In this document: piece by piece, positions 1-64,000 of the stretch
How positions within the stretch are numbered: position 1 is the stretch's first letter
How the letters are laid out: each line of letters starts with the position of its first letter
Origin: Bdellovibrionales bacterium
GTDB taxonomy: Bacteria > Bdellovibrionota > Bdellovibrionia > Bdellovibrionales > JAGQZY01
Direction of reading: 5' to 3'
DNA length: 64,000 nucleotides
Assembly (NCBI GenBank): GCA_964229765.1
Contig: CAXREJ010000051.1
Span: forward strand, 52,662-116,661
The notes under the pieces: generated by a model
Databases searched by the model: none
Seen by the model: the letters and a program-made list of their open reading frames with translations, nothing else
What the model was told of the DNA's origin: nothing
Made by a program: the position numbers and the translations under genes

Positions 1-158
1 AGGCTGGTAAAGCCATTCCAATATGGATGGCTGATTTAATACGTATTTTTAATTTGAATTTACGTTCGTTTTCAAAATATGAAAGAAGTCTTGAATGTTA
101 TTATTTTCTTGAGCAGGAAGAGTTATTTCAAAGCATACCAACTCTAGCCTTTGCTTAA
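1..158 (+). CDS. 3' end of a VTC-domain (polyphosphate-polymerase-like) protein; the gene starts left of the window
   Basis: An open frame runs from position 3 to TAA at 156-158 (...AGKAIPIWMADLIRIFNLNLRSFSKYERSLECYYF...). The IPxW...SFSKY tail matches my memory of VTC-domain C-termini. Its usual partner, a DUF4956 gene, follows. Confidence 0.45.
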   Translation, partial: AGKAIPIWMADLIRIFNLNLRSFSKYERSLECYYFLEQEELFQSIPTLAFA

Positions 159-458
159 AGTTTACCTTATTTTAGCTCATCTTGAATGAGCTCTTTTTAT
201 CAATCTGAAAAGCCTGTTTGATATTGTCTTTGAAGCCTTTTCAAAACGTATTCAATAGCCACTTTCTTATCATGATCATTTTTAAGTAATCATTGCTAAA
301 AGAAAAATTATCTATCGTCAGTAGAATTTAGAAGAAACTAGTGGTGTACAGCCTTTAGACAGTTAAGGAAAATTTATATCACTCATCGAGAATGATAAAT
401 AACTATCAGAAAAAGTGATATGCATGGGTTATATTTATAAGTATGGAGATCGGGAAAA

Positions 459-1145
459 GTGGAAATAGGGCTAAATACGTTTAACTTAATGGCGATGAAT
501 CCAACTTTATGGACATCAACTCAAGGTGTTCTTCTCGCTTTTATCATAGGAAGTCTTTTAGCGCTGACCTACATTTTGACATATGAAGGCTTAAGTTACT
601 CTAAGAGCTTTATACAATCATTAGTATTAAGTCCGATTGTTTCTGCAATTGCGATGATGGCTATAGATGGTAGCTTAGCTCGTGGTATTGGTATGATGGG
701 AGCCTTTTCTATATTGCGATTTAGATCTAATCTTAAAGATCCTAAAGATATGTTTTTTCTTTTTGCCAGTTTATCTTTAGGAATTTCTTGCGGAGTTCTC
801 GCTTTTTCAGTGACTATTACGGGAACTATTTGTTTTTGTGTTGTTATTTTTATTTTATCTAAAACGCCGTTTACTCAAACGTCTAATTTTGACGGGCTAT
901 TAAGGTTTAATATCCCTGCGGATTTAGTTAAGCAGGAGAATGTTAATACTATTTTAGTAAACAATTGTAGACGCTTTGCTTTGGTGACAATTAAAGATTC
1001 TGCGCAAGGAAATAGAATAGATTTCGCTTATCAAATAAAATTAAAGAATGAAAATCAACAAGCTCTTCTCGTAAAAGAGTTACAGGCTGTTGAAAGCTTG
1101 AGCGGGTTACAGCTTTTATTACAGCAATCGACGATGGAAGTGTAA
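459..1145 (+). CDS. DUF4956-family integral membrane protein
   Basis: 228-aa ORF with a GTG start and several hydrophobic helices. The motif GAFSILRFRSNLKDPKDMFFLFASLSLGISCG matches the remembered DUF4956 core (AFSLVRFRS...FLAMAxGLAxG). Confidence 0.65.
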   Translation: MEIGLNTFNLMAMNPTLWTSTQGVLLAFIIGSLLALTYILTYEGLSYSKSFIQSLVLSPIVSAIAMMAIDGSLARGIGMMGAFSILRFRSNLKDPKDMFFLFASLSLGISCGVLAFSVTITGTICFCVVIFILSKTPFTQTSNFDGLLRFNIPADLVKQENVNTILVNNCRRFALVTIKDSAQGNRIDFAYQIKLKNENQQALLVKELQAVESLSGLQLLLQQSTMEV

Positions 1146-1149
1146 TAAG

Positions 1150-2034
1150 ATGGCCGCAAATACTTTAGAAGATATAAAAAAGAATACAGTAAAAACTCAC
1201 AGAAGTTCCTTTTTTAAGGATTTGGAGTTTCTGATAGTTAATAAAGTGTTGTTCTTAGGGATTTCAACGGCTATGGGAATCTTACTTTGGGTGAGTTACG
1301 TTAATTATAGCACTTATCAGATTTTACCAGGAATGACGGAGTCTAATCCATTTAATATCAACTTTCAGGAACCAGTGGTGGTCAAAGAAATTTTAGTTCA
1401 ATCAGGTCAATTAATTAATAAGGGAGATGTTCTTTTTATCCTGAAAAGACCTGATATTCAAATGAGGCACTACGAAAACAAAGCGCTGCTTAAGCAGTCT
1501 GTGGTTGAGCTTAATATTCTCTATGAAAAAAATTGGTATGCAAAAAAATGGGCTACTTACTTACAGAATAAGCAAGATAAAAATACTTCCTTGTCCGTAT
1601 CTGAGATGAAGTTTTTGGCAATGTACGAAACAGATCAGTTTCTAGAAAATGAAAAGCAAAATTTAAAAGTGGTTGCTCCAGTGACAGGGCACGCCGGTGA
1701 GATCTTAATCAATGTTGGAGAAACAGTGGCACCTTATACGAGCCTTATCTCTGTTTACAGGCCTAAGGCAAGTATTGTTAAATCCTATATACCTGAAACT
1801 TTTAATATTGCTGAAATTAATAGAAACCGAAAGTCAATTATCCGTTCTATGTCCAGAAGTTATCAAATTCATGGAGATGTTATTTCAATAGGAACAATGT
1901 TGACAGAACTTCCAGCTCGTTTTCAGAAAGATCCACTGAATAAGCTTTATGGGAGAGAAATAAAAATATCTTTACCAGAGGGAAATAAATTTTTCTTAGG
2001 CGAAAAGGTTTTTGTCTCTTTAGAGGGAAGTTAA
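1150..2034 (+). CDS. HlyD-like membrane-fusion / periplasmic adaptor protein
   Basis: 294 aa with an N-terminal TM helix (VLFLGISTAMGILLWVSYV). It has lipoyl-like hairpin halves (ILVQSGQLINKGDVLFIL ... VVAPVTGHAGEILINVGETVAPYTSLISV) and a C-terminal beta-barrel pattern. It starts 4 nt after the upstream stop. Confidence 0.6.
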   Translation: MAANTLEDIKKNTVKTHRSSFFKDLEFLIVNKVLFLGISTAMGILLWVSYVNYSTYQILPGMTESNPFNINFQEPVVVKEILVQSGQLINKGDVLFILKRPDIQMRHYENKALLKQSVVELNILYEKNWYAKKWATYLQNKQDKNTSLSVSEMKFLAMYETDQFLENEKQNLKVVAPVTGHAGEILINVGETVAPYTSLISVYRPKASIVKSYIPETFNIAEINRNRKSIIRSMSRSYQIHGDVISIGTMLTELPARFQKDPLNKLYGREIKISLPEGNKFFLGEKVFVSLEGS

Positions 2035-2035
2035 A

Positions 2036-3211
2036 GTGCTCCATTTTGCTCTTATTTTTTTAACTGTAAGTCATTCATTGTGTATGGCTCTGGCCGCTAC
2101 CGATCCTATTATTGAGTGGGTTAATAAAGAAGTCGGGGATGGGGGAGTACAGTCTGTAGAGGCACTCAATCCCGGTCTTTTTCCCTTTAATGATAGTGAA
2201 ATACGAATTGAAACAGATAATAATGGTATATTCAATGAGCAGCAAATACGCTTTGGATTAAAGCCTATAATGGGGATGACTAATGAAATTAGACTTTCTC
2301 GGCAAAGACGTAAGGTAATAGAATTAAAGAAAAAGTTCTATGCTTCAAATCGATTATTATTAGCCTATCTTGAGGTTTTAAATTATTGGAAGCTACTAAA
2401 AATGCAAGAAATCTTGGAGGAAAGTGATACTTTTTTTCAGAAGGCTCAAAGAAATTTACATGCTCTTCAAGGGGATCATGCTTTTGATTCTAATGGCTTT
2501 GTTTCTGATTTGGCTTTTTTTGCGGAAATAAAATCAAAGGTCAATTCTCAAATTATTGGTATCCGTGAAGAGTTTAATAGTGAGACTAAAAGTTTATCTT
2601 CTTCCTATATTAAGAACTTGGTTTTTATTGATTATCCAAAGATGAAAACGGTTTTAAGCTCTTTAGAAAAAAAGATGGACTTAACTCTGGAGCTGGAAGT
2701 TCAAAAAATGAGTCATCTGGAGTTTGAGCGCAAGAAAAGGGAAGCTTATCAAGTATTAAAATTCATATCAGTAAAGAGGGATGAGAATGTTTTTCGTCCA
2801 CAAGATTTTAGTGTTCAGTTGGCTTTTCGACTCCCATTTTTATCTGATAGTTCAGAGCTGGAAGATGCGAAGCTGGATTTTTATGAAGAGAAAATAAAGT
2901 TTCATACAGCGAAAATAGAAAAAGAACAGTCTCTTTCTGAGTTATATTCTGAGTTTCAAGGATTAAGTGAGAAGATTAAAATCTTACAACTTTTACCTAA
3001 AAGTAGTTTTAATCGTCAGAAACTGGCTGGCTCCATGACTGATTTAGGTTCCGCATTAAAAAGTGAGACCAATTTTTTGAAGGCAAAACTGAATTATTTA
3101 GAAACACATACTCAAATTTTTTATTGTTACTTGCAGATACTATCCTTCAAAGGAAAATTGAAAGATGTAAGTTATAATCCACTTTCGCAAACACCTCAGT
3201 TATTGAAATAG
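2036..3211 (+). CDS. Secreted coiled-coil protein, possibly the outer-membrane partner of the adjacent adaptor (TolC-like role not shown)
   Basis: 391 aa with a GTG start 1 nt after the upstream stop and a signal-like N-terminus (LIFLTVSHSLCMALAA). Long heptad-like helical stretches are present. No diagnostic motif was recognised. Confidence 0.3.
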   Translation: MLHFALIFLTVSHSLCMALAATDPIIEWVNKEVGDGGVQSVEALNPGLFPFNDSEIRIETDNNGIFNEQQIRFGLKPIMGMTNEIRLSRQRRKVIELKKKFYASNRLLLAYLEVLNYWKLLKMQEILEESDTFFQKAQRNLHALQGDHAFDSNGFVSDLAFFAEIKSKVNSQIIGIREEFNSETKSLSSSYIKNLVFIDYPKMKTVLSSLEKKMDLTLELEVQKMSHLEFERKKREAYQVLKFISVKRDENVFRPQDFSVQLAFRLPFLSDSSELEDAKLDFYEEKIKFHTAKIEKEQSLSELYSEFQGLSEKIKILQLLPKSSFNRQKLAGSMTDLGSALKSETNFLKAKLNYLETHTQIFYCYLQILSFKGKLKDVSYNPLSQTPQLLK

Positions 3212-3394
3212 TTTTTAAGTTTTTGAGAAAAATTAATTGTCTCAAGATAAAACAACCAAGACTTAGGGACTTCTATTTTTACTTATATAGTCAAAGATAT
3301 TTACATTAGTTATTAGCAGGGTCTTTAATAGAACTCCTTCTTTGTTTGCACGATAAATTTTAAAATTTATGGTTGTGAATCCCGATAGGGAGTC

Positions 3395-4465
3395 ATGGTC
3401 TTAAAGAAAAAAAATAGAACATTATTCTCGCTTACAAGAAGTCTAAGAATTATTTTTATCGAGATGCTTATAGTTTCATTAAGTGCTTGTGGGCCCGTAT
3501 TGCATCAAGCTGAAACACTTACCGATGAGATGAGCTTAGAGAATGAAAACCATAATGGTGAAGAATTAGCAAATGATGGAGATCATTTGGAAGGTGACAT
3601 TATCGACAATGGCATTCAAAGTGATTTGTCAGTGTTTCCTGATGGCCGTCCCCTTTCTTCTGTCAAAGTGAGTGGTTCATCGTTGAATGTTTCTTACGGA
3701 ACAGGTTACAGATTTACAGATGAGAATATGCAAGATTACTTACAACTAAAAAAAGCCAGTCTGGAACAAAGTGGACATCCTGTTCAATGGGCATTTATGA
3801 ACCTGTCCAATGGAAAAATGATCGCTAAAAGCCAATCTTCTGATTTAAAAATCTTTGGAGCTTCTAGTTCTAAGATTTTTGTTGCTGCGACACTGCTCGA
3901 TAAGAATAAAGGGGAGTTGAGTGATACAGAGTTGCAAAAAATGGCGGATATGATTGTTGTATCCTCAAATTCGGCTTGGACACAATTGCAGACGATCATT
4001 GGTGATGGGTCCTCTGATCGTGGAAGAGAGGCTAACTATAATTTCACACAAAAACTGGGCTATGAGAAAACAAGAGGGTGGCAGGGCTACTGGGGTTCGA
4101 TTCATGGTAATGAGCTTGTTCCAACTGAGACCGTTGAGTTTCTTTATGATACATATCAACAAAAGTTCCCTGGAGCAGAATGGCTATGGAAACTGATGTA
4201 CTCTTGTCGCACGGGGAGTACGAGAGGTAAAAAGTATCTACCTAAAAGTCTAGTTGTTGGTGGAAAGACCGGAACTTATGATGGTCCTACTGAGAACCCT
4301 CAAACGGGTGAGTCTTATACGGTAAAAATTCGTAATCATGTTATGATCTTTAAAGTGGGAGAGACGCAGTATGGACTTGCGATTCTTGCTAATTCTGGGA
4401 GTAATGAATCAGCAGCCCTCATGGCGGGAGGACTGCTTAGAGAATACACTGATTTTACTGAATAA
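3395..4465 (+). CDS. Lipoprotein, class-A beta-lactamase-like / PBP-like serine hydrolase
   Basis: Lipobox LSAC|G is followed by an acidic linker. The motifs occur in class-A order: SxxK (ASSSKIF), SxN (VVSSNSAW) and KTG (GGKTGTYDG). Confidence 0.6.
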   Translation: MVLKKKNRTLFSLTRSLRIIFIEMLIVSLSACGPVLHQAETLTDEMSLENENHNGEELANDGDHLEGDIIDNGIQSDLSVFPDGRPLSSVKVSGSSLNVSYGTGYRFTDENMQDYLQLKKASLEQSGHPVQWAFMNLSNGKMIAKSQSSDLKIFGASSSKIFVAATLLDKNKGELSDTELQKMADMIVVSSNSAWTQLQTIIGDGSSDRGREANYNFTQKLGYEKTRGWQGYWGSIHGNELVPTETVEFLYDTYQQKFPGAEWLWKLMYSCRTGSTRGKKYLPKSLVVGGKTGTYDGPTENPQTGESYTVKIRNHVMIFKVGETQYGLAILANSGSNESAALMAGGLLREYTDFTE

Positions 4466-6014
4466 ATGGACGAACCTGTTTTAAATAAACACTTCTGCTG
4501 CCAGTGTCTAAATCATCCACCTTAAATTCAATATCAAGAGGTTTTGCGATCTGATCTTCGCCAGCGAAGACGGGAGCAAAGTGTTCAACGGCTTTTAAGC
4601 TTTGATATACAAGTTCCTTAATTTCTTCATTTTGCAATACAGGAACCGGATTGGGATTGGGTAATACAGTGATCATGTCGTCGGCGATATTTGATTGTGC
4701 TAAGACATGAACTTCATACTGTGACTTATCGAGTGGTTGTTGTTCATTGTATAGTACAAGAATTTTCTCAGACTCCACACCCACAAGAGGATTGGCAACA
4801 CTGTGATCATCTCCTCTCTGAGCTTCAATATAAACTCCTGCCCCTTGTAGGTCCTCTCTTTGAGCAACATTAGCGGTTACGAGTACTCCGTCAGCTTCTT
4901 CATTGCTATAAGAAGGATTAATTTGTATCGCCATGTAGATTTGATCATGGGCAATCGCAAAAGCTTCTCGTTCTTCGTAGGCTCGTAAGTTCCAAACGGA
5001 GCCCCATACAACTTTGATGGCTTTTTTAAGGCTTTTTAGTTTTTTATTTGTCGATTTTTCTTCACCATTTTTATTAGGTTTATAGGATTCAGAAGTGTAG
5101 AGACCGGCTCCATTAAAATTTGGTAAATCTTCAGCATTGGTGGAGCTTCTCAACTTCATTTTCATTTTGTGGCCTTGAGCATCCACATAATTGTCTAATC
5201 GTGTGAGAAGTTCATTAAGAAAGGACTCATCAATAAGAGTTGCATCGGATTCAATAAGTCCTCGTACTACAGATAGTTTTTCTTCGCGATAACGACTGGC
5301 AGAAATTCTTCTCATTAAAGGATCTCTAAGTAGGTTTGAGATGGCATCTTTTAATATCGGATTATTATCCACAAATTGAGAATAGTAATAAAAAGGCACA
5401 GCCATTGATGGACGGACAAGAGTTTGATTATTGGTATTTAATGCACGGGCTAATTCGGCATAGTTTGCGGCTTTAGATCCAACTTTATCAAAGTCTTGCC
5501 AACCTAGTTCATCCATAGTGAAAATGGTTTGAGTTTCTATATCTGCAACAAGATCAATGGGTTCTCTCGCCGCTACCTTTTGACGGTAAAAGTTTTGAGC
5601 TTGCCCTTGATTTGATTGGGTTAAACTAACTTCCCCTTCAGCTGTAGCAATGAGATGAACCCAGTCACCATCTGTAAATCCGCCAAAGATGGGATCATTC
5701 ATTCCTTGCTCAAGTGCGGAGATATCCAGATTGGGTATTTTTTTTGCACGAGCTTTAATGAGGACATGTGATAGGGCCCCTTGGGGTTTTAAAGTAATAG
5801 TTCCCGCGACATCTGACATATCAAAAGGCATTTCAGCAAAAACCGGAATTGATAGTGGAGAAAGAGATTTATATTTATCTGATTCATCTAAAATGTCTTC
5901 GGCTGATAAATAGACAAGTTGCCCATGGGTTTCGCCAGGGTTTACAACTCGAACTTGAGCTGTAGCAAGGTTTGTAAAGAAAATTAGAAATAGAAATATA
6001 TATAAGGTTTTCAT
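4455..6014 (-). CDS. Secreted PEP/pyruvate-binding (PPDK_N, ATP-grasp) domain protein
   Basis: 519 aa with signal peptide MKTLYIFLFLIFFTNLATA|Q. VGSKAANYAEL and LRSSTNAEDLPNFNGAGLYTS match the PPDK_N hallmarks (GGKAxNL; RSSAxxEDxxxxSFAG). Its 3' end overlaps the convergent gene by 11 nt. Confidence 0.6.
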   Translation of the reverse strand: MKTLYIFLFLIFFTNLATAQVRVVNPGETHGQLVYLSAEDILDESDKYKSLSPLSIPVFAEMPFDMSDVAGTITLKPQGALSHVLIKARAKKIPNLDISALEQGMNDPIFGGFTDGDWVHLIATAEGEVSLTQSNQGQAQNFYRQKVAAREPIDLVADIETQTIFTMDELGWQDFDKVGSKAANYAELARALNTNNQTLVRPSMAVPFYYYSQFVDNNPILKDAISNLLRDPLMRRISASRYREEKLSVVRGLIESDATLIDESFLNELLTRLDNYVDAQGHKMKMKLRSSTNAEDLPNFNGAGLYTSESYKPNKNGEEKSTNKKLKSLKKAIKVVWGSVWNLRAYEEREAFAIAHDQIYMAIQINPSYSNEEADGVLVTANVAQREDLQGAGVYIEAQRGDDHSVANPLVGVESEKILVLYNEQQPLDKSQYEVHVLAQSNIADDMITVLPNPNPVPVLQNEEIKELVYQSLKAVEHFAPVFAGEDQIAKPLDIEFKVDDLDTGSRSVYLKQVRPFIQ

Positions 6015-6025
6015 TTTTTTTCTCC

Positions 6026-7402
6026 CTATTGATTTAACATCACAGAAACAGAGTTTAAAGAAGAGGACTTTAAAGTGTCATCGCGGAATTGTTCCATTGA
6101 GCTTTCACCGCTGGCGGTTATCCAAGTCGTTAGGTTGGAGCCAAACACCTCATCAAGTGTCATTGAGGCAATATCTAAAATATCAAACATTAGTGAAGAG
6201 GCACTCTCATTTTCAGTTCGATTCATTTCTTCATAAAAGTAAATCCAGTTGTCTTTGATTAATAGGCCTTCAACAAAAATCATATTAAGAAGAGTTAATC
6301 CTTTGGTTTTTGAATCAATGGCTCCCAATTTAATAGTCTCTTTGTTAAGATAGTCACAAGTGCTAGCAATACCAGAAAGGGCTTTAGCCTTTTTGTCCCA
6401 AGGGATAGAGTTGGTAGTAAGCTCTTGCTTGGCCTCTACCAAAGCTTCAGAGAGTAAGAATAATGACTCTGCATTTACTCCAGCAGTGATTAAGTGTTCG
6501 GCCGCGACTTTTAAATTAACTAAGCCAGCATTGTTTGCAATTGTTACTAAATCCTCAGGACTTGCGTTAAAGTATTCTGTGAGCATCCTATGAATTCTTT
6601 GAAGATAAGTGTGACCATCGCGCCCATACCAAGAGTTTGCACTCAAGTAATCTTCGATCATCTTTAAGACATTTTCAGAGAGATTATTATGAATGGCATT
6701 TCTAAGTCGGTAGAGTCCGCGTACTCTTGAGTCTGAAGGCCCCCAGCTTTGGGCAAAAAAGTCATAAGAGTCTTTAATAAGTTGTCTAGACTCGGCAAGA
6801 GATGATGAGTTTACTATGGGACTTTGTTTGGCGAGCAAGTAAGCTGGTAAATATTGGTAAGAATTTTTTATGAGTGACAGATAAAAGTTAAAGAAGTAGG
6901 TCGCATATTCTTGTTCAAATTCAGAGCCAGCGATACCTCTAGTATTAAATCCTCTCGTGATGCCAGAGTCGGGAAAATGTCCTACATAGTATTTTTCGAG
7001 TACCCAATGAAGAATCATTTGATTGGCTTTTTCAATGGCAGCTTGACCAGAGGCAACTAAAGTTTGGTGGTCTAAGGAGAAAGAACCTTGCGGATTGTTG
7101 TATACAAACTCACCCATTAATTCGTAATAATTGGTTGTGAATAAGTTACCTGTATAAACTCCAAATTCACTTACTAAGCTTTGAGCCGAATCATTGCGAT
7201 AAGCCGCTTGAAAGAGGAAACTTCCAGAAGGAGAGGCTCCTGATCTCACAGTTGTGCGACTTCTTGTTCCTTGTAAATAATTGAGCCCAAAAGGACCTTT
7301 TTGAATTCGTTGAACCTCTTGGAAAAGCTCAGTCACATTAGCTTGGGCTAAAAGAGGAAGACCAAGTAAAAAAATAAAAATAAAATTGCTTACTAATTTC
7401 AT
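6026..7402 (-). CDS. Secreted hypothetical protein
   Basis: 458 aa with signal peptide MKLVSNFIFIFLLGLPLLAQA|N. It sits 11 nt upstream of the next gene in the same operon. No motif was recognised. Confidence 0.7.
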   Translation of the reverse strand: MKLVSNFIFIFLLGLPLLAQANVTELFQEVQRIQKGPFGLNYLQGTRSRTTVRSGASPSGSFLFQAAYRNDSAQSLVSEFGVYTGNLFTTNYYELMGEFVYNNPQGSFSLDHQTLVASGQAAIEKANQMILHWVLEKYYVGHFPDSGITRGFNTRGIAGSEFEQEYATYFFNFYLSLIKNSYQYLPAYLLAKQSPIVNSSSLAESRQLIKDSYDFFAQSWGPSDSRVRGLYRLRNAIHNNLSENVLKMIEDYLSANSWYGRDGHTYLQRIHRMLTEYFNASPEDLVTIANNAGLVNLKVAAEHLITAGVNAESLFLLSEALVEAKQELTTNSIPWDKKAKALSGIASTCDYLNKETIKLGAIDSKTKGLTLLNMIFVEGLLIKDNWIYFYEEMNRTENESASSLMFDILDIASMTLDEVFGSNLTTWITASGESSMEQFRDDTLKSSSLNSVSVMLNQ

Positions 7403-7412
7403 TATTTGTCCC

Positions 7413-9236
7413 TTAATAAATAGTATTTAAAACATCTGATTTTTCTTGTTCAAAAGCGGCACTGCCACAATCTTGTGAATTAGACGTTGGAGCACAGCCT
7501 TTAACTCTTCCCATAAGGCGAACGAGGCGCATTCCAATAGTTGAGTTTCCTCTTGATTGCATACCTGAAGTGGTTATTGGGCTATAGAATTGAACTTTGT
7601 CTCTTTCGTAAGTTTGTTCATAGAGTGGGAAAATACCGGACACTTCCATGGAAGTTCTTACTCTTTTTCTTTGTAGATCTAAATGGGAGGGCATGGAAAC
7701 TTTAGGATCTAAAAACTCAAATTGACCAGTGACTCCATTGGTTTGAAAAACATTGTTTTGTCCATAAAGGTCTTCGTAGAAGTTATATTTATCATCCATT
7801 GCAATATTGAGATTTTTTCCATCTCGTTTAGAAAGTCCACTGGACCCTTGAGTGTCATAGGAAATCATATATTCAACACCCATGACTTCAACATTGCCAT
7901 CACCATCAATATCGTAAAGATCGAAATCTTCAGAATCATTTCCAAACTGATAAACCTGTTTCATTTTTTCATTTTCTACAGGCATAATATGTCTCATTTC
8001 CCAAACATGACCTAAAGGTAGTCTCAAGCAGCCACTTGAAACTCCACCACGTTTGACAGCCCAAAGCTGAGTGTGGTTGGTGGGGGCCATTAGTAATTCT
8101 TTTACTGAGTTTGAGAAGCTTCCGCCAGCAAAGCGTACCGCGGGATTATGGAAACCATTTCCAATCGCTTCAAAGTCCATTTTTGGTGCCCAGCCATAGT
8201 AAGGCTCTCTTCTAATGTGATCAACCTCATGGTATCCTCTATCAAGGAAAGGCCATAAACCTGGAGTAGCAAATTGTGGTATTCTATTTCCAAAGCGATC
8301 TCTCGTTGAACTTTTTAATGAGCCTGTGGGGTAGATGGTCGTAAATTCGTAATAGTTAAGCCAGCATTGGTCTTCTGCGCAGTTAATAGCATCAATCCAC
8401 TGACCATTATTATCAACCGTTTTGAAGTCATATTTCTCAGAAGTTATTTCTTTAAAAAGCTCTAGTGCTTGAGCTAAGAAGGCTGTTTCAGAATAATCGG
8501 CTACTAAATTTGCTAATTGTTGTAGGCTATTAACAACCTCAGTCGATGGAGTTTCTGTATAGTTAACTCTTCCCCATACTAGGGAGTTTAGTGCTTTGAT
8601 CGTTTCTTCGGAGTTAGTAGTAAAGGCTTGTTCAGGGCTTTGACCATTTAGAATAGAGGGGACAAGGTCTTTCCATTTGGCAAACTCATTGTTTAAGTTC
8701 AATCGAATTTCGAAGACACGACCAGGGTTCAGTTGTTTCATCACTTCAACACTTTGTTGGTAAAACAAAGGAGAGGTGGGGTTATTGGAACTCATTTTTT
8801 CTTGAATTCCATAAACGGGAGAAGTCACCACATTTTTAAAATTTTCTAATTGAGGTAGGAGTTCAGAATTGTCTGGATTGATATCTAAAGCGGCACGATG
8901 ACCGTTTTGAGAGGTGGTCATTTCTTCGTAGAAATTGAGGCGAGTCACTAAGTCATAGAGATAGTCTTGTAATGTCTTATCATCAAGGATAACACTCACA
9001 CGAGTTTGATTGCCACGAGAAGTGCGTATATGAATTCTATTTGGAAATTCACTTCTAGGAGCGAAACCAGTGTAAAAACTGGGGTAGTAATAGCTAATCC
9101 TTCCTTCTCCTGGTTTCCAACTTGTTCCCCAAACTAAAATTGAGTTGTTGTATTCATCAATAGGTGATTGTGCTTTAGATCTTGAAGTGGAGATAAAGGT
9201 TAAGGCCACAATAGTAAAAAGGGTGGTCAATTTCAT
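7413..9236 (-). CDS. Secreted protein with a YkuD-type L,D-transpeptidase-like catalytic signature
   Basis: 607 aa with signal peptide (...TFISTSRSKA|Q). H388-x14-S-G-C403-L-R (NHTQLWAVKRGGVSSGCLRL) fits the YkuD motif H-x(14-17)-[ST]-x-G-C-h-R. The Cys codon is at 8028-8030. Confidence 0.55.
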   Translation of the reverse strand: MKLTTLFTIVALTFISTSRSKAQSPIDEYNNSILVWGTSWKPGEGRISYYYPSFYTGFAPRSEFPNRIHIRTSRGNQTRVSVILDDKTLQDYLYDLVTRLNFYEEMTTSQNGHRAALDINPDNSELLPQLENFKNVVTSPVYGIQEKMSSNNPTSPLFYQQSVEVMKQLNPGRVFEIRLNLNNEFAKWKDLVPSILNGQSPEQAFTTNSEETIKALNSLVWGRVNYTETPSTEVVNSLQQLANLVADYSETAFLAQALELFKEITSEKYDFKTVDNNGQWIDAINCAEDQCWLNYYEFTTIYPTGSLKSSTRDRFGNRIPQFATPGLWPFLDRGYHEVDHIRREPYYGWAPKMDFEAIGNGFHNPAVRFAGGSFSNSVKELLMAPTNHTQLWAVKRGGVSSGCLRLPLGHVWEMRHIMPVENEKMKQVYQFGNDSEDFDLYDIDGDGNVEVMGVEYMISYDTQGSSGLSKRDGKNLNIAMDDKYNFYEDLYGQNNVFQTNGVTGQFEFLDPKVSMPSHLDLQRKRVRTSMEVSGIFPLYEQTYERDKVQFYSPITTSGMQSRGNSTIGMRLVRLMGRVKGCAPTSNSQDCGSAAFEQEKSDVLNTIY

Positions 9237-9434
9237 AAGAGGACTCCTAAAATAATTAAAGTTATTAACTCAATAACAACAGTTATGGATGCGTGGCATA
9301 AAAAAGACGGGGACGGTAAAATTTTTAGATTAAAAACGGAACAGATGATCTAATTAGGGCAAGCAGTGATGATTGATATAAGTTCTATTAGGTTATTTAT
9401 TTTAAAGACTTAGAAGAGATGATTGATTGTAAAT

Positions 9435-9471
9435 AGGTATGTTTTACCTTTCGAGGATGAAAAACATACCT
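9435..9471 (-). terminator. Candidate terminator hairpin downstream of the aldehyde dehydrogenase gene
   Basis: Perfect 11-bp stem aggtatgtttt/aaaacatacct with a 15-nt loop. The U-tract on the minus strand is weak (ATTT). Confidence 0.35.
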
Positions 9472-9573
9472 TTGTATACCCATTAAATATGTAAGTTATT
9501 CATATGGTTTAAGTCTGTGAAAAGAGGACTTTCTTATCAACTTTTCTCATTGGAACTCATAATTAAATTAACT

Positions 9574-11079
9574 TTAGGTTGAGACATTTTTCATAAATAC
9601 TGTTTTAATTTGGGTGTGCTGTAATAAGGCCCACTCTGAATTTTCCCTTCCTATTCCAGACATTTTGTAGCCACCAAAGGGTATTTCAACAGGAGTTTCG
9701 TTGTAAGTATTAATCCAACAAATTCCAGCTTCAATTAATGTGGAAGTTCGATGGGCTTTTTCAATGTTTTGAGTGTAAATTCCAGCAGCAAGACCGTAGG
9801 GAGTGTCATTCGCTCTTTCAATGACTTCGTTATCATCTTCGAAAGTGAGTAAGCTTATTACGGGTCCAAAAATCTCTTCTTTTACAATCGTCATTTTGTC
9901 ATGGCACTGATCAAAGATGGTGGGTTCCACAAAATAACCAACATTTCCCCATGGTCGACCACCACAAAGAATACGCGCTCCTTCCTCTTTTCCAATCTGA
10001 ATGTAGTTGAGAACTTTTTCTTGATGTTCTTTTGAGATGAGAGCTCCTGTTGTTGTTTCAGGGCTCAGAGGATCTCCTAATTTAAGTTGTTGAGTTTTCT
10101 TTATTAGTTTTTCCTTGAAGCTTTCAGCAATTTTTTTGTGAACAAAGACGCGTGTTCCATTGGAGCAGACTTCTCCTTGTGTAAAAAAGTTTGCATCTAT
10201 GGTGCCTTGGACAGCCAAATCGAGACTGGCATCATCAAAGATAATGAGGGGGGACTTTCCACCCAGTTCAAAAGTTAGATGTTTTAATGTCGAGGCTGCG
10301 GCTTCCATGACCTTAATTCCAGTGTTTACTTCGCCAGTGAGAGAAATTTTTTTGATGGAGGGATGATTGACCAACTTTTTTCCCACTCGCTGATCTCCTT
10401 GATAAACTTGAAAGAGTCCCTTAGGAAGGCCAGCCTCAATAAAAATTTTGGCAAGTTCAATAGCTGTTCTCGGCGTGAGTTCACTTGGTTTAAAGATCAT
10501 AGCATTTCCTGCGGCAAGGGCAGGAGCGGCTTTCCAAGCCGCAATTTGAAGTGGGTAATTCCAAGCTCCAATTCCAGCCACAACTCCGAGAGGTTCTCTT
10601 CTTGTATAAATAAAATCAGAACCTAATTGGTAGGAATCACCTTTAAGGCTTCTAGCGATACCTCCAAAGTATTCTAAGGCATCTGCGGCTGAGGTGATAT
10701 CCACCGATAAAGTTTCTTGAATGGGTTTGCCAGTGTCTTCGGTTTCAATAAGAGCGAGTTTTTGGGTTTTAGCGCGTAGGAGGTCAGCGGTTTTTAGTAA
10801 TATTCGTCCTCTTTGAGTGCCCGTATAGTTTCTCCACTCTCTTTGGGCTGTTAGTGCCTCACTAATTCCTTTCTCAAAATCAGCATCGGAAATGGAGTGA
10901 ACAATTGATAGGATCTCTTCAGTGGCTGGGTTTATATTTTCCCAATGGTGAGTTTTTTTGTCACGGCTTTCATTTCCCGTTATGAAACTAAAAGTAAAAT
11001 CATTCATTGATTGTATCCCATACAGTTGAATTGGTTTCATATTATCCATGGACTTAAGAGTGTAAGAGCGAAAGTACAT
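9574..11079 (-). CDS. betB: NAD-dependent betaine-aldehyde dehydrogenase-like aldehyde dehydrogenase
   Basis: There are long collinear matches to remembered E. coli BetB: YTRREPLGVVAGIGAWNYP.QIA.WK.APALAAGNAMIFKPSE, ELGGKSPLI.FDDA.LDLA, CSNGTRVFV, EAGICWINT and GYK.SGIGREN. The true start may be an internal Met (11049 or 11040). Confidence 0.8.
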   Translation of the reverse strand: MYFRSYTLKSMDNMKPIQLYGIQSMNDFTFSFITGNESRDKKTHHWENINPATEEILSIVHSISDADFEKGISEALTAQREWRNYTGTQRGRILLKTADLLRAKTQKLALIETEDTGKPIQETLSVDITSAADALEYFGGIARSLKGDSYQLGSDFIYTRREPLGVVAGIGAWNYPLQIAAWKAAPALAAGNAMIFKPSELTPRTAIELAKIFIEAGLPKGLFQVYQGDQRVGKKLVNHPSIKKISLTGEVNTGIKVMEAAASTLKHLTFELGGKSPLIIFDDASLDLAVQGTIDANFFTQGEVCSNGTRVFVHKKIAESFKEKLIKKTQQLKLGDPLSPETTTGALISKEHQEKVLNYIQIGKEEGARILCGGRPWGNVGYFVEPTIFDQCHDKMTIVKEEIFGPVISLLTFEDDNEVIERANDTPYGLAAGIYTQNIEKAHRTSTLIEAGICWINTYNETPVEIPFGGYKMSGIGRENSEWALLQHTQIKTVFMKNVST

Positions 11080-11154
11080 GAGGTGAGTTCATTGTGTCTT
11101 AACAGTTGTGAAAATGAGATGCAATGAGTGGTGGGGAAGAGTCGGAAAAAGGGC

Positions 11155-11190
11155 AAAAAAAAGTCGTTTCTCAGGTGAAACGACTTTTTT
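11155..11190 (-). terminator. Rho-independent terminator after pilA (bidirectional-looking)
   Basis: Stem gtcgtttc/gaaacgac with loop tcaggt, flanked by A8 on one side and T6 on the other. The minus-strand reading gives a hairpin followed by U8. Confidence 0.75.
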
Positions 11191-11214
11191 GACTCATTGA
11201 ATTTGAAGAGTAAC

Positions 11215-11796
11215 TTACTTCAAGCCATCAGAAAGTGCTGTGACGTTCTTCAAGTTATCCATTGAATACTCATCTGGATTCGTTCCTGTTGTGGTAGGCA
11301 CTCCAGAAATACGAATTGTAAAGGCATTCGCAGTGGCAGATGACATTCCCATTGTCGGATCGGTCCAACCAATCACACTTCCGGCCATTCCGGCAGTTCC
11401 CATTTGCCACTCTTTGTACATAGAGCAGTTTCCGCCGCAGGTACAGGCCGCTTGACCATTGATACAAGCTGCATCTTCAACTTGCATGTAAGGAAGAACG
11501 AAACCCATGTTATCAGCAGCGGTTAAGTTATAATTAAGTGTGCCTTGTGGAGCAAAACCAGTACCAACAAAGTTACCAGGAAATTGGGAATACTCGGTGC
11601 GTGAGGCGTGAGCAGCAGCGTAGTAGGCTCCCATAAGAGCAAAACCTTCTTTTTGACGCGCTTTTGCTTGGAAAGTCTGATAACTAGGGATTGCAATTGT
11701 TGAGAGAATAGCAATAATAGCCACAACAACCATCAGCTCAATCAACGAAAACCCTTTGTTTTTAAGTAATGAAAGAAATTTTTTATTTTGTGACAC
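11215..11796 (-). CDS. pilA: Type IV (type IVa-like) major pilin
   Basis: GTG start. The prepilin leader and N-methylation site are KGF|[24 protein letters not shown]. The C-terminal globular part is Cys-rich ([17 protein letters not shown]). Confidence 0.9.
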
Positions 11797-11831
11797 TGGA
11801 TAACCCCTTTTATATTTATATACACCTGACT

Positions 11832-11861
11832 AGTATATCGGCACTTTAAAATAACGGTAAA
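11832..11861 (-). promoter_or_regulatory. Possible sigma70-type promoter for pilA
   Basis: The minus strand reads TTTACC-18 nt-TATACT about 35 nt upstream of the GTG start. No TGGCAC-N5-TTGC sigma54 box was seen. Confidence 0.3.
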
Positions 11862-12195
11862 GTTTTTTTTAAAATATAGACTGTAGTGTCTCAGTTAGAA
11901 ATATTAAGTTTGTGTCAGTGTCCAGGACAAAGGGCTTGGTGTTTTTGGTTAAACTAAGATTATTAATTTCTTCTCAGATTGAGTCACTGAAATTATTGGT
12001 TCTCCTGATGCATTGAACATAGCCTTTAGTACATACTCATTTAAACTTAAGTGAGTGTGTATCAAACTGATTCGTACTTTTAAAACTCAATTGTTAAATA
12101 AAAAGAGAACCGTCTCTCAAATATTAACAGAGTTTTATATTAATCGTTGGTGTGGCACGTTGAAATCTTAATGTTCAATAGAGTAGGGGTCTTTA

Positions 12196-15135
12196 ATGAC
12201 ATTTTTTATATTGTTTATTGTTTTCCTATCGGGGTTAACAGGTCTAATTTATCAAGTGACATGGCAAAAATATTTATCCATTTACTTAGGAAGTCATTCC
12301 CTATCAGCCTCTTTAACTTTGTCCTGTTTTTTTCTCTTTTTGGCATTAGGGTATCAAATTATTGGCAAGAGTGGTCATAAATTAGGAAAAAATAAAATAC
12401 GAACCTATGCTTATTTAGAGGGGTTTATCGGAGTTTTTGCTATTATGTCTCCTGCGATCTTTGATTTTTTCTATCAGATCTGGCCTTCTTACCCTTCGAT
12501 ATCAATAGGACATTTTTTAAGTAGTGCTTTTTTTGCGTTAATTCTAATTGGGCTGCCGACCTTTTTAATGGGGGGGACTATTCCATTATTAACACAAGGT
12601 TTGAGTAAGGAATTGGAAGCAAGTCACAGGGTTCATGCTTGGGTTTATGGTGTAAACACACTCGGGGCCTTTATTGGAACAATGCTAGGTGGATTCTTTC
12701 TGTTGGAGTTTTTGGGACTTTCTCAGTCTCTCAATTTAACAGGAATGTTGAATTGTATAATATGCTTAGTTCTTATTGTTTTTTGTAAGTACTCAAAAAG
12801 AGACTTTCAAGGTTTTGCACCGGGAGAGGGGAAGAAAAATAAAGGTTACAATTATATCTTGTTAAGTTTGGCTTTTTTATCTGGGGCAATTTCATTCGGA
12901 CTTGAAAATCTTATAATTAGAATGGCTGGGATTTCTATTGGTAGTTCAAATTATACATACACTGTCATTGTTGGAGCTTTTGTTTGTTCCATAGCATTGG
13001 GTAGTATATTAGCCGCTAAAGTAAAAAACAAAGTAGGACTTTGGTGGTTGTTAGTTAGCCAATTGTTTATTCTTACTTCAGTGAGTTTTTTCACCTTTAT
13101 TATCCCTTCATGGCCTCGTATTTTTATGAGAGTACGCTTTCTATTTGCGAATTCTGAAATTAATTTTGTCCCGTATTGGGTCAGTGTCTTTTTTGTATTC
13201 TTTATTATTGTTTTAATTCCTGTTGTTTTTTTAGGGATGACTCTTCCGCTCTTATTTCAACAGTTAAAAAGTAAAAACGAACATTTGAACCGCACCGCAG
13301 GAATTATGTACGCCATTAATTCTATTGGAGCCGCTGTTGGATCTATTTTTTTAGGATACATAGCCTTCTTCTGGATGGATGCACAAGAAGTTTTAAAGTT
13401 AATAGGCTCGTTGACTGTGTTAAGTTGCATCTTGGTTATTAACTTATTTGAAAGGAAGAATAAGAAATTTGTTTTTGTTCTACCGATCTTGTTATTTGTG
13501 ATTCTATTCTTTCTGCCAAAATGGAAAGATTATTCATTTGTTCCCAATCGATTTTTCAGCTCTTCTGTAACACCGAAAACCAGACAAGATTACCAGATGA
13601 TTGTTGATAAGTTCGAAATTGAGTCTCCCCGTGATACAAAAATTCTATACTCAGACTTTGGAGTTAACACATACACTGTCGTAACAGAAGATTTAAAAGG
13701 AGATCGAACTGTTTTTGTAAATGGAAAACCTGATGCAGCCACTAATGGTGATCAATTCACACGTGCGTTAACAGCCTTGATACCTTTAACATTGGCGAAA
13801 AATAACCAAGATATTTTTATCGTTGGTTTAGGCTCGGGATTAAGTGCTGGAATTGCAGCCAGTTTTCCTGGCAACAAGAGTGTTAAAGTTACGGAAATTG
13901 CATCTGGGGTTATAAAGGCTCTCCCTTATTTTGATAAATGGAATTTTGATTTAAAAAGCAATAGGAAAAAAATTACTATTCTCAATGATGATGCTTATAA
14001 AGTCCTGATAAATGAAGATAAAAAGTATGATTTAATTTTCTCAGAACCTAGTAATACTTGGGTCACCGGTGTGGAAAAGATATACACTTTGGAGTTCTTG
14101 AAACAGGCTTCAAGTAAGCTTAAAGAAGATGGTATCTACTCGCAATGGTTTCCCTTGTTTTCTATGACTGAGCAAGGTTTTTTGAGTGTACTATATAATT
14201 TTAAAAAATCCTTTAAATATGTCAGTTTGTGGAGCGCACTTGGTAGTGCTTCCGTGATAATTGCTAGTAATTCCCCCATTGATGTGACTCCAGAAAATCT
14301 AATGATGAAAAGCCAAGGGGCTGAAGAGATTTACAAAACAGTTGGTATCAAAGATGGATTATCATTGCTTTATCATCAATTACTTCCTGATGCGGCTGTA
14401 ACGGACTTGGCGAACGGCTCTCATTTAATCCATAGCCTTTATCATCCCACATTGGCTTATCAATCAGGTCGAGCTTTCTTTTTAAGTGGTTTTATTAATC
14501 CCGAGGAATTGGCAAATAAGTATTTTGTTTACAGTAAGAATGAAAAACTATTACGCGCTGAAGATCAAATCTCTCAGGACAGAGTGCTTTCTTTTGGTGA
14601 TGATGAGCTTATTTGGGAAAAATATTTAGATCAACTGCCTAAAAGCTTTTTTGATGAAGGAGCTAAGTTTTTATTAAAAGTACATCCAATTTATGCAGGC
14701 AAATTATCGCTGGCGAGGCCTGATAAATTCGGAAAAAAAGTGTTACATGGTGTTGATGAAAAGCTATCTGTGGCTAAGAGGAAAATGACACAGTATCGTT
14801 ATTTATTGGGTAAAAGCAATAGAACTTTACCACCAAAAGTTAATGAAGAGTTATTCCTTGGAACAGAGCTTTTCAATCGTTTTATTTATTTAATAGCTAT
14901 GAGAGAGAAGCCTCAATTAGATAAATTGCTTAAGGCCATGCCGATTAAGTGTATTGACTTTGAGTCAGAGTGTCTAAAGATAAAATTAGAAATTCTATTT
15001 TTTCTCAATCCACATTTAAAAAATGAAGTTCGCTCTTTAAGCCTTGCTATTCATCAAAATAAGAGAGGAAGTAAAGAAGAGGTGGACAGTCTTTTTAAAC
15101 GACATGTTATAGATAAAGAGGGGGAAATTAGATAG
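12196..15135 (+). CDS. Fused polytopic membrane domain / spermidine-synthase-like (class I methyltransferase-fold aminopropyltransferase) protein
   Basis: 979 aa. The first ~450 aa are multi-TM. Then come a SAM/dcSAM-type fold (IFIVGLGSGLSAG, DLIFSEPSNTW) and a long C-terminal extension. Confidence 0.6.
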   Translation: MTFFILFIVFLSGLTGLIYQVTWQKYLSIYLGSHSLSASLTLSCFFLFLALGYQIIGKSGHKLGKNKIRTYAYLEGFIGVFAIMSPAIFDFFYQIWPSYPSISIGHFLSSAFFALILIGLPTFLMGGTIPLLTQGLSKELEASHRVHAWVYGVNTLGAFIGTMLGGFFLLEFLGLSQSLNLTGMLNCIICLVLIVFCKYSKRDFQGFAPGEGKKNKGYNYILLSLAFLSGAISFGLENLIIRMAGISIGSSNYTYTVIVGAFVCSIALGSILAAKVKNKVGLWWLLVSQLFILTSVSFFTFIIPSWPRIFMRVRFLFANSEINFVPYWVSVFFVFFIIVLIPVVFLGMTLPLLFQQLKSKNEHLNRTAGIMYAINSIGAAVGSIFLGYIAFFWMDAQEVLKLIGSLTVLSCILVINLFERKNKKFVFVLPILLFVILFFLPKWKDYSFVPNRFFSSSVTPKTRQDYQMIVDKFEIESPRDTKILYSDFGVNTYTVVTEDLKGDRTVFVNGKPDAATNGDQFTRALTALIPLTLAKNNQDIFIVGLGSGLSAGIAASFPGNKSVKVTEIASGVIKALPYFDKWNFDLKSNRKKITILNDDAYKVLINEDKKYDLIFSEPSNTWVTGVEKIYTLEFLKQASSKLKEDGIYSQWFPLFSMTEQGFLSVLYNFKKSFKYVSLWSALGSASVIIASNSPIDVTPENLMMKSQGAEEIYKTVGIKDGLSLLYHQLLPDAAVTDLANGSHLIHSLYHPTLAYQSGRAFFLSGFINPEELANKYFVYSKNEKLLRAEDQISQDRVLSFGDDELIWEKYLDQLPKSFFDEGAKFLLKVHPIYAGKLSLARPDKFGKKVLHGVDEKLSVAKRKMTQYRYLLGKSNRTLPPKVNEELFLGTELFNRFIYLIAMREKPQLDKLLKAMPIKCIDFESECLKIKLEILFFLNPHLKNEVRSLSLAIHQNKRGSKEEVDSLFKRHVIDKEGEIR

Positions 15136-16310
15136 TGAGAATACTTCTAGTGACCTCTGAGCCACCACTGCCTATGGGACATGTCTCAGCTCGTTGGTTC
15201 TACGTGCTTTTAAAGGAAATGCATATTCATGGTCATCAAGTGGATGTATTGTCTTCCTATTCAAAAGAAGAAGAGTATGAAATATCATCTCAATTATTAT
15301 CACATTTTGATGGAGTTCGTTTTTTTGCCTATCCTTTCGATAGGAGAAATGGGATTGTTGAAAAAGTTAATTCATTTGTGAGTCCAGGCTCTTATCAATT
15401 TTCCAAAGAATTCGTAAAAAAATATCAATTGCTGACTAAAGAAGCGGACATGATTCATTGTGAGCAGCTATCAACAGCCATGGTGTCGTCTACTACAAAA
15501 GCTCAACCTATTGTGGTTAATATCCATCATTTGTTTTCAGTGGATTTAGCTGATGAAAAAATCTATTCACTTAAAGAAGGACTAATTAGAAAGAGGCAGT
15601 TCGTAAATGAGAAAAAAATAATAAAAAAGTTAAATTATGCAACGACAGTGAGTTCTGAGCTTGGGAGGCATTTAAAAAAAATAAATCCAAAAATTAATAC
15701 GGAGTGGATTCCATTTTCATTGAGCTTTGATGAATATCAGGTGGAGGAGCGAGAAAGGGTTTATGATTTTGGTTTAGTCGGCAATATGAATTGGTTCCCT
15801 TCTTTTTCCGCAGCGGTTAATGTGATTGAAAAAATATGGCCTAGTGTAATAAAGAAATGTCCGACGGCTAAGCTCTTGGTCGCAGGTTGGGGTGCTGATA
15901 CAAAACTGTCTCAATATAAAGATACTCCAGGACTAACGCTTTTATCAGATGCACCTTCAATACTTGAGGTTTTTAACTCCATAGGTACTTTGCTCTATTT
16001 TCCTAATAAAGGGTCAGGGGTAAAAGTTAAAATACTTGAAGCCTTATTGATGAAGTGTGCCGTGATTACCAATGAGGCGGGGGTTGAGGGCTTGCACCCG
16101 CAAGTTATACAAAACATAAATGTTTGTAACAACCTTCAGGAATTCATAAGTTCAGCCATTAATGTTAATCAAGATCATATTAAAAGAGATGAACAAGGAT
16201 CCTTAGGGCGAGAGAGTGTTTTGAAGAATCATAGCTCAAAAGAGAGTTACGATAAGCTTATGTCTTTTCATGGTAATGCGAGTGCATCTTTTCGAGTTAA
16301 AAGAGAGTGA
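15135..16310 (+). CDS. Glycosyltransferase, GT-B fold (family 1/4-like)
   Basis: 391 aa with a GTG start overlapping the upstream stop. N-terminus MRILLVTSEPP and a C-terminal E-x7-E-like region (KILEALLMKCAVITNEAGVEG). Confidence 0.7.
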   Translation: MRILLVTSEPPLPMGHVSARWFYVLLKEMHIHGHQVDVLSSYSKEEEYEISSQLLSHFDGVRFFAYPFDRRNGIVEKVNSFVSPGSYQFSKEFVKKYQLLTKEADMIHCEQLSTAMVSSTTKAQPIVVNIHHLFSVDLADEKIYSLKEGLIRKRQFVNEKKIIKKLNYATTVSSELGRHLKKINPKINTEWIPFSLSFDEYQVEERERVYDFGLVGNMNWFPSFSAAVNVIEKIWPSVIKKCPTAKLLVAGWGADTKLSQYKDTPGLTLLSDAPSILEVFNSIGTLLYFPNKGSGVKVKILEALLMKCAVITNEAGVEGLHPQVIQNINVCNNLQEFISSAINVNQDHIKRDEQGSLGRESVLKNHSSKESYDKLMSFHGNASASFRVKRE

Positions 16311-16380
16311 AAATAAAATATGAAGATATGATGTAAATAAAAAATATATTTTATTTCTCATAGGTTTAAGGGAGTCATGT

Positions 16381-17154
16381 TTAATGGTCAAGGTTGTCAG
16401 CTAAATAGAGATGACGTTTTTCTTTACTTGCTAGGTTTAATTGAATTCTAGCCACTTCTTCGTTGGACCTATTAGCAAGAATAAGGTCGCATTTAGAGGT
16501 GACAATAAAACCACTCTTTTTGTTTGTGTTTAAATTATAGATGGGTGCAATGTTTTGGAAATTTATATTAATGACCAAAAGCTGCGATGATTCAACTTCT
16601 TCAACGGTGTGTTCTGGTATGTTACATGGTCGATATTCATCAGAGCTTTGAGTGAGAGTGGTTCCTATAATTTCATGACAATATTGATCAATTAAGGGGA
16701 GCCTTTTGTAACGCTGACTCCAAGGAATACAGCGAATTTCTTCAATCGAGTGAGAGCAAATTTCCATATAGCGTAGATTATACCAAATATGTGTGCCATT
16801 GAGAGCATAGACTTCGACGATTTCATCAGAGTCGAACATATCGAGAGAGTTGGCTCCAAGTCGGTGTCCACAGTTCTGTAAAACTCGCCATAAAAATTGC
16901 TTCTCTTGTTTTAAATCATAGTTTTCTGAAGTCAGACTGAGCCATGTGTTCAAGTACTCTTTGGTTTCATTGAGAACTCTTATTTTTGTTTGAATGGGTA
17001 GTTGGCTGTAGATGGGTAACTTTGGGTTAGAATAGGGAAGGGCTTGAGCCTTAGGAAAGGTGTGATTTGTAAGCTCTGCGAGCTTATGCAATACAGACTT
17101 GAATTCATCTTTGATCTTCTCATCAGTGTTATTGATTTTTCGTGAAAATTTCAA
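16381..17154 (-). CDS. Hypothetical cytoplasmic protein with a PAS-like segment
   Basis: 257 aa with no signal peptide. DEIVEVYALNGTHIWYNLRYMEICSHSIEEI resembles the PAS core pattern (d.i.v.d..g.i...N..f....g.s.eE). This is a weak call. Confidence 0.35.
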   Translation of the reverse strand: MKFSRKINNTDEKIKDEFKSVLHKLAELTNHTFPKAQALPYSNPKLPIYSQLPIQTKIRVLNETKEYLNTWLSLTSENYDLKQEKQFLWRVLQNCGHRLGANSLDMFDSDEIVEVYALNGTHIWYNLRYMEICSHSIEEIRCIPWSQRYKRLPLIDQYCHEIIGTTLTQSSDEYRPCNIPEHTVEEVESSQLLVININFQNIAPIYNLNTNKKSGFIVTSKCDLILANRSNEEVARIQLNLASKEKRHLYLADNLDH

Positions 17155-17229
17155 AATGTCCTCGTTATAGTAGTAGTGTTTATGTTTACACTATCTACAT
17201 ATAACGGGAGTTAAAGATTAAATCAATAA

Positions 17230-17949
17230 TTAGGCGGCTCTATTTTCCATTGGATTCTTTAATGATTCGGGTTGGAAAACCAATAAATCCTTCCATAAGT
17301 ATTGATATTGCTCAACAACTTCTAAACAAGCGGGAGGTGTTTTGGAGGTGTCTTCAATGAAAAGCATTCTCACAGACTCTCCATCAATAATTGGTAATTT
17401 GAACTCAGAGAGAACCTCTTTACCACCTAAGTATTCAAAATATTTATCTATTTTAAACTTTGTTACGCCACAAGTGATCCAGCGAGGAATATCAAACTGC
17501 TGATGATAGCTTAATGCGTAAGCAGTGGTGAGATCTCTGAGCCATTTGCAAAACTCTCTTCCTTTTTGTTTGTAAACAGGGTTGATGGTCCAAGAAGAGT
17601 CATATGTGATTTCTCGGCCATCATTTAAAATATTCTCAACTATGGGAGAGTTTTCGTACTCTGTTCCCTTGAGGAGCTTTAAAAGTGGAAATTGAATTTT
17701 GAATCTTTGGCATTGAGAGAGTCTGATGGACTTGTACATAAACATAGGTTCAAGTTCTCCATTTTCAAGCTCTTCCGCGGCAATAAGATGAGAGGCTACA
17801 AAGTCATCCTCCCCCATTGGTAATACATTAGACTTGTATTCTTGTCTGTAGCCAAGTTCTTTGGCCCAGAGTGCTTTTTGCCAAAGTTTAAGAGCTTTTT
17901 CATTATAAATATGGATAGGCTCATCGATTAAAACAAATTGAACTTTCAT
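17230..17949 (-). CDS. Hypothetical protein, possibly a GNAT-fold acyl-transferase of the LuxI/FeeM (N-acyl synthase) type
   Basis: 239 aa. Only the spacing pattern resembles LuxI: EDDF..SHLIA near aa 47, then a WTINP..K.KG block, then WITCGVT...YFEYLG. It lies 19 nt downstream of the preceding gene. Confidence 0.3.
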   Translation of the reverse strand: MKVQFVLIDEPIHIYNEKALKLWQKALWAKELGYRQEYKSNVLPMGEDDFVASHLIAAEELENGELEPMFMYKSIRLSQCQRFKIQFPLLKLLKGTEYENSPIVENILNDGREITYDSSWTINPVYKQKGREFCKWLRDLTTAYALSYHQQFDIPRWITCGVTKFKIDKYFEYLGGKEVLSEFKLPIIDGESVRMLFIEDTSKTPPACLEVVEQYQYLWKDLLVFQPESLKNPMENRAA

Positions 17950-17968
17950 TGATAGGTTCTCCTCAGAA

Positions 17969-18610
17969 TTAAGCTGTTTTTGCTAGTTGATGGTTGTCCT
18001 TCTGGCTTATATTTTGAAGAATGCTAATATAGAGGTCAGCGTACTGGTCGAGGGCTAGTTCAACAACATGTTGATCTTCAGGTGAAAGAACATCAATCAT
18101 TTTGAAAGCTTTTTCTAAATGATCAGGGTCTTCATTGGAGTGAACTTTTAAGAATGAGGCTGCCTTAGGTCCATGGGCTTCGCGCGCATGATTGTAAGCG
18201 TACTCTCCAGATCTAACCGCCGCTCCTTCTAAAGCAAATATCCATCCAAAGAGTCCAACAACATTGCCTTGGTGAGATAGCCAGTAATAAAGACTTTGGT
18301 GGAAAAACTTCATGGCATTTGTTGGGGGTATATCACTGACTTTAAGATCAAGAGCTTTTAAATCATTTTCTAGAAGTTTTTCATGTCCCTTTTCTTCGGT
18401 AGCATGGGCTACAAAACGATTAGATAAAGTCGTGTATTTTTGAGGCATCACGGCGGCCGCATAAGCCAGTATACGAGTTGAGTTGAGAACGTACTCATGA
18501 GTGTCCCTTAACCATTGAGTGTAACAATGTGGGTCACTCCACGGGAAAGAGCAAAGAGCTTCGTTAATTTTAGTCATATTTTTTTCAAACGTATCTCTAA
18601 ATTGATTCAC
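17969..18610 (-). CDS. Heme-oxygenase-like di-metal oxidase/oxygenase (HDO; CADD/PqqC/TenA-like fold)
   Basis: 213 aa all-helical protein with a GTG start after AGGAGG. Candidate ligand motifs occur in HDO order: ATEEKGHEKL (E...H), FALEGAA (E) and HSNEDPDH (H..D/E..H). Confidence 0.55.
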   Translation of the reverse strand: MNQFRDTFEKNMTKINEALCSFPWSDPHCYTQWLRDTHEYVLNSTRILAYAAAVMPQKYTTLSNRFVAHATEEKGHEKLLENDLKALDLKVSDIPPTNAMKFFHQSLYYWLSHQGNVVGLFGWIFALEGAAVRSGEYAYNHAREAHGPKAASFLKVHSNEDPDHLEKAFKMIDVLSPEDQHVVELALDQYADLYISILQNISQKDNHQLAKTA

Positions 18611-18844
18611 TAGTATCCTCCTAATACAAAGTTTTCTTATATCCTATCAAAAGTGATGATCGGAGGAGTACGAGAAAGAGTGATAAACTAGAAAATGGTC
18701 AAATAACTATTAGTTAGTCCATTAAATTGAAATGATTTAAGTTGATTTTTAGGCCTAAAGTTTGACATGATGATAAAATACAATTTATTTGTGATTATAC
18801 TTTAGGCAATTTTAATAAAAGAGGTGTTGTAAAAGGTAAGTTAA

Positions 18845-19135
18845 TTACGCGGTCTGGGTTTTAGTCTTTAAGCCCATTTCTTTAGCCCAGATCTTTTTTC
18901 TATAATCGGTGAAAGTATCAAGAAGATCATAGCGAGGGACTTTATAAAGTTTAGACATTTTAGCTAAAACATTCATAGGGGGCCAACAAGTGCCACGTTC
19001 AATGTTAGAGATAAATTGGGCATTTGAGTGACCGCAGGCTTCAGCCACTGTCATTTGTGTTACTCCAGCGTCTTTTCTGAATTTTTTTAAACGTTCACCA
19101 AAAGCTGTACAAAGTTTTTTTTCATAAGTATTCAT
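18845..19135 (-). CDS. XRE-family helix-turn-helix transcriptional regulator
   Basis: 96 aa; the HTH is VTQMTVAEACGHSNAQFISNIERG. Confidence 0.8.
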   Translation of the reverse strand: MNTYEKKLCTAFGERLKKFRKDAGVTQMTVAEACGHSNAQFISNIERGTCWPPMNVLAKMSKLYKVPRYDLLDTFTDYRKKIWAKEMGLKTKTQTA

Positions 19136-19590
19136 GGCTGTCTCAAAGCTCCTTAAATATAAGATACTGTCAATTTCCTACAAATTAGACCAAAGGGCAA
19201 AGGAATTGTAAAAAATAGTACAAATGTAACATTACGTCACTCAACGTAATTTTTCTTTGTATTGTTTAAAAGTGCTGTGATCGAGTCAGTTGAAAAAATA
19301 AAAAATATTACTTTACTTGACTGAAGCGACTTTGGGGGGGGGCGGTTAGGTAGTATAGGTGAAATATCTTGAAGCGACGCCATTCAGTAGATTAACTGAA
19401 TTTAATCCCATTTGATCACAAGGAGGAAGAACCTAAAGCTAAAATGATCTGTTGATATGGTTGACGTTACTAGTAAGACAAAGGTCTGGCGCTTAATTGT
19501 TCTCTGTTTTTCCTAAAAACTAAATTGTCTTTCATTTCAGTTAATTTGAAATTATGGTCTCCTTATTTATGAGTAAAACTTTGGAGAGAG

Positions 19591-20556
19591 TTGATGGATG
19601 AGTTTGCATTGATAAATAAGCTGGTTTCACCAATCCATAATAAGGAAGGGGTGATTTTGGGGAGAGGAGATGATTGTAGTATTGTTGATTTTTCCCAAAA
19701 TGAATATCTAGTTCAAACGACAGATTGTTTAGTTCAAGACATACACTTTCGTACACAAACAATGACGGCCTCGGAAATAGCAAAAAAAACTTTACTGGTT
19801 AATATGAGTGATATTTCTGCCATGGGGGCAAGGCCTCATTGGTGTCATTTGAGCTTGGCCGTTCCTAAAAATATTCAAGAAAGTTGGGTTGAAGATTTTT
19901 TTCAGGCTTTAAATGATTCTTTACAAGATAATAATATTCAACTTTTAGGAGGAGATTTATCACAAAGTCCTCGTGATATTTTTATAAATGTTCATCTCAG
20001 TGGTAAGGTGAAAAAAGATCATGTGAAAAAAAGGGAAGGATTAGGGAAACCTTCGGTTCTTTTAGTAACAGGTCCTTTAGGGGATTCTTCTGCAGGATTG
20101 TTTTGTTTAGAGAATCAAGTTGAGGGCTTTCCACTACTTGTTGGAGCCCATAAGTCGCCACCGAATGAGTCTCAAAAAGCCATTTGGTTATCAAAGCAAA
20201 GTGAAGTGTTAGGGCTTATGGACTTGTCAGATGGACTTTTAAGCGATTTGGAAAGAATTCCCACGGGATTTTTGAATGTTGATTTAAATAAAATCCCACA
20301 TTCAACCGACTTAGAAAAGTTTTGTAACTTGAAGAATTTTGATCCGATGAGGTTTTCGATTGCTGGTGGAGAAGATTATGTTCTCTTATTGTCTTGTAAA
20401 AAAGAGAAGGTGAGTCGTCTTTGTTCTCATTTTCAAAAAGAGTTCGGAGAGGAACTCTATGCTATCGGGGAAGTGCTCGAGGGAGATAAAAAAGTTTTGT
20501 TTTTTAAAGATGGTAAAGAGTGTGTTCCCACTTATAAAAAGTTTTCTCACTTTTGA
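19591..20556 (+). CDS. thiL: Thiamine-monophosphate kinase
   Basis: AIR-synthase-fold motifs: GDDCSIV, DIHF, LVNMSDISAMGA, GGDL and AGGEDYVLL. Confidence 0.85.
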   Translation: MMDEFALINKLVSPIHNKEGVILGRGDDCSIVDFSQNEYLVQTTDCLVQDIHFRTQTMTASEIAKKTLLVNMSDISAMGARPHWCHLSLAVPKNIQESWVEDFFQALNDSLQDNNIQLLGGDLSQSPRDIFINVHLSGKVKKDHVKKREGLGKPSVLLVTGPLGDSSAGLFCLENQVEGFPLLVGAHKSPPNESQKAIWLSKQSEVLGLMDLSDGLLSDLERIPTGFLNVDLNKIPHSTDLEKFCNLKNFDPMRFSIAGGEDYVLLLSCKKEKVSRLCSHFQKEFGEELYAIGEVLEGDKKVLFFKDGKECVPTYKKFSHF

Positions 20557-20675
20557 AGACTGGCTTATGAAAGTGAGTTTTGACTTTTATCTTTTATATT
20601 AAAAAATAATGAGTAAGCGATTATTGATCTTGCTGTGAGAACTTCTGTTTTTGTTCTCTTTATAAACCATTAGTC

Positions 20676-22127
20676 TCAGAAAGATCTTCTCCAACGATTG
20701 ATTCTTTCTCCCCAAGATAAGCTAAAGTCTGATGTCTGTTTTTTTCTCCACTGACCGGCCACTGATTTATTGATTTCCATTAATGTCGGATATGTATGAA
20801 TAGTGCTTAATATTTTATTCAAGCCTATATTGTGTTTCATGGCTAAAACATATTCAGTAATAAGCTCTCCTGCGCGCGGTCCCACAATAGTAACACCGAG
20901 AACCTTATCTTTGCCTGGGGGGGTCAGAACTTTGATGAAGCCTTTAGCTTCTTCATCGGTGATGGCTCGATCAGAGTCTTTAATAGAATAACTAGTGACT
21001 TGATAGGGAATATTTTGTTGATGGGCCTCTTTCTCATTGAGGCCCACTCGTGCCACTTCTGGATCAATGTAAGTCGCACGTGGAATAATATGATAGTTAA
21101 CTTTAAAGCCCCAGAAGGGTTGGATCATAGAGTTCACGGCGCAATACCAAGCTTGGTGTGAGGCTGTGTGCGTGAATTGATAGGGACCAGCTACATCACC
21201 GCAAGCATAGATATTTTTATAGTTAATTGTGCGAAGATACTTATCCACTTGAATAGTGCCATTGGGATTGAGTGGAACATCAAGGTGGTTTAGGCCAAAC
21301 CCTTCAGTATTAGGTTTGCGTCCAAGGGCTAATAAAATGCAGTCACTTTCAATCTCTTGGTTTTGACCATTTTGTTTATAGGTAATGTATTGCTTACCCT
21401 TGTAGATCCTAAAGCCTGTTACGGAACAGTTGAGTTTCAAATTTATATTTTCGTCACGAAAAGATTGAGTAACAGAGTCAGAAACATCTGAGTCCTCGTT
21501 GCTTAAAAGTGAGCTCTGATTCTCTATAATAGTCACAGAAATTCCAAGGCGAGAAAAGGCCTGGCTCAGTTCACAGCCAATAGGTCCTCCTCCGATTATT
21601 GTCATTTTTTTTGGTTTTTCTCGAAGACTCCAAATAGTGTCAGAAGTGTAGAGTTTAACTTTTTCTTTTCCTGGCCAATCAGGCAGGAAGGGGTGGGCAC
21701 CAGTGGCTATGGTAATATTTTTGGTTGAAAGTATTTGATCATTAACTTGTATTTCGTGGGGAGATAAAATAGTGGCCTGGCCTTGATAGCAATCCACTCC
21801 TAGGCTTGTATAGCGTTCGACAGAATCATGTGGTTCGATGGATTTAATGATTCTTTGAATTCGGTTCATGATGTCTGAAAATTCAAACTCGACATGAGTT
21901 TTTTTGAAGCCAAGTTTTGATGACCTTTGAGTATCATAGAGAAATTTAGCCGAGCGGATGAGGGCTTTACTGGGAACACAGCCTGTATTTAAGCAGTCGC
22001 CTCCCATCTTGTTTTTTTCTATGAGAGCCACTTTTGCTTTAGTGGCAGCACATATGTAGGATGTGACTAATCCTGCGGAGCCGGCACCTATGGTAACCAT
22101 ATTATATTCATACTTTGACATTTTCAT
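20676..22127 (-). CDS. FAD-dependent pyridine nucleotide-disulfide oxidoreductase (dihydrolipoamide dehydrogenase / mercuric-reductase-like)
   Basis: Dinucleotide fold MVTIGAGSAGLV, redox-active GGDCLNTGCVPSK, second GxGxxG IIGGGPIGCE, and a C-terminal dimerisation HTYPTL. I use the internal Met (MKMSKYEY) as the start because the longer ORF start lies inside the upstream gene. Confidence 0.8.
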   Translation of the reverse strand: MKMSKYEYNMVTIGAGSAGLVTSYICAATKAKVALIEKNKMGGDCLNTGCVPSKALIRSAKFLYDTQRSSKLGFKKTHVEFEFSDIMNRIQRIIKSIEPHDSVERYTSLGVDCYQGQATILSPHEIQVNDQILSTKNITIATGAHPFLPDWPGKEKVKLYTSDTIWSLREKPKKMTIIGGGPIGCELSQAFSRLGISVTIIENQSSLLSNEDSDVSDSVTQSFRDENINLKLNCSVTGFRIYKGKQYITYKQNGQNQEIESDCILLALGRKPNTEGFGLNHLDVPLNPNGTIQVDKYLRTINYKNIYACGDVAGPYQFTHTASHQAWYCAVNSMIQPFWGFKVNYHIIPRATYIDPEVARVGLNEKEAHQQNIPYQVTSYSIKDSDRAITDEEAKGFIKVLTPPGKDKVLGVTIVGPRAGELITEYVLAMKHNIGLNKILSTIHTYPTLMEINKSVAGQWRKKQTSDFSLSWGERINRWRRSF

Positions 22128-22824
22128 GGCCTTTCTTTTTACGAACCTTACCCATAGTTTTTTTAATAAGAACTGGAACAAGTCCTAAAGCAATAAATGA
22201 AATGAGAACGGAGGGGGTTAGAATTCCTTGTAGAGAGTTAATTTGAGAGAGTTGGGTTCCAGCATTTACATAGATTAAAGTTCCAGGCAACATCCCTATT
22301 TGACTAACAATAAAAAAGGTGGAGGTTCTCATTGAAGTTAAACCCATGACGAGATTGATTATAAAAAAGGGAACAACAGGAATAAGTCTAAGACTAAAAA
22401 GATAAAAGGCTCCTTCGTCACGAACGCCTTTGTTAATCTTTTTTATGGAACGGCGAAACTGTTTTTCAACCCATTCGCGTAATAGATAGCGAGCCGATAA
22501 AAAGGCAAGAGTTGCCCCGATAGTGCTGGCAAAGGAAATAATAAGGGTGCCGAGAATTACTCCGAAAAGAGCTCCTCCAAGAAGAGTGAGGATAACAGCA
22601 CCTGGAATAGACAAAGCAATACTGAAAATGTAGATTATCATATAAACGGCAATAGTTTGAAGCGGGTGATTTTGATAGTAATCCATAAAGTCACCTTGTT
22701 TAGACTTTATGGATTCCAGGGTCATGTAGTGATGTAAATCGAAAATGTAGATCAGTGCGACAAGGCCGATGGCGCCTGCAAAAAGTAAATACCTACCTAT
22801 ATTATTCATAAAACATCCTTGCAT
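22108..22824 (-). CDS. TVP38/TMEM64 (DedA/SNARE-associated) family membrane protein
   Basis: 238 aa polytopic protein. LLGGALFG and F..SRLIPVVPF..INLVMG are DedA-type motifs. Its 3' end overlaps the oxidoreductase start. Confidence 0.75.
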   Translation of the reverse strand: MQGCFMNNIGRYLLFAGAIGLVALIYIFDLHHYMTLESIKSKQGDFMDYYQNHPLQTIAVYMIIYIFSIALSIPGAVILTLLGGALFGVILGTLIISFASTIGATLAFLSARYLLREWVEKQFRRSIKKINKGVRDEGAFYLFSLRLIPVVPFFIINLVMGLTSMRTSTFFIVSQIGMLPGTLIYVNAGTQLSQINSLQGILTPSVLISFIALGLVPVLIKKTMGKVRKKKGHENVKV

Positions 22825-22958
22825 ATAAACGGGCTGAATGTGAGTGGTGAAGTAAAAAGCTTTTAAAGGTTACTATCACGGGTCAATTTGTTATGTATTC
22901 GTTGAATATCTTATTTTGTGACTTTTTTTAGAGAAGTTTCCGTTTTAAAGAGGGTTAA

Positions 22959-23879
22959 TCAAAGCTTAAACATCACTTCTCGAAGTATGCGTAAAAGTTC
23001 AGGATCGTATCTGTCTTTAAGTTTTTTGGTCATAAACTCGATGGCATCTTTAGGAGTCATAGGCTGGTTGTAGGATCTTTGTGTGGTCATCGCATCGTAA
23101 GTATCGGTGATTGCGATGATACGAGCCATAGGATGGATATCACTCCCGGGAAGCTCTTGCGGGTAACCATTGCCAAGAAAACTTTCATGGTGTTCAAAGC
23201 AGCAGGCTTTAATGGCGTCACTTACGTCATACTCTGAAAGTATTTGCAAGCCAAACTCAGGGTGCTTTTTCATTTGAGCCCATTCTACATCATCGAGGGC
23301 TCCCTTTTTACAGATGATATCAACGTCGACCCACTTTTTTCCGATATCATGGAAAAGGGCTCCGCGGCCAAGTTCGGTGAGTTCTTCTTCTGTATATCCT
23401 GCTAATCTTCCGATTCCTAACGCGTAAACACCCACATCAAGAGAGTGATTATAGGTGTAAAAATCATGGGTGGACAAGCTGATGAGATGGTCCATCCCTT
23501 CAGGTTCTTGCTCCATAAACTTTACAAATTGGTGAATCAGTTTTTTTGAGTCTTCTAGGGCGGCTCCCACATCAGGGTTTTCGTAGATTTCCTCGACTAA
23601 AGACAGAGAACTTTCTCTTAATATTTCAGCTTTTTCTTTGGCAGCAATAGATTCATTTTCAAGCTGACCATGGATGAAGTCTTTAAAAGTTTGTCTTTGA
23701 GTGTTGGGAATATAAAAGCGGCCGGAATCTCCAATTTTGGCTAATTTTTCAGCTCTTAAAGAGTCTCCCACTCGAAGGTAATGAATATAACGGTCTCGAA
23801 TTTGAAGATAGATATCAAAGGGGAGGGCTAGTTCTGGTGTGAGGGAACCGACACGCACATTAAAATAATCAGTGTTCAT
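22959..23879 (-). CDS. HD-GYP domain phosphohydrolase (probable c-di-GMP phosphodiesterase)
   Basis: Motifs HSLDV, LFHDIGK and HHESFLGNGYPQ (GYP) are present. The N-terminal ~130 aa is not a REC domain. Confidence 0.8.
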   Translation of the reverse strand: MNTDYFNVRVGSLTPELALPFDIYLQIRDRYIHYLRVGDSLRAEKLAKIGDSGRFYIPNTQRQTFKDFIHGQLENESIAAKEKAEILRESSLSLVEEIYENPDVGAALEDSKKLIHQFVKFMEQEPEGMDHLISLSTHDFYTYNHSLDVGVYALGIGRLAGYTEEELTELGRGALFHDIGKKWVDVDIICKKGALDDVEWAQMKKHPEFGLQILSEYDVSDAIKACCFEHHESFLGNGYPQELPGSDIHPMARIIAITDTYDAMTTQRSYNQPMTPKDAIEFMTKKLKDRYDPELLRILREVMFKL

Positions 23880-24014
23880 TCTAAAATTTTGCCACGAATA
23901 GCCATAGATTCAAGTGAAGCTTTTTTACGGTGCAGGAAGTTGAAGGGATATATGGAGGGAAATTTTGACTTATTGACCTGACTTTTTTAGAATTCTTTTT
24001 CGTCAAGGGGAGCT

Positions 24015-26102
24015 ATGGGACTGTATTTCGATACCCCAATTCAATATCTCAAAGGAGTCGGACCTAAATTAGGAGGTCTGCTTAAAAAAAAAGGAATTCA
24101 TACCTTTGAAGATTTAATTCAGAATTATCCTCGTACTTATGAGGATCGGCGAGCCGCTCGCAATATCGCTTCTTTAAATGTGGGAGAGACAGTCAGTATT
24201 AAGGCTGAAGTGATTAACGTTAGTTCGTACAATTTAGGAAAGTCCAAGCGTAAAGCCTATGACGTTACCGTTAGAGATGGTTCAGGAGTTATTCACTGTA
24301 AATTCTTTCGAGTTCCTTATCGTGGTTATTTTGAGAGATTTCAACCCAAGCAACAAGTGCGTGTGATTGGAAAAGTCACTCATTACCGCGGGCGAGTGGA
24401 GTTTCATCATCCTGACATTCAAGATATCAAATTAGATGAAGCCTCGATAGAAGATGAGCTTGTTCCAATATACTCTGAAACAGAAGGGTTGACTTCGACC
24501 CGATGGCGAAAGATCGTTCAAGGGGCGACTGAGCTTTTACAAAACAACGAGGTTGAAGGCTATGAAGAAAAGCTTCCACTCTGGCTTATTGAAAAATACC
24601 AATTAGCGCCATTGAGAGAAACACTTATTTCTATACATTCGCCACCTAAAGGTGCGGGGCGAGATTTTTTGGATTACAAATCTCCTTATCATCAAAGAAT
24701 TATATTTGAAGAGTTTTTTTGGTTAGAACTTTTACTGGCCGCTAAAAAACAAGGAATAAAAAAAGAAAAATCTCCGGCGATGGTCAAAGAGTGCGGATTG
24801 TGTGAGAAGCTGAAAAACACATTGCCCTTTGAATTAACCCCGGCTCAATTAGAAGCTATTCGAGAAATTAGACAGGATTTGTCTCATCCTCATCCTATGC
24901 ATCGAATGGTGCAAGGAGATGTTGGAAGTGGGAAGACTCTTGTGGCATTGATGTCGGCTCTTGTTGCCATAGAAAATGGTTATCAAGTGGCGCTGATGGT
25001 GCCCACTGAAATATTGGCTCAACAGCATTTCAAAGGAGCTTTAAAGCTGCTGGAACCATTGGGTATAAAGATTGGTTTTCTCTCAGGGAGTATGAAGCCT
25101 AAAGAAAAAGCAGAAACATATGAAGCTATAGCGAGTGGACACTTTCAATTGGTTGTTGGCACACACGCCCTCATTCAAGAAGGGGTGGAATTTAAAAGTT
25201 TAGGACTTGTTATCGTTGATGAGCAACATCGCTTTGGTGTGGAACAAAGAAAAAAACTGAAACAGAAAGGGCAAAGTCCCCATTTTCTTTTAATGACAGC
25301 GACTCCCATCCCTCGAAGTTTGGCAATGACTGTTTATGGGGATCTTGATGTTTCCATAATTAATGAAATGCCTAAAGGGAGAATTCCTATTGTTACTCGA
25401 ATGACTTATCAGAGTAAGAGAGACAAGGTTCTTGGCTTCGTTCATGATCAGATTAAAAAAGGGCGACAAGCCTATATCGTTTATCCTTTAGTGGAAGAAA
25501 GTGAGAAAATGGATCTTTCTAATGCGACTGATGAATTTGAGCGTGTAAAGAAAGAACTTCCCGATTTGAGGGTGGGATTGATTCATGGAAAAATGAAAGG
25601 GGAAGAAAAAGATAAAGTAATGAGAGAATTCAAAGACCATCAATTTGATATTTTGGTTTCAACCACAGTTATTGAAGTGGGTGTTGATGTTCCCAACGCC
25701 AATATTATCTGGATTGATCATGCAGAGCGATTTGGACTCTCTCAATTGCATCAACTGCGTGGACGTGTGGGCAGAGGGCAGCATAAAAGTTATTGTGTTT
25801 TGTCTTTAGGGCATGCTGTTTCTGAGGAGTCACGTGAAAGAATAAAACTTATGGAGAACACCGCTGATGGTTTTAAAATTTCTGAAGCCGATTTAGAGAT
25901 TCGAGGCCCAGGGGAATTTCTCGGCGCTAGGCAGTCGGGTTTGCCAGGATTTCGTATGGCCAACCTTGTTCGTGACTTGCCGATATTAAAGCAGGCAAGG
26001 CAAGCCGCTTTTGAGGTATTGCAAAAAGATCCTCAGCTCAATCAAAAGCAACATCATTTTTTAAAAAAAGAGATTCTTGAAAACAAAGAAATGCTTGGTT
26101 AA
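24015..26102 (+). CDS. recG: ATP-dependent DNA helicase RecG
   Basis: 695 aa with a wedge/OB N-terminus, LTPAQ, GDVGSGKT, DEQHRFGV, TATPIPR, and QLHQLRGRVGRG followed by the TRG motif. Confidence 0.95.
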   Translation: MGLYFDTPIQYLKGVGPKLGGLLKKKGIHTFEDLIQNYPRTYEDRRAARNIASLNVGETVSIKAEVINVSSYNLGKSKRKAYDVTVRDGSGVIHCKFFRVPYRGYFERFQPKQQVRVIGKVTHYRGRVEFHHPDIQDIKLDEASIEDELVPIYSETEGLTSTRWRKIVQGATELLQNNEVEGYEEKLPLWLIEKYQLAPLRETLISIHSPPKGAGRDFLDYKSPYHQRIIFEEFFWLELLLAAKKQGIKKEKSPAMVKECGLCEKLKNTLPFELTPAQLEAIREIRQDLSHPHPMHRMVQGDVGSGKTLVALMSALVAIENGYQVALMVPTEILAQQHFKGALKLLEPLGIKIGFLSGSMKPKEKAETYEAIASGHFQLVVGTHALIQEGVEFKSLGLVIVDEQHRFGVEQRKKLKQKGQSPHFLLMTATPIPRSLAMTVYGDLDVSIINEMPKGRIPIVTRMTYQSKRDKVLGFVHDQIKKGRQAYIVYPLVEESEKMDLSNATDEFERVKKELPDLRVGLIHGKMKGEEKDKVMREFKDHQFDILVSTTVIEVGVDVPNANIIWIDHAERFGLSQLHQLRGRVGRGQHKSYCVLSLGHAVSEESRERIKLMENTADGFKISEADLEIRGPGEFLGARQSGLPGFRMANLVRDLPILKQARQAAFEVLQKDPQLNQKQHHFLKKEILENKEMLG

Positions 26103-26160
26103 GCCCATAACCTTCAGTTGGGTGATGAAATTCTTAGATGTGATGGGAGTGAATTTCCAG

Positions 26161-26285
26161 GGTTTTGTCACTCGCTGGCCATCCTCTCCGTTACTTAACT
26201 TCAGCCCTCATTCGAAGTATGTGGTATTCTCCTTATTTTAAATGAAGTTTGCGCTCCTTGAATTTAACTCTTTCGCGGCAGCCTC
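26161..26285 (+). repeat. MITE-like palindromic intergenic repeat, family A, divergent copy (A1)
   Basis: It aligns by eye to 39912-40032 (shared ...ccgttact.aacttcagc.ctcattc.a.gtatgtggtat...ccttgaat.taac...gcg.cagcc). It lies between recG and carD. Confidence 0.6.
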
Positions 26286-26541
26286 TTTAAGGAAGTTTGG
26301 TATTTATTACAAAGCTGTACAATGGTTAAACGGCTCATTGGGACTTATAAAATAAGCAAATGCCAGCAGGTTTTTGGTTCTTCTCAAATCTAATTGATTT
26401 AGAAGGAGAACTTTGATAAAAATCTGTACATTACTGAAATCTTTACAGATTTGCTAATTCAGTAAAAACAAAAAACGTCACTTTCTCTATTGCCCAAGCG
26501 TGTCATAAATGTTATAAAGTCCCTCGATAAACGGAGGATCA

Positions 26542-27069
26542 ATGGGCGAAGAAGTGAAGGATGATATTTTTAAAGTTGGGGACAACGCTGTATATCCTGG
26601 TCATGGTGTGGGAGAGGTTGTAGCTGTTGAGCAAAAAGAGATGATGGGTTGTAAACAGGTTTTTTACTCCATTAAAATCCTTGAAACCGGTATGAAAATA
26701 TTAGTTCCTAAAAACAATGCTAAGAACGTAGGACTTCGTCCGATTATTTCAAAAACAGAAGCTTCTAAAGTTCTTAATATTTTACAAGAAAAAGACGTTA
26801 AAATTGACAACCAAACTTGGAATCGTCGTTATCGTGAATACATGGAGAAGATTAAAACCGGATCTGTGTATGAGATCGCTGAAGTTCTAAGAGATTTATT
26901 CTTATTAAAAGTTGATAAAGAACTGAGTTTTGGAGAGCGTAAGATGCTGGACACAGCTCGTAATCTTTTGATTACAGAACTCTCTTTAGCAACGACTAAA
27001 AAAGAGCTTGAGCGCGATGAGGTAAAGGCTATCTTTGGTGTTGAGGACGCTGAAGAAAAGCAAGCCTAA
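26542..27069 (+). CDS. carD: CarD/CdnL-family RNA-polymerase-binding transcription factor
   Basis: 175 aa with the N-terminal Tudor-like motif FKVGDNAVYPGHGVGEV, then W.RRYREY.EKIKTGS. Confidence 0.9.
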   Translation: MGEEVKDDIFKVGDNAVYPGHGVGEVVAVEQKEMMGCKQVFYSIKILETGMKILVPKNNAKNVGLRPIISKTEASKVLNILQEKDVKIDNQTWNRRYREYMEKIKTGSVYEIAEVLRDLFLLKVDKELSFGERKMLDTARNLLITELSLATTKKELERDEVKAIFGVEDAEEKQA

Positions 27070-27097
27070 ATAAAGATTGGGTGTTATGGGAGTGTGA

Positions 27098-27128
27098 GCC
27101 AGAGGATTGGGACCTCTGGCTTTTTTTT
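27098..27128 (+). terminator. Rho-independent terminator of carD
   Basis: gccagagg-attggga-cctctggc followed by T8. Confidence 0.85.
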
Positions 27129-27133
27129 ACCTA

Positions 27134-27312
27134 GGGGCTGTTGTCAAATCATCCAGCGACTGCGGCTTCAATCTCTCGCCATTTTTGAGTTGTGCTCGCC
27201 TTCACCTTATTCGATGTGGCTCTGGCCACACCTCATAAAGTTCAGTCTGCGCTTAACTCAAAATGACTGAGGTATTGAATCCTCATTAGGCTGATGAATT
27301 GTCAACAGCCCC
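27134..27312. repeat. MITE-like palindromic repeat, family B, full-length copy (B1)
   Basis: Its termini are ggggctgttgtcaa ... ttgtcaacagcccc. The interior is self-complementary (ccatttttgagtt / aactcaaaatgac). A second copy is at 46833-46990. Confidence 0.75.
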
Positions 27313-27546
27313 AAACTTCAGAGTTCATTAAAGTTGATATTTAAAATTTTTAGAACATCCGACTCAGGCGGTTCAATGAGATCGTCAATGTTCTATTTAA
27401 AGCTCGTATAGTTCTTAGATTTTTCATTTAATTGCATTCCTAAGGCTGATGTAGTCACACTGCTTCTTCTAGTTATACAAGGGACAAAAAGCCCATTCTG
27501 GTGTTAAGGTAGTCTGTTATATTTTGGAAGTTTAAAAGGAGATTCT

Positions 27547-29004
27547 ATGTCAGATCCGGTCCGTGTTCGATTTGCCCCCAGTCCTACAGGTTATTTGCAT
27601 GTGGGAGGTGCGAGAACGGCATTGTATAATTATCTTTATGCAAAAAACCACGGTGGACAATTTATTCTCCGTATTGAAGACACCGATTTAGAACGCAGTA
27701 CAGATGAGTCCTTAAGGATGCAGATCAGTGACTTACAGTGGTTAGGACTTAACTGGGATGAAGGTGTTGACCCTGAAACTTTAGAATCAAAAGGGGGATA
27801 CGGCCCTTATCGTCAGAGTCAACGTCTTGAAATTTATCAGAAGTACTGTGTTGAATTACTGAAAAGTGGCAAAGCTTATTATGATTTTCGCAGCGATGAA
27901 GAGTTAGAAAAAATTAAGAACGAATCGGAAAAGTTCACCCGTATTCCAAGGCCTGACAATATTCTCGATTACGAAGAAGCCTTAAAAAAGGTCAATAGTG
28001 GAGTGCCTGCGGCCATTCGGTTCAAAGTGGAAGGTGGTGAAGATCATGTTATCGAAGATTTGGTGAGAGGTGAAGTTAGGCTGCCTGAGGATATGGTTGG
28101 TGACTTTATTATTATGCGCTCTAATGGAATGCCAGTTTATAACTTTTGCTGCGCTGTCGACGATGCCTTAATGAAAATCACCCACGTTTTTCGTGCGGAG
28201 GAACACCTGAGCAATACTCTGAGGCAAAAGATGATTTATGAGGCCCTGGGTTTTCAGTTGCCGCAGTTTGGACATTTATCTCTTATCTTAGGAGCTGATA
28301 AACAAAAGCTGAGTAAACGCCATGGTGCCACCAGTTGTAATCAGTATCGTGAAACCGGTTATTTACCAAAAGCTCTTTTAAATTTTATAGCTTTACTGGG
28401 CTGGTCTCCAGGACAAGACCAAGAAATCTTAAGTTTGACAGAATTAATAGAAAAGTTTGATGGTACCAGACTTCATACTGCTGGAGCGGTTTTTGATCAG
28501 GATAAGTTTAAATGGATGAACTCGGTTCATCTAAGAGCTTTGGATAACTCGGTCTTGTGGGATCTATTAAAACCTTTATTTGAGCGAGAAAATATTAGCC
28601 TTCCAGAGAGTGAAGACTTTATCCATAAGTCTCTTGATATTTTTAAACCAAAAATGGAAACACTTGTGGATGCTCCCGAGCTCTATCGTCCAATTGATGG
28701 TAAACTTTTTGAAGTGACTGAGGAAGGTCAAGAAGTTCTCAATTGGGAGGAAACTCAAAAAGTCTTAAATGCTTGGGAAGAGGAGTTGAAACTTAATCAT
28801 GCCCTCTATTTAACGGGTGAGGAATTTGATGAAATACAAAATCGAGTGAAAGAAAAGGCGGGAGTAAAAGGAAAGCATTTGTTTATGCCTATTCGTGTTG
28901 CGGTGATTGGTAAGCCCCATGGAGCTGATCTTAAATCGCTAGTACCTTTAATAGAGAGGCAGTCTTTACTCGCTCGAGTCAAAAAGTGCAGAGGTGAAGC
29001 ATAA
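27547..29004 (+). CDS. gltX: Glutamate--tRNA ligase
   Basis: [22 protein letters not shown] (HIGH-type) and KLSKRHG (KMSKS-type). Confidence 0.95.
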
Positions 29005-29006
29005 GT

Positions 29007-31025
29007 ATGAGTCAGGTTTTTGAAATAGTAAGCGATCATAAACCAGCTGGTGATCAACCCAAAGCTATTGAAAAGTTAGTACATGACTTTAAGGAGGGAG
29101 TGAAGCATCAAACTCTACTTGGAGTTACGGGAAGTGGTAAAACCTTTACCATGGCCCATGTCATTGAAAAGTTGGGAAGACCAGCCTTGATTCTGGCACC
29201 CAATAAAACTTTGGCGGCTCAGCTGTTTGTTGAGTTTAAAGAACTTTTTCCTAATAATGCTGTTGAGTACTTTGTTAGTTACTATGATTACTATCAACCA
29301 GAAGCTTATATACCGACTACGGATACATACATAGAAAAAGACTCTGCGATTAACGAACAGATTGATCGCATGAGGCATTCGGCCACCCACTCTTTGCTAG
29401 ATAGAAAAGACGTTATTATTGTGAGTAGTGTGTCTTGTATTTATGGGTTGGGAAGTCCTGAGGCTTATGAAGGGATGCTTGTTCAAGTGATCAGCAATAC
29501 GGATATGAAACGGGATCATCTTTTACGAGAACTTGTGCGGATTCAATACACCCGTGGGGACCATGATTTTCACAGAGGAACTTTTCGAGTCAGGGGGGAT
29601 GTTGTCGATGTGTTTCCCCCGTATGAAGATTCAAAAGTCATAAGAATTGAATTTTTTGGAGATTTTGTTGAACGTATATGTTGGTTTGATCCTATTACTG
29701 GTGAAGTGTTTGAAGAGTTGGATCAGATTGCAATTTATCCTGGAAGTCATCATGTCAATACAGAGGAGAGGCAAAAGAAAGCCATTAAAACCATTCAAGA
29801 AGAATTGCAGCAGCGTTTAGCTTACTTGAAAGAGAGCATGAAGTATGATGAGGCCAAAAGATTAGAACAAAGAACTTATTACGATATAGAAATGATTGAA
29901 GAGCTTGGTTTTTGTCAGGGCATTGAAAACTATTCAAGGCATTTTACAGGTCGAGCGGAGGGAGAAGCCCCTCCGACTTTACTTGAATATTTTCCTGATG
30001 ATTTTGTGACCTTTATTGATGAGTCCCATGTGACCGTGCCTCAGATTGGGGGAATGTACCGAGGGGATAGAGCTAGGAAAATGACTTTGGTTGAGCACGG
30101 TTTTCGGTTGCCATCAGCTCTTGATAATCGACCTTTAAATTTTCAAGAGTTTGAGAAGTTGGTCAATAAGGTTGTTTATGTTTCTGCCACCCCTGGTAAC
30201 TATGAAAAGGAAAAATGTCCTCAGCACATTGTGGAACAAATTATTAGACCGACTGGTTTAGTGGATCCCATTGTGGAGGTGAGGCCAGCAACTACACAGG
30301 TGGATGATCTTTTGGGTGAAATTCGACAAAGGGTCAAAAAGAAAGAGCGTGTCTTAGTGACGACTTTAACTAAGAAAAGTTCTGAAGACTTAACGTCTTA
30401 CCTCAATGGAGTTGGTATTAAAGTTAAGTATTTGCATAGCGATATTAAAACAGTGGAAAGAAGTGAGATCATTAGAGATTTGCGTTTGGGTATCTTCGAC
30501 GTGTTAGTGGGAATTAACTTACTTAGAGAGGGATTGGATATTCCCGAAGTGAGTTTAGTAGCCATCACAGATGCTGATAAGGAAGGATTCTTACGGTCCG
30601 AGCGCTCTCTAATTCAAACAATTGGTCGAGCCGCTAGGAATGCAGACGGTCGAGTGATTTTGTACGCCGATAAAGTGACACAATCAATGAGCGTTGCCAT
30701 GGATGAGACGGCAAGAAGGCGACAAATTCAGATGGAGTACAATCGGGTTCATAATATTACTCCCCAGACCATTTCTAAGAAAATTTCAGAAGGACTTGTT
30801 GAAATCTACGAGTCACACTCAACAAGGCAGCTTAACAAAAAATCAGAACTCAATGACTTGCTTGAAAAACCCAGTGAGATATCACGAGAAGTTAAAGAGT
30901 TACGTAAAAAAATGAAGAAAGCTTCTGATAACCTTGAGTTTGAAGAAGCTGCTCGCTTTCGAGATAAAATCAAACGATTGGAAATACTACAGCTTGAGTT
31001 ACTCGATGGAAATCTCTCTTCTTAA
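29007..31025 (+). CDS. uvrB: Excinuclease ABC subunit B
   Basis: [20 protein letters not shown], the beta-hairpin region, the helicase motifs, and the C-terminal UVR domain ([11 protein letters not shown]). Confidence 0.95.
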
Positions 31026-31028
31026 GGT

Positions 31029-32936
31029 TTGATATTGATGGACTCTAAGAGTGATGAGCGTATTGAAAATTTAAAATTAAAAGTGGCAGACTTTCCACAA
31101 ACTCCTGGTGTGTATTTGATGAAGAATAACGCCGGAAAAATTATTTATGTGGGGAAAGCGGTGCGCTTACGCAGTCGAGTGCGTAGTTATCTCAATCCCA
31201 ATATTGAGCACAGCAAAACACAACTCTTAGTGAGAAATATTGCCAATATTGATTATATTTTAACGGAAACTGAAGCGGAGGCCTTTTTACTGGAAGCCTC
31301 TTTAATTAAAAAGCACAGACCACGTTATAATATAAGATTAAAAGACGACAAAGCTTATCCCTATATTCGATTAAGTCTTAAAGATGATTTTCCTCGTTTT
31401 TATTTAGCGCGAAAAGTTATCAGTGATGGTTCTCAATATTTTGGTCCTTATACAAGTGGCTATGTTGTTAAAAATACCATTCGCTTTCTCAATCAATCTT
31501 TCCAGATTAGAGACTGTGCTGATCATTTTATGAAGGCTCGCAAGAGACCTTGTATGACTTATCAAATTGGCGCTTGTACAGCTCCCTGTGTAAAACTTGT
31601 GGATGAAAATGAGTATGGAAAACAAGTTAAGAGAGCCAAGAAGTTTCTTGAGAAAGAAACGACCACTGTCATTAAAAAGTTAAAAAAAGAGATGCTCGAA
31701 CTTGCTGAAGAAGAGAAATTTGAATTGGCGGCAAAGTTTCGCGATAGTATTGCAGCAATTGAAAGAGTTTTAGAAAAGCAGGCTGTAGTCAATGCCAATG
31801 CTACAAATAATCAAGATGTGATCGGCTTTTTTGGAGATGAGCGTGGAACTCTTATTGAAACTCTTCATATACGTCATGGTCGGGTCATTGGACAGAGAAA
31901 CCAATTTTTCTCACAAATAAATCCTGAGAGTGATGGCGATGACATTAGGGAGTGGTTACCCTCTTTTATCAACCAATACTATCAAGAAAACATTGTGCCT
32001 GATGAAGTTTATCTTCCGACCGATTTAGGGCGAGACCTTATAAAACTTCTTGAAGACGTTTTTAAACATCGTGGACATGAAAATGTGAACATTACATTCC
32101 CAACTCATGTACAAGGACAAAAACTTGTCGAGATGGCGAATAAGAATGCGAAAAGTCACTTTGAGGCACAAGTTTCAAAATCGAGGAAGCAACAACAAGG
32201 GCTAGAGTTAATTGCTAAAAAATTACACCTTAAAGAAGCCCCTTTTAGGATTGAATGCTTTGATATCTCTCATTTTCAAGGGGAAGAAAGTGTCGGTTCT
32301 CAAGTGGTTAGTGAAAAAGGTGTATTAAATAAAGATCACTACAGAAGGTATAAAATAAAAAGTAAAACCGGTGGCGATGATTACGCGGCTTTGATGGAGG
32401 TTTTGGAAAGACGCTTGGCCCACGAAGAGTGGGAAGAGCCGGATCTTCTCATTATTGATGGTGGTAAGGGACAGTTGAATGCCGCAGTGAAGATTTTGAA
32501 AGAGTGCGGTAAGTCCTATATTCCTGTTGTTGGATTAGCCAAAGAGAGAACCAAGAGGAACTTTCAAGGGGAGCAGGTTGAGAAGTCGGCAGAAAGATTT
32601 TATTTGCCAGGAAGGCAAAACCCCGTGACCTTTGCCGAAGGTTCTGAAGCTTTTAAAATCTTAGTCGGCTTAAGAGATGAGGCTCATCGTTTTGCAATCA
32701 CTTATCATAGAAAGCTTCGCGATAATCAAAGCTTTGGTTCAGAATTAGACGATATTAAGGGGCTTGGTCCCACCTTGATTAAAAAACTGTTGATACAGTT
32801 TGGCTCGGTGAGTGAAATTAGATCAAAAAGTGTGGAGGAGCTAAGACAAGTTCCTGGTTTAACCACAAAGGTGGCTGAAGAAATTATTAAACACTTAAAT
32901 CAGTCTGAGAGTCCTACTCTCAATACGCCGTCTTAA
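31029..32936 (+). CDS. uvrC: Excinuclease ABC subunit C
   Basis: GIY-YIG (PGVYLMKN...IIYVGKA), a UVR domain (FELAAKFRDSI), an Endo V-like domain and a C-terminal HhH2. The ATG at 31038 is a more likely start than the TTG at 31029. Confidence 0.95.
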   Translation: MILMDSKSDERIENLKLKVADFPQTPGVYLMKNNAGKIIYVGKAVRLRSRVRSYLNPNIEHSKTQLLVRNIANIDYILTETEAEAFLLEASLIKKHRPRYNIRLKDDKAYPYIRLSLKDDFPRFYLARKVISDGSQYFGPYTSGYVVKNTIRFLNQSFQIRDCADHFMKARKRPCMTYQIGACTAPCVKLVDENEYGKQVKRAKKFLEKETTTVIKKLKKEMLELAEEEKFELAAKFRDSIAAIERVLEKQAVVNANATNNQDVIGFFGDERGTLIETLHIRHGRVIGQRNQFFSQINPESDGDDIREWLPSFINQYYQENIVPDEVYLPTDLGRDLIKLLEDVFKHRGHENVNITFPTHVQGQKLVEMANKNAKSHFEAQVSKSRKQQQGLELIAKKLHLKEAPFRIECFDISHFQGEESVGSQVVSEKGVLNKDHYRRYKIKSKTGGDDYAALMEVLERRLAHEEWEEPDLLIIDGGKGQLNAAVKILKECGKSYIPVVGLAKERTKRNFQGEQVEKSAERFYLPGRQNPVTFAEGSEAFKILVGLRDEAHRFAITYHRKLRDNQSFGSELDDIKGLGPTLIKKLLIQFGSVSEIRSKSVEELRQVPGLTTKVAEEIIKHLNQSESPTLNTPS

Positions 32937-33047
32937 AGTTCTTCTATTTCAGAAGTAAACGGACTCTATGTCCAAAAATTCAGGACACCCTTGGTTAAAG
33001 ACTGTTGAAGATCCTTTATTGACATAATCTTAACATTAAAAGGCAAG

Positions 33048-33149
33048 ACCTACGTCCTAAGATGAGAGCCCAGTCACACGATTGGGGAGCAATCGTGATA
33101 AAACCGTAGGTAAGGACATAAAGCTGGTGTGAGAGCCTAACACTTTTTT
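33048..33149 (+). other. Candidate structured leader or small RNA upstream of the nuclease gene (unclassified)
   Basis: An outer stem acctacg(33048-54)/cgtaggt(33105-11) encloses hairpin cacgatt-ggggagc-aatcgtg (33077-97). A weak gtgt/acac hairpin plus T6 follows at 33127-49. The region is locally more GC-rich than its flanks. Confidence 0.25.
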
Positions 33150-33212
33150 GATTAAGAAGTGAGGGAATTGGGCAATAGAAAACGCATCAGTTGACGACAC
33201 GTCCAGGGAGGG

Positions 33213-33923
33213 GTGATGGGTCGACGGGGAAGTCTGTTTTTAATTGTTTTTTTCTTTGTTGTGAATGTATGGGGAGGGAAACAAGAATTTATTCTTCAGG
33301 ATGTGTGTTCCGAGTTTATTGAACATACTTACTACACAGTCTGTTACGACGATCATCACCGGCAAGCACGCTGGGTAAAACACACTTTGACCTATGAACA
33401 AGTATCGGGCAAGCAGAAGCGAACTAATAACTATCGAAAAGATCCTTATTTATCTGACCCTGTTTTGGCTTCCGACTACAGGAACTCTGGCTATGATCGA
33501 GGACACCTTGTGCCGGCAGCGGATATGAAGCTGAATCGAACCTCCATGAGTGAAACATTTTATATGTCCAATATGTCTCCTCAAAAACCACGCTTTAACC
33601 AAAGAATTTGGGCTGCTATTGAGTGGGATATGCGAGGCTATGTTTTTGATTTTGGAACAGCCCATGTGATTACAGGGCCACTTTTACATGTGGGACTTGA
33701 GAGGATTAGATCCGGTGTGACCGTGCCGCAATGGTTTTACAAAATAGCCTACTTTCCTGAAGAGTCTATGATGAAGGCCTACCTCATTGAGAATGAAGAG
33801 GCTTTGGGAGCAGGTGCTGGAGACTTTTTGGTCACCGTGAATGAGGTGGAGCAAATGACGGGATTGGATTTCTTTTCAGAACTTCCTGATGTTTTAGAAG
33901 AGCAGTTGGAGAGTCAGCTCTAA
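33213..33923 (+). CDS. Secreted DNA/RNA non-specific endonuclease (EndoG/NucA beta-beta-alpha-Me family)
   Basis: Signal-like N-terminus (SLFLIVFFFVVNVWG). The catalytic block is SGYDRGHLVPAAD, followed by FYMSNMSPQ. Confidence 0.85.
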   Translation: MMGRRGSLFLIVFFFVVNVWGGKQEFILQDVCSEFIEHTYYTVCYDDHHRQARWVKHTLTYEQVSGKQKRTNNYRKDPYLSDPVLASDYRNSGYDRGHLVPAADMKLNRTSMSETFYMSNMSPQKPRFNQRIWAAIEWDMRGYVFDFGTAHVITGPLLHVGLERIRSGVTVPQWFYKIAYFPEESMMKAYLIENEEALGAGAGDFLVTVNEVEQMTGLDFFSELPDVLEEQLESQL

Positions 33924-34130
33924 GTTTGAGATTTTAAAAGACTCACTTAAGCATTAAGAATCAACTATGACTCATTAATCGTTGTTTTAGAAATCACCGG
34001 TCAGAGTTGCTCGCTCCAAAATGCACTTATTGTTATCAGATTATGCAGCACAACAATTGGGTTTGTTGAACCTCTAGAGTCTTTTAGGGACAATGAGTTA
34101 TTCGACTTTGTTAAGTGATGTGGGGTCCTA

Positions 34131-35393
34131 ATGGAAAAGATGATCAAATATTTTTTAATCTCAATTTTATCTTTAATGGTTTGGGAGACTCAGGCCGCTG
34201 TCACATGGTCTGAACCGGAAGTAGTGCCTGAAAAACTAGTCAGAAAGAACAGGAGAGTTCTTCGCTTTACGGGACAAACAGAACCTGGAGCAAGGGTTCG
34301 TATCAGAAATAATAAAATTAAACTCTACCTTGAAACCGGTGGGACACGTTGGGCTCGCATTCCCCAAAAGCACACTGTCCAGTTTCCTTTAACTGTTGAT
34401 AGCTCCGGTTTTTTTACTTTTGATCTTTATTTGCCCACAGTCGCCGTGGAAATTCCTATTCAAGTTATGGAGAATAAAGTTTGGAAAACCACCAATCTTA
34501 ATTTTCGGGTTCCCGACTCAGGTAAAGCCAATGACTTTGCTGCTATGGAAGAAAGTTTTAAAGACCATGGTGACCAAGGTGGTATGACGGGAATTGAGAA
34601 GGACGATAATTATTATTCGAGTAAAAGAGATCAGGGGCAAATCATTCAAGACCGTCTTGGTAAAAAGGGGTACGATGATTCCCGTTTTAAAGTATGGGGT
34701 GGTATAGGGATTTCCTATTTTAGTAACTCGGTGTCTCATTCTGGTGTGGGTTTCCCCAATGGGGGGATTAGCACTTCAGGAAGTTCTCTGGTTTTACCGG
34801 CTTTTGCTGGTGGTTTTGACTGGGATTATTCACCTAAATTTCTTGTTCAAGGAGCCATTAGAAGTGTATCTGGTTCAACCGACGATATTGGTTCTGGACT
34901 TGTTGTGACAGGAAATAACTTTAGCTGGTTACAAGGGCAGGCCAATGTTGTGTGGTTCAGCGATCATTTGAAAATGTCTAAAGGGCGTTTAGGGTTGGAC
35001 GTTGGTTTTCAATTGCAAAGCCTTCCATTTTTTAAAGAAAGACAAGGGCAGGCCGCTTTAACTTACTTTGATAATTCTGTTTATAATTTTCACGTAGGTT
35101 TAATGTATCAGAAGAAAAATAATAAAATATGGAACTATGAATTTTATGGTCGTTATCTTTACCCTATAATGACGGGGGACGCCTTCGATCTCGATTCCAG
35201 CTTTCCCATGATGTTTGAATTTGGTGGGGGACTTAAACGACCTCTTACAAAAGGCCTTGGACTTGGGATTTTCTCCCAGGTTAATTATTTTTCAAGTGAT
35301 GCGAAGTACACCGATCCTGTGGCAGGACCGCGCCAGTCATCCTTTGATTTAATGTTAATTACTGTTGAAGCAAGATTGATTGGATCGTTTTAG
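34131..35393 (+). CDS. Outer-membrane beta-barrel candidate (hypothetical)
   Basis: 420 aa with signal peptide (...VWETQA|A). The C-terminal half has alternating-pattern strands rich in G, S and aromatics and ends in ...RLIGSF, a terminal Phe as in OMPs. Confidence 0.5.
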   Translation: MEKMIKYFLISILSLMVWETQAAVTWSEPEVVPEKLVRKNRRVLRFTGQTEPGARVRIRNNKIKLYLETGGTRWARIPQKHTVQFPLTVDSSGFFTFDLYLPTVAVEIPIQVMENKVWKTTNLNFRVPDSGKANDFAAMEESFKDHGDQGGMTGIEKDDNYYSSKRDQGQIIQDRLGKKGYDDSRFKVWGGIGISYFSNSVSHSGVGFPNGGISTSGSSLVLPAFAGGFDWDYSPKFLVQGAIRSVSGSTDDIGSGLVVTGNNFSWLQGQANVVWFSDHLKMSKGRLGLDVGFQLQSLPFFKERQGQAALTYFDNSVYNFHVGLMYQKKNNKIWNYEFYGRYLYPIMTGDAFDLDSSFPMMFEFGGGLKRPLTKGLGLGIFSQVNYFSSDAKYTDPVAGPRQSSFDLMLITVEARLIGSF

Positions 35394-35424
35394 CTCGATG
35401 ATTATTTGAATACGGACTTTGTTA

Positions 35425-35676
35425 TTAATGGACGACGTATTCTTTTTCTTTAAGGGTAATTTTGCAGCAGGGACAGTGTCCTTGCTCTTTTATTTTAATG
35501 GCTTCATCGTCGTGTTTGTGCTCAAAAATCAACTCTGTTCCACATAAACAGCAGTGATTTTCAATCTCAATGTAGTCCTCTTGACGTGCTGTCAGTTTTT
35601 TTGTTTGAGGGCGAATCTGTTCCATTGTTGCAAATCCTTTATGAGTTAAAATTAATTTTTGTTTATACATTTCCAT
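35425..35676 (-). CDS. Small zinc-ribbon protein (hypothetical)
   Basis: About 84 aa from the internal Met (MEMYKQK...). Two Cys pairs are present (HCCLCG ... HCPCCK). The longer 117-aa ORF start looks like read-through of noncoding DNA. Confidence 0.45.
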   Translation of the reverse strand: MEMYKQKLILTHKGFATMEQIRPQTKKLTARQEDYIEIENHCCLCGTELIFEHKHDDEAIKIKEQGHCPCCKITLKEKEYVVH

Positions 35677-35827
35677 TCGGCGAACAGAGAGAACACTTAA
35701 GAGCTGGACGGAGCTTTTTATGTGATATGGCCTTGTCGACGGGGAAAGAATTGCTCGATTAGCAGCCTGTTGCGGCAATTTTGGGTGTTCTCTGGCCTTT
35801 TTTCCAGCCCTGGATTAGATTGATGCC

Positions 35828-36247
35828 ATGGATTTTTGGACCACATTTGTTTCTGAGAGCTTACAGTCACCTTGGATGATTCGCCCCAAGCAAATCGTAG
35901 ACTCAAGCACAGAGGACACCTCTGGCTTTTATATCTTTTTAGTTGAGGAGCTGCTTCCCGATGAGGCCTACTCCATGGTTTCAAAAATGATTTTAGCAAT
36001 AAATTTAAAACCAGAAGAGGTCACTATACTTAATCAAGGAGATGTGAGTGTCCATTGGTTAAGTCAGTTAAGTTCAGCAAAGAAGATTATCTCTTTTGGG
36101 GACGAATTCCCTGGAGAGTTTGGTGAATGGGTGCGTTGGATGGGGCATGAAGTGATTAAGACCCATTCCCTTAAAACTCTTGTTGATCAACCTCAGCATA
36201 AAAAAGAAACTTGGATGCATCTAAAAAAGTTTGGTCAAATACAATGA
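35828..36247 (+). CDS. Hypothetical protein translationally coupled to nfeD
   Basis: 139 aa. Its stop TGA (36245-47) overlaps the nfeD ATG (36244-46) as ATGA. The IFLVEELLPDEAYSMVSKMILAINLKPEEV pattern resembles UDG-fold / HolD-like proteins, but no catalytic motif was recognised. Confidence 0.5.
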   Translation: MDFWTTFVSESLQSPWMIRPKQIVDSSTEDTSGFYIFLVEELLPDEAYSMVSKMILAINLKPEEVTILNQGDVSVHWLSQLSSAKKIISFGDEFPGEFGEWVRWMGHEVIKTHSLKTLVDQPQHKKETWMHLKKFGQIQ

Positions 36248-37539
36248 AAAATTCTTTATCTTTATTTTTTGTCGTTGCTCTGACGACATTGACTTTCCAT
36301 TTAGCTCAAGCCAATTGCACATTGTCCATAGAAGTAAGGGATACCGTCGGACCAGCCACATTGGACTACTTACAGCGGGCCCAGCAAAAAGCCACTGAAA
36401 AAAAATGTGACTCTATTCTGACGAGAATAAATACTCCTGGGGGAAGCTTACAATCGACTCGTAAAATAGTGGAAGCTATTATGGGATCTCCCATTCCATT
36501 TTTATGCATTGTTCATCCCACAGGTGGGCATGCGGGCAGTGCGGGAGCCATCCTATTGCAATCCTGTCATGTGAATGGGGCTCTTGAGGCCACGAATATT
36601 GGCGCGGCAAGTCCTGTTACTGGCACAGGACAAGAGATGCCTAAAGATTTACGTAAAAAAATTTTTGAAGACACTCGAAGTTGGGTCGAGGGCCTAGCTA
36701 AGTATCATGGACGTAGCCAAAAGTTTGCAGCTGACATTGTTTTAGAAGCTAAGGCTTTGGATGCTAAAGAAGCTCTTAAGGAAGGAGCCATTGATACTGT
36801 CACTACAGATCTAGAGCAGTTTTTAGATTTTTCAAAACAACAAAAGGTTCGCCTGGGTTCAGAGAAAAATGTAGAAGTGAAAGTGGGAGAAATTATTGTT
36901 TATTCTCCAGATCTTCGCCACAACGTTTTACAAATCTTATCCAATCCTCAGTGGGCTTACCTTATTTTTATGGGAAGTCTGGGACTACTTTATTTTGAAA
37001 TGACTCATCCAGGTGCGATTTTACCAGGTGTGGTTGGAGCTATTGGTGTTGTTGTTTCCCTGATGAACTTTCATATGTTGGATGTTTCTTGGGGCGGGGT
37101 TTTATTAATACTTTTAGGTGTCGCCTTTATGTTTGCTGAACTTTTTGTTCCAAGTTTTGGGGCCCTTGGTTTAGGGGGATTAGCGTCTTTCATAATGGGC
37201 TCTTTATTTTTATTTGATGAGTCCACGGGTTATGCCATCCCAATGGGACTACTGATCTCCACGTCAGCCGTTTTGTTTTTGTTAATGGCTGGGCTTTCTT
37301 ATCTCGCTATGGGCGCCATGAAAAGAGGAGTCTTAAATAGGAAGAAGGAAAGCCTTGTGGGAAAACCTTTAACTGTTAAAAGTTTTGATTCAAAAACTAT
37401 GAGTGGATTGGGATTTCTCCATGGTGAGTTGTGGAAGATTCATTCCAATGAGATTTTAAATGAAAATGATAAAGCTATCGTCACACATGTGGATGGGCTT
37501 AATTTGACCGTGATTAAAGAGATCAAAGGAGTTTTATGA
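36244..37539 (+). CDS. NfeD-family membrane-bound ClpP-class serine protease
   Basis: Signal/TM N-terminus and a ClpP-like domain (INTPGGSL ... [11 protein letters not shown]). These are followed by multi-TM helices and a C-terminal NfeD OB domain (GELWKIHS). It is paired with an SPFH gene. Confidence 0.85.
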
Positions 37540-38288
37540 CTATTTCAATTTTAACGTTTTTAATAATATTTGGACTGAGCTTGCTCTTGTCGATGGTCAA
37601 AGTTTTAAATGAATGGGAGCGTGGGGTTGTTCTCCGACTGGGACATAGTATTGGGATCAAAGGACCCGGTCTTATTTTACTTATCCCTGTTATTGATAGA
37701 ATCATTCGTGTTGATACAAGAACTGTAACAATGGATATTCAGCCCCAAGACGTTATTACGTTAGATAACGTGAGTATGAAAGTAAATGCTGTTATTTATT
37801 TTCGAGTGGTCGATCCAGAGAAGGCCGTCACACAGGTGGAAGATTATCTTTTTGCCACTTCTCAGTTAACTCAAACCACTTTGCGTTCGATCATGGGTCA
37901 ATTCCAAATGGATGACATCCTCTCTCAGAGAGATAAAATTAATCAAAAGCTACAAGTTATTTTAGATGATGCCACTGAACAGTGGGGGATTAAAGTGACC
38001 ACTGTTGAAGTGAAGCACATTGATTTACCTAAAGAAATGCAAAGAGCTATGGCAAGACAAGCGGAAGCGGAAAGAGAAAGGCGCGCTAAAGTCATTAGTG
38101 CTGAAGGTGAGCTGCAACGTTCTGAAAAACTTAAACAAGCTTCAGAGATGCTCTCTCAATCACCTGCTTCGTTACAACTGGCCTATTTACAATCACTCAG
38201 TGAAGTGGCCGGTGAGGGAACCAATACAATTATTTTTCCTCTTCCTTTGGAAACGCTTGGGAAAATATTTAATTCTGAAAAATCATAA
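37536..38288 (+). CDS. SPFH/band-7 (stomatin-like) protein
   Basis: ATGA overlap with nfeD. N-terminal TM helix, [11 protein letters not shown], and [18 protein letters not shown]. Confidence 0.9.
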
Positions 38289-38295
38289 ATCCACT

Positions 38296-38322
38296 GGGGT
38301 GAGAACGCTCACCCCTTATTTC
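38296..38322 (+). terminator. Rho-independent terminator of the nfeD-stomatin operon
   Basis: ggggtgag-aacg-ctcacccc followed by TTATTTC. Confidence 0.7.
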
Positions 38323-38464
38323 AAACGTCTTTAATTTTCACACCCGAAACAAGGCCTTGGTCTGGTAGCGCCTTGATTTAAAAATTCAACCACATATTAG
38401 TCCTCAGGCCAACATTCAAAAAAAACTTCATTTTTTATATTTTTATAAACGGATTCTTATAAGA

Positions 38465-38585
38465 GACTGTCGCCAAATGGTTAGGTTCAAGGCGCGAAAC
38501 CTTCAGATCAAATGAGGGGTATACCACATACGTTGAATGAGAGCTGAAGTTGAGTAACGTAGAAGATGATTATTTGTCGACAGCC
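38465..38585 (-). repeat. MITE-like repeat family A, copy A2 (inverted relative to A3)
   Basis: By hand alignment, its reverse complement matches 39912-40032 with about 12 mismatches in 121 nt. Confidence 0.8.
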
Positions 38586-38699
38586 TTTATAAAACTGCCC
38601 CTTTGTCGACAACCTAGGTAGTGAAATTCTTCTGAGCGGAAGTCTCTTTTAATCCTAAGCTCCTCCTGCTATCCTTTTACTATTGCGTGGGGGATCTGG

Positions 38700-39869
38700 T
38701 TGCGTATCGTTTTTTTTCTTCTTTCTACATTCCTATTGATGGATACGGGTTTAGCCTTCCAAGCTCGTGTTCTACTCGGAGAACACGAAAAAGAAAAACT
38801 ATTGTTTGGAGCTTTACAAATTGAATGCAAACCTGTTGATGAAAGTCTTTGTTCTCTTCCTAAGTTGAATCTGTCTCAAGGAATATGGTCTTTAAGAGCT
38901 TTAAATGGTGAACTGTTAATAGAGAACCAAAATGAAAAATCAGTACAAAAGATGAAAGGTTCTCTTTTTGCCATGAAAGGCTCATTCACTCTGGATGGGC
39001 AAAAACTGGAGCGTGTGGATTTACAGGTTCAACAAGGAAAGTCCAATTGGATTTTATACCTTCCGGTAGATCAATATCTTTACGGTGTGCTCGCTGCAGA
39101 AGTTCCCGCTTCGTGGCCTCTTGAAGCTTTGAAAGCTCAAGCGATTGCATCGAGAACTTATTTTCTTTTTAAAAAACAAGAGCGACAGCATGAACTTTTT
39201 GATGTTCATTCAAATACCATGGATCAGGTTTTTAAAATGGATGCTAAAAAGCATCGAAAAATTTTAAAAGCCGTTGATAGCACTCACAATCAGATTTTAT
39301 TATCTCGAAAAGAAGGAGCTATATTTCCGGCTTACTTTCACGCTGATTGTGGTGGTGGAACCAGTCAAGAAGATGTTGTTTGGAGAGAACCAACAGCTTT
39401 AAACGTTGAGGTCAAAGACCCCTTTTGCCAGTCCGCTTCAAAAAATAATTGGTCATTGTTTGTGGACAGGGTGAAGTTGACTAATTTGTTGAAGAAGACG
39501 TTTTTGCTTCCTTTGGGGGTTCACTTAAAGTCAATTTTACCTCGGTTGGGTGAGCAGAGTCGGGCCCATGTGGTCGATTTTCTTTTTTCCGACAATACGG
39601 TGAAGCGAATTGAGGCTAATGAATTTCGTCGTTTATTGGGTTTTTCCAGCTTGAGAAGCACGCACTTTGAAGTCAAAGACCATAAGAGTGTGATCGAGTT
39701 TGAGGGACGCGGATATGGTCATGGAGTGGGACTTTGTCAGTGGGGGGCTCAGAGATGGGCTCGCAAGGGGAAGTCTTATCGACAAATTTTAAAGCATTAT
39801 TATCCAAAGGCGCAGCTCAAGTCTCTGGATTCACAAATTATGAGTGCTTTTAACCCCGAAGTGTTCTGA
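38700..39869 (+). CDS. spoIID: SpoIID/LytB-domain protein (lytic transglycosylase / amidase enhancer family)
   Basis: TTG start and signal peptide. Motifs: YLYGVLAAEVPASWPLEALKAQAIASRTY, YFHADCGGGT and GYGHGVGLCQWGA. Confidence 0.85.
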   Translation: MRIVFFLLSTFLLMDTGLAFQARVLLGEHEKEKLLFGALQIECKPVDESLCSLPKLNLSQGIWSLRALNGELLIENQNEKSVQKMKGSLFAMKGSFTLDGQKLERVDLQVQQGKSNWILYLPVDQYLYGVLAAEVPASWPLEALKAQAIASRTYFLFKKQERQHELFDVHSNTMDQVFKMDAKKHRKILKAVDSTHNQILLSRKEGAIFPAYFHADCGGGTSQEDVVWREPTALNVEVKDPFCQSASKNNWSLFVDRVKLTNLLKKTFLLPLGVHLKSILPRLGEQSRAHVVDFLFSDNTVKRIEANEFRRLLGFSSLRSTHFEVKDHKSVIEFEGRGYGHGVGLCQWGAQRWARKGKSYRQILKHYYPKAQLKSLDSQIMSAFNPEVF

Positions 39870-39911
39870 TTTTTTAAGAGTTCGTCCTTAGACTCTTAAA
39901 CCTGTGCAAGA

Positions 39912-40032
39912 GGCTGTCGACCAACAGTCCTCTTCTGCGTTACTCAACTTCAGCTCTTATTCAATGTATGTGGTATACGCCTCATTTGATCTGAAGGTTT
40001 CGCACCTTGAATCTAACCATTTGGCGACTGCC
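39912..40032 (+). repeat. MITE-like repeat family A, copy A3
   Basis: Termini are ggctgtcgac ... ggcgactgcc (an imperfect TIR). The interior is self-complementary (cttcagctc / gatctgaag). Confidence 0.8.
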
Positions 40033-40193
40033 TTTACAAACACCAAAAAGGTTCAAGGCTCTAAAGTAAAGAATCTGAAAAATCGATGGACTCTGTTCTC
40101 GCTTTTTGCTTACTTATTAGGATTCTTGTAACTTTGTGTTGCGATGTGCGATGGGTACCTTGCTAATTAAAGTTTTTGTGTAACAATAATCTT

Positions 40194-41081
40194 ATGGCAC
40201 TAAAATATTGGGTGGATTTTTTTGACGATTTAAAAAATGTTCGAGGGCGATCGAAGAATACGATTTTAGCTTATCGACGTGATCTTGAAGTTTTTTCTGA
40301 GTTTTTAGAAACTCACCGAGATATTAATGGAATCTATCAGTATCTTAGTAAGCAGAAGCTTTCAAAGAGGTCACAAGCCCGAGTCATTAGTAGTATCCGT
40401 ACTTACTACAAATTTTGCCAAAGAATGGGGGAGAAAATTCCAGATCTTTCCCATCTAAGACCACCAAAGGTGGAAGCGAAAATGCCTTCAGCCCTAACAA
40501 TGGAAGAGTTCAATAAACTCAATGAGGCATCTCACGTGGATGATCCTTATAAATCAGCGAGAAACCATATTACATTGACTCTTTTGTTTGGATTAGGATG
40601 CCGTGTGACGGAACTGATCCAATTTAATCTTATGGATTTTAATGAATCCGATGCATGGATTAAAGTTAAGGGAAAGGGTGGTAAGGAAAGGTTAGTTCCT
40701 TTGACGGGACATCTTTTACAAGAGCTAAGAGTTTATTTAAGACAAGTTCGTCCCCATTTGGCGAAAGAGGGTGAGAATTCCATCCTCATTAACGATAGAG
40801 GTAAACGTCCTTCTCGTGTTGATATTTGGCGTTGGCTTGATGCTTGGTCAAAAAAAGCAGGCTTTGAAAAAACCATTCATCCACATCAATTCCGTCACGG
40901 CTGTGCCACGGCTCTCCTGGAGTCAGGAGCTGATTTAAGATCAATTCAAAAACTATTGGGACACTCCAGTATTCAGACCACTCAGATTTATACCAATGTG
41001 AGTACGAAGAAGATGCAAGAAACCATTGAAGAACATCATCCTCTTTCAGGGGTGAGCGATAATAGTACTAAGGATTTATAG
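40194..41081 (+). CDS. xerD: Tyrosine site-specific recombinase XerD/XerC type
   Basis: The N-terminal SAM-like domain carries NTILAYRRDLEVF. The catalytic region has GCRVTEL, HQFRHGCATALLESGADLRSIQKLLGHSSIQTTQIYTNV. The ATG at 40194 is preferred over the TTG at 40176. Confidence 0.85.
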   Translation: MALKYWVDFFDDLKNVRGRSKNTILAYRRDLEVFSEFLETHRDINGIYQYLSKQKLSKRSQARVISSIRTYYKFCQRMGEKIPDLSHLRPPKVEAKMPSALTMEEFNKLNEASHVDDPYKSARNHITLTLLFGLGCRVTELIQFNLMDFNESDAWIKVKGKGGKERLVPLTGHLLQELRVYLRQVRPHLAKEGENSILINDRGKRPSRVDIWRWLDAWSKKAGFEKTIHPHQFRHGCATALLESGADLRSIQKLLGHSSIQTTQIYTNVSTKKMQETIEEHHPLSGVSDNSTKDL

Positions 41082-41114
41082 ATTAAATTGGAAGTTTTCT
41101 TTAGCAAGTGAAAA

Positions 41115-42359
41115 TTAGGCAGCAAGGAAAAACTCTTTTTTAGTCACATCGATACGCACAAGATTTGCTAAAAGTGAAAAGCTGAGAATACCAGCCAGTC
41201 CTTCAATGTTAGAAAACCAGCCCGGTAAGAAATGGGGATGAGTGATCCATTGGTAGTTGTAAGCCTCTTCCAGCTCAAAAGCATCTTCAATGCTGAGTCG
41301 TCCGCTAAAGAGAAGATGACAAATATCCAGTCGATTGTGTTTCATGGCCCAACGAAAAAGAGTGTGAATGCTAAGTAGACCCTCTAGGTAAATACAGTCC
41401 TTGGTGAAAATAATATGTTTATCAGGAAAGCCGCCACGGAAAATTCTGTGAGTAGCGGCAAAACTTTCTTTCTCAGATTGATCTTTTGAAAGAAAGAACT
41501 CAAAAGTTTCTTGGAAGTTCGCTCCTTTTAAAGCTCGGTCGATCGCTAAAACCCGCAAGGCTAATCGTTTCAACCTATGGATATCCATGGCTCCAGTGAT
41601 AATTTCAGAAAAGGTCGCCAGACCCTCTTGTGTTTTTAAAGTTCTAAGGGATCCCCGTGACAAACATTTGAGTATGGGTTGTTTTTCACCATTCAAAGCC
41701 GTTAGGGCATGAGTCATGACCTCATGGTAAAAAAGCTGTTTAAAATCATAGGGTGTAAACTCTCCACCCGCTTGTAGTCGTATAAGTTTTGGAGTGGCGG
41801 TGGCTTTAGCTGTCAATCCTTCAGTAATGACTACACTCGGCCCTTCTCCTTTAAAAACACCTTCCACTCGTCTATCAATATAAGATTTAATATCTTCGGC
41901 GTGCACCTTGGTTTTAAAATCAGTGGGAAAAGGGGAGGAGAACTCCATTGCGATTTTCACAAGTTTTTCGGCTGCGTGGATTACATTTTTATTGGAGCCA
42001 GGAAGAATATCGTCAGGGACTCCAAATATTTTTTTTGATAATTCAGTAAAACTTTTTGTTCCTACGCTATGGTTAAGGTCGATAGCTGAGATATAACTTT
42101 TTATGGTTTTCTTTGTATAAGATTCCAGTGGGTTTTGTGCAGTAAAAGAAGAGGAGAGTTTTTTGAGCTCCTGTCTTTGTAATGAATAATCCACTTTTTG
42201 ATAAACAAAGTCGGGTGTCCATTTTTTGCCTAACTTGTAACATTTTAAAAACTGTTGCTCACTATGAGTCGGCCAAGAGATATTGCCGAGCAATTTAATT
42301 TTAGAGCCGATCGCCACCGCTTTTTCATTAATCGCTGTAAGCTTCTGAATGTTTCTCAT
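41115..42359 (-). CDS. DUF1704 / QEGLA-motif protein (MATCAP-like metallocarboxypeptidase family)
   Basis: 414 aa with YHEVMTHALTALNGEKQP (HExxxH-type) and TQEGLATFSE (QEGLA motif). Confidence 0.75.
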   Translation of the reverse strand: MRNIQKLTAINEKAVAIGSKIKLLGNISWPTHSEQQFLKCYKLGKKWTPDFVYQKVDYSLQRQELKKLSSSFTAQNPLESYTKKTIKSYISAIDLNHSVGTKSFTELSKKIFGVPDDILPGSNKNVIHAAEKLVKIAMEFSSPFPTDFKTKVHAEDIKSYIDRRVEGVFKGEGPSVVITEGLTAKATATPKLIRLQAGGEFTPYDFKQLFYHEVMTHALTALNGEKQPILKCLSRGSLRTLKTQEGLATFSEIITGAMDIHRLKRLALRVLAIDRALKGANFQETFEFFLSKDQSEKESFAATHRIFRGGFPDKHIIFTKDCIYLEGLLSIHTLFRWAMKHNRLDICHLLFSGRLSIEDAFELEEAYNYQWITHPHFLPGWFSNIEGLAGILSFSLLANLVRIDVTKKEFFLAA

Positions 42360-42365
42360 ACCAGA

Positions 42366-42593
42366 TTAATATCGGCTAAACCCCTCTAAAACTGTGGAGA
42401 AATATTCCAACAAGAAAACTCCCATCGAAAAGAGCATGACCCAGCTAGACCATAGACTATAGGAATAGAGTATAAAGACAGATCTGGATGTAAAAGGTTG
42501 GTTTATTGCAATCAGCTTGTTGATTATGAAAAGATTGAATTTAATCTTTTTGCGTAAGAAGTGAGAAAAACTGATACCAAAACCGAGTTTCAC
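42366..42593 (-). CDS. Possible small membrane protein upstream of the QEGLA gene
   Basis: 75 aa with a hydrophobic C-terminal half. Its stop lies 6 nt before the QEGLA start, which itself has no obvious SD. It could equally be a spurious ORF. Confidence 0.25.
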   Translation of the reverse strand: MKLGFGISFSHFLRKKIKFNLFIINKLIAINQPFTSRSVFILYSYSLWSSWVMLFSMGVFLLEYFSTVLEGFSRY

Positions 42594-42653
42594 ATAACCA
42601 CGTGCGGACTAAATAGAATTGATTTCTTACATCTTACGATTTAGTTTAAGTAC

Positions 42654-43307
42654 ATGGCGTTATCTATAAAACTGATTTTTTTGCTCCTGAGCTTCAGTGC
42701 TTTTTCTGAAGACATTTGTCAGAACTGGTTTCAATCAGGTAAAATAAAGCAAACATCAAAAAATTGCCTCATTGAATGTGCTTCTTTAAGTACTGATATG
42801 AGCACTTTCCACTGCCCCAATGAATGTGATTATTTTTGTCAATCGCCACTAAAAGAAAAGCTTCTTTTTAAATATGTCTATTATCCAGCGTTAACTAAAT
42901 CTGAAAAAGCTCTGATTGCAAAATATCCACAAAAAGCCTACCTTGTTTATCAGCAAAAGATTATTGCTGAAGGTAGAACAGATCTGTATTTCCCTAAAGG
43001 GTTCGTCAACGATGAAAGTGATGCTTTTAGACATTTTTTATGGGCAAGCTTACTCACAAAAGAACTCGGGGCTGACATGGCTCAGAAATTTCTTGATGCC
43101 CATGAAAACAACTCCTACCAATCGGAAGAGGAAAAAGCAATGGATCTAGCAAACAACCGCGCTGGGCTCCTTGAAGCAAAACGATTGCAAGAATCTAAGG
43201 GCCTTAGTCTTACTGAGATTGAAAAGTCTGCTCTAAAATATTTAAGGGAACAAAAACTCATAATTTTGAATAAAAGACTCAAAGTTCCTACTGGAGTAAA
43301 AGAATGA
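42654..43307 (+). CDS. Secreted Cys-rich hypothetical protein
   Basis: 217 aa with signal peptide (LLLSFSAFS|E) and an N-terminal 6-Cys module. A helical domain follows with DAFRHFLWASLL...AHE...MDLANNRAG. Confidence 0.6.
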   Translation: MALSIKLIFLLLSFSAFSEDICQNWFQSGKIKQTSKNCLIECASLSTDMSTFHCPNECDYFCQSPLKEKLLFKYVYYPALTKSEKALIAKYPQKAYLVYQQKIIAEGRTDLYFPKGFVNDESDAFRHFLWASLLTKELGADMAQKFLDAHENNSYQSEEEKAMDLANNRAGLLEAKRLQESKGLSLTEIEKSALKYLREQKLIILNKRLKVPTGVKE

Positions 43308-43714
43308 TACGACAATCCTTATTACTATCGCTCTGCTTATTACTTTCCAATATTTCCTACGGGCAAGATTATCTTAATCGCTATGAATATATGAGTTTAG
43401 AAAAAATCAAACAGAAATGGGGGCAAACTTTATTTGTAGCAAAAAAATTTAAGGTCGCTAGTGAAAATGAAAAAGCTAAAATGACCTATTCTCTTATTAA
43501 TAGTAAGAACTATATTGGTAAGCCTATCACAAATGTATTTACTGACCTTGGGCGCTCAACGGGTTATTTTTTTAGTGAATCTGTTCCAGCCTATATCATT
43601 GGAGATACCAATGAAAAACCTGATGAACTTTGGCAAATAGTCTTTCTTTTAGACAAAGATTCAAAAACAATTGCAGATGTTCGAGTTCAAAAAAAATGCT
43701 GCTACAAAAGATAA
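43304..43714 (+). CDS. Secreted hypothetical protein, coupled to the preceding gene
   Basis: 136 aa with an ATGA overlap and signal peptide (LLLSNISYG|Q). Confidence 0.6.
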   Translation: MIRQSLLLSLCLLLSNISYGQDYLNRYEYMSLEKIKQKWGQTLFVAKKFKVASENEKAKMTYSLINSKNYIGKPITNVFTDLGRSTGYFFSESVPAYIIGDTNEKPDELWQIVFLLDKDSKTIADVRVQKKCCYKR

Positions 43715-43773
43715 AAAGTTACCTTTTTTAGAGCACTACGGTCCGCATACTATATCAAATCCTAATCACCGAT

Positions 43774-44010
43774 ATTAAGAGTTTCGTAGAAACTCGTAGA
43801 TATTAAAAACTTAGACGTCCTAGGGGAGCGTGCGACCATTATAAATTGAAGGAAAAGTGGGAGGTGGTGAACAACTTCTCATTCCCATGGGGATTTGAAT
43901 TCCTCCACCACCGGCATTAAGAGTTTCGTAGAAACTCGTAGATATTAAAAACTTAGACGTCCTAGGGGAGCGTGCGACCATTATAATTGAAGGAAAAGTT
44001 GGAGGTGGTG
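43774..44010. repeat. Two direct copies of a ~96-bp unit (43774-43869 and 43916-44010; period 142 bp)
   Basis: attaagagtttcgtagaaactcgtagatattaaaaacttagacgtcctaggggagcgtgcgaccattataa(a)ttgaaggaaaagt.ggaggtggtg is present twice, near-identically. Each copy ends in the complement of the tRNA-Cys 3' end. Confidence 0.9.
43858..43912 (-). pseudogene. Degenerate tRNA-Cys remnant (acceptor stem plus T-arm-like hairpin only)
   Basis: The minus strand reads GGTGGTG-GAGGAATTCAAATCCCC-19 nt-CACCACCTCC. Positions 43889-43912 match the T-arm/acceptor segment of the true tRNA at 23 of 24 nt. The D and anticodon arms are missing. Confidence 0.6.
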
Positions 44011-44073
44011 GAGGAATTCGAATCCCCGTAGATGGATTTGCAGTCCACTGCCTAGCCGCTCGGCCACACCACC
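44000..44073 (-). tRNA. tRNA-Cys (GCA)
   Basis: The sequence GGTGGTGTGGCCGAGCGGCTAGGCAGTGGACTGCAAATCCATCTACGGGGATTCGAATTCCTCCACCACCTCCA folds as a cloverleaf. It has a 7-bp acceptor stem, anticodon loop CTGCAAA, T-loop TTCGAAT, discriminator U73 (a Cys identity element) and an encoded CCA. Confidence 0.93.
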
Positions 44074-44120
44074 CCAGTAGAAGAAAAGGATATTACGCGT
44101 TGTGAGTCTGGGTGGCAAGC

Positions 44121-45605
44121 TTACAGGGGTTGTCGCAAGGCAAAATCATCCAGCCGAAACCTTTCAAGCTGGTGAATGTCGTGAGCTGTCCAAAACTGAG
44201 CTTCTTCTAGGTATTTAGGTTCGATTTCGGCATTAAACTCAAGGTCTGCCAAAGTTCGAGCCACTCTAAATAGAGCATTTCGGCGCCTTAAACTACTGGA
44301 GTGTGGGATTAAGTCCAAATTAACGTTTTTTGAAAATTGCCTTTGGATCTGCTCAGAGGTTAGGCGTTGGTTTGCGTAATTTTGTGATCGGGACTTCTTT
44401 TGAAACTCTCTGACTTGTTCAAGATGCTCTTTGATATCACTGGTGGAGGTCTTGAGGTCCAACGGACTTCTTCTTGTTAAATGAAAAATGGCAAAACGAT
44501 CAAGGAAAGGGCCGGTGAGTTTATCCAAGTAGTTTCTGAGTCGAAGGCTAGAGCAGCGACATTCATAATTCTGTTGAGGTTGAAATTTCCCACAGGGGCA
44601 AAGGTTTGTTGTTGCGAGAATTAAGCATTGTGCAGGAAACTCAGCTCGTGTTCCCACTCGGGCAATATGAATTTTAGCTTTCTCCATTGGTTCTCTTAGA
44701 GCGCTTTGTACTTGCGGATGAAACTCAAGTAACTCATCGAGAATCAGTGCTCCTCCATGAGCAAATGAAATCTCACCAAACTGTAGTGGTCTTCCTCCAC
44801 CCACCATTGATACGGGAGTGATCGTGTGATGAGGTTGTACGATCGGTCGAGATCGCAATTCTCTTTGAGAAAGTTGCCAATATTTTTGCGCCTCTAAAAA
44901 AACTTTTTCTTCTGGGGGGCCTAGTATCTGGGCAACGTTTTCAACCATTGTTGTTTTACCACTGCCAGCGTGTCCGGCAATCAGTAGAGGGTGTTCTCCT
45001 AAAGCAACAATACTCATGAGTTTGGCTGTTTGCTGATCAAATGAAAAATCATTGTTCAAAATTCGTGGTTCGTATTGGAATTTTTGAGTTTGGGCAGAGA
45101 CAGTTGAGATGTTCTCATTAAAGTTCTTAAGCTGATCGAGCTGTAAAGTTTCAAAACGGTAAGGTGTAAGACTTTCTCCAGTTAATACTGTTTTTTCAAA
45201 CTTTTCAAAGCTTAGAAAATGAAGGTCTGGAGGGGCGAGAACTTCTCCTTTGAGAGATAGGGAACCATAACAATAATTTTGTGTAAAATCCCAGTGCTCT
45301 GAGGACAGTTGCTCAGAAGTAAAAAGTATTCCTAATGCAATAGCGAGGTCGAGACCTTGACTTGATTTTCTTAGATGATTGGGTTGCAGGTTCACTAAGA
45401 CTTGTTTGCCAGGTGGGATGCGAAAGCCTTGATGACGAAGGGCTGATAAGATCCTCTTGGAACTCTCTTTGATTAATTGATCAGGGAGTCCTAAGACTTG
45501 TATCTGAGAGACTCCTGGGACTAAGGCAACTTCTACACCAATGGGACGTAAACCAAAATCAGTTTTTACAAAAGATTTAATAAGCATGAACTCGACTAAG
45601 AGCAA
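44121..45605 (-). CDS. comM: YifB/ComM-family Mg-chelatase-like AAA+ ATPase
   Basis: Lon-protease-like N-terminal domain (GLPD...KESS.RI), Walker A AGHAGSGKTT, Walker B ALILDEL, and a C-terminal Mg-chelatase subunit ChlI-like region. Confidence 0.85.
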   Translation of the reverse strand: MLLVEFMLIKSFVKTDFGLRPIGVEVALVPGVSQIQVLGLPDQLIKESSKRILSALRHQGFRIPPGKQVLVNLQPNHLRKSSQGLDLAIALGILFTSEQLSSEHWDFTQNYCYGSLSLKGEVLAPPDLHFLSFEKFEKTVLTGESLTPYRFETLQLDQLKNFNENISTVSAQTQKFQYEPRILNNDFSFDQQTAKLMSIVALGEHPLLIAGHAGSGKTTMVENVAQILGPPEEKVFLEAQKYWQLSQRELRSRPIVQPHHTITPVSMVGGGRPLQFGEISFAHGGALILDELLEFHPQVQSALREPMEKAKIHIARVGTRAEFPAQCLILATTNLCPCGKFQPQQNYECRCSSLRLRNYLDKLTGPFLDRFAIFHLTRRSPLDLKTSTSDIKEHLEQVREFQKKSRSQNYANQRLTSEQIQRQFSKNVNLDLIPHSSSLRRRNALFRVARTLADLEFNAEIEPKYLEEAQFWTAHDIHQLERFRLDDFALRQPL

Positions 45606-45652
45606 AATAGAGTCTTAGTTATAAATAAGTCATTTTGGAGACTGGCAGTGGT

Positions 45653-46612
45653 TTAGATGAAATCCGTATCCGAAATAGGAAGTATTGGGTTTTCATTCAC
45701 TGGTTTTAGATATTTTTTCATTGTCTCAAGGCATTCGTTAAGAAACTGTGTTTCTACCGAAGAGAGATCAATTGTATGAGTGGAAAGAAAAAATAGTAAT
45801 AAAGGTTGGGTGTTTTGACTTTCTAGCGTTAATGTTAAACAACCGTGGAAACCAAAGTTTTTGCCAAAAATATAAAAGGGATTGTTCCAATTGGATTGGA
45901 TATCGTGAATGGCCTCAGCGCCAGGAGCAAAAGATCTCTCTTTTTTATTCATTTCTATAAGTTCATGGTCCACTTGCTTTGAGAAATCACTAAAAATAAG
46001 ACTTGTGTTGTTGGTAGTGGGTTCAATGCGTACAAGCTGATCATTAATTTTTTGGCAGGCAAAAGCGAGCTCGCAATTTTTAAATTGAGCAATTTCTTCT
46101 AAAAAAAGTGAAATGATAGCTTCAGGTTTAGGTTTGTTTGTGACTATAGTTAATAGGCGCTTTAAAATCGTATTGTGGGTATAAAGTGAATTGTATTCAG
46201 AATTTATTTTTTGCTTCATTTCCGAGTTTCTTACAAATGTGAAAAAATAGGGTTTCTTTTTGTGAGAAGCTATCTTGATAGTCATTTCGATGGGGATACG
46301 ATGTCCTGACTTATGAATTCCGGTTAAATCAAAAATTCGATCTTCTTTAATACGTCCTTTGTGAAAAGCTAAAATATTGGGGGAGGTAATTAATTGTGAG
46401 ATGCTCTTACCTAAAATTTCTTTTTGATTCCATCCAAAGAGTTTTTCAGCAGGAGTGTTCCAAAAATTGATAATGCCTTTATCACAAAAACCAATAAGGC
46501 TATCTGGAATCAGTTCAACTATTTTGCGATTATCAGATAAGGGGGTTCGCTCTTTCATAAATTTAAAGAGCAGATGACTCTCGCCGTCTCTATCCGAATT
46601 GTAATGAATCAT
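45653..46612 (-). CDS. PAS-domain sensor protein with an uncharacterised C-terminal half (GAF-like?)
   Basis: The N-terminal PAS pattern is IPDSLIGFCDKGIINFWNTPAEKLFGWNQKEILGKSISQLI. No output domain was recognised. Confidence 0.55.
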   Translation of the reverse strand: MIHYNSDRDGESHLLFKFMKERTPLSDNRKIVELIPDSLIGFCDKGIINFWNTPAEKLFGWNQKEILGKSISQLITSPNILAFHKGRIKEDRIFDLTGIHKSGHRIPIEMTIKIASHKKKPYFFTFVRNSEMKQKINSEYNSLYTHNTILKRLLTIVTNKPKPEAIISLFLEEIAQFKNCELAFACQKINDQLVRIEPTTNNTSLIFSDFSKQVDHELIEMNKKERSFAPGAEAIHDIQSNWNNPFYIFGKNFGFHGCLTLTLESQNTQPLLLFFLSTHTIDLSSVETQFLNECLETMKKYLKPVNENPILPISDTDFI

Positions 46613-46832
46613 ACCTTGCCTTATGTCCTATCGAGGTTGCTTGCTATTTCATAAACTATCGTACAGCTAGAAGAAATCAAAATGAGTTATATATTATTAT
46701 TTTAAAATACAAATTTTCAAAATGATTTTTGGTGCTATCGTTTAAATGTGTAGAAAACTAAATAATATTTATAGGAAAGTACATTTGTATTCTGTTCTTC
46801 TTTAAAAGTGAGTCGAATTTTTAAGCAAAATA

Positions 46833-46990
46833 GGGGCTATTGACAATTCATTGAGCTACTGTGACTTCAATCCCTTGCAAGCCACCTTATTCAATTGGCT
46901 TTGGCCACACCTTATAAAGTTCATCCTGCGCTTAACTCAAAATGACTGAGGGCTTGTATCCTCATTACGCAAATGAATAGTAAACAGCCC
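46833..46990. repeat. MITE-like repeat family B, shorter copy (B2)
   Basis: ggggctattgacaa ... aaacagcccc. It is collinear with 27134-27312 but lacks about 20 nt of the left arm. Confidence 0.75.
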
Positions 46991-47125
46991 CCAGTCTTTT
47001 TTTGTGACAGAAACTTAAATTCAAAAAAAAGAATTGTTTTTTGGCTGAAAAATTGAAGCCTATGGGGCAAAGTCCCTTGTTTTAAAATATTAATTAGTAG
47101 AAATATTGAAAGTTCAAGGGGGGGT

Positions 47126-47461
47126 ATGGTCTTACGTACAGTCATTATGATATTTATTTTAAGCTTGAGTTCTTTAGCCATGGGGAAAAATATTTCTGTG
47201 AACATTGATGGAAAAATTTATCAATGTTCTGGGAATGGCAATGGAGGATCCGTAAACTGTGAAAGTAAAATTGAAGGATTAGAGCTTTTAGTCGACTCTT
47301 GCAAAGAGTCCTATGGTGCTTCTTATTGTATGGATAAGTATTGGTCTGATTTTGTTAAAGAGAATCCTCAGTGTAAGGCTGAAGGTTTACCAATATGTAT
47401 TGAGGCTTGTAAACAAAGCTATGGCGCTGCTTACTGTGCCGATAAATGCAATAGAGTTTAA
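47126..47461 (+). CDS. Small secreted Cys-rich protein with an internal duplication
   Basis: 111 aa with a signal peptide (...LSSLAMG|K) and a G7 Shine-Dalgarno-like run before the ATG. SCKESYGASYCMDKY (47297-47341) is repeated as ACKQSYGAAYCADKC (47405-47449). Confidence 0.6.
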   Translation: MVLRTVIMIFILSLSSLAMGKNISVNIDGKIYQCSGNGNGGSVNCESKIEGLELLVDSCKESYGASYCMDKYWSDFVKENPQCKAEGLPICIEACKQSYGAAYCADKCNRV

Positions 47462-47605
47462 ATAGCATTATTTATCTATTGTTTTAAAGTTTCATTTTAA
47501 TCCTCTTCTATGAAAGAAGTGCCTAAGCAATTGATTTTCATTTTAAGTTCCTCGTTGACTTAGTGAATATCACATTGGAAAAGAGCTGCTGAATAGGGGG
47601 GGGAT

Positions 47606-48187
47606 TTGAAACAGTTATTAGTATTTCTATTTGTTTTTAGTACATACAGCTCAAGTAAAGCTTCTTTAGTGAGTTTGGATCAATTCTCGCAGAAGAATCA
47701 GTGGACTTGGTCTTATTCTGAACGAGATGAGATCACAGGTGACTGGAAATCTCCGTATCTTTACGAAACCTATCAGGTGGTTGAGAAAAAAGGTTCAGTT
47801 GTAACGATTGAAATGTCTAGTCATGAGGATCTCAATAAAAAAACAAAGCCCCATCATAAGTTTATTGTAGATATTGAGAAGTGTTTAGAGGCGGGTCAAA
47901 ACCTTGGACGCTTTATGAAGTTCAAAATTTCTTTTTACACAATGACCTTAGAGAATCAATGGACATTGTTATCCCATCATCACAAAGCTTTGGCGTTCAC
48001 TGAAAAATTCAATTGCTATTGGGGGAAATTGAAGAAAGTGGAAAAGTGGGAAGAGAGCTTGGGAGTTCCACTGTTTCAGTGGAGAGGTTCTCCGGTGAGG
48101 TCTTGGTATATTGAGGCTTTAGATCAATATAGTGGTGTTGCCTTTGAACGAGAGACAGGTCAGTATCGTATGGAATTGGTCCAATAA
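47606..48187 (+). CDS. Secreted hypothetical protein
   Basis: 193 aa with a TTG start after a G8 run and signal peptide (VFSTYSSSKA|S). Confidence 0.5.
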   Translation: MKQLLVFLFVFSTYSSSKASLVSLDQFSQKNQWTWSYSERDEITGDWKSPYLYETYQVVEKKGSVVTIEMSSHEDLNKKTKPHHKFIVDIEKCLEAGQNLGRFMKFKISFYTMTLENQWTLLSHHHKALAFTEKFNCYWGKLKKVEKWEESLGVPLFQWRGSPVRSWYIEALDQYSGVAFERETGQYRMELVQ

Positions 48188-48228
48188 AAAGCTTTCTCGA
48201 TAAAAAGAAAGCTTTTGAAAGAATTGTT

Positions 48229-49323
48229 TTATCGCACTATAGTGGCTTTAAAACTTTGAAGTAGTTGAGAGAGTGGAACTGGCGGGTAGCCCATAGTGAT
48301 ACAGTGTATGCCCCCTTGTCCGCCGGTCGCTAAATTCCGAGTTGGTATGGTAATAATCTTTAAATTGGGATTGAGTCTCTTGTATAAATCGACGGCGTTT
48401 TGGTCGCCTGATTCGTTAAAGCTTGGAACAAAAAGAACATCGTTGACTTGTAATGAATTGATATAGGTTTCAAAGCGAAGCTCTCCTTCAGGCATCATAT
48501 GAACTTCATAGCCCGCAGCTTCGAGATCGGCAACATACTCAGGAGTGTCAGTGACAACAACATCATCGTTAATAAATTTAATCACTTCATCGGCATGACC
48601 AATGCCTTTTAAGTGTTGAAAGCGAATTAATTTTTGACAACCATAGTGATTTTTAAAGATAGAGTCTGGGATGGCCGCTGTATCCGAAACTCCCCCTGGG
48701 TAGGAGCGACGTCTGTTGATGACAATACACTCTCCGCGGGAGTTGGCCATAAAGTTACCACCTTCAAAAAAGTAATTATGGGAGCTTGAGAGGGAGGAGA
48801 AAAGGTTGGTTAAAAAAGCATCGGGCTCAAAGTTATAGTAGTATTTGGCGTCAACAAGAGTGAACTCTCCATCAGTCCATACAGGAAGCGGGAGGTTGTC
48901 TCTCGTCCAAAAACTATTAGACCCACTGTGTGGAATTTGAAGAATAATCAAACGACTCTCTTCAATGTAATCAAGGTATTTAGTCTTTAATCTGTTGAGA
49001 TAGTTTTGGTTGGTGGAAGTTGAATATACTATAAGAGTCACATCTTGAGGTAAGTTTTGAGCGATTGTTCTTTTGATTTCTGCGGCATATCCACGAAAGT
49101 CATCGTCGTTGAAGAACAGATAACCGGTTTTTTCGTATTCTGCGAATGGAAGCACCTGACTTGAACGTTGAGAGTTTGCGGTTAGTGGCTCCATTGTGGC
49201 CATTCTTTGGTTGTGCTCAGATATCATTTTTAGAGTCTGTTCATCTGGAGATTGCGGCAGAATCTCTTGGGCGTATAGATTGTGAGTGAATAAAAGTACG
49301 ATAGTTAGAAATAAAAACTTCAT
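48229..49323 (-). CDS. Secreted agmatine deiminase / Porphyromonas-type peptidyl-arginine deiminase family enzyme
   Basis: Signal peptide MKFLFLTIVLLFTHNLYA|Q. WTRDN, GGNF, GHADE and the C-terminal catalytic Cys block GGQGGIHCITMG occur in family order. Confidence 0.75.
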   Translation of the reverse strand: MKFLFLTIVLLFTHNLYAQEILPQSPDEQTLKMISEHNQRMATMEPLTANSQRSSQVLPFAEYEKTGYLFFNDDDFRGYAAEIKRTIAQNLPQDVTLIVYSTSTNQNYLNRLKTKYLDYIEESRLIILQIPHSGSNSFWTRDNLPLPVWTDGEFTLVDAKYYYNFEPDAFLTNLFSSLSSSHNYFFEGGNFMANSRGECIVINRRRSYPGGVSDTAAIPDSIFKNHYGCQKLIRFQHLKGIGHADEVIKFINDDVVVTDTPEYVADLEAAGYEVHMMPEGELRFETYINSLQVNDVLFVPSFNESGDQNAVDLYKRLNPNLKIITIPTRNLATGGQGGIHCITMGYPPVPLSQLLQSFKATIVR

Positions 49324-49665
49324 AGACCATTTCCCCCTGTTGATCAGATCGACTACTAATATATTTTTAGAAGAACTTATTTAAAAGCTATTTCCAAGTT
49401 TATCACTATCTTGAGTCACGACGAGTCAACAATGGGATTTTCATTCAAAGTCTTCAATAGAGCATTTTACTCTTGAGAAAAAAGTTAGGACGTATAGATA
49501 TTTTAGGTTTGTTATTGTAGCGACTTTTTTATAAGTTTATTTAAGAATATGAAATTAGTGAATCCAACAAGAATGGGCATTTTTGTTTCTTACTAGATGA
49601 TTCTACAACTTTGATCTTCTTCTATCATCCAGTGATGGAAGAAGATCACTACGATGCAGTTAGTT

Positions 49666-51330
49666 TTACTTCCAGTTGTCTCTAAGGCTAACAGAACGAT
49701 TAAAAACTAAATCATTAGAAGTTGAATCTTGGTCAAGACAAAAGTAACCCACGCGTTCAAACTGAAAAGATTCTCCAGGCTGTGCGTTTTTTAGCTCTGG
49801 TTCTCCGTAACAGGGATCAAGAACCTCTAACGAGTTTGGATTGAGAAATTCTAGGAAGTCTTTACCTTTATGACCTGTTGGATTGGGATCATTAAATAGA
49901 CGATCATAAATGTTAACCTTTAGAGGGACAGCTTCTTTGGCAGACACCCAATGGATAATCCCTTTAACTTTTCGGCCTTCAGGATTTTTCCCAAGAGTAT
50001 CAAGATCAACAGAAGCTTTAATTTCAACAATGTTTCCTTCATCATCTTTAATGACATCTTCACACTTGATGACATAAGAATTTCTGAGGCGAACTTCTCC
50101 ACCTGGTTTTAAGCGGAAATATTTTTTTGGAGGATCTTCCATGAAATCATCGCGATCAATCCAGATTTCATTAGACATGGGTAAATCTCTTGAGCCCATG
50201 GACTCATCAGACGGATGGTTGGGAGCCGTCAGTGTTTCATTGCGATCATAATTGATAAGAGTGAGTTTAAGGGGATTGAGTACGACCATGCGCCTCTGAG
50301 CTTTGCTATTGAGATCAGAACGTAAGCATTCCTCAAATTGACTGTAATCAATGATCGAATGGGCTTTAGAAACACCCACTTGGCGGCAAAGCTCCCTTAT
50401 GGATTCAGGAGTGTACCCACGACGTCTTAGTCCGCGCAATGTGGCCATGCGAGGATCATCCCAGCCAGAGACATGACCTTCTTCGACCAATTGCTTAAGC
50501 TTTCTTTTGGAGACAATAACATGGCTAAGGAAAAGTTTTGAGAATTCAATTTGTTTAGGAGGTTCTTGAAAATCCAATTCTTGTAAAAACCAATCGTAAA
50601 GCGGGCGGTGGTCTTCAAATTCCAAAGTACAAATGGAGTGAGTGATGTTTTCAATGGCATCAGAGATTCCATGGGTGAAATCATAAAGAGGGTAAATGCA
50701 CCATTTATCACCGGTGACAGGGTGGTGAGCATGACGTATGCGATATATGAGAGGATCACGCATATTCATATTTCCGGAGGTCATGTCGATTTTGGCCCTT
50801 AAAATATGCTCTCCATCTTTAAAGTCACCATTTTTCATTTTCTCGAAAAGTTCTAAGTTTTCTTCGACAGTGCGATCGCGAAAAGGGGAGTTCTTGCCTG
50901 GAGTATTATGATCACCTCGGTATTCTCGCACCTCTTCTTCAGAAAGAGAGTCTACATAGGCTTTGCCTTTTTTAATAAGTTGAACAGCGTAATCATAAAG
51001 TTGATCAAAATATTCCGAGGCATGACAAAGGTTATCCCACTGAAAACCGAGCCATTTTATATCGTCTTTGATGGCCTCAATGTATTCAGGGTCTTCCGAA
51101 ATGGGATTGGTGTCGTCAAAACGTAAATTGCACTGGCCCGAGTAAATTTGTTTAAGTTCAAAATTTAGGCATATTGATTTGGCATGACCAATATGGAGGT
51201 ACCCATTGGGCTCGGGCGGGAAGCGAGTGTGGACTCGTCCTGAGTTTAAACCAGCTTTCAGGTCTTGATCGATGATGTTTCGAATAAAATTCTTTGCTGG
51301 TTCTAATGTTTTTTCTTCAGCCATTGCCAT
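49666..51330 (-). CDS. glnS: Glutamine--tRNA ligase
   Basis: [17 protein letters not shown] (HIGH), VSKRKL (KMSKS-like), and [10 protein letters not shown] at the N-terminus. I start at the internal MAMAEEK. The 39-aa hydrophobic extension of the long ORF looks spurious. Confidence 0.93.
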
Positions 51331-51403
51331 CCTCCAAAGCTTTGTTTTTAGCATAAAAATTCCATTTTCACCTTTGAAAATTAATGTTATTCCAAGAATT
51401 CCT

Positions 51404-51919
51404 ATGAAAACGCAAAAAGTGATCATTTTCACCACGGGTGGAACCATTGAGAAAAGCTATAATGAGTTTGATGGCTCATTGGAAAACCGCCAGTCTCGTT
51501 TGAGAAACCGTTTGTTATCTCGATTGCGTTTGCCTCATACTGATGTGGAGCTGCATGAGCTGATGGCCAAAGACTCCCTTCATATGGATGATGAGGATCG
51601 AAAAAAAATCTGGGAGGCCATCGTCAGAGTTTTTCCTCATAAGGTTCCCATCATCGTTTTACATGGAACGGACACGATGGAAAAAACGGCTGAGTTTTGT
51701 TTTGCTCAAGATTCTGAGCCCCCTGTTCCCGTGGTATTTACTGGGGCTATGAAGCCCATGGGGTTTGAAGATTCTGATGCTCCGCAGAACTTTACGGAGG
51801 CTATGGCTGTTTGCCAGGTCATCAAGCCTGGGTTTTATGTCTCTTTTCATAATCGTGTTTTTTCGGTCCCCAGAGTCAGAAAGAACAAACAACGCCGAAC
51901 CTTTGAATCAAAGGATTAA
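51404..51919 (+). CDS. Stand-alone asparaginase/glutaminase N-terminal-domain protein (~171 aa)
   Basis: From the internal Met [19 protein letters not shown] (TGGTI nucleophile motif) and [10 protein letters not shown] (HGTDT motif). The ORF ends about where full-length type I/II asparaginases begin their C-terminal domain. Confidence 0.65.
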
Positions 51920-51922
51920 AAT

Positions 51923-53740
51923 ATGCTTCAAGTCGCACAATTGCAAAAATCTTACGGAGATCGCGTCCTTTTTAGTGATGTGTCTTTTTCTGTGGGGCAG
52001 GGGGAGATTGTTGGTCTTGTTGGGCGTAATGGATCGGGTAAGTCGACACTGTTTAAAATTATTAGAGGCGAAGAAGATCCAGATAATGGAGAAATTCATA
52101 CCAGTAAGTCCTACAAAATTGGCTATCTCAATCAACACATTAAATTTACGGAATCAACAGTTCTCGCTGAATGTGCTTTGAGTTTACCAAAAGATCAGAA
52201 ACTCGATACTTACAAAGCAGAAGCTTTGCTTTTTGGCCTTGGTTTTGAAGATAAGGATATGAGTCGCTCTCCCCATGATTTTTCTGGAGGGTATCAGTTA
52301 AGAATTAATTTGGTTAAATCACTCTTGCAAGAACCGGATTTATTATTGTTGGATGAACCGACAAACTACCTTGATATTCTGAGTCTTAATTGGCTGCGCG
52401 GCTTTCTTAAAGATTTTAGGGGAGATGTCATACTGATTACCCATGATCGTCACTTTATGGATTCAGTTGTTACTCATGTGATGGGGTTACATCGAGGTGG
52501 GCTAAAGAAAATTGAGGGAACCACAGCAAAATATTACGAACAATTGGAATTGGATGAAGAGATTTATGAAAAAACCAGGGTCAATACAGAAAAGAAAGTA
52601 AAAGAGATGCAGGCCTTTGTTGATCGCTTCCGTGCTAAAAACACAAAGGCTAAGCAAGCGCAATCAAAACTCAAGCAAATTGCTAAGCTCTCTCCTATGG
52701 CAAAGCTCTCACAAGAAGCCCAATTGGGTTTTCGATTTAACTACAAAGAGACACCAGCAAAAACACTCATGTCCATCAATGAGCTTCAATTTGGATACGA
52801 AGCGGAAAAACCTCTTTTCTCCGATCTCACCTTAACAATTAAACCAGAGGATCGAATCGGTATCATTGGGAAAAATGGATATGGAAAAACCACACTTCTT
52901 AATGTCATTGCTGGACAGTTACATGGAGAGGGTGAAATTAAAACTCACCCTGATGCTACGTTATCTTACTATCAGCAAACAAATAAAAAGAAACTCACTC
53001 CCTCGGCGACAGTGGCTGAGGAAATTGCTAGCGAAAATGTAAAGCTTTCGATCAGTCAAGTCAGAGCTATCTGCGGAGCGATGATGTTTCCTGGAGATGC
53101 TGCTGATAAAAAAATATCCGTTTTGTCTGGAGGGGAGCAGGGGCGTGTTCTTCTTGGTAAAGTCATTGCAAAATCTTGTAATGTTCTTCTTCTCGATGAA
53201 CCAACCAATCACCTTGATATGGAATCCATACAAGTTATGACTGAGGAAATAGATGCTTTTGATGGTGGAGTCGTATTCGTTAGCCACGACGAAGATCTTT
53301 TAAATAAACTGGCCAATAAGTTAATCATTTTTAAAAATGGCAATGCACAACTTTTCTTAGGTTCTTATCAAGAATTTTTAGAAAAAGAGGGGTGGGGAGA
53401 GGCTCCTGTTAGCAAAGTTAAAAAGTCTTCGGGAGATCGGAAAGAGGCAAAGAGAAAAAGAGCCTTAATCATTCAAGAGAGAGCTAAAAAATTAAAGCCT
53501 TTGAAAAAAGAAATCGATATTTTAGAGAAGTCAATTATGGAAGACGAAGCAACTCTAGAAAAAGCCAATCAGTCGGTGGCGGATATGTGTTTAGACACTG
53601 AAAAAAGCCAAGAGCTATTTAAAGAGATTGGCAAAATTCAGATTCGTATTGCTACATCCTACGAAAAGCTTGAGAAAGCGATGACGGATCATGATTTGAT
53701 GAGTTGTCAATTTGAAGAGCAGTTAGAAGAACTCAAATAG
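51923..53740 (+). CDS. ABC-F family ATPase (two ABC cassettes, no TMD)
   Basis: GRNGSGKST/FSGGYQLR/LLLLDEPTN and GKNGYGKTT/LSGGEQGR/VLLLDEPTNHLD, with a charged linker and a C-terminal coiled coil. Confidence 0.9.
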   Translation: MLQVAQLQKSYGDRVLFSDVSFSVGQGEIVGLVGRNGSGKSTLFKIIRGEEDPDNGEIHTSKSYKIGYLNQHIKFTESTVLAECALSLPKDQKLDTYKAEALLFGLGFEDKDMSRSPHDFSGGYQLRINLVKSLLQEPDLLLLDEPTNYLDILSLNWLRGFLKDFRGDVILITHDRHFMDSVVTHVMGLHRGGLKKIEGTTAKYYEQLELDEEIYEKTRVNTEKKVKEMQAFVDRFRAKNTKAKQAQSKLKQIAKLSPMAKLSQEAQLGFRFNYKETPAKTLMSINELQFGYEAEKPLFSDLTLTIKPEDRIGIIGKNGYGKTTLLNVIAGQLHGEGEIKTHPDATLSYYQQTNKKKLTPSATVAEEIASENVKLSISQVRAICGAMMFPGDAADKKISVLSGGEQGRVLLGKVIAKSCNVLLLDEPTNHLDMESIQVMTEEIDAFDGGVVFVSHDEDLLNKLANKLIIFKNGNAQLFLGSYQEFLEKEGWGEAPVSKVKKSSGDRKEAKRKRALIIQERAKKLKPLKKEIDILEKSIMEDEATLEKANQSVADMCLDTEKSQELFKEIGKIQIRIATSYEKLEKAMTDHDLMSCQFEEQLEELK

Positions 53741-53768
53741 GTTTTAACACCTATTTGAGTTTCTTATA
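53731..53768 (+). terminator. Likely terminator overlapping the ABC-F stop codon
   Basis: actcaaatagg-ttttaaca-cctatttgagt followed by TTCTTAT. Confidence 0.55.
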
Positions 53769-53908
53769 TTGACTCCTTTATGAAGGTTAAGACTTATTCC
53801 AACTTATTTTAGATAATGAGATGGAACACTTCATTTGAAATAAATTTGATACTCCTTTCAAACAAACAATTTTAAAATTCATAAATTTATGTAAAATAAA
53901 TCATTGTG

Positions 53909-54364
53909 TTATAAAGCAACAGGTTGATTGTCATTCTGATACAATTCGTCTGGGTTGATAACGCCATCACGAATTTCATAAAATTCCTGTTCACCCAAGG
54001 CGCGTCCTTGTTCGATGGAAAACGAAATACGTTGTAACGAGTCGAGATAGCCACGAGCCGCACTACGTCTTCCCAGTGCGCTACTTCGTGAAGCAATGTC
54101 ACTTCTTACAGCAGAGCAATTGACAGATTGTCCGTTTCTAAAAACAGCTTCGCTACAGTGGTTATTGCAAACCTGAGCAAAAAGGCGATCGGACTGTTCT
54201 ACAAAATCATCTCCCCAGCGACCACTCCAATAAGCACTTTCTATAGTCCTCAGGGCTTGATTGGCCGCTTGATAGCATTGCTCAGAAGCCTGACGGGAGT
54301 CTTGTGCATTGGCATAAGAAGTCAGCAAAAGAAATAACGATAAAGTCGTTATGAGTTGGTTCAT
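53909..54364 (-). CDS. Secreted hypothetical protein
   Basis: 151 aa with signal peptide (LLLTSYANA|Q) and four Cys. No motif was recognised. Confidence 0.55.
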   Translation of the reverse strand: MNQLITTLSLFLLLTSYANAQDSRQASEQCYQAANQALRTIESAYWSGRWGDDFVEQSDRLFAQVCNNHCSEAVFRNGQSVNCSAVRSDIASRSSALGRRSAARGYLDSLQRISFSIEQGRALGEQEFYEIRDGVINPDELYQNDNQPVAL

Positions 54365-54560
54365 TACAACCTCCTTTGACGAATTCTTATTACAGATTTC
54401 GTACCAAACTTGTTCTCAAATAGGTTCATTTTGAGATGCAAACTATTTGATGGAAATTGTTAGATAAGTATTTTTAGTAATTTATAGCAGGAGAGCTATT
54501 GAAGATTTATCTATATAAAATACATTGTTAAGACAAAAAACGTCACAATATTGGGTTCAT

Positions 54561-54657
54561 GCCGTTGAACTAAGTTCCCAGTTTCGTTGACTACGTCGTC
54601 GCGGTACACTTTGTACAGTATCCTCCTTGCGCCTGACAGTGAATTTAATTAAAGCGG
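54561..54657. repeat. Possible degenerate relative of the family A/B repeats
   Basis: It shares short blocks with A1 in the same order (ccgtt.a.ct.a.ttc, tcctcctt, tgcgc, tgaatttaa, gcgg). It lacks the GGCTGT termini. Confidence 0.3.
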
Positions 54658-54695
54658 TATGGAGTATGATTATCTAATATTAAACTTTAGACTAT

Positions 54696-55832
54696 TTAGA
54701 ACTCTCTTTCTGGAAAAGCTCCGGCGGCTCCTGGGGAACTTGTTTGCTCTGAAGCTTTAATTTTAAGTCTTTTTAAATCTTCATCAAGATAACCCAAAGG
54801 GTGTCCTTTTCTTTTGGACTTAACTATAAAATATTCTAAAGCATAATAACAAGTCGAGGCCGTTTTAGAGTGGGGATAGGTCTCGATACAGCTTTTGAAA
54901 TAGTTCTCAGGGAGACCCATCATACTAAGAGAGTCGTGTCCTTCATAAATTCTACCAAGTGAGAGTAAAACCTGTGCTCTCTTCTTAGAGTCTAAGTTTT
55001 GCTTTAAAGACTTGTGAAGAACTCCAGACCAAATGACGGACTCAAGCAGATCACTGTTCTTGTTTTTTTTCTTTACGACACTAATGATTTTATCAACAGA
55101 TAAATTATCAAATTTGCCTTTTTTAAGTTGTGATAACCAAGCGTTAATTTCTTTTTTGTGCTTTGGACTGAGCTTTTCTTGATCCACTTTTATAAGCTCT
55201 TTGTAGATCAAGCTCGAGTTAAAAGAATTTAAATTTGCTAAAAGAAAAAACTGTTCGAGAGCTTTCTGTTTTAGTTCTTGTGATGAGTCCGTGCTGTTTA
55301 TTCCATTGAGAAGCTCTTGTGATGCTTTTTCAAAAGATCTTGTCGCAATATAAATTTTGGCTCTTTCAATAAAGTTAAGGTCTTTGATAATCGGTGCAAA
55401 CTGATCAGGTTTAATAAATCGGGGACCAACCTTAGAAATTAGGTGGCAACTGTTACAGTAATTTAATGAGTATTGTAGTAAGTGTCTTGAGTACTCTTTT
55501 TCTCCTACAAAAAAGCTTTCATTGGCTTTTAGAATTTGATTCTTTAAACCATTGAGACCAATTTTAAAAAGAGGGTCTTCTCCGATTAATGGTTTTGCCA
55601 AGTGACGGTCAAGGCCATTGGCTCCTTGGCTCAATTGTTTAATGCGTAATTCAATAGCCGTCTCAAAACTAGGGTCTGAAAATCTTTTTTCAGAATAGAG
55701 GTAGGGAAGTAGGTTCTCATAGGCTTTTGCCATTTGTTCCATCGAGTTTGACCAACTTGCCTGTCTGTTCGAGTTCTGGCATCCAAGGAAAAGGTTGAGC
55801 AGCAAAAAGGCTAAAACGAGTCGAAATGTCAT
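54696..55832 (-). CDS. Lipoprotein with a single CxxCH heme-c motif and TPR-like helical repeats
   Basis: Lipobox LFLG|C and CNSCH at about aa 127. The rest is helical. Confidence 0.5.
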   Translation of the reverse strand: MTFRLVLAFLLLNLFLGCQNSNRQASWSNSMEQMAKAYENLLPYLYSEKRFSDPSFETAIELRIKQLSQGANGLDRHLAKPLIGEDPLFKIGLNGLKNQILKANESFFVGEKEYSRHLLQYSLNYCNSCHLISKVGPRFIKPDQFAPIIKDLNFIERAKIYIATRSFEKASQELLNGINSTDSSQELKQKALEQFFLLANLNSFNSSLIYKELIKVDQEKLSPKHKKEINAWLSQLKKGKFDNLSVDKIISVVKKKNKNSDLLESVIWSGVLHKSLKQNLDSKKRAQVLLSLGRIYEGHDSLSMMGLPENYFKSCIETYPHSKTASTCYYALEYFIVKSKRKGHPLGYLDEDLKRLKIKASEQTSSPGAAGAFPEREF

Positions 55833-56165
55833 AATTTCTCTCCATGAGATTCATTAATGAGGTCATTCAAGGTTTATAATTGATAAACTTAAATATGGAG
55901 AGAGGCATGCCGTTTTTACATTTATGTAATATCTATAGCTCTTTACTTAATCTTGAGTTTTAAAAGATTGATCATTTTGATCCTCATTTAATATCAATTA
56001 TGGTGAGTGCACGAGCAAGTAAAAAAGAACAACCGTTATTTGTAATTTTTTCCCAACTTTTTGGTAAATTGACCTCATTTCAGAAGAATGGAATTCTCAA
56101 GTCTTCATTTCTATTGGGGAAATTTAACATAAATCCGGGGGGAGAGTTGTTGAGGAGATTGTCTG

Positions 56166-59100
56166 ATGAACTTCAGAGGGAACTTTCTTAGGGGACTTAT
56201 CGTCATATTATTGTTGCAATGGGGTTTTGTCGTTTTTGCCGACTCGGACTCTGAAGCCGATACCATTTTACAAGAATTAGTATCAGATAGTGATTTTGTT
56301 GTATCCTATATTGAAGCAATGCTTGAGTTGAGAACTGGTGTGGAGCACGAAGCTATTTCCAATGCCATTGAAATCACCAACAGAATTCCTTCAAGACAAG
56401 TTTACGAAATTTTGAAAGATCGGTTTGAAAGACTACCGGATATTGCTGATATTCTAGAGATCCCTGAGTTAAAAGAATCCATAGTCGCACTGCTAGAAGG
56501 GTTTAAGACCGTTTGTTCTCAGAGAGATCGACAGTTGTTGGAAGACTTTTCTCACTGGGCTATTTTAACATTTCAAGATCCAGCCATAGAAGTACAGTTA
56601 GATCAAGTGCGGACTGTTATCAGCGAAAGAGGGGAGCAGCCCATTGAACTCGTTGATTTAAATCGTGGCCCTTTTCAACAGGCTTTATCTGCAGCCGGTG
56701 CTCTACGTGATGAGTTAGGATCTATAGGGCTTAATCCTGCAGAACAAAACTCATCAGTTCATCAAGCAGCCTTGAGTCAGGTGGAGAGATTTAGAGAGAT
56801 ATTAGAAAGTAAAGTTGTAGGACAGCAGGATATAGTGAGTGCTTTCACAACTCTCTATTTAAAAGATCTACTTTTTGACGGCCATCGAAGACAACCTGAG
56901 CTATTTTACTTTATGGGTCTTCCTGGAAACGGTAAGGACACTCTGGCTGAAGAGTATGTCGATGCTCTTTATCAAACACGAGGGGCTCATCAGGACCATA
57001 TGTTTGCGATGAATATACGCTCTAAAGAAGAGGCCTGGAGTTATTTTGGTTCAGGCAAAGGTTATGTGGGCTCTAGTGAGTTACCAGCCTTTCTGAAATT
57101 TTTAGTGCAACACTCAGGAGGAAAATACATTTTAGCGGAAGAACAGGATGGACTCACCAAAAGGAAAATTATCGAACGTAATCCCGATTGGCGTGAAAAT
57201 GATGGACTGATTATCAATGGTCCTCATAAAGCAGTGGTCTTTGTTAATGAGGCCCATAATATACCTAAAGAAGTTAAAGACAATGTTTTAAAGCAAGCGA
57301 TTGAAAGAGGTATTTTTCCCATCACCAATCCAGGGTCCTCCCAGAATTCTGTGGAGAAAATAGAACTACCTGTCACTTTTATCTTCGCAAGTAATGAAGG
57401 TATTGACTTATTAGAACCAAGAAATCGTAATGGTACAAGAACGGGGCCCCCTCTTTCATTTGAAGATCTTATTGCAAATTATCATTTAGTGGCTGAGGAC
57501 AAAGAAATATTAAAGCAAGCCATACTAAGAACCAATGGGGGTGTTAACGATGTTTCTCGTCCGAATGCACCAGGAACTTCAGAAGAGTTTTTAAATCGAT
57601 TTCCTGATCATCGTATACATATACTAAGACCCTTTTCTCCAGAAGAGCGCTTTGAAGTAGCAAAACGTATTTTAGAAGCTCGTTTAGAAGAGTTGAGCCG
57701 AGCGAGAGGAAGTTTGGGGAATTACGAAGTACAGGTTTCTGATGAAGTGATTCGTTTTATTGCCGACTATAACGTTGTTCCTTCAGAAAATGCTCGTCCC
57801 ATAAAAGCTAGGGTTGAATCCTTTGTACTCAACAATATTCTTGAGGCCTTAAAATCTCAAAGAATAAGACCTTTAGGTGAGACACAAAGAATCGTTATTG
57901 GCTTGAGAGAGTATGAAACAGGAGTGAGAAGTCTGGTTTTCCAGGCCAGTGACCTACAAGGGGAAAACTCTTATCAATTTACTCGTCTTGTACGTGAAAC
58001 TTTAAGAGAAATTCCCAGGGCTCCTCTGTCCCAAGAAAGAATTGATGAAATTTTAGCAATGCGCGAGAAAATAACCTCCAATGTTTTTGGAGTGGAGCCC
58101 ATTGTTGATCGCCTCTTAGAAGCGGCATTAGTTTCTGAATCAGAAGCTCGTAATTCTAAAGAGTCGAGTCGTCCAGCAACGGTTATGGCTTTTCTTGGTA
58201 AATCATCCACGGGTAAAACGGAGACGGCTAAACAGTATGTTAAAGCTCGTTATGGTGAGGACTTCAAGCCAACAGTGATTGATTTTAATGGTGTGCGTAC
58301 TATCGAGGCTATGGAAGCTAAAATTATGGGGTCTTATGATGGGAATAAAAACCCCATTCCCTCTGATTTTATGAAAGCCTATGATCGCGCCAATGGCAAT
58401 ATCACATTTATCTTTGATGAAGCGGCGAATTCCCCTAAAGAACTTTTAAAAGCTCTTTACGAAGTGACTCGTGAAGCCAACGTCACAGGTTTCAGTGATG
58501 GTAAGTCTCGTCCTATGAATAATGTCACAATTATCTTAACGGGTAATGCTGGAGAACAAATTTATAATAATATTCCAGAGGGGCTTCCAAGGCTCGTTCG
58601 TGAAAGAGCCATGAATGAAGTTTTTCAAGTCTTTCTACAAAATGAAGATATCAGACATCGAATTTTAACGGAGTCTTTTCCTGAGGCTCTTTTGGCTCGT
58701 CTTGGACAAAATATTTTTCACTTTGGACCCTTGCAAGATGATGGCAAAAGACAAATTGCTCAGTTGAAATTAGAAAAAGGCTTGGAAAAATTACGTCCAA
58801 CAGCCAGTGAAAGAGGCTGGCAAGTCAGCTTTGAGTCGGAGTCGGACTTATTGGGTTTATTTGAAATGATTGAACATCAGGGCTTTAAACTGGATGAGCA
58901 AGGAGCTTCTATTGACAAATTTGTACGTGAAGCACTTATGGATAGAATTAAGTCTCGTTTGTTAAAAGAAGGAGTTCCCTCTGGAGATGTAGTTTCCATT
59001 GAGCTTAAAGAAGATAGTAAAACTATTAACGACAGAGGCACTCGATATTTATTTAGAGAAATGGTTCTTCATCACAATGATCGAGAATTTTCCATTGAAA

Positions 59101-60230
59101 TACCATTAGGTGTCGATCAACCAAGGATTGGTAAAACGGATCACGATCGAATTCTTACGGCTTATCACGAAGCCGGTCATGAACTTGTTTCCAGTGTGTA
59201 CTTTGGTGATAAAGAAAAACCAGTTTATTTATCTATTATTGAAGGAGTGGCTCTTATAGGTTCAACTCTTGTGCCTTATAATGGTGTTCGTAAGGGTGAA
59301 GTGGAAATCGAGTCTCGAAACAATAAAGAAGTTGTTTTGAGAGAGGCCGCTATACTGGCTGCTGGATATGTCGCTCAACAATTAATTACTTTGGGAGCCA
59401 GAGATGATGGCGGGAAAAGTAATGACATGCTGAGGGCTACAGGGTTAATTCGCAATGCCATTCTAAGGCAAGGGTTAAGTCAACGTTGGGGAGTAAGGGC
59501 GATACCTGAAGGTCTTTCCAATGAGGACTATATTGCTAAAGAACTCTCTACCAGTGAAAAAGAAGAGTTGAATCGTTTAACTTCTGAGTGGTTGCAGGTT
59601 GCAGAGGATTTAGCTCGTGAAGCTATCTGGGTTAATATGGATAAACTTTTTGTTCATATGTCTAAGGCGATTGCTCAAGAAGGACAAATTTATGGTGATC
59701 AGATTCTTGAGCTTTATGAACAGTATGGTGTGTTGACTGAAAGAGATGAGCAACGTTACCAAGAAGTTGTCGAACAAATCTATGAAGTCACAAACTTTAT
59801 TGATGAAAGTATTGAAAAAGTGGGAGATCGTTTTTATCAACGCTATACTGAAGATAATTTTTCTTGGGATAAAGCAGAAGAAGCCTTTGCGTTCTTGAGT
59901 CGAAGAAATAGTGGACTTGTTAATATGTTTAATCCACTTTACCGCAGTTCTTGGGAGTCAATGTCTGATACACTTAAGATGGTTGTGGCTTCTCGCTTAA
60001 GTTCTCATATTCAATATCGTCGTCGAGATGCTCAAATAGCATCAGACACTCTTCTGCCAGAGAGGGTGGCTAATATTGAAGATATAATCGCTATGGAAAG
60101 AGATGCGAGAACCTCAAGAGTGACTGAACTTGAAAGGTTTAATATTATAAGATCCAGTGACACCACAAGAGGGGCTGCTGAAAGCTCCTCGATGGCACCT
60201 GAAGTTTTAACTTGTTCACGAATTTTTTAA
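56166..60230 (+). CDS. Giant fusion protein: signal-peptide-like N-terminus, two ClpA/B-D2-like AAA+ modules, and a C-terminal FtsH-type (M41) zinc metallopeptidase
   Basis: 1354 aa with GAGGAG 8 nt before the ATG. Module 1 (aa ~205-560): VVGQQDIV, GLPGNGKD, GSGKGYVGSSE, VVFVNEAH. Module 2 (aa ~630-935): GKSSTGKT, TFIFDEA. Peptidase (aa ~990-1200): AYHEAGHELV (59166-59180), AAGYVAQQL, GGKSNDMLRAT. Confidence 0.7.
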   Translation: MNFRGNFLRGLIVILLLQWGFVVFADSDSEADTILQELVSDSDFVVSYIEAMLELRTGVEHEAISNAIEITNRIPSRQVYEILKDRFERLPDIADILEIPELKESIVALLEGFKTVCSQRDRQLLEDFSHWAILTFQDPAIEVQLDQVRTVISERGEQPIELVDLNRGPFQQALSAAGALRDELGSIGLNPAEQNSSVHQAALSQVERFREILESKVVGQQDIVSAFTTLYLKDLLFDGHRRQPELFYFMGLPGNGKDTLAEEYVDALYQTRGAHQDHMFAMNIRSKEEAWSYFGSGKGYVGSSELPAFLKFLVQHSGGKYILAEEQDGLTKRKIIERNPDWRENDGLIINGPHKAVVFVNEAHNIPKEVKDNVLKQAIERGIFPITNPGSSQNSVEKIELPVTFIFASNEGIDLLEPRNRNGTRTGPPLSFEDLIANYHLVAEDKEILKQAILRTNGGVNDVSRPNAPGTSEEFLNRFPDHRIHILRPFSPEERFEVAKRILEARLEELSRARGSLGNYEVQVSDEVIRFIADYNVVPSENARPIKARVESFVLNNILEALKSQRIRPLGETQRIVIGLREYETGVRSLVFQASDLQGENSYQFTRLVRETLREIPRAPLSQERIDEILAMREKITSNVFGVEPIVDRLLEAALVSESEARNSKESSRPATVMAFLGKSSTGKTETAKQYVKARYGEDFKPTVIDFNGVRTIEAMEAKIMGSYDGNKNPIPSDFMKAYDRANGNITFIFDEAANSPKELLKALYEVTREANVTGFSDGKSRPMNNVTIILTGNAGEQIYNNIPEGLPRLVRERAMNEVFQVFLQNEDIRHRILTESFPEALLARLGQNIFHFGPLQDDGKRQIAQLKLEKGLEKLRPTASERGWQVSFESESDLLGLFEMIEHQGFKLDEQGASIDKFVREALMDRIKSRLLKEGVPSGDVVSIELKEDSKTINDRGTRYLFREMVLHHNDREFSIEIPLGVDQPRIGKTDHDRILTAYHEAGHELVSSVYFGDKEKPVYLSIIEGVALIGSTLVPYNGVRKGEVEIESRNNKEVVLREAAILAAGYVAQQLITLGARDDGGKSNDMLRATGLIRNAILRQGLSQRWGVRAIPEGLSNEDYIAKELSTSEKEELNRLTSEWLQVAEDLAREAIWVNMDKLFVHMSKAIAQEGQIYGDQILELYEQYGVLTERDEQRYQEVVEQIYEVTNFIDESIEKVGDRFYQRYTEDNFSWDKAEEAFAFLSRRNSGLVNMFNPLYRSSWESMSDTLKMVVASRLSSHIQYRRRDAQIASDTLLPERVANIEDIIAMERDARTSRVTELERFNIIRSSDTTRGAAESSSMAPEVLTCSRIF

Positions 60231-60251
60231 TCTATGAGGATTAATTTTAAA

Positions 60252-60285
60252 AACAAAAAAAGCCCTCTCGCAAACAGGGCTTTAG
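60252..60285. terminator. Bidirectional terminator between convergent genes
   Basis: A7-agccct-ctcgcaaac-agggct-TTT. The minus-strand reading gives the stronger U-tract. Confidence 0.7.
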
Positions 60286-60313
60286 ATCTTAGTCTTTAGT
60301 TTATTAATTGAAT

Positions 60314-61126
60314 CTACATAATAATATTGCAAGTTAGGCGAGTTAAGACTTCAGTTAAGGCATTCTCAAGTCCTTGGGAGTCTTCAGCTATTGATAAAAA
60401 ACCATCAGGAGTTATAACTTCTTGTTCGTAGAAGTCACTCACTTCAGGGTAGTCCATGGCTGTTTGATTAACACCGCCTTGATTAAGAGGTGAGAAGATT
60501 CCACTTGAACGAGGTTGTTCCACATCGAAAAAATTATTGAGATTAATGGGTACCCCATAAACTTGCACCCCCGTATCGTAGTTGTTTTGTCTTAAGGATC
60601 TTAAGTTTTCCAAATTAGGGTAGAGTCTTGAATCGTATCCGTCACCAGAAATAAGAATGGATTGTTGTCCCATTGCGGTGCTATTTTCATGGATGTATTC
60701 ACTGGAAAAATTGAGTGCACTATAAAGTTCAGTTGTTTCACCAACATTTCCGACACCATAACTATTGTCGCGAGCCATTTGAGTAAAAATATTTGCCAAG
60801 TTTTCAATATCTTCACGAGTTTCCATTACTTTAAATGTAGACTCAATTCGAGGAACACTTCCCCAGAAGATGACAGCAATTTCTGTACATGTGCATTCTA
60901 ATAAGTTGTTTACAACTTCAGGGTTACGTAAAGAATTGGCATAACCTTGTAATTGCACGCTTCTTTCCTGAGTGTTCATTGAACCGGAGAGGTCCATTGA
61001 TAAGACAACAGAACTTTCTGCACGTCCACGGGATCTTTCGCAAACAGTCGCTTGCCCGATGGAATGAGTTAACAAGAGGCCTAAAAATATGAAAGCTTTG
61101 ATTTTAGTAGACAATATTTCCTCCAA
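60314..61126 (-). CDS. Secreted vWA-fold protein, DUF1194-like
   Basis: Signal peptide (LLLTHSIGQA|T). MIDAS-type MDLSGSMN, IAVIFWGS, ILISGDGYD and VYGVPIN follow the remembered DUF1194 order (DVSGS ... WSG ... DVSGDG ... INGLPI). Confidence 0.65.
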   Translation of the reverse strand: MEEILSTKIKAFIFLGLLLTHSIGQATVCERSRGRAESSVVLSMDLSGSMNTQERSVQLQGYANSLRNPEVVNNLLECTCTEIAVIFWGSVPRIESTFKVMETREDIENLANIFTQMARDNSYGVGNVGETTELYSALNFSSEYIHENSTAMGQQSILISGDGYDSRLYPNLENLRSLRQNNYDTGVQVYGVPINLNNFFDVEQPRSSGIFSPLNQGGVNQTAMDYPEVSDFYEQEVITPDGFLSIAEDSQGLENALTEVLTRLTCNIIM

Positions 61127-61227
61127 CTTATTTTTTTATGAAGTTTTTAACTTCTTCATCATGTTGGACATAATACAATACTAGGTATTTTTTTTCGGGG
61201 TTTGTAATAATTATTGAAAAATATTCC

Positions 61228-61437
61228 CAATCACCCCCCAAAAACCGCCCACTTTTTTGACACCCAATGAAGAACCCCGCAGCACGAAGTGCGAGGAGTG
61301 AGGCTCCATTGGGCTATTAATCTCGCAGAGATTAATAGGGCCCAGCCGGCCAGAGGCGGGAGAACCCTACACCGCCTGGAGATAGGACGAAGGCATGAGA
61401 CTCCCAGTCGGCTAAGTAAGGGAAAAGAGGGCGGCTT
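61228..61437. other. GC-rich, hairpin-dense intergenic element; candidate structured RNA of unknown class
   Basis: My hand count gives ~57% G+C over 61261-61440, against AT-rich flanks. Nested pairings: ccgccc(61244)/gggcgg(61429), cccaatg/cattggg, gcac-gaa-gtgc, a perfect 11-bp ctattaatctc-gca-gagattaatag, and ccagaggcgg/ccgcctgg. Confidence 0.4.
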
Positions 61438-61630
61438 TATAAATTCAATGAGCTATTTAAAATACGTAATGAAGTGGTTGTGATAAGTGGAGTAATTTTA
61501 ATATCGGGGTCGTTTGTAAATTTTTTCAAAAATTTAGTAAATCATACATTATCATTTAGATTAATGATAGCTCAGAAGAATTTTAGTATAAGTCTTGTAA
61601 AATTAAACCAGTTTGAAAAAAGGAAAGTCT

Positions 61631-63202
61631 ATGAAAAATCTCCTACTCGCTTGTTCAGTCCTTGCTTCGTTTAATATTTGTTGGGCTGAAACTAATAATG
61701 GTGTTTTTCTTCCAGGAGAAAATCCACCCACTTATGATCAACCTTGGACTCATCAACAGAATTCAATTTCTGCGAGTGATTCCCAAGCGCAAGGCGGTGA
61801 TCGTTCGATTCCTCCGACCAAAGGAGTGATTCATGTGAGGCGAGATGGTGAAGGTTCAGAGGCCTATGGCGACTACTTAAAGTGTTTAGAAGAGCTAAGA
61901 GAGAGAGTTCCAAACCCTCGTCATAGAGATTACTTATGCGATCGTAAGCATCTTCAACCAGAAGAAGACCTCAATTACTATGAGATCAACTATACTGGAA
62001 TAAATGTTATTGAAGCGGATACAGATGAGAGACCTATTTTTGTTCCTGGTAGAAGAGGTATTGGATTCTTGCCAGTCACTAATGCTAATGAAGATGTTCT
62101 TCAAAGACCTGTTATATATCGTTCTTATGATTTGACTCAGTCCAATCAAAATCATCTCGTTGTGCAAATTCCTATTCTTCAATTAAAACAAAATGGATTA
62201 CTCAGCCAGCCGGTGATAGTGGCAGAATATTTAGTTAACGAAAGTTCCGCTGTTGATCAAATTGCAAGTCAACTGGGTGTTAACTCTAGTGATGTTGCAC
62301 AGGTTATAGCGGCAACAGGTTCAGCTCTTGCACTGGTTGAAGGGGGAACTTCTTTATTAATTCCAGAGTTACAAATGTTTACAAATATTGATCCTGAAAA
62401 TGAGCGCCCTATTGATTTCGGTGGTTATGGTATTCCAGGATTTCGTTGGGTTTCTTTGCAAGAGTCAATTGATCCAGAAAGAGAATGGCCTATTCTTGGT
62501 GGTTCTCAAGGTATTGGAGTGATGATTACGATTCCTGGAATTGGTCCCGGCCGTGATCGTGAAATTGATTTGCCGCAAATGGTTTCCGCTTTTCATCCAG
62601 TAGGGACTACGAATGTAGGTTACCCTTATCCCGTCATCAATGTTCCTCCTGCTACAATGGCTTCGTTAAAAGATTGGAGTGAAACATTTCCACCTCCAGG
62701 GCAAACAGATGTACCGCAAGCGCCAGCTGTTGCTATGACTCAAGATTGGGGTGAGACTTATCCTCCTCCTGGACAGACAGATGTTCCTATGTTTCAGTCT
62801 TTAAGAGAAATGGCTCGCAACCTATCAGCTCCTGAGTTAGAAATTCATACGGTTCATTTGACCACAGCGGCTGTCTTAGGTTCATTAACAATTTTGGCTT
62901 ACCGTGTATTAGGGATTGGTGGAAGAGCACGTGCTCTTGCAGCGGTTGTCCCTCCTCAAATTATATTAGATGCCACAGGAAGAGCGGGTTATAGAGTTCC
63001 TGCCCACGAAACTTATTCAGAAGAAGAAGCTTTGGCTATGGCTCGTCAGATCGATGCTATGAGTAACGATGAGTTAGAGGACTTCATGAATACGGTGGAT
63101 CCTGAGTTGATCGAATACATGGAAGTTATTGATTACTATGTTCGTCAGGCCAGAGGTCGTGAGTTTCAACAGTGGTGTCCAGACGTCAATCAATGTAGCT
63201 AA
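61631..63202 (+). CDS. Single-pass membrane protein with a large extracytoplasmic domain (hypothetical)
   Basis: The ATG at 61631 after AAAGGAAAG is preferred to the TTG at 61613. Signal peptide MKNLLLACSVLASFNICWA|E, a TM helix (TAAVLGSLTILAYRVLGIGG) near aa 425, a ~90-aa acidic tail and a tandem DW.ET.PPPGQTDVP repeat. Confidence 0.7.
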   Translation: MKNLLLACSVLASFNICWAETNNGVFLPGENPPTYDQPWTHQQNSISASDSQAQGGDRSIPPTKGVIHVRRDGEGSEAYGDYLKCLEELRERVPNPRHRDYLCDRKHLQPEEDLNYYEINYTGINVIEADTDERPIFVPGRRGIGFLPVTNANEDVLQRPVIYRSYDLTQSNQNHLVVQIPILQLKQNGLLSQPVIVAEYLVNESSAVDQIASQLGVNSSDVAQVIAATGSALALVEGGTSLLIPELQMFTNIDPENERPIDFGGYGIPGFRWVSLQESIDPEREWPILGGSQGIGVMITIPGIGPGRDREIDLPQMVSAFHPVGTTNVGYPYPVINVPPATMASLKDWSETFPPPGQTDVPQAPAVAMTQDWGETYPPPGQTDVPMFQSLREMARNLSAPELEIHTVHLTTAAVLGSLTILAYRVLGIGGRARALAAVVPPQIILDATGRAGYRVPAHETYSEEEALAMARQIDAMSNDELEDFMNTVDPELIEYMEVIDYYVRQARGREFQQWCPDVNQCS

Positions 63203-63231
63203 CTCGAACTTTATATAATTTTAATTTTTCA

Positions 63232-63261
63232 AAAGCCTAGGTTTTACTTAGGCTTTTTTTA
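63232..63261 (+). terminator. Rho-independent terminator
   Basis: aagccta-ggttttact-taggctt followed by T7. Confidence 0.7.
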
Positions 63262-63319
63262 TATATAGACATCTGTTTATGAGGAATGAGAGAAGCTCTT
63301 TATTCTTTTGAATAATTAG

Positions 63320-64000
63320 CTAGGAGTTCCTCTTATTAGTGATAGGAGTGTTCCAAGGGGCTACCCAAAATAAGAGTAACATTCCAGGGATAGCACACAG
63401 GGCGCAAAAGAGAAAAAAATGGGTGTAGCCCATACCTTGTATTTCTCCGAATCTTTCATAAAACCAAACATCTTTTGGTTTAATACCTTCAATAAGAAAA
63501 CCGGTGGTGGCATTGGCAAAGGTTCTAGGAACGGCAATGAGACTTGAAAACAGGGCAAATTGAGTGGCGGTAAAATTCATATTGGTGGCGCGAGCCATAT
63601 AAGCTGTGAGAGCTGACGCTCCGAGGCCCACCCCAAGATATTCAAAAGCGATGACAACAGTGAGGATCCACAAAACGGGTCCCGCTTCGTTGAGGACAGC
63701 AAAGCCAAGAATAGAGAGTAACTGGACAACGCCAAAAATCCATAAAGATTTATTGATACCTATTTTGAATATTGTTGCTCCTCCAATAAATGAACCAATA
63801 AACATGGAGGCAAAGCTGACAGTCTTAACTGTAGAACCGATCACTAAAAAAGAAAATCCAACGTCGATATAAAAGGGAGTGGAAAGGGCCGTAGCCATAT
63901 TGTCGCCTAGTTTATAGAAAAAAAGAAAAGCTAAAAACAGCAGAGCTGATTTTTTACCTTCACGATTGAAAAACTCTTTAAAGGGTTCGACAACGGAGTC
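63320..64000 (-). CDS. ampG: AmpG-family MFS muropeptide permease, C-terminal part (the gene continues beyond the window)
   Basis: The frame stays open upstream of the listed Met to the window edge (...DSVVEPFKEFFNREGKKSALLFLAFLFFYKLGDNMATALSTPFYIDVGFS...). FYKLGD..A......F..D.GFS is the AmpG pattern I remember. Confidence 0.7.
   Translation of the reverse strand, partial: DSVVEPFKEFFNREGKKSALLFLAFLFFYKLGDNMATALSTPFYIDVGFSFLVIGSTVKTVSFASMFIGSFIGGATIFKIGINKSLWIFGVVQLLSILGFAVLNEAGPVLWILTVVIAFEYLGVGLGASALTAYMARATNMNFTATQFALFSSLIAVPRTFANATTGFLIEGIKPKDVWFYERFGEIQGMGYTHFFLFCALCAIPGMLLLFWVAPWNTPITNKRNS

Follow-up and report, generated by a model that had tools for sequence, protein, structure and literature searches.

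The locus described here raises the question of whether a dikinase may work outside the cytoplasm. Dikinases of the PPDK, GWD and RPH types are, to our knowledge, found only inside cells or plastids, and the periplasm is not known to offer ATP, which means that a special source would be needed by an ATP-grasp protein that is exported. A run of three minus-strand genes (A, B and C) that appears to encode such an enzyme was found in the window, which is the whole stretch of 64,000 nucleotides of Bdellovibrionales DNA that was analysed. With a probability of about 0.55, the locus is read as a self-contained exported module in which B and C would form a split 'X, water dikinase', with A and a neighbouring hydrolase (BL2) on the same substrate (Table 1).

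Table 1. Features of the locus, with positions in the window
Feature	Position	Strand	Description
Gene A	7413-9236	minus	ORF, 607 aa; predicted exported Cys/His protein; orphan family of ~600 aa
Gene B	6026-7402	minus	ORF, 458 aa; orphan protein, largely helical and predicted to be exported; would be the acceptor-binding module of the dikinase
Gene C	4455-6014	minus	ORF, 519 aa; signal peptide, phosphohistidine swivel-like domain and ATP-grasp
BL2, conserved neighbour	3395-4465	plus	Predicted lipoprotein, class A beta-lactamase fold (Pfam Beta-lactamase2)
Signal peptide of A	9171-9236	minus	Residues 1-22, ending in SKA and followed by Q; stretch of low pLDDT in the AlphaFold2 model
Candidate active-site segment of A	7992-8051	minus	RGGVSSGCLRLPLGHVWEMR (R396-R415)
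Cys403 codon of A	8028-8030	minus	In the candidate active-site segment
His410 codon of A	8007-8009	minus	In the candidate active-site segment
His363 of A	8148-8150	minus	In NGFHNP; besides His410, the sole His kept family-wide
DxDxDG calcium-loop-like segment of A	7887-7922	minus	D439-E450
Swivel-like domain of C	5610-5951	minus	Residues 22-135
His83 codon of C	5766-5768	minus	Candidate phosphocarrier
ATP-grasp (PPDK_N) domain of C	4458-5537	minus	Residues 160-519; Pfam
Intergenic region upstream of A	9237-9573	minus	Contains the AGGAG site for A and, at 9454-9426, a weak promoter-like site (consensus matching only)

Gene order, export signals and distribution

The three ORFs that the original prediction had placed 10-11 nt apart were found again, with gaps of 10 and 11 nt containing GGGA/GGGAGA ribosome-binding sites, and the BL2 gene was found to be convergent with C, which it overlaps by 11 nt. 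A scan of the locus for promoters and terminators gave scores no better than those of shuffled sequence. The aldehyde dehydrogenase gene upstream of the trio (9574-11079) was rejected as an operon member because its adjacency to the trio was not conserved.

The A-B-C order was found to be kept in about 33 of the 40 genome loci and in nearly all of the loci with enough flank, which answers the suggestion that co-occurrence of the trio be checked in other genomes. The order was held across proteins 35-67% identical and in varied genomic contexts, and A, B, C and BL2 were the only recurrent families among 529 neighbouring ORFs. The pairwise distance matrices were correlated with r 0.92-0.96 among A, B and C, and with r 0.84 between A and BL2. 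B was found to be fused in front of C in two loci, L107 and L109 (fusion proteins of 949 and 973 aa), in the order B, His domain and ATP-grasp, and four further genomes contained open frames of ~1000 aa at the C match; two genomes or more, and probably six, carry the fusion. The predicted co-secreted, co-conserved enzyme set was thus borne out by the kept order, the correlated distances and the fusions, and the same order, fusion and divergence data already contradict the hardly credible alternative of three chance neighbours without joint function.

Of the 33 complete loci, about 24 have the BL2 gene beside the trio, where its position and orientation follow four different patterns. In L107, the usual place of BL2 immediately upstream of A is taken by two genes, one for a canonical YkuD protein and one for a class A PBP (PBP1A), which is a circumstantial hint of peptidoglycan.

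The clean Sec signal peptides predicted for all three proteins were supported in the family members by a simple n/h/c-region heuristic, used instead of SignalP, which was passed by 36/40 members of A, 36/40 of B and 35/39 of C, so that by this heuristic Sec-type signal peptides are kept in ~90% of the homologues. Exported proteins tend to be Cys-poor or to carry paired Cys. No Cys at all was found in the mature proteins of 31/39 C and 28/40 B members, and mature A contained two local Cys pairs and the lone Cys403; the cytoplasmic PPDK of the same genome contained 9 Cys. The B-C fusion proteins carried no internal signal peptide. Both the Cys pattern and the loss of the C signal peptide in the fusions support export, and A, B and C are, judged by these signals, predicted Sec-exported proteins. 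BL2 was found to contain the lipobox LSAC.

Most of the homologues belonged to MAGs that carry the label Bdellovibrionota, Oligoflexia or Bacteriovoracia, and a cultured carrier of the module is Bdellovibrio bacteriovorus R0. Of the 201 species genomes sampled from the phylum, 7 contained the module; the only other genome from the same genus lacked it, and so did every one of the 11 genomes that represent a well-assembled genus. Owing to this patchy presence it looks like accessory rather than core predatory equipment, and the proposed link to predation, by modification of the prey envelope or prey content, is at this stage a hypothesis. None of the four proteins matched the PADLOC defence models, and no delivery system was found among the ORFs neighbouring the trio. 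A literature search for an exported dikinase or the A-B-C trio in Bdellovibrio returned nothing relevant.

Protein A and the neighbouring putative serine hydrolase

More than 230 homologues of A were found, none of them containing a Pfam domain. The AlphaFold2 model of A had a pLDDT of 92.6 and a pTM of 0.92, and its Foldseek comparison with PDB and BFVD gave no fold match at E<0.001; no YkuD chain stood among the top 50 PDB matches. The Foldseek comparison of AlphaFold models that the original prediction had proposed was run for A and B and gave no PDB match for either, and sequence and profile searches of both proteins against PDB chains also gave nothing meaningful.

The candidate active-site segment of A was found to contain S400, G402, C403 and R405 (SxGCxR) as invariant residues across the family, and R396, G397, S400, G402, C403, G409, H410, E413 and R415 were invariant or nearly so, including in a distant subfamily of ~550 aa. 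His363, which lies 40 residues upstream of Cys403, was invariant in one set of relatives (A1) and nearly invariant in another (A5), and the conserved His410 lies downstream of Cys403. Cys403, His363 and His410 were retained even by the distant subfamily that lacks the disulfide cysteines. His388, taken at first for the His of the motif, was replaced by Tyr or Gln in the relatives, so it is not conserved; in YkuD enzymes the catalytic His is expected about 14-20 residues ahead of the Cys. The DxDxDG segment contained D439, D442, G445 and D446 in all of the relatives, and weak matches to EF-hand (12/40) and FG-GAP (7/40) were found among the members.

The Pfam YkuD model (PF03734, curated threshold 23.4 bits) did not match A itself, and it matched 7 of 40 relatives below the threshold (best E 0.0018, ~13.7 bits), roughly over residues 335-412 of A. 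The hhalign comparison of A with YkuD gave P 2e-4 to 9e-4 and was confident only over 17-18 residues of the R396-R415 segment. In the model of A, the local order strand-Cys-helix-strand appears compatible with the YkuD beta-sandwich. The YkuD-type Cys signature of the original prediction therefore stands as regards the invariant SxGCxR, whereas the non-conserved His388, the sub-threshold Pfam scores and the Foldseek result speak against it, and the LDT-like domain holds as a resemblance at the motif level and nothing beyond that level. A is like the YkuD L,D-transpeptidases in being predicted to be exported, in the S-x-G-C-x-R motif followed by a helix and in a weak profile similarity centred on the motif. 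It differs from them in its length of 600 aa, where the core is preceded by ~340 residues and followed by ~170, as well as in the sub-threshold Pfam score, the unconserved canonical His and the lack of a fold match. A is proposed to be a Cys-dependent enzyme whose active-site segment resembles that of L,D-transpeptidases within a fold that has no solved relative.

A bridge from A to YkuD through distant relatives was sought in a library of 1.84 billion proteins and was rejected, as the ten core-only relatives found there had no YkuD match. A 607-aa open frame with a YkuD match in another genome of the set (G009) was rejected as a bridge and is an unrelated lipoprotein. The orthologue of A in B. 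bacteriovorus R0 is named 'YkuD domain-containing protein' by one source.

BL2 was found to match Pfam Beta-lactamase2 with 22.2 bits against a cut-off of 22, and contained the motifs SxxK, SxN and KTG in order, with S157/K160, S190/N192 and K291-T292-G293 invariant in 15 orthologues. Its nearest solved relatives were class A beta-lactamases, whereas the NCBIfam cut-offs for class A beta-lactamases were far from reached (24.6 vs 320 bits and 23.4 vs 200). It further differs from these enzymes in being a predicted lipoprotein with a long acidic linker and in its conserved linkage to the dikinase trio, which is a feature of BL2 and not of beta-lactamases. BL2 is proposed to have the class A beta-lactamase/penicillin-binding fold and to act as a serine hydrolase.

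Proteins B and C as a putative split dikinase

The PPDK_N ATP-grasp signature that had been noticed in the last protein was confirmed, as C matched PPDK_N (PF01326, Pfam cut-off 27 bits) at E 2.3e-20 and 73.6 bits and all of the 39 relatives of C matched it as well. The family profile of the ATP-grasp domain matched the PEP synthase 9dae at E 5.9e-10, and alignment with the PEP synthase structures 9dae and 2ols was found to contain conserved VGSK/VGGK and RSSTNxEDLP/RSSATAEDLP. The residues K181, R289-S291, E295, D296, D494, E496, Q513 and R515 were invariant, and the ATP-grasp motif set was intact in the alignment with PEP synthases, which argues against a dead kinase; the full conservation of the nucleotide-binding motifs suggests that a nucleotide is still bound.

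The first ~115 mature residues of C were found to resemble the phosphohistidine swivel domain of dikinases, with invariant Ser82-His83 aligned to the TSH of PPDK. The hhalign comparison of this domain with the PEP-utilizers alignment gave P 5e-4 to 9e-4 over 90-92 columns, with a probability of 23-31% and His83 placed on the catalytic His, against P 0.18-0.5 for the controls. PF00391 and GWD1_pHisD of Pfam gave one match each among the 39 members, both at E~0.2 (PF00391 at E 0.17), a plain HMM search for the swivel domain ranked the C proteins high without significance, and the profile of the domain had no match among PDB sequences. The GG of the T/SxxGGxxxH loop was replaced in C, where Q78 is invariant and the loop is one residue longer. 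With moderate support, residues 22-135 of C are a candidate phosphohistidine swivel domain. The secreted nucleotide-dependent domain of the original prediction is better seen as the phosphohistidine and ATP-grasp half of a putative dikinase, with B as the likely third part.

None of the 144 homologues of B contained a recognisable domain, and B, in which the original prediction had likewise recognised nothing, was unmatched in Pfam, in NCBIfam and in PDB by sequence and by fold. The model of B had a pLDDT of 92.3 and no Foldseek match in PDB, and the alignment contained 36 invariant columns, mostly polar. Profile and fold searches found no similarity of B to CBM45, to the rifampin-binding domain or to the PEP/pyruvate barrel. 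B ends 11 nt upstream of C or is fused to it, so that it is physically coupled to the swivel and ATP-grasp domains, and it would be the third, acceptor-binding module of the dikinase.

The plant GWD contains a PPDK_N-type ATP-binding domain after a phosphohistidine domain, which itself follows the substrate-binding modules (PMC13553574). The fused B-C has the same domain order as GWD1/phosphoglucan, water dikinase, and the GWD1_pHisD match of one C relative is a further weak likeness, whereas in plastids GWD forms one polypeptide, which contains CBM45 domains, and the enzyme of the trio is predicted to be exported and is usually split over two genes, with a B protein unlike CBM45 or any solved domain. 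The two-component HpeHI, CreHI and PpsAB and the single-chain RPH consist of an ATP-grasp, a His-swivel and an acceptor domain, the conserved His is essential, and a Ser precedes the His in PpsA and CreH (PMC12167813, PMC4844700). The S82-H83 of C matches this Ser-before-His, whereas the altered T/SxxGGxxxH loop does not, and those enzymes are cytoplasmic with small-molecule substrates. The split also differs, since in HpeHI the swivel is joined to the substrate domain, which leaves the ATP-grasp as a protein of its own, whereas here the swivel is joined to the ATP-grasp and it is B that is separate. PEP synthase and PPDK gave the best sequence matches of the C ATP-grasp and share its phosphohistidine logic, whereas C lacks the PEP/pyruvate TIM-barrel, has a permuted domain order and carries a signal peptide. 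The genome also encodes a separate ordinary PPDK of 895 aa.

Candidate reactions, alternatives and significance

In the proposed mechanism, ATP would be bound by the ATP-grasp domain of C and the beta-phosphate would be passed to His83 on the N-terminal swivel-like domain, with AMP and phosphate as the expected by-products, followed by transfer from the swivel domain to an acceptor bound by B; overall, ATP + X + H2O would give AMP + X-P + Pi through phospho-His. A, BL2 and the dikinase would share one extracytoplasmic substrate, for which the leading guess is a polymer of the cell envelope, for instance peptidoglycan, belonging either to the cell or to its prey. Taken together, the four proteins suggest an ATP-dependent reaction beyond the cytoplasm that has not been described before. 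A more specific version, which we consider unlikely, takes B-C as an extracytoplasmic polymer dikinase whose target would be an envelope glycan, peptidoglycan or another, in the prey or in the cell itself; the ATP would leak from the permeabilised prey cell or come from another unrecognised periplasmic source, and the phosphate mark would guide or allow the action of A and the serine hydrolase.

A peptidoglycan cross-linking set could account for the same genes if A were a very divergent true L,D-transpeptidase, BL2 a DD-carboxypeptidase giving tetrapeptide donors and B-C an accessory regulator or energy-independent binding partner. The invariant SxGCxR followed by a helix, the sub-threshold YkuD matches in 7/40 members, the label of the R0 orthologue, the retained SxxK, SxN and KTG of BL2 and the canonical YkuD and PBP1A genes adjoining A in L107 all agree with it, whereas no A member reaches the Pfam YkuD threshold, the distant relatives give no bridge, a model of pLDDT 92.6 retrieves no YkuD structure in Foldseek, the His at the canonical distance from Cys403 is unconserved and C, with every ATP-grasp motif present, does not look like a dead kinase; this explanation is rather unlikely. 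It is quite improbable that B-C phosphorylates an antibiotic, toxin or phenolic in the manner of rifampin phosphotransferase or HpeHI, with the hydrolase and A inactivating or processing related periplasmic compounds. C was weakly placed near rifamycin-inactivating phosphotransferase by NCBIfam, there are small-molecule dikinases made up of two components (PMC12167813), the nearest solved relatives of BL2 point the same way and a scattered, accessory occurrence is what resistance genes typically show; on the other side stand the uniformly cytoplasmic location of known small-molecule dikinases, a B protein unlike the rifampin-binding domain, a split point unlike that of HpeHI and the score of BL2 far under the beta-lactamase cut-offs.

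It is also quite improbable that C works without free extracellular ATP, by using another donor or the reverse reaction, in which phosphate would be taken via His83 from a phosphorylated compound of the envelope or the prey, by being loaded before export or by being active after delivery into the prey cytoplasm. ATP is generally considered to be absent from the periplasm, as this alternative supposes. HpeH alone shuttles phosphate between substrates without ATP (PMC12167813), and PPDK-type reactions are described as reversible (PMC5371819), whereas the fully conserved nucleotide-binding motifs of C and the lack of a delivery system encoded near the trio speak against it.

If the preferred reading of a split exported dikinase is right, a conserved exported enzyme whose ATP-binding motifs are intact calls into question the view that chemistry driven by ATP is absent from the bacterial periplasm and the cell exterior, a matter that can be tested because B. 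bacteriovorus R0, a carrier, is in culture. A and B are large, well-conserved families with confident models, and Foldseek comparison with PDB chains and with predicted proteins of viruses gave no match for either. Should the acceptor be a wall polymer, the envelope of predatory-type bacteria would be subject to a kind of modification that is new, and if B-C is indeed a polymer dikinase, it would be a bacterial exported counterpart of starch phosphorylation, a new covalent modification of the wall and the first ATP-driven dikinase known outside the cytoplasm.

Organisation and conservation of the trio

The three minus-strand genes A, B and C (the trio) were found to be separated by gaps of 10 nt (A-B) and 11 nt (B-C), in agreement with the original prediction of a compact operon, and both gaps contained a ribosome-binding site (GGGA or GGGAGA). 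Ahead of A lies an intergenic region of 337 nt, in which an AGGAG site was found.

Coordinates of the features in the window and in related genome loci carrying relatives of A
Feature	Locus	Position	Orientation	Remark
A	window	7413-9236	minus	607-aa ORF
B	window	6026-7402	minus	458-aa ORF
C	window	4455-6014	minus	519-aa ORF
Hydrolase	window	3395-4465	convergent with C	lipoprotein gene; recurrent Beta-lactamase2-type family
Hydrolase, region with linker	window	3395-3700		linker follows lipobox
DUF4956 gene, HlyD-like gene, secreted protein	window	459-3211		secreted protein follows the other two
Aldehyde dehydrogenase	window	9574-11079		upstream of A
YkuD locus	L107	3707-7787		divergent carrier
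IS200-like transposase	L109	9925-10557		immediately upstream of A
Astacin-type metalloprotease	L076	12069-13007		B. bacteriovorus R0
Solo A	L013	7911-9707
Solo A	L014	7956-9725
Solo A	L030	7998-9818

The aldehyde dehydrogenase gene is an ordinary one (Pfam E 4e-167), the predicted start of which leaves an N-terminal extension of about 40 residues ahead of the domain; it was rejected as a part of the module because no linkage was found in the other loci. The DUF4956, HlyD-like and secreted-protein genes adjoin the module in 7 loci, all of them from its closest relatives, and are neighbours by descent, outside the module.

The homologues of A number more than 230 (45-67% identity). Almost all of them stem from metagenomes or from MAGs with the label Bdellovibrionota, Oligoflexia or Bacteriovoracia, and no named protein or Pfam domain was found among them. 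B had 144 homologues, and the best 120 matches of C were PPDK_N proteins, full-length and as large as C itself. Forty genome loci that carry a relative of A were each searched with all the proteins. In about 33 of them A-B-C had identical order and direction; the others either lie at contig ends or have A as a solo copy. In L107 and L109, from two genomes of different genera, B and C were found to form one ORF (949 and 973 aa) containing the B part at residues 28-469 and the C part at residues 473-947, with a single, N-terminal signal peptide, and four more genomes contained an open frame of 981-1060 aa at the C match. Such a fusion is a classic sign of B and C working as one. By gene order, the trio was found to be co-conserved. 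Over 24 loci, pairwise distances were correlated among A, B and C at r 0.92-0.96, and between A and the hydrolase at r 0.84; the related loci are not independent, so these values show joint inheritance and nothing beyond.

Among 529 neighbouring ORFs, the single further recurrent family was a serine hydrolase of about 315 aa, of the Beta-lactamase2 type. It adjoins A-B-C at about 24 loci and takes any of four arrangements there: upstream of the trio it is either divergent or co-directional, and downstream of it either co-directional or convergent. The hydrolase of the window contained a lipobox with the sequence LSAC and, after it, a long acidic linker, and the residues S157/K160, S190/N192 and K291-T292-G293 were found to be conserved in 15 orthologues. 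Its nearest solved proteins were class A beta-lactamases, with weak scores, and its NCBIfam scores were far below the cut-offs. The linker spans about 70 residues rich in Asp, Glu and Asn; most orthologues were about 40 residues shorter and did not contain it.

Domains and predicted export of the three proteins

The PPDK_N ATP-grasp signature noticed earlier in C was confirmed by Pfam (E 2.3e-20), with which NCBIfam agreed. Residues 160-421 matched solved PEP synthases by family profile (E 5.9e-10), with VGSKAANYAEL aligned over VGGKNANLGEM and LRSSTNSEDLP over VRSSATAEDLP, and the invariant columns of C included K181, R289-S291, E295, D296, D494, E496, Q513 and R515. On this alignment and these columns, the ATP-grasp looks functional. 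Residues 22-135 (PGEAxGQLVYL...SIPVFAELP...VVAGAITLKQQNLLSHVQLKSRARxTPNLDIS...DGDWVHM) followed the PEP-utilizers swivel-domain pattern block by block. Profile-profile comparison with an alignment of that domain, built from the phylum's PPDK, PtsI and PpsA genes, gave P 5e-4 over 92 columns and placed S82-H83 on the catalytic T-S-H; a broader query gave P 9e-4, the reversed target P 0.18 and unrelated profiles P 0.34-0.52. Pfam found the PEP-utilizers domain in only one member of the C family (E 0.17) and GWD1_pHisD in one member (E 0.2). The region is probably a phosphohistidine swivel domain.

Protein B contained no significant Pfam or NCBIfam domain, no recurrent match in profile searches and no PDB neighbour by Foldseek (best match E 0.15, TM below 0.2), in line with the original prediction, which had recognised nothing in it. 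Its confident AlphaFold2 model (pLDDT 92.3) contained about 20 helices, along with a small beta element at the N-terminus. Of its alignment columns, 36 were invariant and most of these hold Arg, Asn, His, Glu, Asp or Lys; several persisted in the 24%-identical fused forms (e.g. KGxxGxN, RNSIHN). This pattern would be more in keeping with a ligand pocket than with a scaffold.

No significant Pfam or NCBIfam domain was found in A, and its confident model (pLDDT 92.6, pTM 0.92) had no fold match at E<0.001 in PDB or BFVD. The most conserved part was the segment R396-R415, RGGVSSGCLRLPLGHVWEMR, which persisted, together with His363, Trp392 and the DxDxDG loop (439-450), in a distant subfamily of about 550 aa without the disulfide cysteines. 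The retention of the segment there points to Cys403 as functional and not structural.

The Sec signal peptides predicted for all three proteins were supported by a heuristic (basic n-region, hydrophobic h-region, small residues at -3/-1), which was passed by 36 of 40 members of the A family, 36 of 40 of the B family and 35 of 39 of the C family; most of the failures are start-codon miscalls. Mature B of 28/40 members and mature C of 31/39 members contained no Cys, in contrast to 9 Cys in the cytoplasmic PPDK of the source genome. The five invariant Cys of A were found as the close pairs C286/C291 and C581/C590, with C403 alone. In the B-C fusions the signal peptide of C was missing, which together with the heuristic and the Cys pattern fits Sec export of A, B and C.

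Proposed function and rival readings

Three modules are required in a dikinase: the ATP-grasp, the His swivel and a domain that binds the acceptor (PMC4844700, PMC12167813). The split dikinases HpeHI, CreHI and PpsAB are cut between swivel and ATP-grasp (PMC12167813), whereas here the swivel-like domain and the ATP-grasp are together in C and B is separate. Potato GWD1 contains carbohydrate-binding domains, a central domain, a His domain and an ATP-binding domain, in this order (PMC13553574); the B-C fusion shares this domain order, and by this analogy B would be the acceptor module. With a probability of roughly 0.55, B and C would form an exported split dikinase, and the Cys enzyme A and the serine hydrolase would share an extracytoplasmic substrate with it. 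Literature searches found no published description of an exported dikinase or of the trio in Bdellovibrio. As the substrate, peptidoglycan or a different envelope polymer ranks first among the candidates, with weak support. The only concrete pointer to peptidoglycan is a single locus, L107. There a canonical YkuD L,D-transpeptidase gene (232 aa, Pfam 2.4e-11) occupies the usual place of the hydrolase, immediately upstream of A, and a gene for a class A PBP (887 aa) lies another two genes upstream.

A true L,D-transpeptidase set is a rival to the exported dikinase, and the YkuD-type Cys signature originally seen in A bears on it. Weakly in favour of YkuD membership of A are hhalign comparisons with YkuD (P 2e-4 to 9e-4, confident over only 17-18 residues; reversed controls 0.013-0.024) and the name 'YkuD domain-containing protein' given to the B. 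bacteriovorus R0 orthologue in one public source. Against membership, no member of the A family exceeded the Pfam threshold for YkuD, 7/40 giving weak matches (profile positions 84-139), no bridge to YkuD was found via distant relatives, and the His of the original prediction (His388) was not conserved. In our reading, the Cys centre of A is YkuD-like, perhaps through remote homology, and sits within a much larger, otherwise novel-looking architecture, and it was not filed as a YkuD family member. The main difficulty for the exported-dikinase reading is the ATP source, for which a permeabilised prey cell may be one possibility in a predator; non-ATP phosphotransfer is a further rival, as is a small-molecule inactivation module.

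Solo copies, carriers and distribution

Second, solo copies of A without B, C and the hydrolase were found in L013, L014, L030 and also L027. In L013 and L014 the neighbours of the copy include RND (AcrB/CzcA-type) pumps and P-type ATPases, and in L013 an HMA domain and an outer-membrane factor were seen as well; the copy in L030 lies beside an RND pump only; small His-rich exported proteins were found near the solo copies. Metal-stress islands may thus include the solo paralogue as a component; since copper is known to poison L,D-transpeptidases at their catalytic Cys, this link is possibly worth a look.

Of 201 species genomes sampled from the phylum, 7 contained A. It was not found in the second genome sampled from the source genus, nor among 11 genomes from one genus with complete assemblies of 3.3-4.0 Mb. 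Some carriers were MAGs labelled Gammaproteobacteria or Chromatiales; the module, with B and C apparently fused, was found in L031, L033, L034, L035, L037 and L041, from MAGs labelled Gammaproteobacteria, Chromatiales and even Bathyarchaeota. In a phylum sample around one such carrier (different genomes, up to 5.8 Mb), A was found in none of the other 40. These contigs reflect either transfer across phyla or mis-binning. The transposase gene beside A in L109, one carrier, fits a patchy, possibly mobile distribution.

A cultured carrier of the module is B. bacteriovorus R0 (LUKE00000000; PMC5941755), in which all four genes were found to be co-directional. The astacin-type metalloprotease gene follows the four-gene module there, and other carriers contained trypsin-like or S28/S37 peptidase genes nearby, none of them conserved. 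The patchy spread of the module argues against a core role in predation.

Follow-up and report, generated by a model that had tools for sequence, protein, structure and literature searches.

Four genes occupy positions 16381 to 19135 of the window, which is the whole 64,000-nucleotide stretch of Bdellovibrionales DNA analyzed here, and all four are read from the minus strand. A sequence-only reading had taken them for a compact module that makes and senses a small molecule. The ORF list places the four reading frames where that reading had drawn them, and the gaps of 234, 19, and 75 nt that it gave between them were correct when the coordinates were re-read. The genes and the accompanying noncoding features are:

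16381..17154, minus strand: 257-aa PAS-fold protein, TTG start (structure model and Foldseek)
17230..17949, minus strand: GNAT-superfamily protein with a LuxI/FeeM-like fold, 239 aa, ATG start (AlphaFold2 model and Foldseek)
17969..18610, minus strand: heme-oxygenase-like di-metal oxidase/oxygenase (HDO), 213 aa, GTG start (Pfam PF14518)
18611..18844, minus strand: spacer between the XRE and HDO genes, 234 nt, a candidate promoter/operator only
18845..19135, minus strand: XRE-family helix-turn-helix regulator, 96 aa, ATG start (HTH_31, HTH_19, and HTH_3 profile matches)
19231..19250, no strand assigned: perfect palindrome ATTACGT-N6-ACGTAAT, a candidate operator only

Since each of the four genes has full-length homologues on other contigs, they are real genes and not chance ORFs. 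Ribosome-binding sites of the AGGAGG or GAGGAG type precede the starts of the HDO and 239-aa genes (sequence read), and the 239-aa gene begins 19 nt past the HDO stop; the two proteins are probably translationally coupled. The call of an XRE regulator at 18845-19135, a small protein of the repressor type, holds, with Pfam matches to HTH_31 (36.9 bits, cut-off 27), HTH_19 (32.8, cut-off 30.2), and HTH_3 (29.5, cut-off 23). As had also been stated, no transporter or thiotemplate gene adjoins the cassette within the window.

The 213-aa protein matches PF14518 Haem_oxygenas_2 (E 2.6e-11, 44.1 bits against a cut-off of 28.9), and the profile of its family matches PDB 3dde, a heme oxygenase-like fold, at E 2.3e-13. 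Residues H69, E72, E73, H76, E128, H157, D161, and H164 show no variation among eight homologues of 39-51% identity, and the ligand columns coincide with those of 3dde (HxxEExxH, E, and H-x3-D-x2-H), the last ligand helix reading H157-x3-D161-x2-H164. The six metal ligands on which the sequence-only reading had staked its HDO assignment are therefore all kept, and the alignment identifies the protein as an HDO with the full 3-His/3-carboxylate set. This motif is a defining feature of HDOs (PMC13108848). It is shared with UndA, BesC, SznF, HrmI, AetD, and CADD, and the H-x3-D-x2-H spacing equals that of core helix 3 of SznF, which carries His311/Asp315/His318 (PMC7848743). The HDO family profile found no characterized HDO in the PDB, its sole match being 3dde, which has no assigned function, so a reaction type cannot be transferred to the protein at this locus.

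The AlphaFold2 model of the 239-aa protein (pLDDT 90.8, pTM 0.88) contains the GNAT/LuxI-like fold whose absence would have spoken against the earlier proposal. Its best PDB matches in Foldseek are FeeM (2g0b), LasI (1ro5), BjaI, TofI, MesI, and RpaI. FeeM chains C, G, D, B, and A of 2g0b take ranks 1, 3, 4, 5, and 7 (E 1.4e-6 to 6.7e-6; target TM 0.63-0.68), the top match having E 1.4e-6 with a TM of 0.53 on the query and 0.65 on the target. LasI follows at E 1.8e-6, and BjaI, TofI, MesI, and RpaI lie between 7e-6 and 8e-5. As modeled, the fold is nearest to the acyl-thioester-dependent amide synthases of the FeeM and LuxI type. Because the query TM values are moderate (0.43-0.55) and ordinary N-acetyltransferases score only slightly lower, the acyl-chain length and the acceptor are not readable from the fold.

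The resemblance to LuxI and FeeM, as seen in the predicted structure, is one of fold only. The window protein has no Pfam match of any kind, Autoind_synth included, at E<=1; ten distant members of its family likewise have none, and 0 of 60 members match Autoind_synth at E<=10. No acyltransferase family in Pfam or NCBIfam accounts for the protein, at E<=10 the family profile reaches none of the LuxI chains in the PDB, neither phmmer with the protein nor a profile search with the family finds 2g0b among PDB sequences, and hhalign against LasI gives a probability of 0.3% (E 0.18). Sequence-level membership in the LuxI, FeeM, or GNAT families was rejected, since Pfam, NCBIfam, PDB phmmer, PDB profile, and hhalign searches all came back empty. 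LuxI-family synthases share a conserved N-terminal cluster of Arg, Phe, Trp, and Asp residues and an E-x-S-R motif (R23, F27, W33, D44, D47, R70, E101, and R104 in LasI). The hhalign alignment, which is non-significant and unreliable, sets D48/D49 opposite the D44/D47 region and YDSSW opposite ELSRF, with Trp at the position of R104. Inspected by eye, an alignment of 24 sequences has no conserved Gly-x-Gly/Ala of the classical GNAT loop Q/R-x-x-G-x-G/A, and the segment following ISYDSSWTI is instead NPxYRxxKE. Judged from this alignment, the missing pyrophosphate-binding loop fits the LuxI/FeeM branch rather than the classical GNATs.

A PAS-like core had also been proposed for the 257-aa protein, and a PAS fold is borne out by Foldseek on its model, in which a helical N-terminal region (residues ~3-94) is followed by a C-terminal PAS-fold domain (~97-226). 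The model is only moderately confident (pLDDT 74.3, pTM 0.70) because the homology search yielded four proteins only, and it was built from this 4-sequence alignment. Over ~125 residues it matches the PAS-B domains of HIF-2a, ARNT, and BMAL1 and the PAS domain with which NifL binds FAD (E 3e-5 to 1e-3; target TM 0.6-0.76); ligand-binding PAS-B domains give the best matches, and the PAS domain of Aer is matched as well. No Pfam or NCBIfam profile matches the protein at E<=1, no DNA-binding or other output domain was recognized by Pfam, in the model, or by Foldseek, and no flavin-binding motif was identified in it.

Comparison of loci separates a firm core from a looser periphery. The 239-aa and HDO genes are adjacent and on the same strand in all nine independent loci, in either order and with spacers of -20 to +44 nt, and the PAS gene is present in 8/8 loci of the HDO-linked clade. 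A homologue of the XRE gene stands beside the cassette in five of eight independent loci and is missing from the other three (L007, L015, and L016), which keep the PAS gene. Two loci, L001 and L009, have the PAS gene immediately downstream of XRE, on the strand opposite to the enzyme genes. The co-conservation on which the sequence-only reading depended was thus found, in several gene orders; of its four-gene module, the 239-aa, HDO, and PAS genes stand as a unit, and the XRE gene is a frequent companion. The flanking genes are wholly different from locus to locus. Among the compared loci, no carrier-protein, ligase, or transporter gene is conserved near the cassette, as expected because a LuxI-like enzyme would draw on primary acyl pools; resistance or export genes are not conserved there either.

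The 239-aa family is unannotated and comprises at least 549 cluster representatives (E<=1e-3; clusters at 50% identity). A genome scan with its alignment recovered four Bdellovibrionota MAG loci, L001 being one of them, a metagenome scan with the same alignment returned duplicates only, and no relatives were found on viral contigs in the viral scan. HDO-linked homologues form one subclade (13 of 60 sampled), and every known member that has no HDO falls outside it. In the remainder of the family both the HDO and the PAS genes are missing, the latter from every locus of this branch. The synthase is partnered there by an XRE-HTH regulator of ~300 aa with a V4R-like domain (L010, L011, L013, L014, and the P0021 contig), whose gene is usually tail-to-tail with that of the synthase. 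Judged from gene neighborhoods, the usual partners in the wider family are ligand-binding regulators of the XRE type, which is the architecture of a synthase/receptor pair, and these regulators may be cognate. The HDO-linked clade would then have gained the HDO, with the PAS protein taking the place of the V4R-like sensor. A common origin of the PAS protein and the ~300-aa V4R-like regulators was considered and rejected, with BLASTP against it and an hhalign probability of 0.07%.

Several known systems resemble parts of this arrangement. FeeM is the best structural match of the 239-aa protein, without detectable sequence similarity, and the 239-aa protein is ~40-50 residues longer. TyzA of the Mycobacterium tuberculosis tyz cluster, whose closest structural homologues are FeeM and BjaI, was recognized only through this FeeM/BjaI-like fold and is a verified N-acyl amino acid synthase that feeds tailoring enzymes (PMC10404671). 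As with FeeM and TyzA, a single-domain GNAT-fold enzyme here stands beside a tailoring enzyme without a dedicated carrier protein; the tailoring partner is an HDO, whereas the tyz cluster has ThiF-like and nitroreductase enzymes. The LuxI family (LasI, TofI, BjaI, MesI, and RpaI) provides the second-best structural matches. As in luxI/luxR systems, the synthase gene has as neighbors a transcription-factor gene and a gene for a protein with a ligand-binding fold, and the tail-to-tail layout of the wider family resembles that of many luxI/luxR pairs. The regulators differ from LuxR in being XRE-type proteins with PAS or V4R-like domains, and unlike in LuxI systems an HDO is an obligatory partner in the HDO-linked clade. 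As in split or fused XRE-HTH and sensor regulators, the small XRE protein lies beside a ligand-binding-fold protein, whereas HTH and V4R-like sensor are fused in the ~300-aa proteins of the other branch. No literature account was found of the cassette itself or of a LuxI/FeeM-fold enzyme that has an HDO as its partner. Bdellovibrionota genomes have been reported to lack predicted AHL synthases (10.1101/2020.11.01.364414).

Taken together, these comparisons indicate a cassette of uncultured predatory-type bacteria that probably makes and controls an acylated small molecule. The reading we prefer, to which we assign a probability of about one half, is a self-contained cassette combining acyl-amide synthesis, oxidative tailoring, and regulation. 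In this scheme, the GNAT-like enzyme would take an acyl group, fatty or otherwise, from acyl-ACP or acyl-CoA and join it to an amine (an amino acid or, as for LuxI, SAM), giving an N-acyl amide. The HDO would then tailor this amide with O2, for example through oxidative decarboxylation or desaturation as for UndA and BesC, or through N-oxygenation as for SznF and HrmI. Alternatively, the HDO may first produce an unusual amine, which the GNAT-like enzyme would then acylate. The product would be diffusible and detected jointly by the PAS protein and the XRE regulator, which may act on the cassette through the 18611-18844 and 19136-19590 regions.

The cassette is possibly a new signaling system. 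Spelled out in full, such a system would have the 239-aa family as sequence-orphan LuxI-fold signal synthases served by XRE-type and not LuxR-type receptors, with the HDO remodeling the acyl-amide to a signal of a new chemotype (e.g., an enamide or an N-oxygenated acyl amide), the PAS protein reading the signal as receptor, and ClpXP-type degradation acting through the -AA tail of the synthase. We put forward this fuller account only tentatively. The sensor role of the PAS protein is not secure because the PAS protein tracks the HDO and not the XRE gene, and the strict co-occurrence of PAS and HDO fits an enzymatic accessory role equally well. A possible though again doubtful alternative keeps the same enzymology and makes the PAS protein an accessory of the HDO, either a flavin- or redox-dependent electron donor or a carrier of substrate or product, leaving regulation to the XRE protein alone or to factors elsewhere. 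Such a role would suit a protein that accompanies the HDO in 8/8 loci, disappears in the branch without an HDO, persists in three loci that have no XRE gene, carries no output domain, and counts the FAD-binding PAS of NifL and the PAS of Aer among its fold matches; HDOs, moreover, require external reducing equivalents (PMC13108848). However, PAS-B domains that bind ligands head its fold matches, the protein has no identified flavin-binding motif, and the placement of the PAS gene directly behind the XRE gene in L001 and L009, on the strand opposite to the enzymes, resembles a regulatory pair. The passages of PMC13108848 on HDO systems describe no PAS partners for them.

The product may instead be a specialized metabolite without a signaling role; a surfactant of the N-acyl amino-acid type, an aminolipid of the membrane, and an antibiotic that benefits a predator are examples. 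The XRE and PAS proteins would then answer a different cue (e.g., O2, redox state, or prey contact). FeeM-type enzymes and TyzA yield bioactive lipids and not autoinducers (PMC10404671). Sensing of O2 or redox state is common among PAS domains, the HDO is O2-dependent, and autoinduction is hypothetical. We nevertheless consider such a metabolite rather unlikely, since throughout the family the synthase gene is consistently accompanied by a transcription factor that binds a ligand, as is usual for synthase/receptor pairs, and no resistance or export genes are conserved. Classical two-chain aminolipids require a second O-acyltransferase (OlsA/OlsB), and none is conserved at the compared loci. 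GNAT toxins such as TacT and AtaT exist, and the XRE protein weakly matches HipB-type and other antitoxin HTH models as well as PADLOC HTH and control-protein models, which would allow a GNAT-toxin/XRE-antitoxin pair or an anti-phage defense module. This is very improbable, and gene layout, PADLOC, and the viral scan led to its rejection. The loci lack the obligatory bicistronic toxin-antitoxin layout because the XRE gene is absent from 3/8 loci and is often on the other strand from the GNAT gene or separated from it by other genes (e.g., the HDO gene). In addition, the three non-HTH proteins have no PADLOC match, viral contigs hold no relatives, and the GNAT-like protein, at ~240 aa and nearest to amide synthases, differs from the tRNA-acetylating toxins of ~170 aa.

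If the preferred reading of synthesis, tailoring, and regulation is true, an unannotated family that is invisible to Pfam, NCBIfam, and antiSMASH-style rules would join the short list of acyl-amide and autoinducer synthase types. The locus would also provide the first heme-oxygenase-like di-iron enzyme hard-wired to such a synthase, extending HDO chemistry to acyl-amide substrates, in a cassette of only ~2.2 kb that does not require carrier or transporter genes. For Bdellovibrionota, it would be a candidate for chemical communication or prey-related chemistry in a group without a predicted AHL synthase. Should signaling be involved, it would represent a new class of synthase/receptor cell-cell signaling in uncultured bacteria, predatory Bdellovibrionota among them.

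The intergenic regions contain candidate regulatory elements. The XRE-HDO spacer carries a perfect 9-bp inverted repeat, GCCTAAAGT-N37-ACTTTAGGC, at 18753-18807, which flanks a TATAAT hexamer and is a candidate element; it is not conserved in other loci, and a consensus promoter scan did not detect it. The palindrome at 19231-19250 lies ~95 nt upstream of the XRE start and has no second exact match in the window, and another of equal geometry, ATTCAGT-N6-ACTGAAT, lies at 19382-19401 and is likewise a candidate operator. The number of palindromes stays within chance once the spacing is left free, and related loci do not conserve the motif. A conserved operator motif was consequently rejected, the window palindromes being absent from other loci and without statistical support. 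The promoter/terminator scan was uninformative, with fewer matches than in shuffled sequence, Rfam had no match in the XRE-HDO spacer, and no convincing structured RNA or small peptide gene was found in the intergenic regions.

The 239-aa family also has a recognizable signature, consisting of ISYDSSW and a C-terminal K-x-A-A tail. The terminal -AA is present in 100 of 157 family members, and the window protein itself ends in ...RAA. Conservation of this tail suggests that proteolysis may limit the lifetime of the synthase.

The cassette comprises four minus-strand genes, and the ORF list agrees with the coordinates at which the sequence-only reading had placed them:

16381–17154, minus strand: gene for the PAS-fold protein (257 aa, TTG start)
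17230–17949, minus strand: GNAT-like gene (239 aa, ATG start)
17969–18610, minus strand: gene for the heme-oxygenase-like di-metal oxidase/oxygenase (HDO; 213 aa, GTG start)
18845–19135, minus strand: XRE gene (96 aa, ATG start)

The intergenic gaps of 234, 19, and 75 nt were likewise correct, and Shine-Dalgarno-like sequences (AGGAGG and GAGGAG) can be read 5′ of the HDO and GNAT-like starts. The cassette is flanked by a convergent glycosyltransferase-like ORF (15135–16310, plus strand) and a divergent ORF (19591–20556, plus strand), and its G+C content of 36–37% is unremarkable in a window ranging from 34 to 42%. Further along, two minus-strand ORFs of 501 aa (20676–22181) and 238 aa (22108–22824) overlap by 74 nt as listed; the true start of the former is probably a later codon, as an internal start (MSKYEY...) is visible in its translation.

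Linkage of these genes was assessed through contig look-ups and locus scans, followed by a census in which every ORF of the retrieved loci was compared with profiles. This sampling covered about 15 independent loci, from a family of several hundred clusters. Removal of duplicates left nine independent loci from the clade of the window protein, namely the window, L001, L004, L007, L008, L009, L015, L016, and the truncated L019. The co-occurrence of the HDO and GNAT-like genes held throughout: they adjoin on the same strand in all nine, in either order, with spacers of −20 to +44 nt. A homolog of the PAS-fold protein accompanies the GNAT-like gene in each of the eight loci whose contig is long enough to tell. 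The arrangements observed were as follows (> and < give orientation):

Window: XRE, HDO, GNAT, PAS, all on one strand
L001 and L009: GNAT > HDO >, then < PAS < XRE
L004: GNAT > HDO > PAS >, then < XRE
L007: < PAS, then GNAT > HDO >
L008: XRE > GNAT > HDO > PAS >

Gene order and orientation thus vary between loci, the flanking genes are unrelated, and the proteins of L001 share only 54% (GNAT), 46% (HDO), 28% (PAS), and 33% (XRE) identity with those of the window. Because the partners are kept across varied gene orders and unrelated flanks, there is strong evidence for a functional unit with GNAT, HDO, and PAS proteins at its core. A homolog of the window XRE is kept in five of eight loci and absent from L007, L015, and L016.

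The 239-aa protein has no sequence match in Pfam, NCBIfam, or the PDB, and a word-indexed search returned only ten relatives (44–63% identity), the single named one coming from a Bdellovibrionota MAG. The AlphaFold2 model built from the ten-relative alignment is confident (mean pLDDT 90.8, pTM 0.88). Foldseek searches of the PDB with this model placed the N-acyl amino acid synthase FeeM (2g0b) first (E 1.4e-6; TM 0.53 by query, 0.65 by target) and the AHL synthase LasI (1ro5) second, also listing BjaI, TofI, MesI, and RpaI, with generic N-acetyltransferases close behind. Given this order, the protein is predicted to adopt a GNAT fold that leans modestly toward the LuxI/FeeM branch. The family proved much bigger in an exhaustive profile search, which recovered 549 cluster representatives (clustered at 50% identity) at E ≤ 1e-3 and 425 at E ≤ 1e-10, nearly all of 235–265 aa and matching end to end; all named relatives derive from Bdellovibrionota or Bdellovibrionales MAGs. 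None of 60 diverse members matches the GNAT or Autoind_synth Pfam models even at E ≤ 10, neither LuxI nor FeeM chains in the PDB were recovered by the family profile, and hhalign against the verified LasI sequence was not significant (probability 0.3%). The earlier LuxI/FeeM-like assignment therefore survives at the level of fold and fails at that of sequence, and since nothing ties the family to LuxI or FeeM by sequence, it represents a GNAT-fold branch that is undescribed and orphan in sequence. Alignments show a family signature that includes K30, Y34, D49, H54, an ISYDSSW strand, and G175, and inspection by eye found no conservation of the classical Q/R-x-x-G-x-G/A CoA loop.

The 213-aa protein belongs to Pfam Haem_oxygenas_2 (E 2.6e-11; 44.1 bits, gathering score 28.9). 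According to a 2026 review (PMC13108848), the defining HDO ligand set consists of three histidines and three carboxylates on the core helices. Eight homologs from related loci (39–51% identical) all keep H69, E72, E73, H76, E128, H157, D161, and H164 unchanged, which, with the Pfam assignment, bears out the HDO-type ligand pattern first noticed by eye. The H157-x3-D161-x2-H164 spacing is the same as that of the core helix 3 triad of SznF, His311/Asp315/His318 (PMC7848743). By sequence, the only solved relative is 3dde, a function-unknown protein with a heme-oxygenase-like fold (E 2.3e-4 with the single sequence, 2.3e-13 with the family profile). The characterized HDOs UndA, BesC, SznF, and CADD were not reached in the PDB even with that profile, and the reaction type therefore cannot be transferred to the 213-aa enzyme.

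For the 257-aa protein, no Pfam or NCBIfam profile matched and very few relatives were found. A model of moderate confidence from four sequences (pLDDT 74.3, pTM 0.70) predicts an N-terminal stretch of three long helices and, after it, a beta-beta-alpha-alpha-alpha-beta-beta-beta core. About 125 C-terminal residues match ligand-binding PAS domains in Foldseek, including HIF-2α/ARNT/BMAL1 PAS-B and the NifL FAD-PAS (E 3e-5 to 1e-3; target-normalized TM 0.6–0.76), in line with the PAS-like core previously suggested. The protein showed no sign of an output domain, DNA-binding or otherwise. The XRE protein is indeed a regulator of that type by Pfam, with HTH_31, HTH_19, and HTH_3 all over cut-off; its other matches are generic HTH models of antitoxins, controller proteins, and repressors.

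Beyond the HDO-bearing clade, the profile census found six loci of distant family members with neither HDO nor PAS protein (L010, L011, L013, L014, L021, and the P0021 contig). In all of these except L021, one or two proteins of ~270–310 aa are encoded tail-to-tail with the synthase-like gene; these proteins form two paralogous groups. Four such GNAT-like/regulator loci are:

L010, 2407–3853
L011, 5732–7047
L013, 5751–7525
L014, 5696–7532

These partners carry an N-terminal XRE-type HTH (Pfam HTH_3 and HTH_31; PDB profile matches to HipB, C.BclI, and ImmR) and, at the other end, a domain that weakly resembles V4R and has three invariant cysteines, including a C-x3-GD-x2-C-type motif. Sequence and hhalign comparisons detected no relationship between them and the PAS protein, and literature searches found no description of this regulator family. 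A neighbor-joining tree of 60 members groups the HDO-linked proteins into a single 13-member subclade, with every member known to be without an HDO falling outside it. Therefore, linkage to ligand-binding transcription factors characterizes the GNAT-like family as a whole, and the HDO and PAS protein are a derived addition in the HDO-linked clade. The second partner is a short HTH-only protein in L010 (174 aa) and L011 (99 aa). Two paralogous GNAT-like copies lie within 3 kb in L013 (2331–3065 and 5001–5768) and L021 (3–224 and 1393–2184); those of L021 enclose a gene for a 273-aa protein that weakly matches KaiA_N (pseudo-receiver-like), and an RHS-repeat protein follows.

The folds, ligand set, tight gene coupling, and conserved partnership are the established part of the cassette reading. 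Beyond them, in the likeliest reading, the GNAT-fold enzyme would join an acyl-thioester from primary metabolism to an amine, forming an N-acyl amide; the HDO would either tailor this amide oxidatively or make the amine substrate; and the cassette would be under the control of the PAS and XRE proteins, which may act by sensing the product. TyzA of the Mycobacterium tuberculosis tyz cluster offers a precedent for inferring function from such a fold signature, as its closest structural homologs are likewise FeeM and BjaI (PMC10404671). The role of the PAS protein is the main uncertainty. It follows the HDO rather than the XRE gene, with three loci keeping PAS without XRE, and it could therefore be an HDO accessory for electron delivery or substrate handling instead of a receptor, a minority view that deserves some weight. 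Slightly less probable still is that the enzymes make a metabolite that is not a signal, for example a surfactant, a lipid, or an antibiotic. A toxin–antitoxin or defense role was essentially excluded by the locus census, a PADLOC search, and a viral-contig scan. An acyl-amide synthase with tailoring and regulation is a known kind of system; the sequence family and the enzyme pairing appear to be new. Full-text literature searches, whose coverage is incomplete such that absence is not proof, turned up neither a paper that connects a heme-oxygenase-like enzyme with a synthase of the N-acyl amino acid or LuxI type nor a description of such a synthase with an XRE/V4R-type receptor as its partner.

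Three sequences around the XRE gene are no more than candidate regulatory sites:

18753–18807: perfect 9-bp inverted repeat GCCTAAAGT-N37-ACTTTAGGC around a TATAAT hexamer, in the 234-nt XRE–HDO spacer
19231–19250: perfect 7-N6-7 palindrome ATTACGT-N6-ACGTAAT, upstream of the XRE gene
19382–19401: perfect 7-N6-7 palindrome ATTCAGT-N6-ACTGAAT, upstream of the XRE gene

The ATTACGT palindrome occurs once in the window as an exact match, a count this large can arise by chance when the spacing is left free, and the motifs are not conserved in the other loci. Neither an Rfam match nor a convincing small ORF turned up in the intergenic regions. In the 75-nt GNAT–PAS spacer (17155–17229), a perfect 7-bp inverted repeat (CGTTATA-N30-TATAACG, 17163–17206) just upstream of the TTG start could be an attenuator, an internal regulatory site, or chance. 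A plus-strand G9 run (C9 on the gene strand) at 19334–19342, within the 455 nt that separate the XRE gene from the divergent ORF at 19591, could be a site of slipped-strand phase variation; the genome is ~38% G+C, and the only other G/C run of at least 8 in the window is at 47596–47603.

The 239-aa protein ends in ...ENRAA (17230–17238). Among 157 full-length family members (P0001–P0161), 100 end in -AA and 24 in -VA, and alanine is last in 132, against an overall alanine frequency of 6.7%; the commonest tails are KKAA and K-x-A-A. This alanine-rich tail resembles a conserved recognition signal at the C-terminus and might be an ssrA-like ClpXP degron. Alanine is also last in five of eight partner HDOs, three of them ending in -AA, and the HDO of the window ends in ...AKTA.

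Follow-up and report, generated by a model that had tools for sequence, protein, structure and literature searches.

What kind of protein joins two Clp-like AAA+ modules and an FtsH-like peptidase behind an apparent export signal, and where would it work? The question is raised by a single, uninterrupted ORF (56166..60230, + strand; 1354 aa plus the stop codon) in the window, the whole 64,000-nucleotide stretch of DNA analysed here. A Shine-Dalgarno-like GAGGAG (56152..56157, +) was read off the sequence 8 nt upstream of the ATG. The encoded domains are, in order, a Sec-type signal peptide, a helical-repeat N-domain, two AAA+ modules (AAA-1 and AAA-2), an M41 peptidase, a helical extension and a flexible tail. 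The sequence-only reading had proposed the core of this combination; the motifs and positions it quoted were all correct when checked against the translation, its Clp-type AAA+ and M41 assignments were backed by Pfam, NCBIfam, PDB phmmer and Foldseek, and the overall architecture of a signal peptide, two ClpB-D2-type AAA+ modules and M41 is real.

There are 44 full-length homologues at 42-59% identity, and about 100 clusters (50% identity) match the full architecture end to end, so the ORF is not an assembly chimera, a possibility that had been raised beforehand. GC content is uniform along the whole ORF, and an identical protein (P0001), on record from an NCBI assembly, occurs on two contigs. 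The phyletic survey suggested for the Clp-D2 plus M41 fusion, a scan of one genome per species, found the architecture in 36 species, all of them Bdellovibrionota MAGs. No Pfam or NCBIfam model describes a signal peptide with two ClpB-D2 modules and M41, and a literature search found no paper on such an architecture, which matches no curated family. Judged by its sequence, the ORF appears to encode an authentic AAA+ protease specific to the Bdellovibrionota lineage, with its activity predicted. Residue conservation below was counted over 130 representatives spanning ~30% identity, and N- and C-terminal features over 144 relatives.

Both AAA+ modules are of the ClpB/Hsp104 D2 type. AAA-1 (aa 205-575; 56778..57890, +) comprises a large and a D2-small domain; the ClpA/B D2 layout claimed for it is supported by a ClpB_D2-small match above the gathering score (aa 497-573) and by an alignment with Hsp104 D2 over the Walker A, GYVG and sensor-2 regions (PDB phmmer). 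AAA-2 (aa 613-940; 58002..58985, +) has a weak Pfam AAA_2 match (aa 670-803), and the NCBIfam ClpV, ClpB and ClpA models match aa 613-950 through their D2 halves. Hsp104/ClpB D2 structures match the two modules alike, which align with each other at an hhalign probability of 95% over 309 columns, and on sequence they appear to be a tandem duplication of D2-type modules. In the AlphaFold model of aa 190-1354 (mean pLDDT 84.6), ~800 columns align with two-ring ClpC, ClpB, ClpA and Hsp104 chains (Foldseek, E 1e-17 to 1e-13).

The catalytic site of AAA-2 is canonical, with Walker A GKSSTGKT (aa 678-685; 58197..58220, +) and Walker B TFIFDE (58404..58421, +; FIFDEA, aa 748-753) conserved in the 130 representatives. 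K684, E752, N794 and R845 are invariant (130/130), bearing out the earlier description of a second module with both motifs intact. In AAA-2 the pore loop has no aromatic residue, N727 aligning where Hsp104 has its Tyr, and the sensor-2 Arg is missing as well, with QGAS in place of GAR. AAA-1 does not have the canonical Walker A GK[TS] and Walker B hhhhDE: its Walker A is GLPGNGKD (aa 251-258; 56916..56939, +), in which Asp258 replaces Thr/Ser (K257 in 119/130, D258 in 115/130), and its Walker B is VVFVNEAH (aa 357-364; 57234..57257, +) with Asn361-Glu362 (109/130 and 108/130). These Mg-coordinating residues are its only two deviations and form a coupled swap (GKT to GKD, DE to NE), as N361 co-occurs with D258 in 108 of 109 representatives and never with Thr. 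The pore loop GSGKGYVG (57048..57071, +; GSGKGYVGSSE, aa 295-305) aligns with the Hsp104 D2 GYVG loop, is kept as G-[YFH]-[VIL]-G in ~121/130 and is found only in AAA-1. ASNEG lies at aa 408-412, and the sensor-1 Asn, the Arg finger (R478, 114/130) and the sensor-2 Arg are each present in ~115/130. The large domain is 60% conserved, compared with 68% in AAA-2 and 53% for M41. The judgement that AAA-1 is degenerate and probably non-hydrolytic was not upheld by this pattern of retained Lys, Glu, sensors, Arg finger and GYVG loop; as far as conservation indicates, the module is better described as a non-canonical site that strong selection maintains, not as a decaying one.

The FtsH-type zinc peptidase (M41; aa 986-1190; 59121..59735, +) follows. 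Its assignment was confirmed by Pfam PF01434 (Peptidase_M41, aa 992-1179, E 6e-10, above the gathering score), by alignment with the FtsH structures 7zbh and 2ce7 (PDB phmmer) and by the NCBIfam FtsH_fam model, which matches aa 990-1179 through its protease half. The zinc-binding and catalytic HEAGH motif (H1001, E1002, H1005; 59166..59180, +) is present in 130/130 representatives. D1087 (59424..59426, +; 129/130), within GGKSND (GGKSNDMLRAT, aa 1082-1092), aligns with 'ND..AT' of FtsH, a position we take to be the third zinc ligand in FtsH structures. One of the two point mutants proposed earlier, K683A, needs a small correction: the Walker A Lys of AAA-2 is K684.

The flanking regions are less conserved. 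The all-alpha helical-repeat N-domain (aa 26-200; 56241..56765, +; pLDDT 85.7) is 20% identical across the family, had no Clp_N match in Pfam and had only HEAT/ARM-like designs as matches in a Foldseek search of the PDB (best E 0.2); the predicted fold suggests that it is new. The C-terminal extension (aa 1191-1325; 59736..60140, +), modelled mostly as confident helices, is 32% identical across the family.

Among known systems, FtsH (MEROPS M41; the i-AAA Yme1 and m-AAA enzymes in mitochondria) shares a C-terminal M41 domain that is fused behind an AAA+ motor and contains HEAGH and the Asp of ND..AT. It also has an N-terminal hydrophobic segment, and by analogy the ORF product is presumed to be hexameric, with its proteolytic chamber inside. 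As Yme1 illustrates, a machine of this kind can be turned towards a compartment equivalent to the periplasm, provided that ATP is present in it. However, FtsH contains a single AAA module, of the classic clade (PF00004 plus SRH), together with two TM helices and a cytoplasmic catalytic part, whereas the ORF product has two Clp/Hsp100 D2-type modules and one signal-peptide-like segment with an outward charge bias; in the Pfam search, neither module matched PF00004 (the matches were AAA_2, ClpB_D2-small and Torsin), and TIGR01241 scored 37 against a cutoff of 600, aligned only over model positions 413-597. Class I Clp/Hsp100 proteins (ClpA, ClpC, ClpB, Hsp104) share two AAA+ modules per chain, with stacked rings predicted for the ORF product, and the D2 hallmarks (VGQ lead-in, GYVG pore loop, D2-small domain, sensor-2 GAR/NAR). 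They combine D1 with D2, whereas both modules here are D2-type; the ORF product is without Clp_N, the M-domain and a ClpP-docking partner, carries an export signal and has its protease, a metalloprotease, covalently attached. Pfam gave no Clp_N or AAA_lid_9 match, AAA-1 carrying ClpB_D2-small instead, and the NCBIfam equivalog models for ClpB, ClpA and ClpV scored 49-62 bits against cutoffs of 885-1232. A distant clade keeps a D1-type module.

Lon (LonA/LonB) shares a covalent peptidase and an HCLR-clade AAA+ module and is a self-compartmentalised hexamer. The earlier statement that Clp/Hsp100 D2 modules are never fused to a peptidase thus stands for the combination of Clp D2 with M41 and not more broadly, because Lon is a Clp-related AAA+ fused to a peptidase. 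Lon differs in its single AAA+ ring, its Ser-Lys S16 peptidase and its cytoplasmic or membrane-anchored, cytoplasm-facing location; Pfam and PDB phmmer searches gave no S16 or Lon_C match, and the similarity to the mitochondrial Lon AAA was marginal (E 0.19). Torsins, which reside in the oxidising, extracytoplasmic ER lumen of eukaryotes, also place a Clp-D2-derived AAA+ module behind a signal sequence and replace the Walker A Thr (GKN in torsins, GKD in AAA-1). They have one module, no protease and no Arg finger and need LAP1/LULL1, whereas the ORF product keeps the Arg finger and sensor-2; its Torsin match (aa 205-277) is weak at 20.5 against a cutoff of 27, though stronger in relatives. Skd3 (human CLPB), which is among the PDB sequence matches, likewise has helical repeats in its N-domain, ahead of a ClpB-D2-type module, and works in the topologically periplasm-equivalent mitochondrial intermembrane space, but has a single D2, no protease and ankyrin repeats, which the repeats of the ORF product are not predicted to be.

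Where the protein works depends on its N-terminus. The candidate Sec-type signal peptide (aa 1-25, MNFRGNFLRGLIVILLLQWGFVVFA, followed by DSDSE; 56166..56240, +) is the sole hydrophobic segment of the protein and was called by heuristic criteria (n/h/c layout, flanking charge, cleavage-site pattern). The proposal of a signal peptide holds family-wide: an equivalent n/h/c segment occurs in 126/144 relatives, though its sequence is not conserved. Net charge is +2.8 in the n-region vs -1.2 after the hydrophobic segment, which fits N-in/C-out in 114/126 (N-out is favoured in only 4/126), and a small-x-small cleavage site with acidic residues after it occurs in 110/126. AxA-like sites close the uncharged stretch, whose median length is 18 aa, and no twin-arginine motif or lipobox Cys was seen by eye in the relatives' N-termini. 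On these heuristic tests the n/h/c layout, small-x-small site and non-positive early mature region are those of a Sec (SPase I) substrate. Cys depletion, likewise a family-wide feature, is sevenfold (2 in 1354 aa, 0.15%, vs ~1% for the window's other ORFs). The ORF product is most likely sent out of the cytoplasm by a cleavable Sec signal peptide.

We know of no ATP-powered protease described in bacteria that is active outside its own cytoplasm. The reading we favour, with slightly better than even confidence, is a hexameric, self-compartmentalised, ATP-dependent protease outside the predator cytoplasm, powered by prey ATP and aimed at folded prey proteins; that the carriers are predators is presumed from their taxonomy, none of them being a cultured strain. 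After Sec export, the mature protein (~150 kDa) would form a hexamer by analogy with ClpA/ClpB and FtsH, in which six FtsH-type zinc-protease domains make up one ring and two Clp/Hsp100 D2-type rings are stacked on top of it. The variable N-domain would probably help capture substrates, the GYVG loops of ring 1 would grip them, and ATP hydrolysis would drive them along the axial channel to be cleaved inside the enclosed M41 chamber. Ring 2 would certainly contribute, and ring 1 may add to translocation via its GKD/NE site; neither ring is a textbook translocase, given the missing aromatic pore loop and sensor-2 Arg of AAA-2 and the unusual Mg ligands of AAA-1. The machine would therefore work outside the predator cytoplasm, in the predator periplasm and/or a prey compartment. 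The prevailing view is that the periplasm contains no ATP (for example PMC5740924), so an exported ATPase would need a special source. In Bdellovibrio exovorus, the prey cytoplasm is digested in situ by effectors secreted early on, as the prey inner membrane ruptures (PMC11055950). The proposed machine would draw its ATP from ruptured prey, whose folded proteins would be its targets. ATP is small enough to cross outer-membrane porins. Hexamer formation, signal-peptide cleavage, these ATPase and protease activities, this location, ATP source and substrates are what we infer as most likely.

The same machine could instead stay in the predator envelope as a protease for housekeeping or remodelling, either as a soluble periplasmic protein or anchored to the inner membrane through a signal sequence that is not cleaved; it would act on the predator's own envelope proteins rather than on those of prey, and would be powered only while ATP arrives through porins during feeding. 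The topology evidence is identical for this alternative, the gene neighbourhood holds no conserved partner or linked secretion gene, the 19-aa hydrophobicity suffices for a membrane anchor in 24/36 members, and quality control is the role of FtsH, from which the protease domain derives. We nevertheless regard it as rather unlikely: the small-x-small site followed by acidic residues (110/126) argues for cleavage, restriction to Bdellovibrionota fits a lifestyle-specific role better than housekeeping, and the ATP-supply problem is the same. That problem would disappear in a cytoplasm-facing analogue of FtsH, which also has N-terminal membrane segments, if the hydrophobic segment, suited to a transmembrane helix in many members, were an N-out/C-in anchor and the AAA+ rings and protease drew on the usual ATP of the cytoplasm. 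Such an orientation is improbable, as the charge bias is reversed (+2.8 before, -1.2 after; N-out favoured in only 4/126), the uncharged stretch (median 18 aa) has an AxA-like end, and strong Cys depletion that leaves one invariant Cys would be out of the ordinary in a 1350-aa cytoplasmic protein of this genome.

An exported protease-chaperone that works without ATP, its AAA+ modules serving only as a scaffold for oligomerisation and substrate binding or binding nucleotide structurally, with proteolysis uncoupled from energy, would suit a periplasm without ATP (PMC5740924), the non-canonical Mg ligands of AAA-1, whose Walker A Lys is lost in ~12/130 members, and the missing aromatic pore loop and sensor-2 Arg of AAA-2. 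The invariance of the AAA-2 Walker A Lys, Walker B Glu, sensor-1 Asn and Arg finger (130/130) is hard to explain without hydrolysis, and we give this alternative little credence. A misassembled or miscalled fusion of clpB-like and ftsH-like genes was rejected with near certainty, given more than 100 independent clusters, 36 species, uniform GC and two contigs, and nothing spoke in its favour.

If the prey-directed reading is correct, folded proteins of the prey would be unfolded and shredded at the expense of the victim's own ATP. More tentatively, the protein may be the first bacterial Sec-exported ATP-dependent unfoldase-protease and a predator weapon run on the victim's ATP, the ring-1 Mg-site chemistry (Walker A Asp plus Walker B Asn) may be new, and the invariant C-terminal Cys tag could be a device for sorting, anchoring or latency that other secreted proteins have as well. 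The tag lies in the flexible tail ending in EVLTCSRIF (60141..60227, +; pLDDT below 50), where the invariant Cys1350 (60213-60215, +) is common to relatives: a Cys occurs within the last 25 aa of 140/144, in the motif [ST]-C-[ERK]-x-[LIF]-[LF].

The uninterrupted ORF at 56166..60230 (+), preceded by a GAGGAG Shine-Dalgarno read from the sequence 8 nt 5' of its ATG, encodes a protein of 1354 aa (hereafter, AAA-M41 protein) with two AAA+ modules, AAA-1 (aa 205-575) and AAA-2 (aa 613-940), and an M41 peptidase domain (aa 986-1190). Two Pfam matches passed the gathering score, Peptidase_M41 (992-1179, E 6e-10) and ClpB_D2-small (497-573); those to AAA_2 (670-803) and Torsin (205-277) were weak. 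The ClpV, ClpB and ClpA models of NCBIfam matched via their D2 halves only (613-950) and the FtsH model via its protease half only (990-1179), with all scores far below the equivalog cutoffs. In PDB sequence searches, both AAA-1 and AAA-2 aligned to the D2 of Hsp104/ClpB, the AAA-1 alignment spanning GLSGSGKT/GLPGNGKD, GYVG/GYVG and the D2-small sensor-2 region, and the alignment of the C-terminal domain with FtsH took in both HEAGH and the SG..ND..AT motif. The AlphaFold model of residues 190-1354 was confident (mean pLDDT 84.6), and ~800 of its columns aligned in Foldseek to two-ring ClpC, ClpC1, ClpB, ClpA and Hsp104 chains (E 1e-17 to 1e-13). The two modules were homologous to each other over 309 columns in a profile-profile comparison (probability 95%). 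By these alignments AAA-1 and AAA-2 are both of D2 type and stand in tandem, unlike the D1-D2 combination. A sequence-only reading had assigned Clp-type AAA+ and M41 domains to the protein, and the profile, PDB and model searches agree with it; the motifs it quoted were all found in place, its sole slip being the AAA-2 Walker A lysine, which is present but is K684 instead of K683.

The first 175 residues of the mature protein form an all-alpha helical repeat in the predicted structure (pLDDT 85.7), which had no significant PDB match in Foldseek (best E 0.2) and is not a Clp_N domain. AAA-1 also carries a conserved insertion, HSGGKY...NPxW (window 57120-57230, aa 313-355), between the pore loop and Walker B. 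It is modelled as a beta-hairpin and is absent from both ClpB D2 and AAA-2.

The catalytic residues of AAA-2 and M41 are nearly invariant among 130 representatives of the family. Walker A K684, Walker B E752, sensor-1 N794 and the Arg finger R845 of AAA-2 were found in 130/130, as were H1001, E1002 and H1005 of M41, with D1087 in 129/130. AAA-2 has no aromatic pore-loop residue (N727 lies opposite the Hsp104 Tyr, and the column is Arg, Asn or Gly family-wide) and reads QGAS in place of the sensor-2 GAR of D2 modules. AAA-1 carries the family's sole G-[YFH]-[VIL]-G pore loop and retains the Walker A Lys in 119/130, the Walker B Glu in 108/130, the sensor-1 Asn in 115/130, the Arg finger in 114/130 and the sensor-2 Arg in 115/130.

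The AAA-1 combination of GKD with NE occurs in 103 of the 130 representatives, and 108 of the 109 proteins with the Walker B Asn also have the Walker A Asp. DE accompanies GKD in four proteins and GKT in one, and GKT is never combined with NE. It is as if the carboxylate that binds Mg had moved from Walker B to Walker A, with the site itself kept. The Walker A Thr is also altered in torsins. Family identity is 68% in AAA-2, 60% in the large domain of AAA-1 and 53% in M41. The conservation of the AAA-1 large domain, its retained motif residues and the coupled GKD/NE pair speak against the earlier description of this module as degenerate, and on the sequence evidence AAA-1 is not decaying. The coupled pair offers a natural experiment on Mg-ATP coordination in AAA+ sites.

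The AAA-M41 protein falls outside the known families. FtsH belongs to another AAA clade, with one ring and another topology, and the protein fails membership of FtsH as it does of torsin and Lon. Compared with class I Clp/Hsp100 proteins, it is without D1 and Clp_N, has sub-threshold equivalog scores and has the protease fused. By analogy, it would work most like a ClpA/FtsH hybrid. Neither Pfam nor NCBIfam holds a curated model for the architecture, and literature searches returned no description of it, in line with the earlier claim that it is undescribed. A two-ring Clp/Hsp100 motor with an FtsH protease behind a signal peptide represents a new AAA+ protease architecture.

To evaluate export, we applied heuristic sequence tests, rather than SignalP, to the N-termini of 144 relatives. 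The N-terminal segment is the sole hydrophobic stretch of the AAA-M41 protein. Its sequence is not conserved (22% identity) and its form is kept in 126/144 relatives, the 18 exceptions including visibly truncated or mis-started entries. The net charge is +2.8 in the n-region and -1.2 in the 15 residues after the segment. The uncharged stretch (median 18 residues) is closed by a small-x-small site in 110/126, usually with Asp or Glu next. No twin-arginine motif or lipobox was seen by eye in the N-termini of the listed relatives. Only 2 of the 1354 residues of the AAA-M41 protein are cysteines (0.15%, versus ~1% in other window ORFs), and its relatives typically have 1-3. The tests agree that, with or without cleavage of the signal, the bulk of the protein would lie beyond the cytoplasmic membrane.

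The most economical arrangement by homology would be a hexamer whose two Clp-type rings pass substrate on to a proteolytic chamber of FtsH type, with ring 1 (AAA-1) providing the substrate-gripping loops and ring 2 (AAA-2) the canonical ATPase. The ATP of an exported machine could come from the prey, and ATP is small enough for passage through porins. Bacterial energy-dependent proteolysis is taught as strictly cytoplasmic (ClpXP/ClpAP, HslUV, Lon and FtsH), and the envelope is thought to depend on ATP-independent proteases for want of ATP. Periplasm-equivalent or oxidising compartments do host Clp-D2-derived or M41 machines when ATP is supplied: Yme1 (M41) and Skd3 (Clp-D2-derived) work in the mitochondrial intermembrane space, and torsins in the ER lumen. 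The exact phrases 'periplasmic AAA+' and 'secreted AAA+ ATPase' had zero occurrences in a literature corpus of ~8 million papers.

We lean towards a protease that is exported, depends on ATP and acts in the periplasm or the prey compartment. The extracytoplasmic location would be the unusual element, since the general view is that the periplasm has no ATP (PMC5740924). In Bdellovibrio exovorus, an epibiotic predator, effectors secreted early break down prey protein and DNA in situ, and the inner membrane of the prey ruptures (PMC11055950). A housekeeping role in the predator's own envelope is a distinctly less probable account of the protein. It is improbable that the N-terminal segment is a cytoplasm-facing membrane anchor, since the charge bias implies an N-in/C-out orientation in 114/126 relatives and the reverse in just 4/126. 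A scaffold working without ATP seems about equally doubtful. The AAA-1 lysine has been lost in ~12 lineages, and ring-1 hydrolysis is therefore dispensable in some members; ring 2 has never been lost. An exported protease would supply a concrete candidate for the dismantling of folded prey proteins by Bdellovibrio-like predators. If export is confirmed, the compartment rule for bacterial energy-dependent proteolysis would be broken, and with ATP use outside the cytoplasm also confirmed, the protein would represent a new category of extracytoplasmic machine. It is predicted to be soluble apart from the signal peptide, making ATPase, unfoldase and protease assays and cryo-EM directly feasible.

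A word-indexed search detected an identical protein in an NCBI assembly and 44 full-length homologues (1250-1360 aa, 42-59% identity). phmmer, run exhaustively against 1.84 billion representatives, gave 114 matches at E <= 1e-30, with ~100 clusters (50% identity) of 1230-1660 aa that align from the AAA-1 start to the M41 end. In a one-genome-per-species collection, surveyed for the Clp-D2+M41 fusion as the sequence-only reading had suggested, the gene was found in 36 species, all Bdellovibrionota MAGs (Bdellovibrionales, Pseudobdellovibrionaceae, Bdellovibrionaceae, Bacteriovoracaceae and Oligoflexia) with no cultured strain among them. Base composition is uniform across the gene, thus showing no sign of recent transfer. 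A mis-assembly or mis-call, the chimera earlier named as a possible refutation, can be dismissed because the end-to-end architecture recurs across homologues, clusters and species and the GC content is uniform. One Bdellovibrionaceae MAG has two tandem copies (1275 and 1324 aa) within one 19-kb locus (L012).

A second, distant clade (~26% identity, 14 representatives) has the order signal peptide, D1-type AAA module, two D2-type modules and M41, that is, three AAA+ modules per chain, and every Walker motif is canonical. Its members P0046 (locus L042), P0164, P0173, P0176 and P0193 have 1170-1574 aa, usually with a C-terminal Cys. Relative to this clade, the family found in the window appears derived. 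The output of a search for P0046 relatives was dominated by ordinary ClpB.

In the monomer model, M41 is followed by a helical extension (1191-1325) and a low-confidence tail (pLDDT below 50). The single invariant cysteine lies here, and 140/144 relatives, the distant clade included, have a Cys among their last 25 residues, within the motif [ST]-C-[ERK]-x-[LIF]-[LF] followed by 0-10 further residues. A CaaX prenylation box was rejected, as in no member do exactly three residues follow the Cys, and a lipobox was ruled out by motif position and spacing. The convergent downstream gene (60314..61126, -) encodes a DUF1194 (vWA-like) protein of 270 aa with a signal peptide, whose tail ...LTRLTCNIIM fits [ST]-C-x-x-hydrophobic-hydrophobic, as does ...EVLTCSRIF of the AAA-M41 protein. 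A database search with this neighbour gave itself alone, phmmer against the related-locus ORFs gave nothing, and it is not conserved at other family loci. AAA+/vWA pairings are common elsewhere. Directly upstream of the family gene in a related Bdellovibrionales MAG, L001:230-1096 (+) encodes a 288-aa signal-peptide protein with the tail ...RSCRNFFISN and no match in Pfam or NCBIfam. These two unrelated neighbours have similar Cys endings, a hint, from this pair only, that the tail may be a common tag for sorting, anchoring or pairing with a disulfide partner and not a 'cysteine switch' acting on the zinc. No sorting-signal model in NCBIfam matched the tail or the neighbours.

Between the AAA-M41 gene and a divergent gene upstream of it lie 330 bp of intergenic DNA, and scans for promoters and terminators did not exceed the counts obtained with shuffled sequence. 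All-against-all ORF clustering of the 36 related loci revealed no conserved operon partner, adaptor or secretion gene. The sole genuine recurring neighbour was an ABC-F gene, within 8 kb in 9 of 36 loci; the remaining recurring clusters were antisense ORFs inside the AAA-M41 gene itself. PADLOC gave just a generic ClpB-like match (DolB, 79 residues), which is no evidence for a defence system.

About half of the larger window ORFs start with signal-peptide-like N-termini, and there is a type IV pilin-like ORF (11215-11796, -); both are in keeping with an organism that resembles Bdellovibrio and has a large secretome. The mechanical start of a GlnRS/GluRS-type tRNA synthetase ORF (49666-51447, -) is probably too far upstream, since ~70 codons and a hydrophobic N-terminus precede the Pfam match. 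A 215-aa ORF (51272-51919, +) that overlaps it and abuts the ABC-F gene matches an N-terminal asparaginase domain only. The sole RNA gene found in the window was a tRNA-Cys (44000-44073, -).

What the first reader, a model, noticed from the sequence alone, without database searches (positions are those of the whole stretch)
56166..60230. Undescribed architecture: signal-peptide-like N-terminus, degenerate ClpB-D2-like AAA+, canonical ClpB-D2-like AAA+, FtsH (M41) peptidase
Seen:
- N-terminus: MNFRGNFLRGLIVILLLQWGFVVFA|DSDSE has the n/h/c layout of a Sec signal peptide or signal anchor.
- aa ~205-560: the ClpA/B D2 layout (ILESKVVGQQDIV lead-in, P-loop, GSGKGYVGSSE, Walker B, ASNEG). However, the P-loop is GLPGNGKD (Asp replaces Thr/Ser) and the Walker B is VVFVNEAH (Asn replaces Asp). 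This module is probably non-hydrolytic.
- aa ~630-935: the same layout repeats with intact GKSSTGKT and FIFDEA.
- aa ~990-1200: AYHEAGHELV (59166-59180), AAGYVAQQL and GGKSNDMLRATG are present. FtsH has HEAGHA, GGRxAEE and GAxNDLxxAT at these points.

Established: FtsH couples one classic-clade AAA module to M41 behind two TM helices. Clp/Hsp100 D2 modules are never covalently fused to a peptidase in the textbook families (ClpXP, ClpAP, Lon, FtsH, HslUV).

Inference: this would be a new self-compartmentalising AAA+ protease type. If the N-terminus really directs export, it would be an ATP-dependent machine outside the predator cytoplasm, for example delivered into prey.
Basis: partly seen in the sequence, partly recalled or inferred. 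Interest (0 to 1): 0.8.

Follow-up and report, generated by a model that had tools for sequence, protein, structure and literature searches.

The report
Exported tandem Clp-type AAA+ / FtsH-peptidase fusion
This is a real 1354-residue gene, found so far only in predatory Bdellovibrionota. It joins a signal peptide, two ClpB-D2-type ATPase modules and an FtsH-type zinc peptidase in one chain, which I found neither described in the papers searched nor specifically named in annotations, and which looks built to work outside the cell that makes it.

Summary
**Observation.** Confirmed. window:56166-60230(+) is one intact ORF. It reads: Sec-type signal peptide, helical-repeat N-domain, ClpB-D2-like module 1, ClpB-D2-like module 2, M41 peptidase, family-specific helical domain, flexible tail.

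**Active sites.**
- Module 1 has a fixed non-canonical site: GK-D-T and hhhh-N-E.
- Module 2 has fully canonical catalytic residues.
- The M41 peptidase has HEAGH plus Asp1087, all invariant.

**Not a chimera.** About 140 full-length relatives share the same order of parts. All named records are Bdellovibrionota. The gene was found in 32 of 401 sampled genomes of the phylum, as a single copy with no conserved neighbours.

- Module 1 is a conserved variant, not decay. It carries the only canonical GYVG pore loop.
- A sister group has three AAA+ modules and the same ends.
- Nearly all members end in a solitary Cys tag, C-x-x-hydrophobic-[L/F]. Unrelated signal-peptide proteins of the same genome and of other Bdellovibrionota carry the same tag, so it looks like a portable sorting or modification signal.

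**Best reading.** A ring-forming, ATP-driven unfoldase-protease that is exported. Delivery into prey, where ATP exists, is inference only.

**Status.** I found no paper or specific annotation describing it. It is a new variant of the AAA+ protease kind. Interest 0.74.

The parts
56152..56157 (+). Shine-Dalgarno GAGGAG, 8 nt before the ATG
   Evidence: Read from the sequence. It supports the start at 56166 and so the hydrophobic N-terminus.
56166..56240 (+). Signal-peptide-like N-terminus, aa 1-25: n-region with R4 and R9, a 15-residue h-region, then V-F-A followed by an acidic stretch
   Evidence: It is the only strongly hydrophobic segment: 19-residue-window hydropathy score (KD19) 2.16, next best 1.50 inside M41. 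Family-wide, 127/150 have such a core, 114/127 have a positive N-flank, and 118/127 have an AxA-like site at median position 26. SignalP was not available.
56241..56765 (+). N-terminal all-helical repeat domain, aa 26 to about 200
   Evidence: AF2 model of 26-610 has pLDDT 92.3 and about 9 helices with no strands. No Pfam family matches. There is a weak profile match to a designed helical repeat protein.
56778..57995 (+). AAA+ module 1, ClpB-D2-type, with D2-small domain and terminal beta element (aa 205-610)
   Evidence: Profile vs PDB hits ClpB D2 at E 2e-26. Foldseek finds ClpC, ClpB and Skd3. Pfam ClpB_D2-small matches 497-573.
56916..56942 (+). Module 1 Walker A variant G-L-P-G-N-G-K-D-T (K257, D258)
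   Evidence: K257 is present in 127/139 and D258 in 122/139.
57060..57071 (+). Module 1 pore loop G-Y-V-G (aa 299-302)
   Evidence: G299 138/139, Y or F 118/139, G302 123/139. This is the ClpB-D2-type pore loop.
57234..57257 (+). Module 1 Walker B variant V-V-F-V-N-E-A-H (N361, E362)
   Evidence: N361 and E362 are each present in 115/139. The same N-E occurs in the equivalent module of 10/11 three-module relatives.
57996..59045 (+). AAA+ module 2, ClpB-D2-type, canonical catalytic residues (aa 611-960)
   Evidence: ClpV, ClpB and ClpA models cover 613-952. Hsp104/ClpB D2 match among solved structures.
58197..58220 (+). Module 2 Walker A G-K-S-S-T-G-K-T (K684)
   Evidence: K684 is present in 139/139.
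58407..58424 (+). Module 2 Walker B F-I-F-D-E-A (D751, E752)
   Evidence: E752 139/139 and D751 126/139.
58698..58700 (+). Module 2 putative arginine finger R845
   Evidence: R845 is present in 139/139. Its role is assigned by position in the ClpB-D2 alignment.
59118..59705 (+). Peptidase M41 domain (aa about 985-1180)
   Evidence: Pfam match at E 6e-10. AF2 pLDDT 92. Foldseek finds FtsH, YME1 and AFG3L2, with TM 0.79-0.81 on the isolated FtsH protease domain 2di4.
59166..59180 (+). Zinc motif H-E-A-G-H (H1001, E1002, H1005)
   Evidence: All three residues are present in 139/139.
59424..59426 (+). D1087, at the position of FtsH's third zinc ligand (the Asp of the N-D motif)
   Evidence: Present in 138/139. 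The assignment rests on motif alignment to FtsH and on my own knowledge of FtsH structures.
59706..60122 (+). Family-specific helical domain packed on M41 (aa 1181-1319)
   Evidence: pLDDT mostly 93-98 (lowest 10-residue block 83), within one globule of pTM 0.88. Not covered by FtsH matches. No Pfam family. Residues 1285-1289 lie in the predicted subunit interface.
60123..60227 (+). Flexible low-complexity tail (aa 1320-1354)
   Evidence: pLDDT 50-72.
60213..60227 (+). C-terminal tag C-S-R-I-F (C1350)
   Evidence: In 147/151 superfamily members the last Cys lies 4-15 residues from the end in most (0-22 overall), within [S/T]-C-x-x-hydrophobic-[L/F]. The same ending occurs on unrelated proteins, most with signal-peptide-like N-termini.

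Best explanation
**What it is.** The gene encodes a self-contained AAA+ protease of a kind not found described in the papers and annotations searched. After a Sec-type signal peptide, the mature chain has these parts:
- a helical-repeat N-domain, probably for substrate or partner binding;
- two stacked ClpB-D2-type AAA+ modules;
- an FtsH-type (M41) zinc peptidase;
- a family-specific helical domain;
- a flexible tail ending in a Cys tag.

**How it most likely works.** By homology it assembles head-to-tail into a ring, most likely a hexamer. Substrate would be threaded through two ATPase tiers into the peptidase chamber.

**The two tiers differ.**
- Tier 1 holds the canonical GYVG pore loop. 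Its Mg site is fixed in a non-canonical form: GK-D in Walker A and N-E in Walker B.
- Tier 2 holds a fully canonical hydrolysis site. It has no aromatic pore loop and no sensor-2 arginine.

**Shown here:** the domain identities, the residue conservation, and the family-wide signal-peptide layout and tag.

**Inferred:**
- ring assembly;
- ATP-driven unfolding;
- export across the inner membrane;
- most speculatively, action where ATP is available outside the producer. For a predatory bacterium that means inside or against the prey cell, digesting folded prey proteins;
- a role for the C-terminal tag as a shared sorting or modification signal of a set of exported proteins, rather than a protease-specific regulator.
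For: **Domains.** Searches identify the two D2-type modules and the M41 peptidase.

**Catalytic residues under strict conservation in 139 homologues.**
- K684, E752, N794, R845, H1001, E1002 and H1005 are 100% conserved; D1087 is in 138/139.
- In module 1, K257, E362, N410, R478 and R544 are each in 115-127 of 139.

**Pore loop.** Module 1 G-[Y/F]-[V/I]-G is conserved. The module 2 equivalent is polar.

**Ring assembly.**
- A conserved arginine at the Arg-finger position makes sense only if subunits assemble (inference from AAA+ knowledge).
- Complex prediction was run on three copies of residues 982-1309. The score was 0.67 against a best control of 0.00.
- That mark was reached by 20 of 30 proteins solved as pairs of one chain and by 1 of 23 solved as single chains.
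- The runs agree in at least 93% of contacts and the partner pLDDT is at least 84.
- The middle copy uses two different surfaces, as in a ring.
- This pass may come from the model's memory of FtsH hexamers.

**Export.**
- There is a single N-terminal hydrophobic segment and no second one.
- The n-region is positive, the span is short, an AxA-like site is present, and the following flank is on average acidic across the family.
- Three-module relatives have the same N-terminal layout.
- In B. bacteriovorus a Sec signal peptide alone carries NanoLuc into the supernatant (PMC12622784).

**Tag shared with other signal-peptide-like proteins.**
- In the own genome, 10 ORFs end in C..[LIVM]F, against 0-2 for seven permuted patterns.
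- The tag is conserved in a 66%-identical homologue of an unrelated 518-aa protein.
- It is conserved in homologues of an unrelated 1502-aa protein in 11 genomes.
- It occurs on further unrelated proteins next to the fusion gene in four loci.

**Lineage.** All named records are Bdellovibrionota.
Against: - No bacterial AAA+ protease is known to work outside the cytoplasm, and the periplasm is generally held to lack ATP (my own knowledge). The predicted location therefore conflicts with the strictly conserved ATPase site unless the enzyme reaches an ATP-containing compartment.
- No dedicated signal-peptide predictor was available; topology rests on rule-based counts.
- No route across the outer membrane or into prey is identified, and there are no conserved neighbours.
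- No RNA or protein evidence of expression exists.
- The family was not found in most genomes of the phylum: 369 of 401 sampled lacked it, including all 26 of one well-sampled genus. It is therefore not a core predation function.
- The arrangement is odd for a translocase. The aromatic pore loop sits in the tier with the altered Mg site, and the canonical ATPase tier has no aromatic pore loop.
Confidence: 0.55

Rival explanations
1. Cytoplasmic, membrane-tethered quality-control protease. The N-terminal hydrophobic segment would be an uncleaved anchor, or non-functional in export. The ATPase and peptidase would then face the producer's cytoplasm and act like a second, Clp-flavoured FtsH.
For: - The ATPase site of module 2 is 100% conserved and ATP is cytoplasmic.
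- Every characterised bacterial AAA+ protease is cytoplasmic (my own knowledge).
- Low Cys content does not tell the two locations apart. The same genome's FtsH (0.30%) and ClpB (0.23%) are also Cys-poor.
Against: - By the positive-inside rule, charge is on the wrong side for an N-out/C-in anchor. The N-flank is positive in 114/127 and the flank after the segment has a mean net charge of -1.2 (-5 in this protein).
- The uncharged span has a median of 19 residues including the c-region, and an AxA-like site is present in 118/127.
- There is no second membrane segment.
- The genome already has a canonical FtsH.
- The C-terminal tag is shared with other signal-peptide proteins, including a 5'-nucleotidase-like one.
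Confidence: 0.18
2. Exported, but ATP-independent. The protein would act in the producer's periplasm or on its surface as a zinc protease or chaperone, with the AAA+ modules serving as scaffold or nucleotide-free holdase.
For: - The signal-peptide evidence is as above.
- Module 1 has a non-canonical Mg site, and module 2 lacks a sensor-2 arginine (S915 in 136/139).
Against: - Walker A Lys, Walker B Glu, sensor-1 Asn and the Arg at the finger position of module 2 are invariant in 139 sequences that are only 25-60% identical overall. This is hard to explain without nucleotide hydrolysis.
- In module 1, all residues expected near the gamma-phosphate are also kept.
Confidence: 0.12
3. The C-terminal Cys is a protease-specific cysteine switch that caps the M41 zinc until activation, rather than a general tag.
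For: - A solitary invariant Cys sits on a flexible tail next to a zinc peptidase.
- E. coli FtsH is known to trim its own C-terminus (my own knowledge).
Against: - The same ending occurs on unrelated proteins with no peptidase domain.
- AF2 does not dock the tail; pLDDT there is 50-57.
Confidence: 0.08

Closest known systems
FtsH / peptidase family M41 (including YME1 and AFG3L2)
   Same: - Same peptidase fold, HExxH and the conserved Asp at the third-ligand position.
- The ATPase is fused upstream in the same chain.
- A head-to-tail protease-domain interface is predicted.
   Different: - FtsH has one classic-clade AAA module and two membrane helices.
- This protein has two ClpB-D2-type modules, one cleavable-looking signal peptide and no membrane span.
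- It also has an extra helical domain and a Cys-tagged tail after M41.
Class I Clp/Hsp100 (ClpB, Hsp104, ClpA, ClpC)
   Same: - Two AAA+ tiers.
- D2 hallmarks are present: the V-x-G-Q lead-in, the GYVG pore loop, the ARP sensor-2 motif (N-A-R-P here against ClpB's G-A-R-P) and the D2-small domain.
   Different: - Both tiers here are D2-like; there is no D1 and no M-domain.
- The peptidase is covalently attached instead of a separate ClpP.
- Three-module relatives do keep a D1-like module.
Lon
   Same: Same design principle: an HCLR-clade AAA+ module fused to its peptidase in one chain (my own knowledge).
   Different: Lon has one AAA+ module and a Ser-Lys peptidase. No Lon domain was detected here.
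Torsins
   Same: - D2-like AAA+ behind a signal peptide.
- A non-canonical residue follows the Walker A Lys: torsin has GK-N (my own knowledge) and this protein has GK-D.
- The Pfam Torsin model touches residues 205-277.
   Different: Torsins are single-module and eukaryotic, have no peptidase, and borrow their arginine finger from partners. Here R478 is conserved.
Plasmodium HSP101 of the PTEX translocon
   Same: A ClpB-type ATPase with a signal peptide that works outside the producer's plasma membrane, in a host-derived compartment (my own knowledge). It is among the profile hits (6e10).
   Different: HSP101 has a D1-D2 architecture and no peptidase. It feeds a membrane pore rather than a protease chamber.
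Skd3 / human CLPB
   Same: A helical-repeat N-domain followed by a D2-like module, resembling residues 26-610 here (Foldseek TM 0.56-0.59 on the target).
   Different: Skd3 has a single module and no peptidase, and it is a mitochondrial disaggregase.

Membership tests
Peptidase family M41 (peptidase domain) | HExxH zinc motif plus a downstream Asp ligand, in the M41 fold | tested here: met
   Pfam 39.6 bits against a cut-off of 29.9. H1001, E1002 and H1005 are 139/139 and D1087 is 138/139. Foldseek TM 0.79-0.81 to 2di4.
FtsH (whole protein) | One classic-clade AAA module directly upstream of M41 | tested here: not met
   The upstream modules match ClpB/ClpV/ClpA D2 models, not the FtsH AAA module. 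The FtsH model aligns only over residues 990-1179.
FtsH (whole protein) | Two N-terminal membrane helices flanking a periplasmic domain | tested here: not met
   There is only one hydrophobic segment, of signal-peptide length.
Clp/Hsp100 D2-type AAA+ module | D2 nucleotide-binding domain plus D2-small domain with a sensor-2 motif | tested here: met
   Module 1: profile hit to ClpB D2 at E 2e-26, the N-A-R-P motif, and ClpB_D2-small above its cut-off. Module 2: ClpV/ClpB/ClpA D2 over 613-952, but its sensor-2 Arg is replaced by Ser.
Class I Clp/Hsp100 (ClpA/B/C) | A D1 module N-terminal to D2 | tested here: not met
   Residues 26-200 are all-helical with no P-loop. D1-like modules occur only in the three-module relatives.
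Class I Clp/Hsp100 (ClpA/C/X type) | ClpP-docking IGF/IGL loop | not tested
   Not examined. With a fused peptidase, docking to ClpP is not expected.
Torsin | A single D2-like AAA+ module with no arginine finger of its own | tested here: not met
   There are two modules. R478 and R845 are conserved. The Torsin Pfam score of 20.5 is below the cut-off of 27.
Sec-exported proteins with a type I signal peptide | Positive n-region, short h-region, small residues at -3/-1, cleavage by signal peptidase I | tested here: inconclusive
   The layout is met by rule-based counts across the family. No trained predictor was available and there is no experiment. Cleavage is not testable here.
Functional AAA+ ATPase (module 1) | Walker A GK[S/T] and Walker B hhhhDE | tested here: not met
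   GK-D (122/139) and hhhh-N-E (115/139). Whether the site still hydrolyses ATP cannot be told from sequence.

The most novel reading that the evidence does not exclude
Predatory Bdellovibrionota export an ATP-driven unfoldase-protease that runs on the prey's ATP to dismantle folded prey proteins. It would belong to a set of effectors marked by a previously unrecognised C-terminal Cys tag (C-x-x-hydrophobic-[L/F]) that directs their sorting, modification or delivery.
Probability: 0.3. Interest if true: 0.9.

Novelty: new variant of a known kind. Interest (0 to 1): 0.74.

Why it matters
- Bacterial energy-dependent proteolysis is taught as a handful of cytoplasmic machines: ClpXP, ClpAP/CP, HslUV, Lon, FtsH and, in some phyla, the proteasome.
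- This family adds a new wiring, with two Clp-D2 tiers fused to an FtsH peptidase.
- If the signal peptide works as it looks, it is the first candidate for an ATP-dependent protease acting outside the bacterial cytoplasm.
- That would bear on how predators digest native prey proteins.
- It would also offer a natural test of two mechanistic questions:
  - how two AAA+ tiers share work when the pore loop and the canonical hydrolysis site sit in different tiers;
  - what a Walker A GK-D / Walker B N-E site does.
- The shared C-terminal Cys tag may define a new sorting or modification pathway and a ready-made list of candidate predation effectors.

Tried and rejected
- **Conserved gene neighbours.** None of the window's neighbours recurs in 49 related loci. 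Clustering of flanking ORFs gave only an ABC-F ATPase in 6 loci at varying positions.
- **Promoter and terminator scans.** No better than shuffles.
- **Cys depletion as a sign of export.** Not discriminating.
- **Charge-swap covariation in module 1.** The idea was Walker A T-to-D paired with Walker B D-to-N. It looked good within the two-module family: D/N in 114/139, and T or S paired with D/E in 6 of 7. It is not robust, because three-module relatives combine canonical GK[S/T] with N-E in 10 of 11. The Asn is ancestral and the Asp is a later change.
- **Cysteine switch.** See the rival explanations. Disfavoured.
- **Recent tandem duplication of the two modules.** They share almost no pairwise similarity.
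- **Expression.** No RNA holder is listed. The four holding runs are DNA from one marine metagenome study, and two may be the source of the assembly.
- **Phage origin, following an ESM Atlas lead.**
  - tblastn against GenBank phages found only ClpB/ClpA-like or FtsH-like pieces, never both in one place.
  - The IMG/VR scan found nothing.
  - A 'shorter proteins' search gave only fragments of the same family.
- **Literature.** Six searches found nothing describing the architecture or the tag. Two papers were checked without result.

Full report
**1.
- window:56166-60230(+) is one open frame of 1354 codons.
- A GAGGAG ribosome-binding site sits 8 nt before the ATG.
HEAGH is encoded at 59166-59180.
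- GC content is even (0.38-0.41) through the gene and its flanks.
- Contigs from two sequencing runs break at different places. They bridge each other's breaks and both domain junctions without a mismatch. Those runs may be the source of the assembly, so independent support comes from the homologues.

**2. Domain identities.**
- Pfam gives Peptidase_M41 (992-1179, above cut-off), ClpB_D2-small (497-573, above cut-off) and weak Torsin and AAA_2 hits.
- NCBIfam aligns ClpV, ClpB and ClpA D2 regions to 613-952 and FtsH to 990-1179.
- The PDB sequence search gives Hsp104/ClpB D2 and FtsH.
- A family profile of residues 26-610 hits T. thermophilus ClpB at E 2e-26 over its D2 nucleotide-binding part and D2-small domain. 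Both modules are therefore D2-like.
- AlphaFold2 models built with family alignments are confident: 26-610 has pLDDT 92.3, and 960-1354 has pLDDT 92.0 and pTM 0.88.
- Residues 26-200 form an all-helical repeat domain with no family assignment.
- Residues 1181-1319 form a helical domain that packs on M41 and is not matched by FtsH structures.
- Residues 1320-1354 are modelled as flexible.

**3. The family.**
- Word-indexed and exhaustive searches find about 140 full-length relatives of 1150-1660 residues at 25-60% identity. All share the same order of parts.
- Source names are only 'ClpA', 'AAA family ATPase' or 'hypothetical'.
- Every named genome record is Bdellovibrionota: Bdellovibrionales, Pseudobdellovibrionaceae, Bdellovibrionaceae, Bacteriovoracaceae or Oligoflexia.
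- In a sample of 401 genomes of the phylum it occurs in 32, spanning 23 of 203 genera. It is single-copy in all but one genome and patchy, and was not found in 26 genomes of one genus.
- The window's genome also has an ordinary FtsH.
- The organism comes from a marine metagenome.
- No neighbour is conserved.

**4. A wider superfamily.**
- More distant relatives (about 25% identity) carry three AAA+ modules (D1-like, D2, D2-like) before M41. They have the same signal-peptide-like start and the same Cys-tagged end.
- Full-length matches to such a protein occur in roughly 40 of the 401 sampled genomes.
- The window protein aligns colinearly with the last two modules and M41 of these proteins. Its module 1 therefore corresponds to their middle module, and the D1 is replaced by the helical N-domain.

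**5. Active sites (139 sequences).**

| Part | Residues and conservation |
|---|---|
| M41 | H1001, E1002, H1005 invariant; D1087 in 138/139 |
| Module 2 | K684, E752, N794, R845 invariant; D751 in 126 |
| Module 2, sensor-2 position | Ser (136) instead of Arg |
| Module 1, Walker A | K257 in 127; followed by Asp (122) instead of Thr/Ser |
| Module 1, Walker B | Asn-Glu (115 each) instead of Asp-Glu |
| Module 1, other | Sensor-1 N410 (122), R478 (121), sensor-2 R544 (122) kept |

- The residues aligned to the ClpB pore loop in module 2 are polar.
- Module 1 also carries the only canonical pore loop, G-[Y/F]-[V/I]-G.
- Module 1 is thus a fixed variant, not a decayed site. Whether it hydrolyses ATP cannot be decided from sequence.
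- The Walker B Asn is already present in the three-module relatives with a normal Walker A. It is therefore older than the Walker A Asp.

**6. Assembly.**
- An invariant arginine at the finger position implies subunit contacts.
- A three-copy prediction of residues 982-1309 scored 0.67 against a best control of 0.00.
- That mark was reached by 20 of 30 proteins solved as pairs of one chain and by 1 of 23 solved as single chains.
- The runs agree in at least 93% of contacts and the partner pLDDT is at least 84.
- The middle copy uses two different faces, as expected for a ring. Residues 1285-1289 of the family-specific domain lie in the interface.
- Because FtsH hexamers are solved, this pass may reflect likeness rather than independent evidence.

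**7. Topology.**
- The only strongly hydrophobic stretch is residues 7-25.
- Across 150 superfamily members, 127 have such a core.
- Of those 127:
  - the preceding flank is positively charged in 114;
  - the uncharged span has a median of 19 residues;
  - an AxA-like site follows in 118, at median position 26;
  - the next 15 residues are on average acidic.
- This is the layout of a cleaved Sec signal peptide, not of an N-out anchor.
- There is no twin-arginine motif.
- In B. bacteriovorus, a Sec signal peptide alone takes a reporter to the culture supernatant (PMC12622784).
- The conflict with the need for ATP is the central open question.
- Precedents for Clp-type ATPases behind signal peptides exist only in eukaryotes, namely torsins and Plasmodium HSP101 (my own knowledge).

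**8. The C-terminal tag.**
- In 147 of 151 superfamily members the last Cys lies within 25 residues of the end, mostly 4-15 (0-22 overall). It sits in [S/T]-C-x-x-hydrophobic-[L/F], after a Ser/Ala/Gly/Pro-rich linker.
- Cys makes up only 0.16% of residues, so about half of all cysteines in the family are this one.
- The tag is not specific to the protease.
- In the window's genome, 10 ORFs end in C..[LIVM]F, against 0-2 for seven permuted patterns.
  - Most have a single Cys and a signal-peptide-like start.
  - They include proteins of 1502, 518, 475, 290, 282 and 264 aa, and a 435-aa 5'-nucleotidase-like protein.
- The tag is kept in a 66%-identical homologue of the 518-aa protein.
- It is kept in homologues of the 1502-aa protein in 11 genomes.
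- It appears on unrelated 459-468-aa and 264-aa signal-peptide proteins encoded immediately upstream of the fusion gene in four other loci.
- I read it as a portable sorting or modification signal. Its chemistry is unknown.

**9. Comparison and novelty.**
- The peptidase domain is a member of family M41.
- The whole protein is not an FtsH: it has the wrong AAA clade and no membrane helices.
- It is not a class I Clp/Hsp100: it has no D1 and a fused peptidase.
- It works, by inference, like Lon or FtsH (ATPase and peptidase in one chain) but with two Clp-D2 tiers.
- No paper in the searchable library describes it.
- ESM Atlas lists unnamed clusters of 581-722 aa with M41 plus ClpB_D2-small, partly labelled viral or Bacteroidota. 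I could not retrieve or confirm them. The D2-M41 junction may therefore not be unique to this phylum.
- Verdict: a real, conserved, undescribed architecture. It is a new variant of the AAA+ protease kind, and its predicted extracytoplasmic location makes it unusually interesting.

Noticed in passing
window:60213-60227; own genome G000 C53:111968-116476, C53:110467-111774, C44:61652-63208, C26:3613-5040, C33:1644-2516, C43:64145-64993, C7:39281-40075, C21:25790-26287: A shared C-terminal ending, C-[R/S/G/K]-x-[L/I]-F, occurs on about nine otherwise unrelated proteins of the genome. Most have signal-peptide-like starts and a single Cys. There are 10 such ORFs against 0-2 for permuted patterns. 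This is a candidate new sorting or modification tag.
   Followed up: partly
L044:1727-3133, L051:5766-7172, L045:5761-7140, L003:302-1096: In four other Bdellovibrionota loci, the gene immediately upstream of the fusion gene on the same strand encodes a signal-peptide protein of unknown family with the same Cys tag. The L003 protein is distantly related to the window genome's tagged 290-aa protein (24.7% identity, E 1e-7).
   Followed up: partly
P0176, P0184, P0187, P0196, P0204, P0205, P0207, P0208; loci L082-L085: A sister group has three AAA+ modules (D1-like, D2, D2-like) before M41, with the same signal-peptide-like start and Cys-tagged tail. The Walker A of all three modules is canonical, but the middle module already has Walker B N-E. 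Full-length matches occur in roughly 40 of 401 sampled genomes of the phylum, and some genomes hold both forms.
   Followed up: partly
ESM Atlas clusters: Unnamed clusters of 581-722 aa carry Peptidase_M41 together with ClpB_D2-small, with a few members labelled Uroviricota or Bacteroidota. They may be single-module D2-M41 fusions outside this phylum. I could not retrieve them to test this.
   Followed up: partly
window:48229-49323(-), 53909-54364(-), 54696-55832(-), 60314-61126(-), 61613-63202(+): The gene sits among other predicted exported proteins: a PAD_porph-type deiminase, a 151-aa protein, a 378-aa protein with a lipobox-like L-G-C, a DUF1194/vWA protein, and a 529-aa protein with no family. 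None carries the Cys tag and none is conserved next to the fusion elsewhere.
   Followed up: partly
window:51272-51919(+) and 49666-51447(-): A short ORF matches only the N-terminal domain of asparaginase (E 9e-26). Its longest form overlaps the over-extended start of the glutaminyl-tRNA synthetase ORF. The true GlnRS start is probably the internal Met before A-E-E-K-T-L-E-P.
   Followed up: no
Residue 683 is Gly, and the Walker A lysine is K684.
   Followed up: yes
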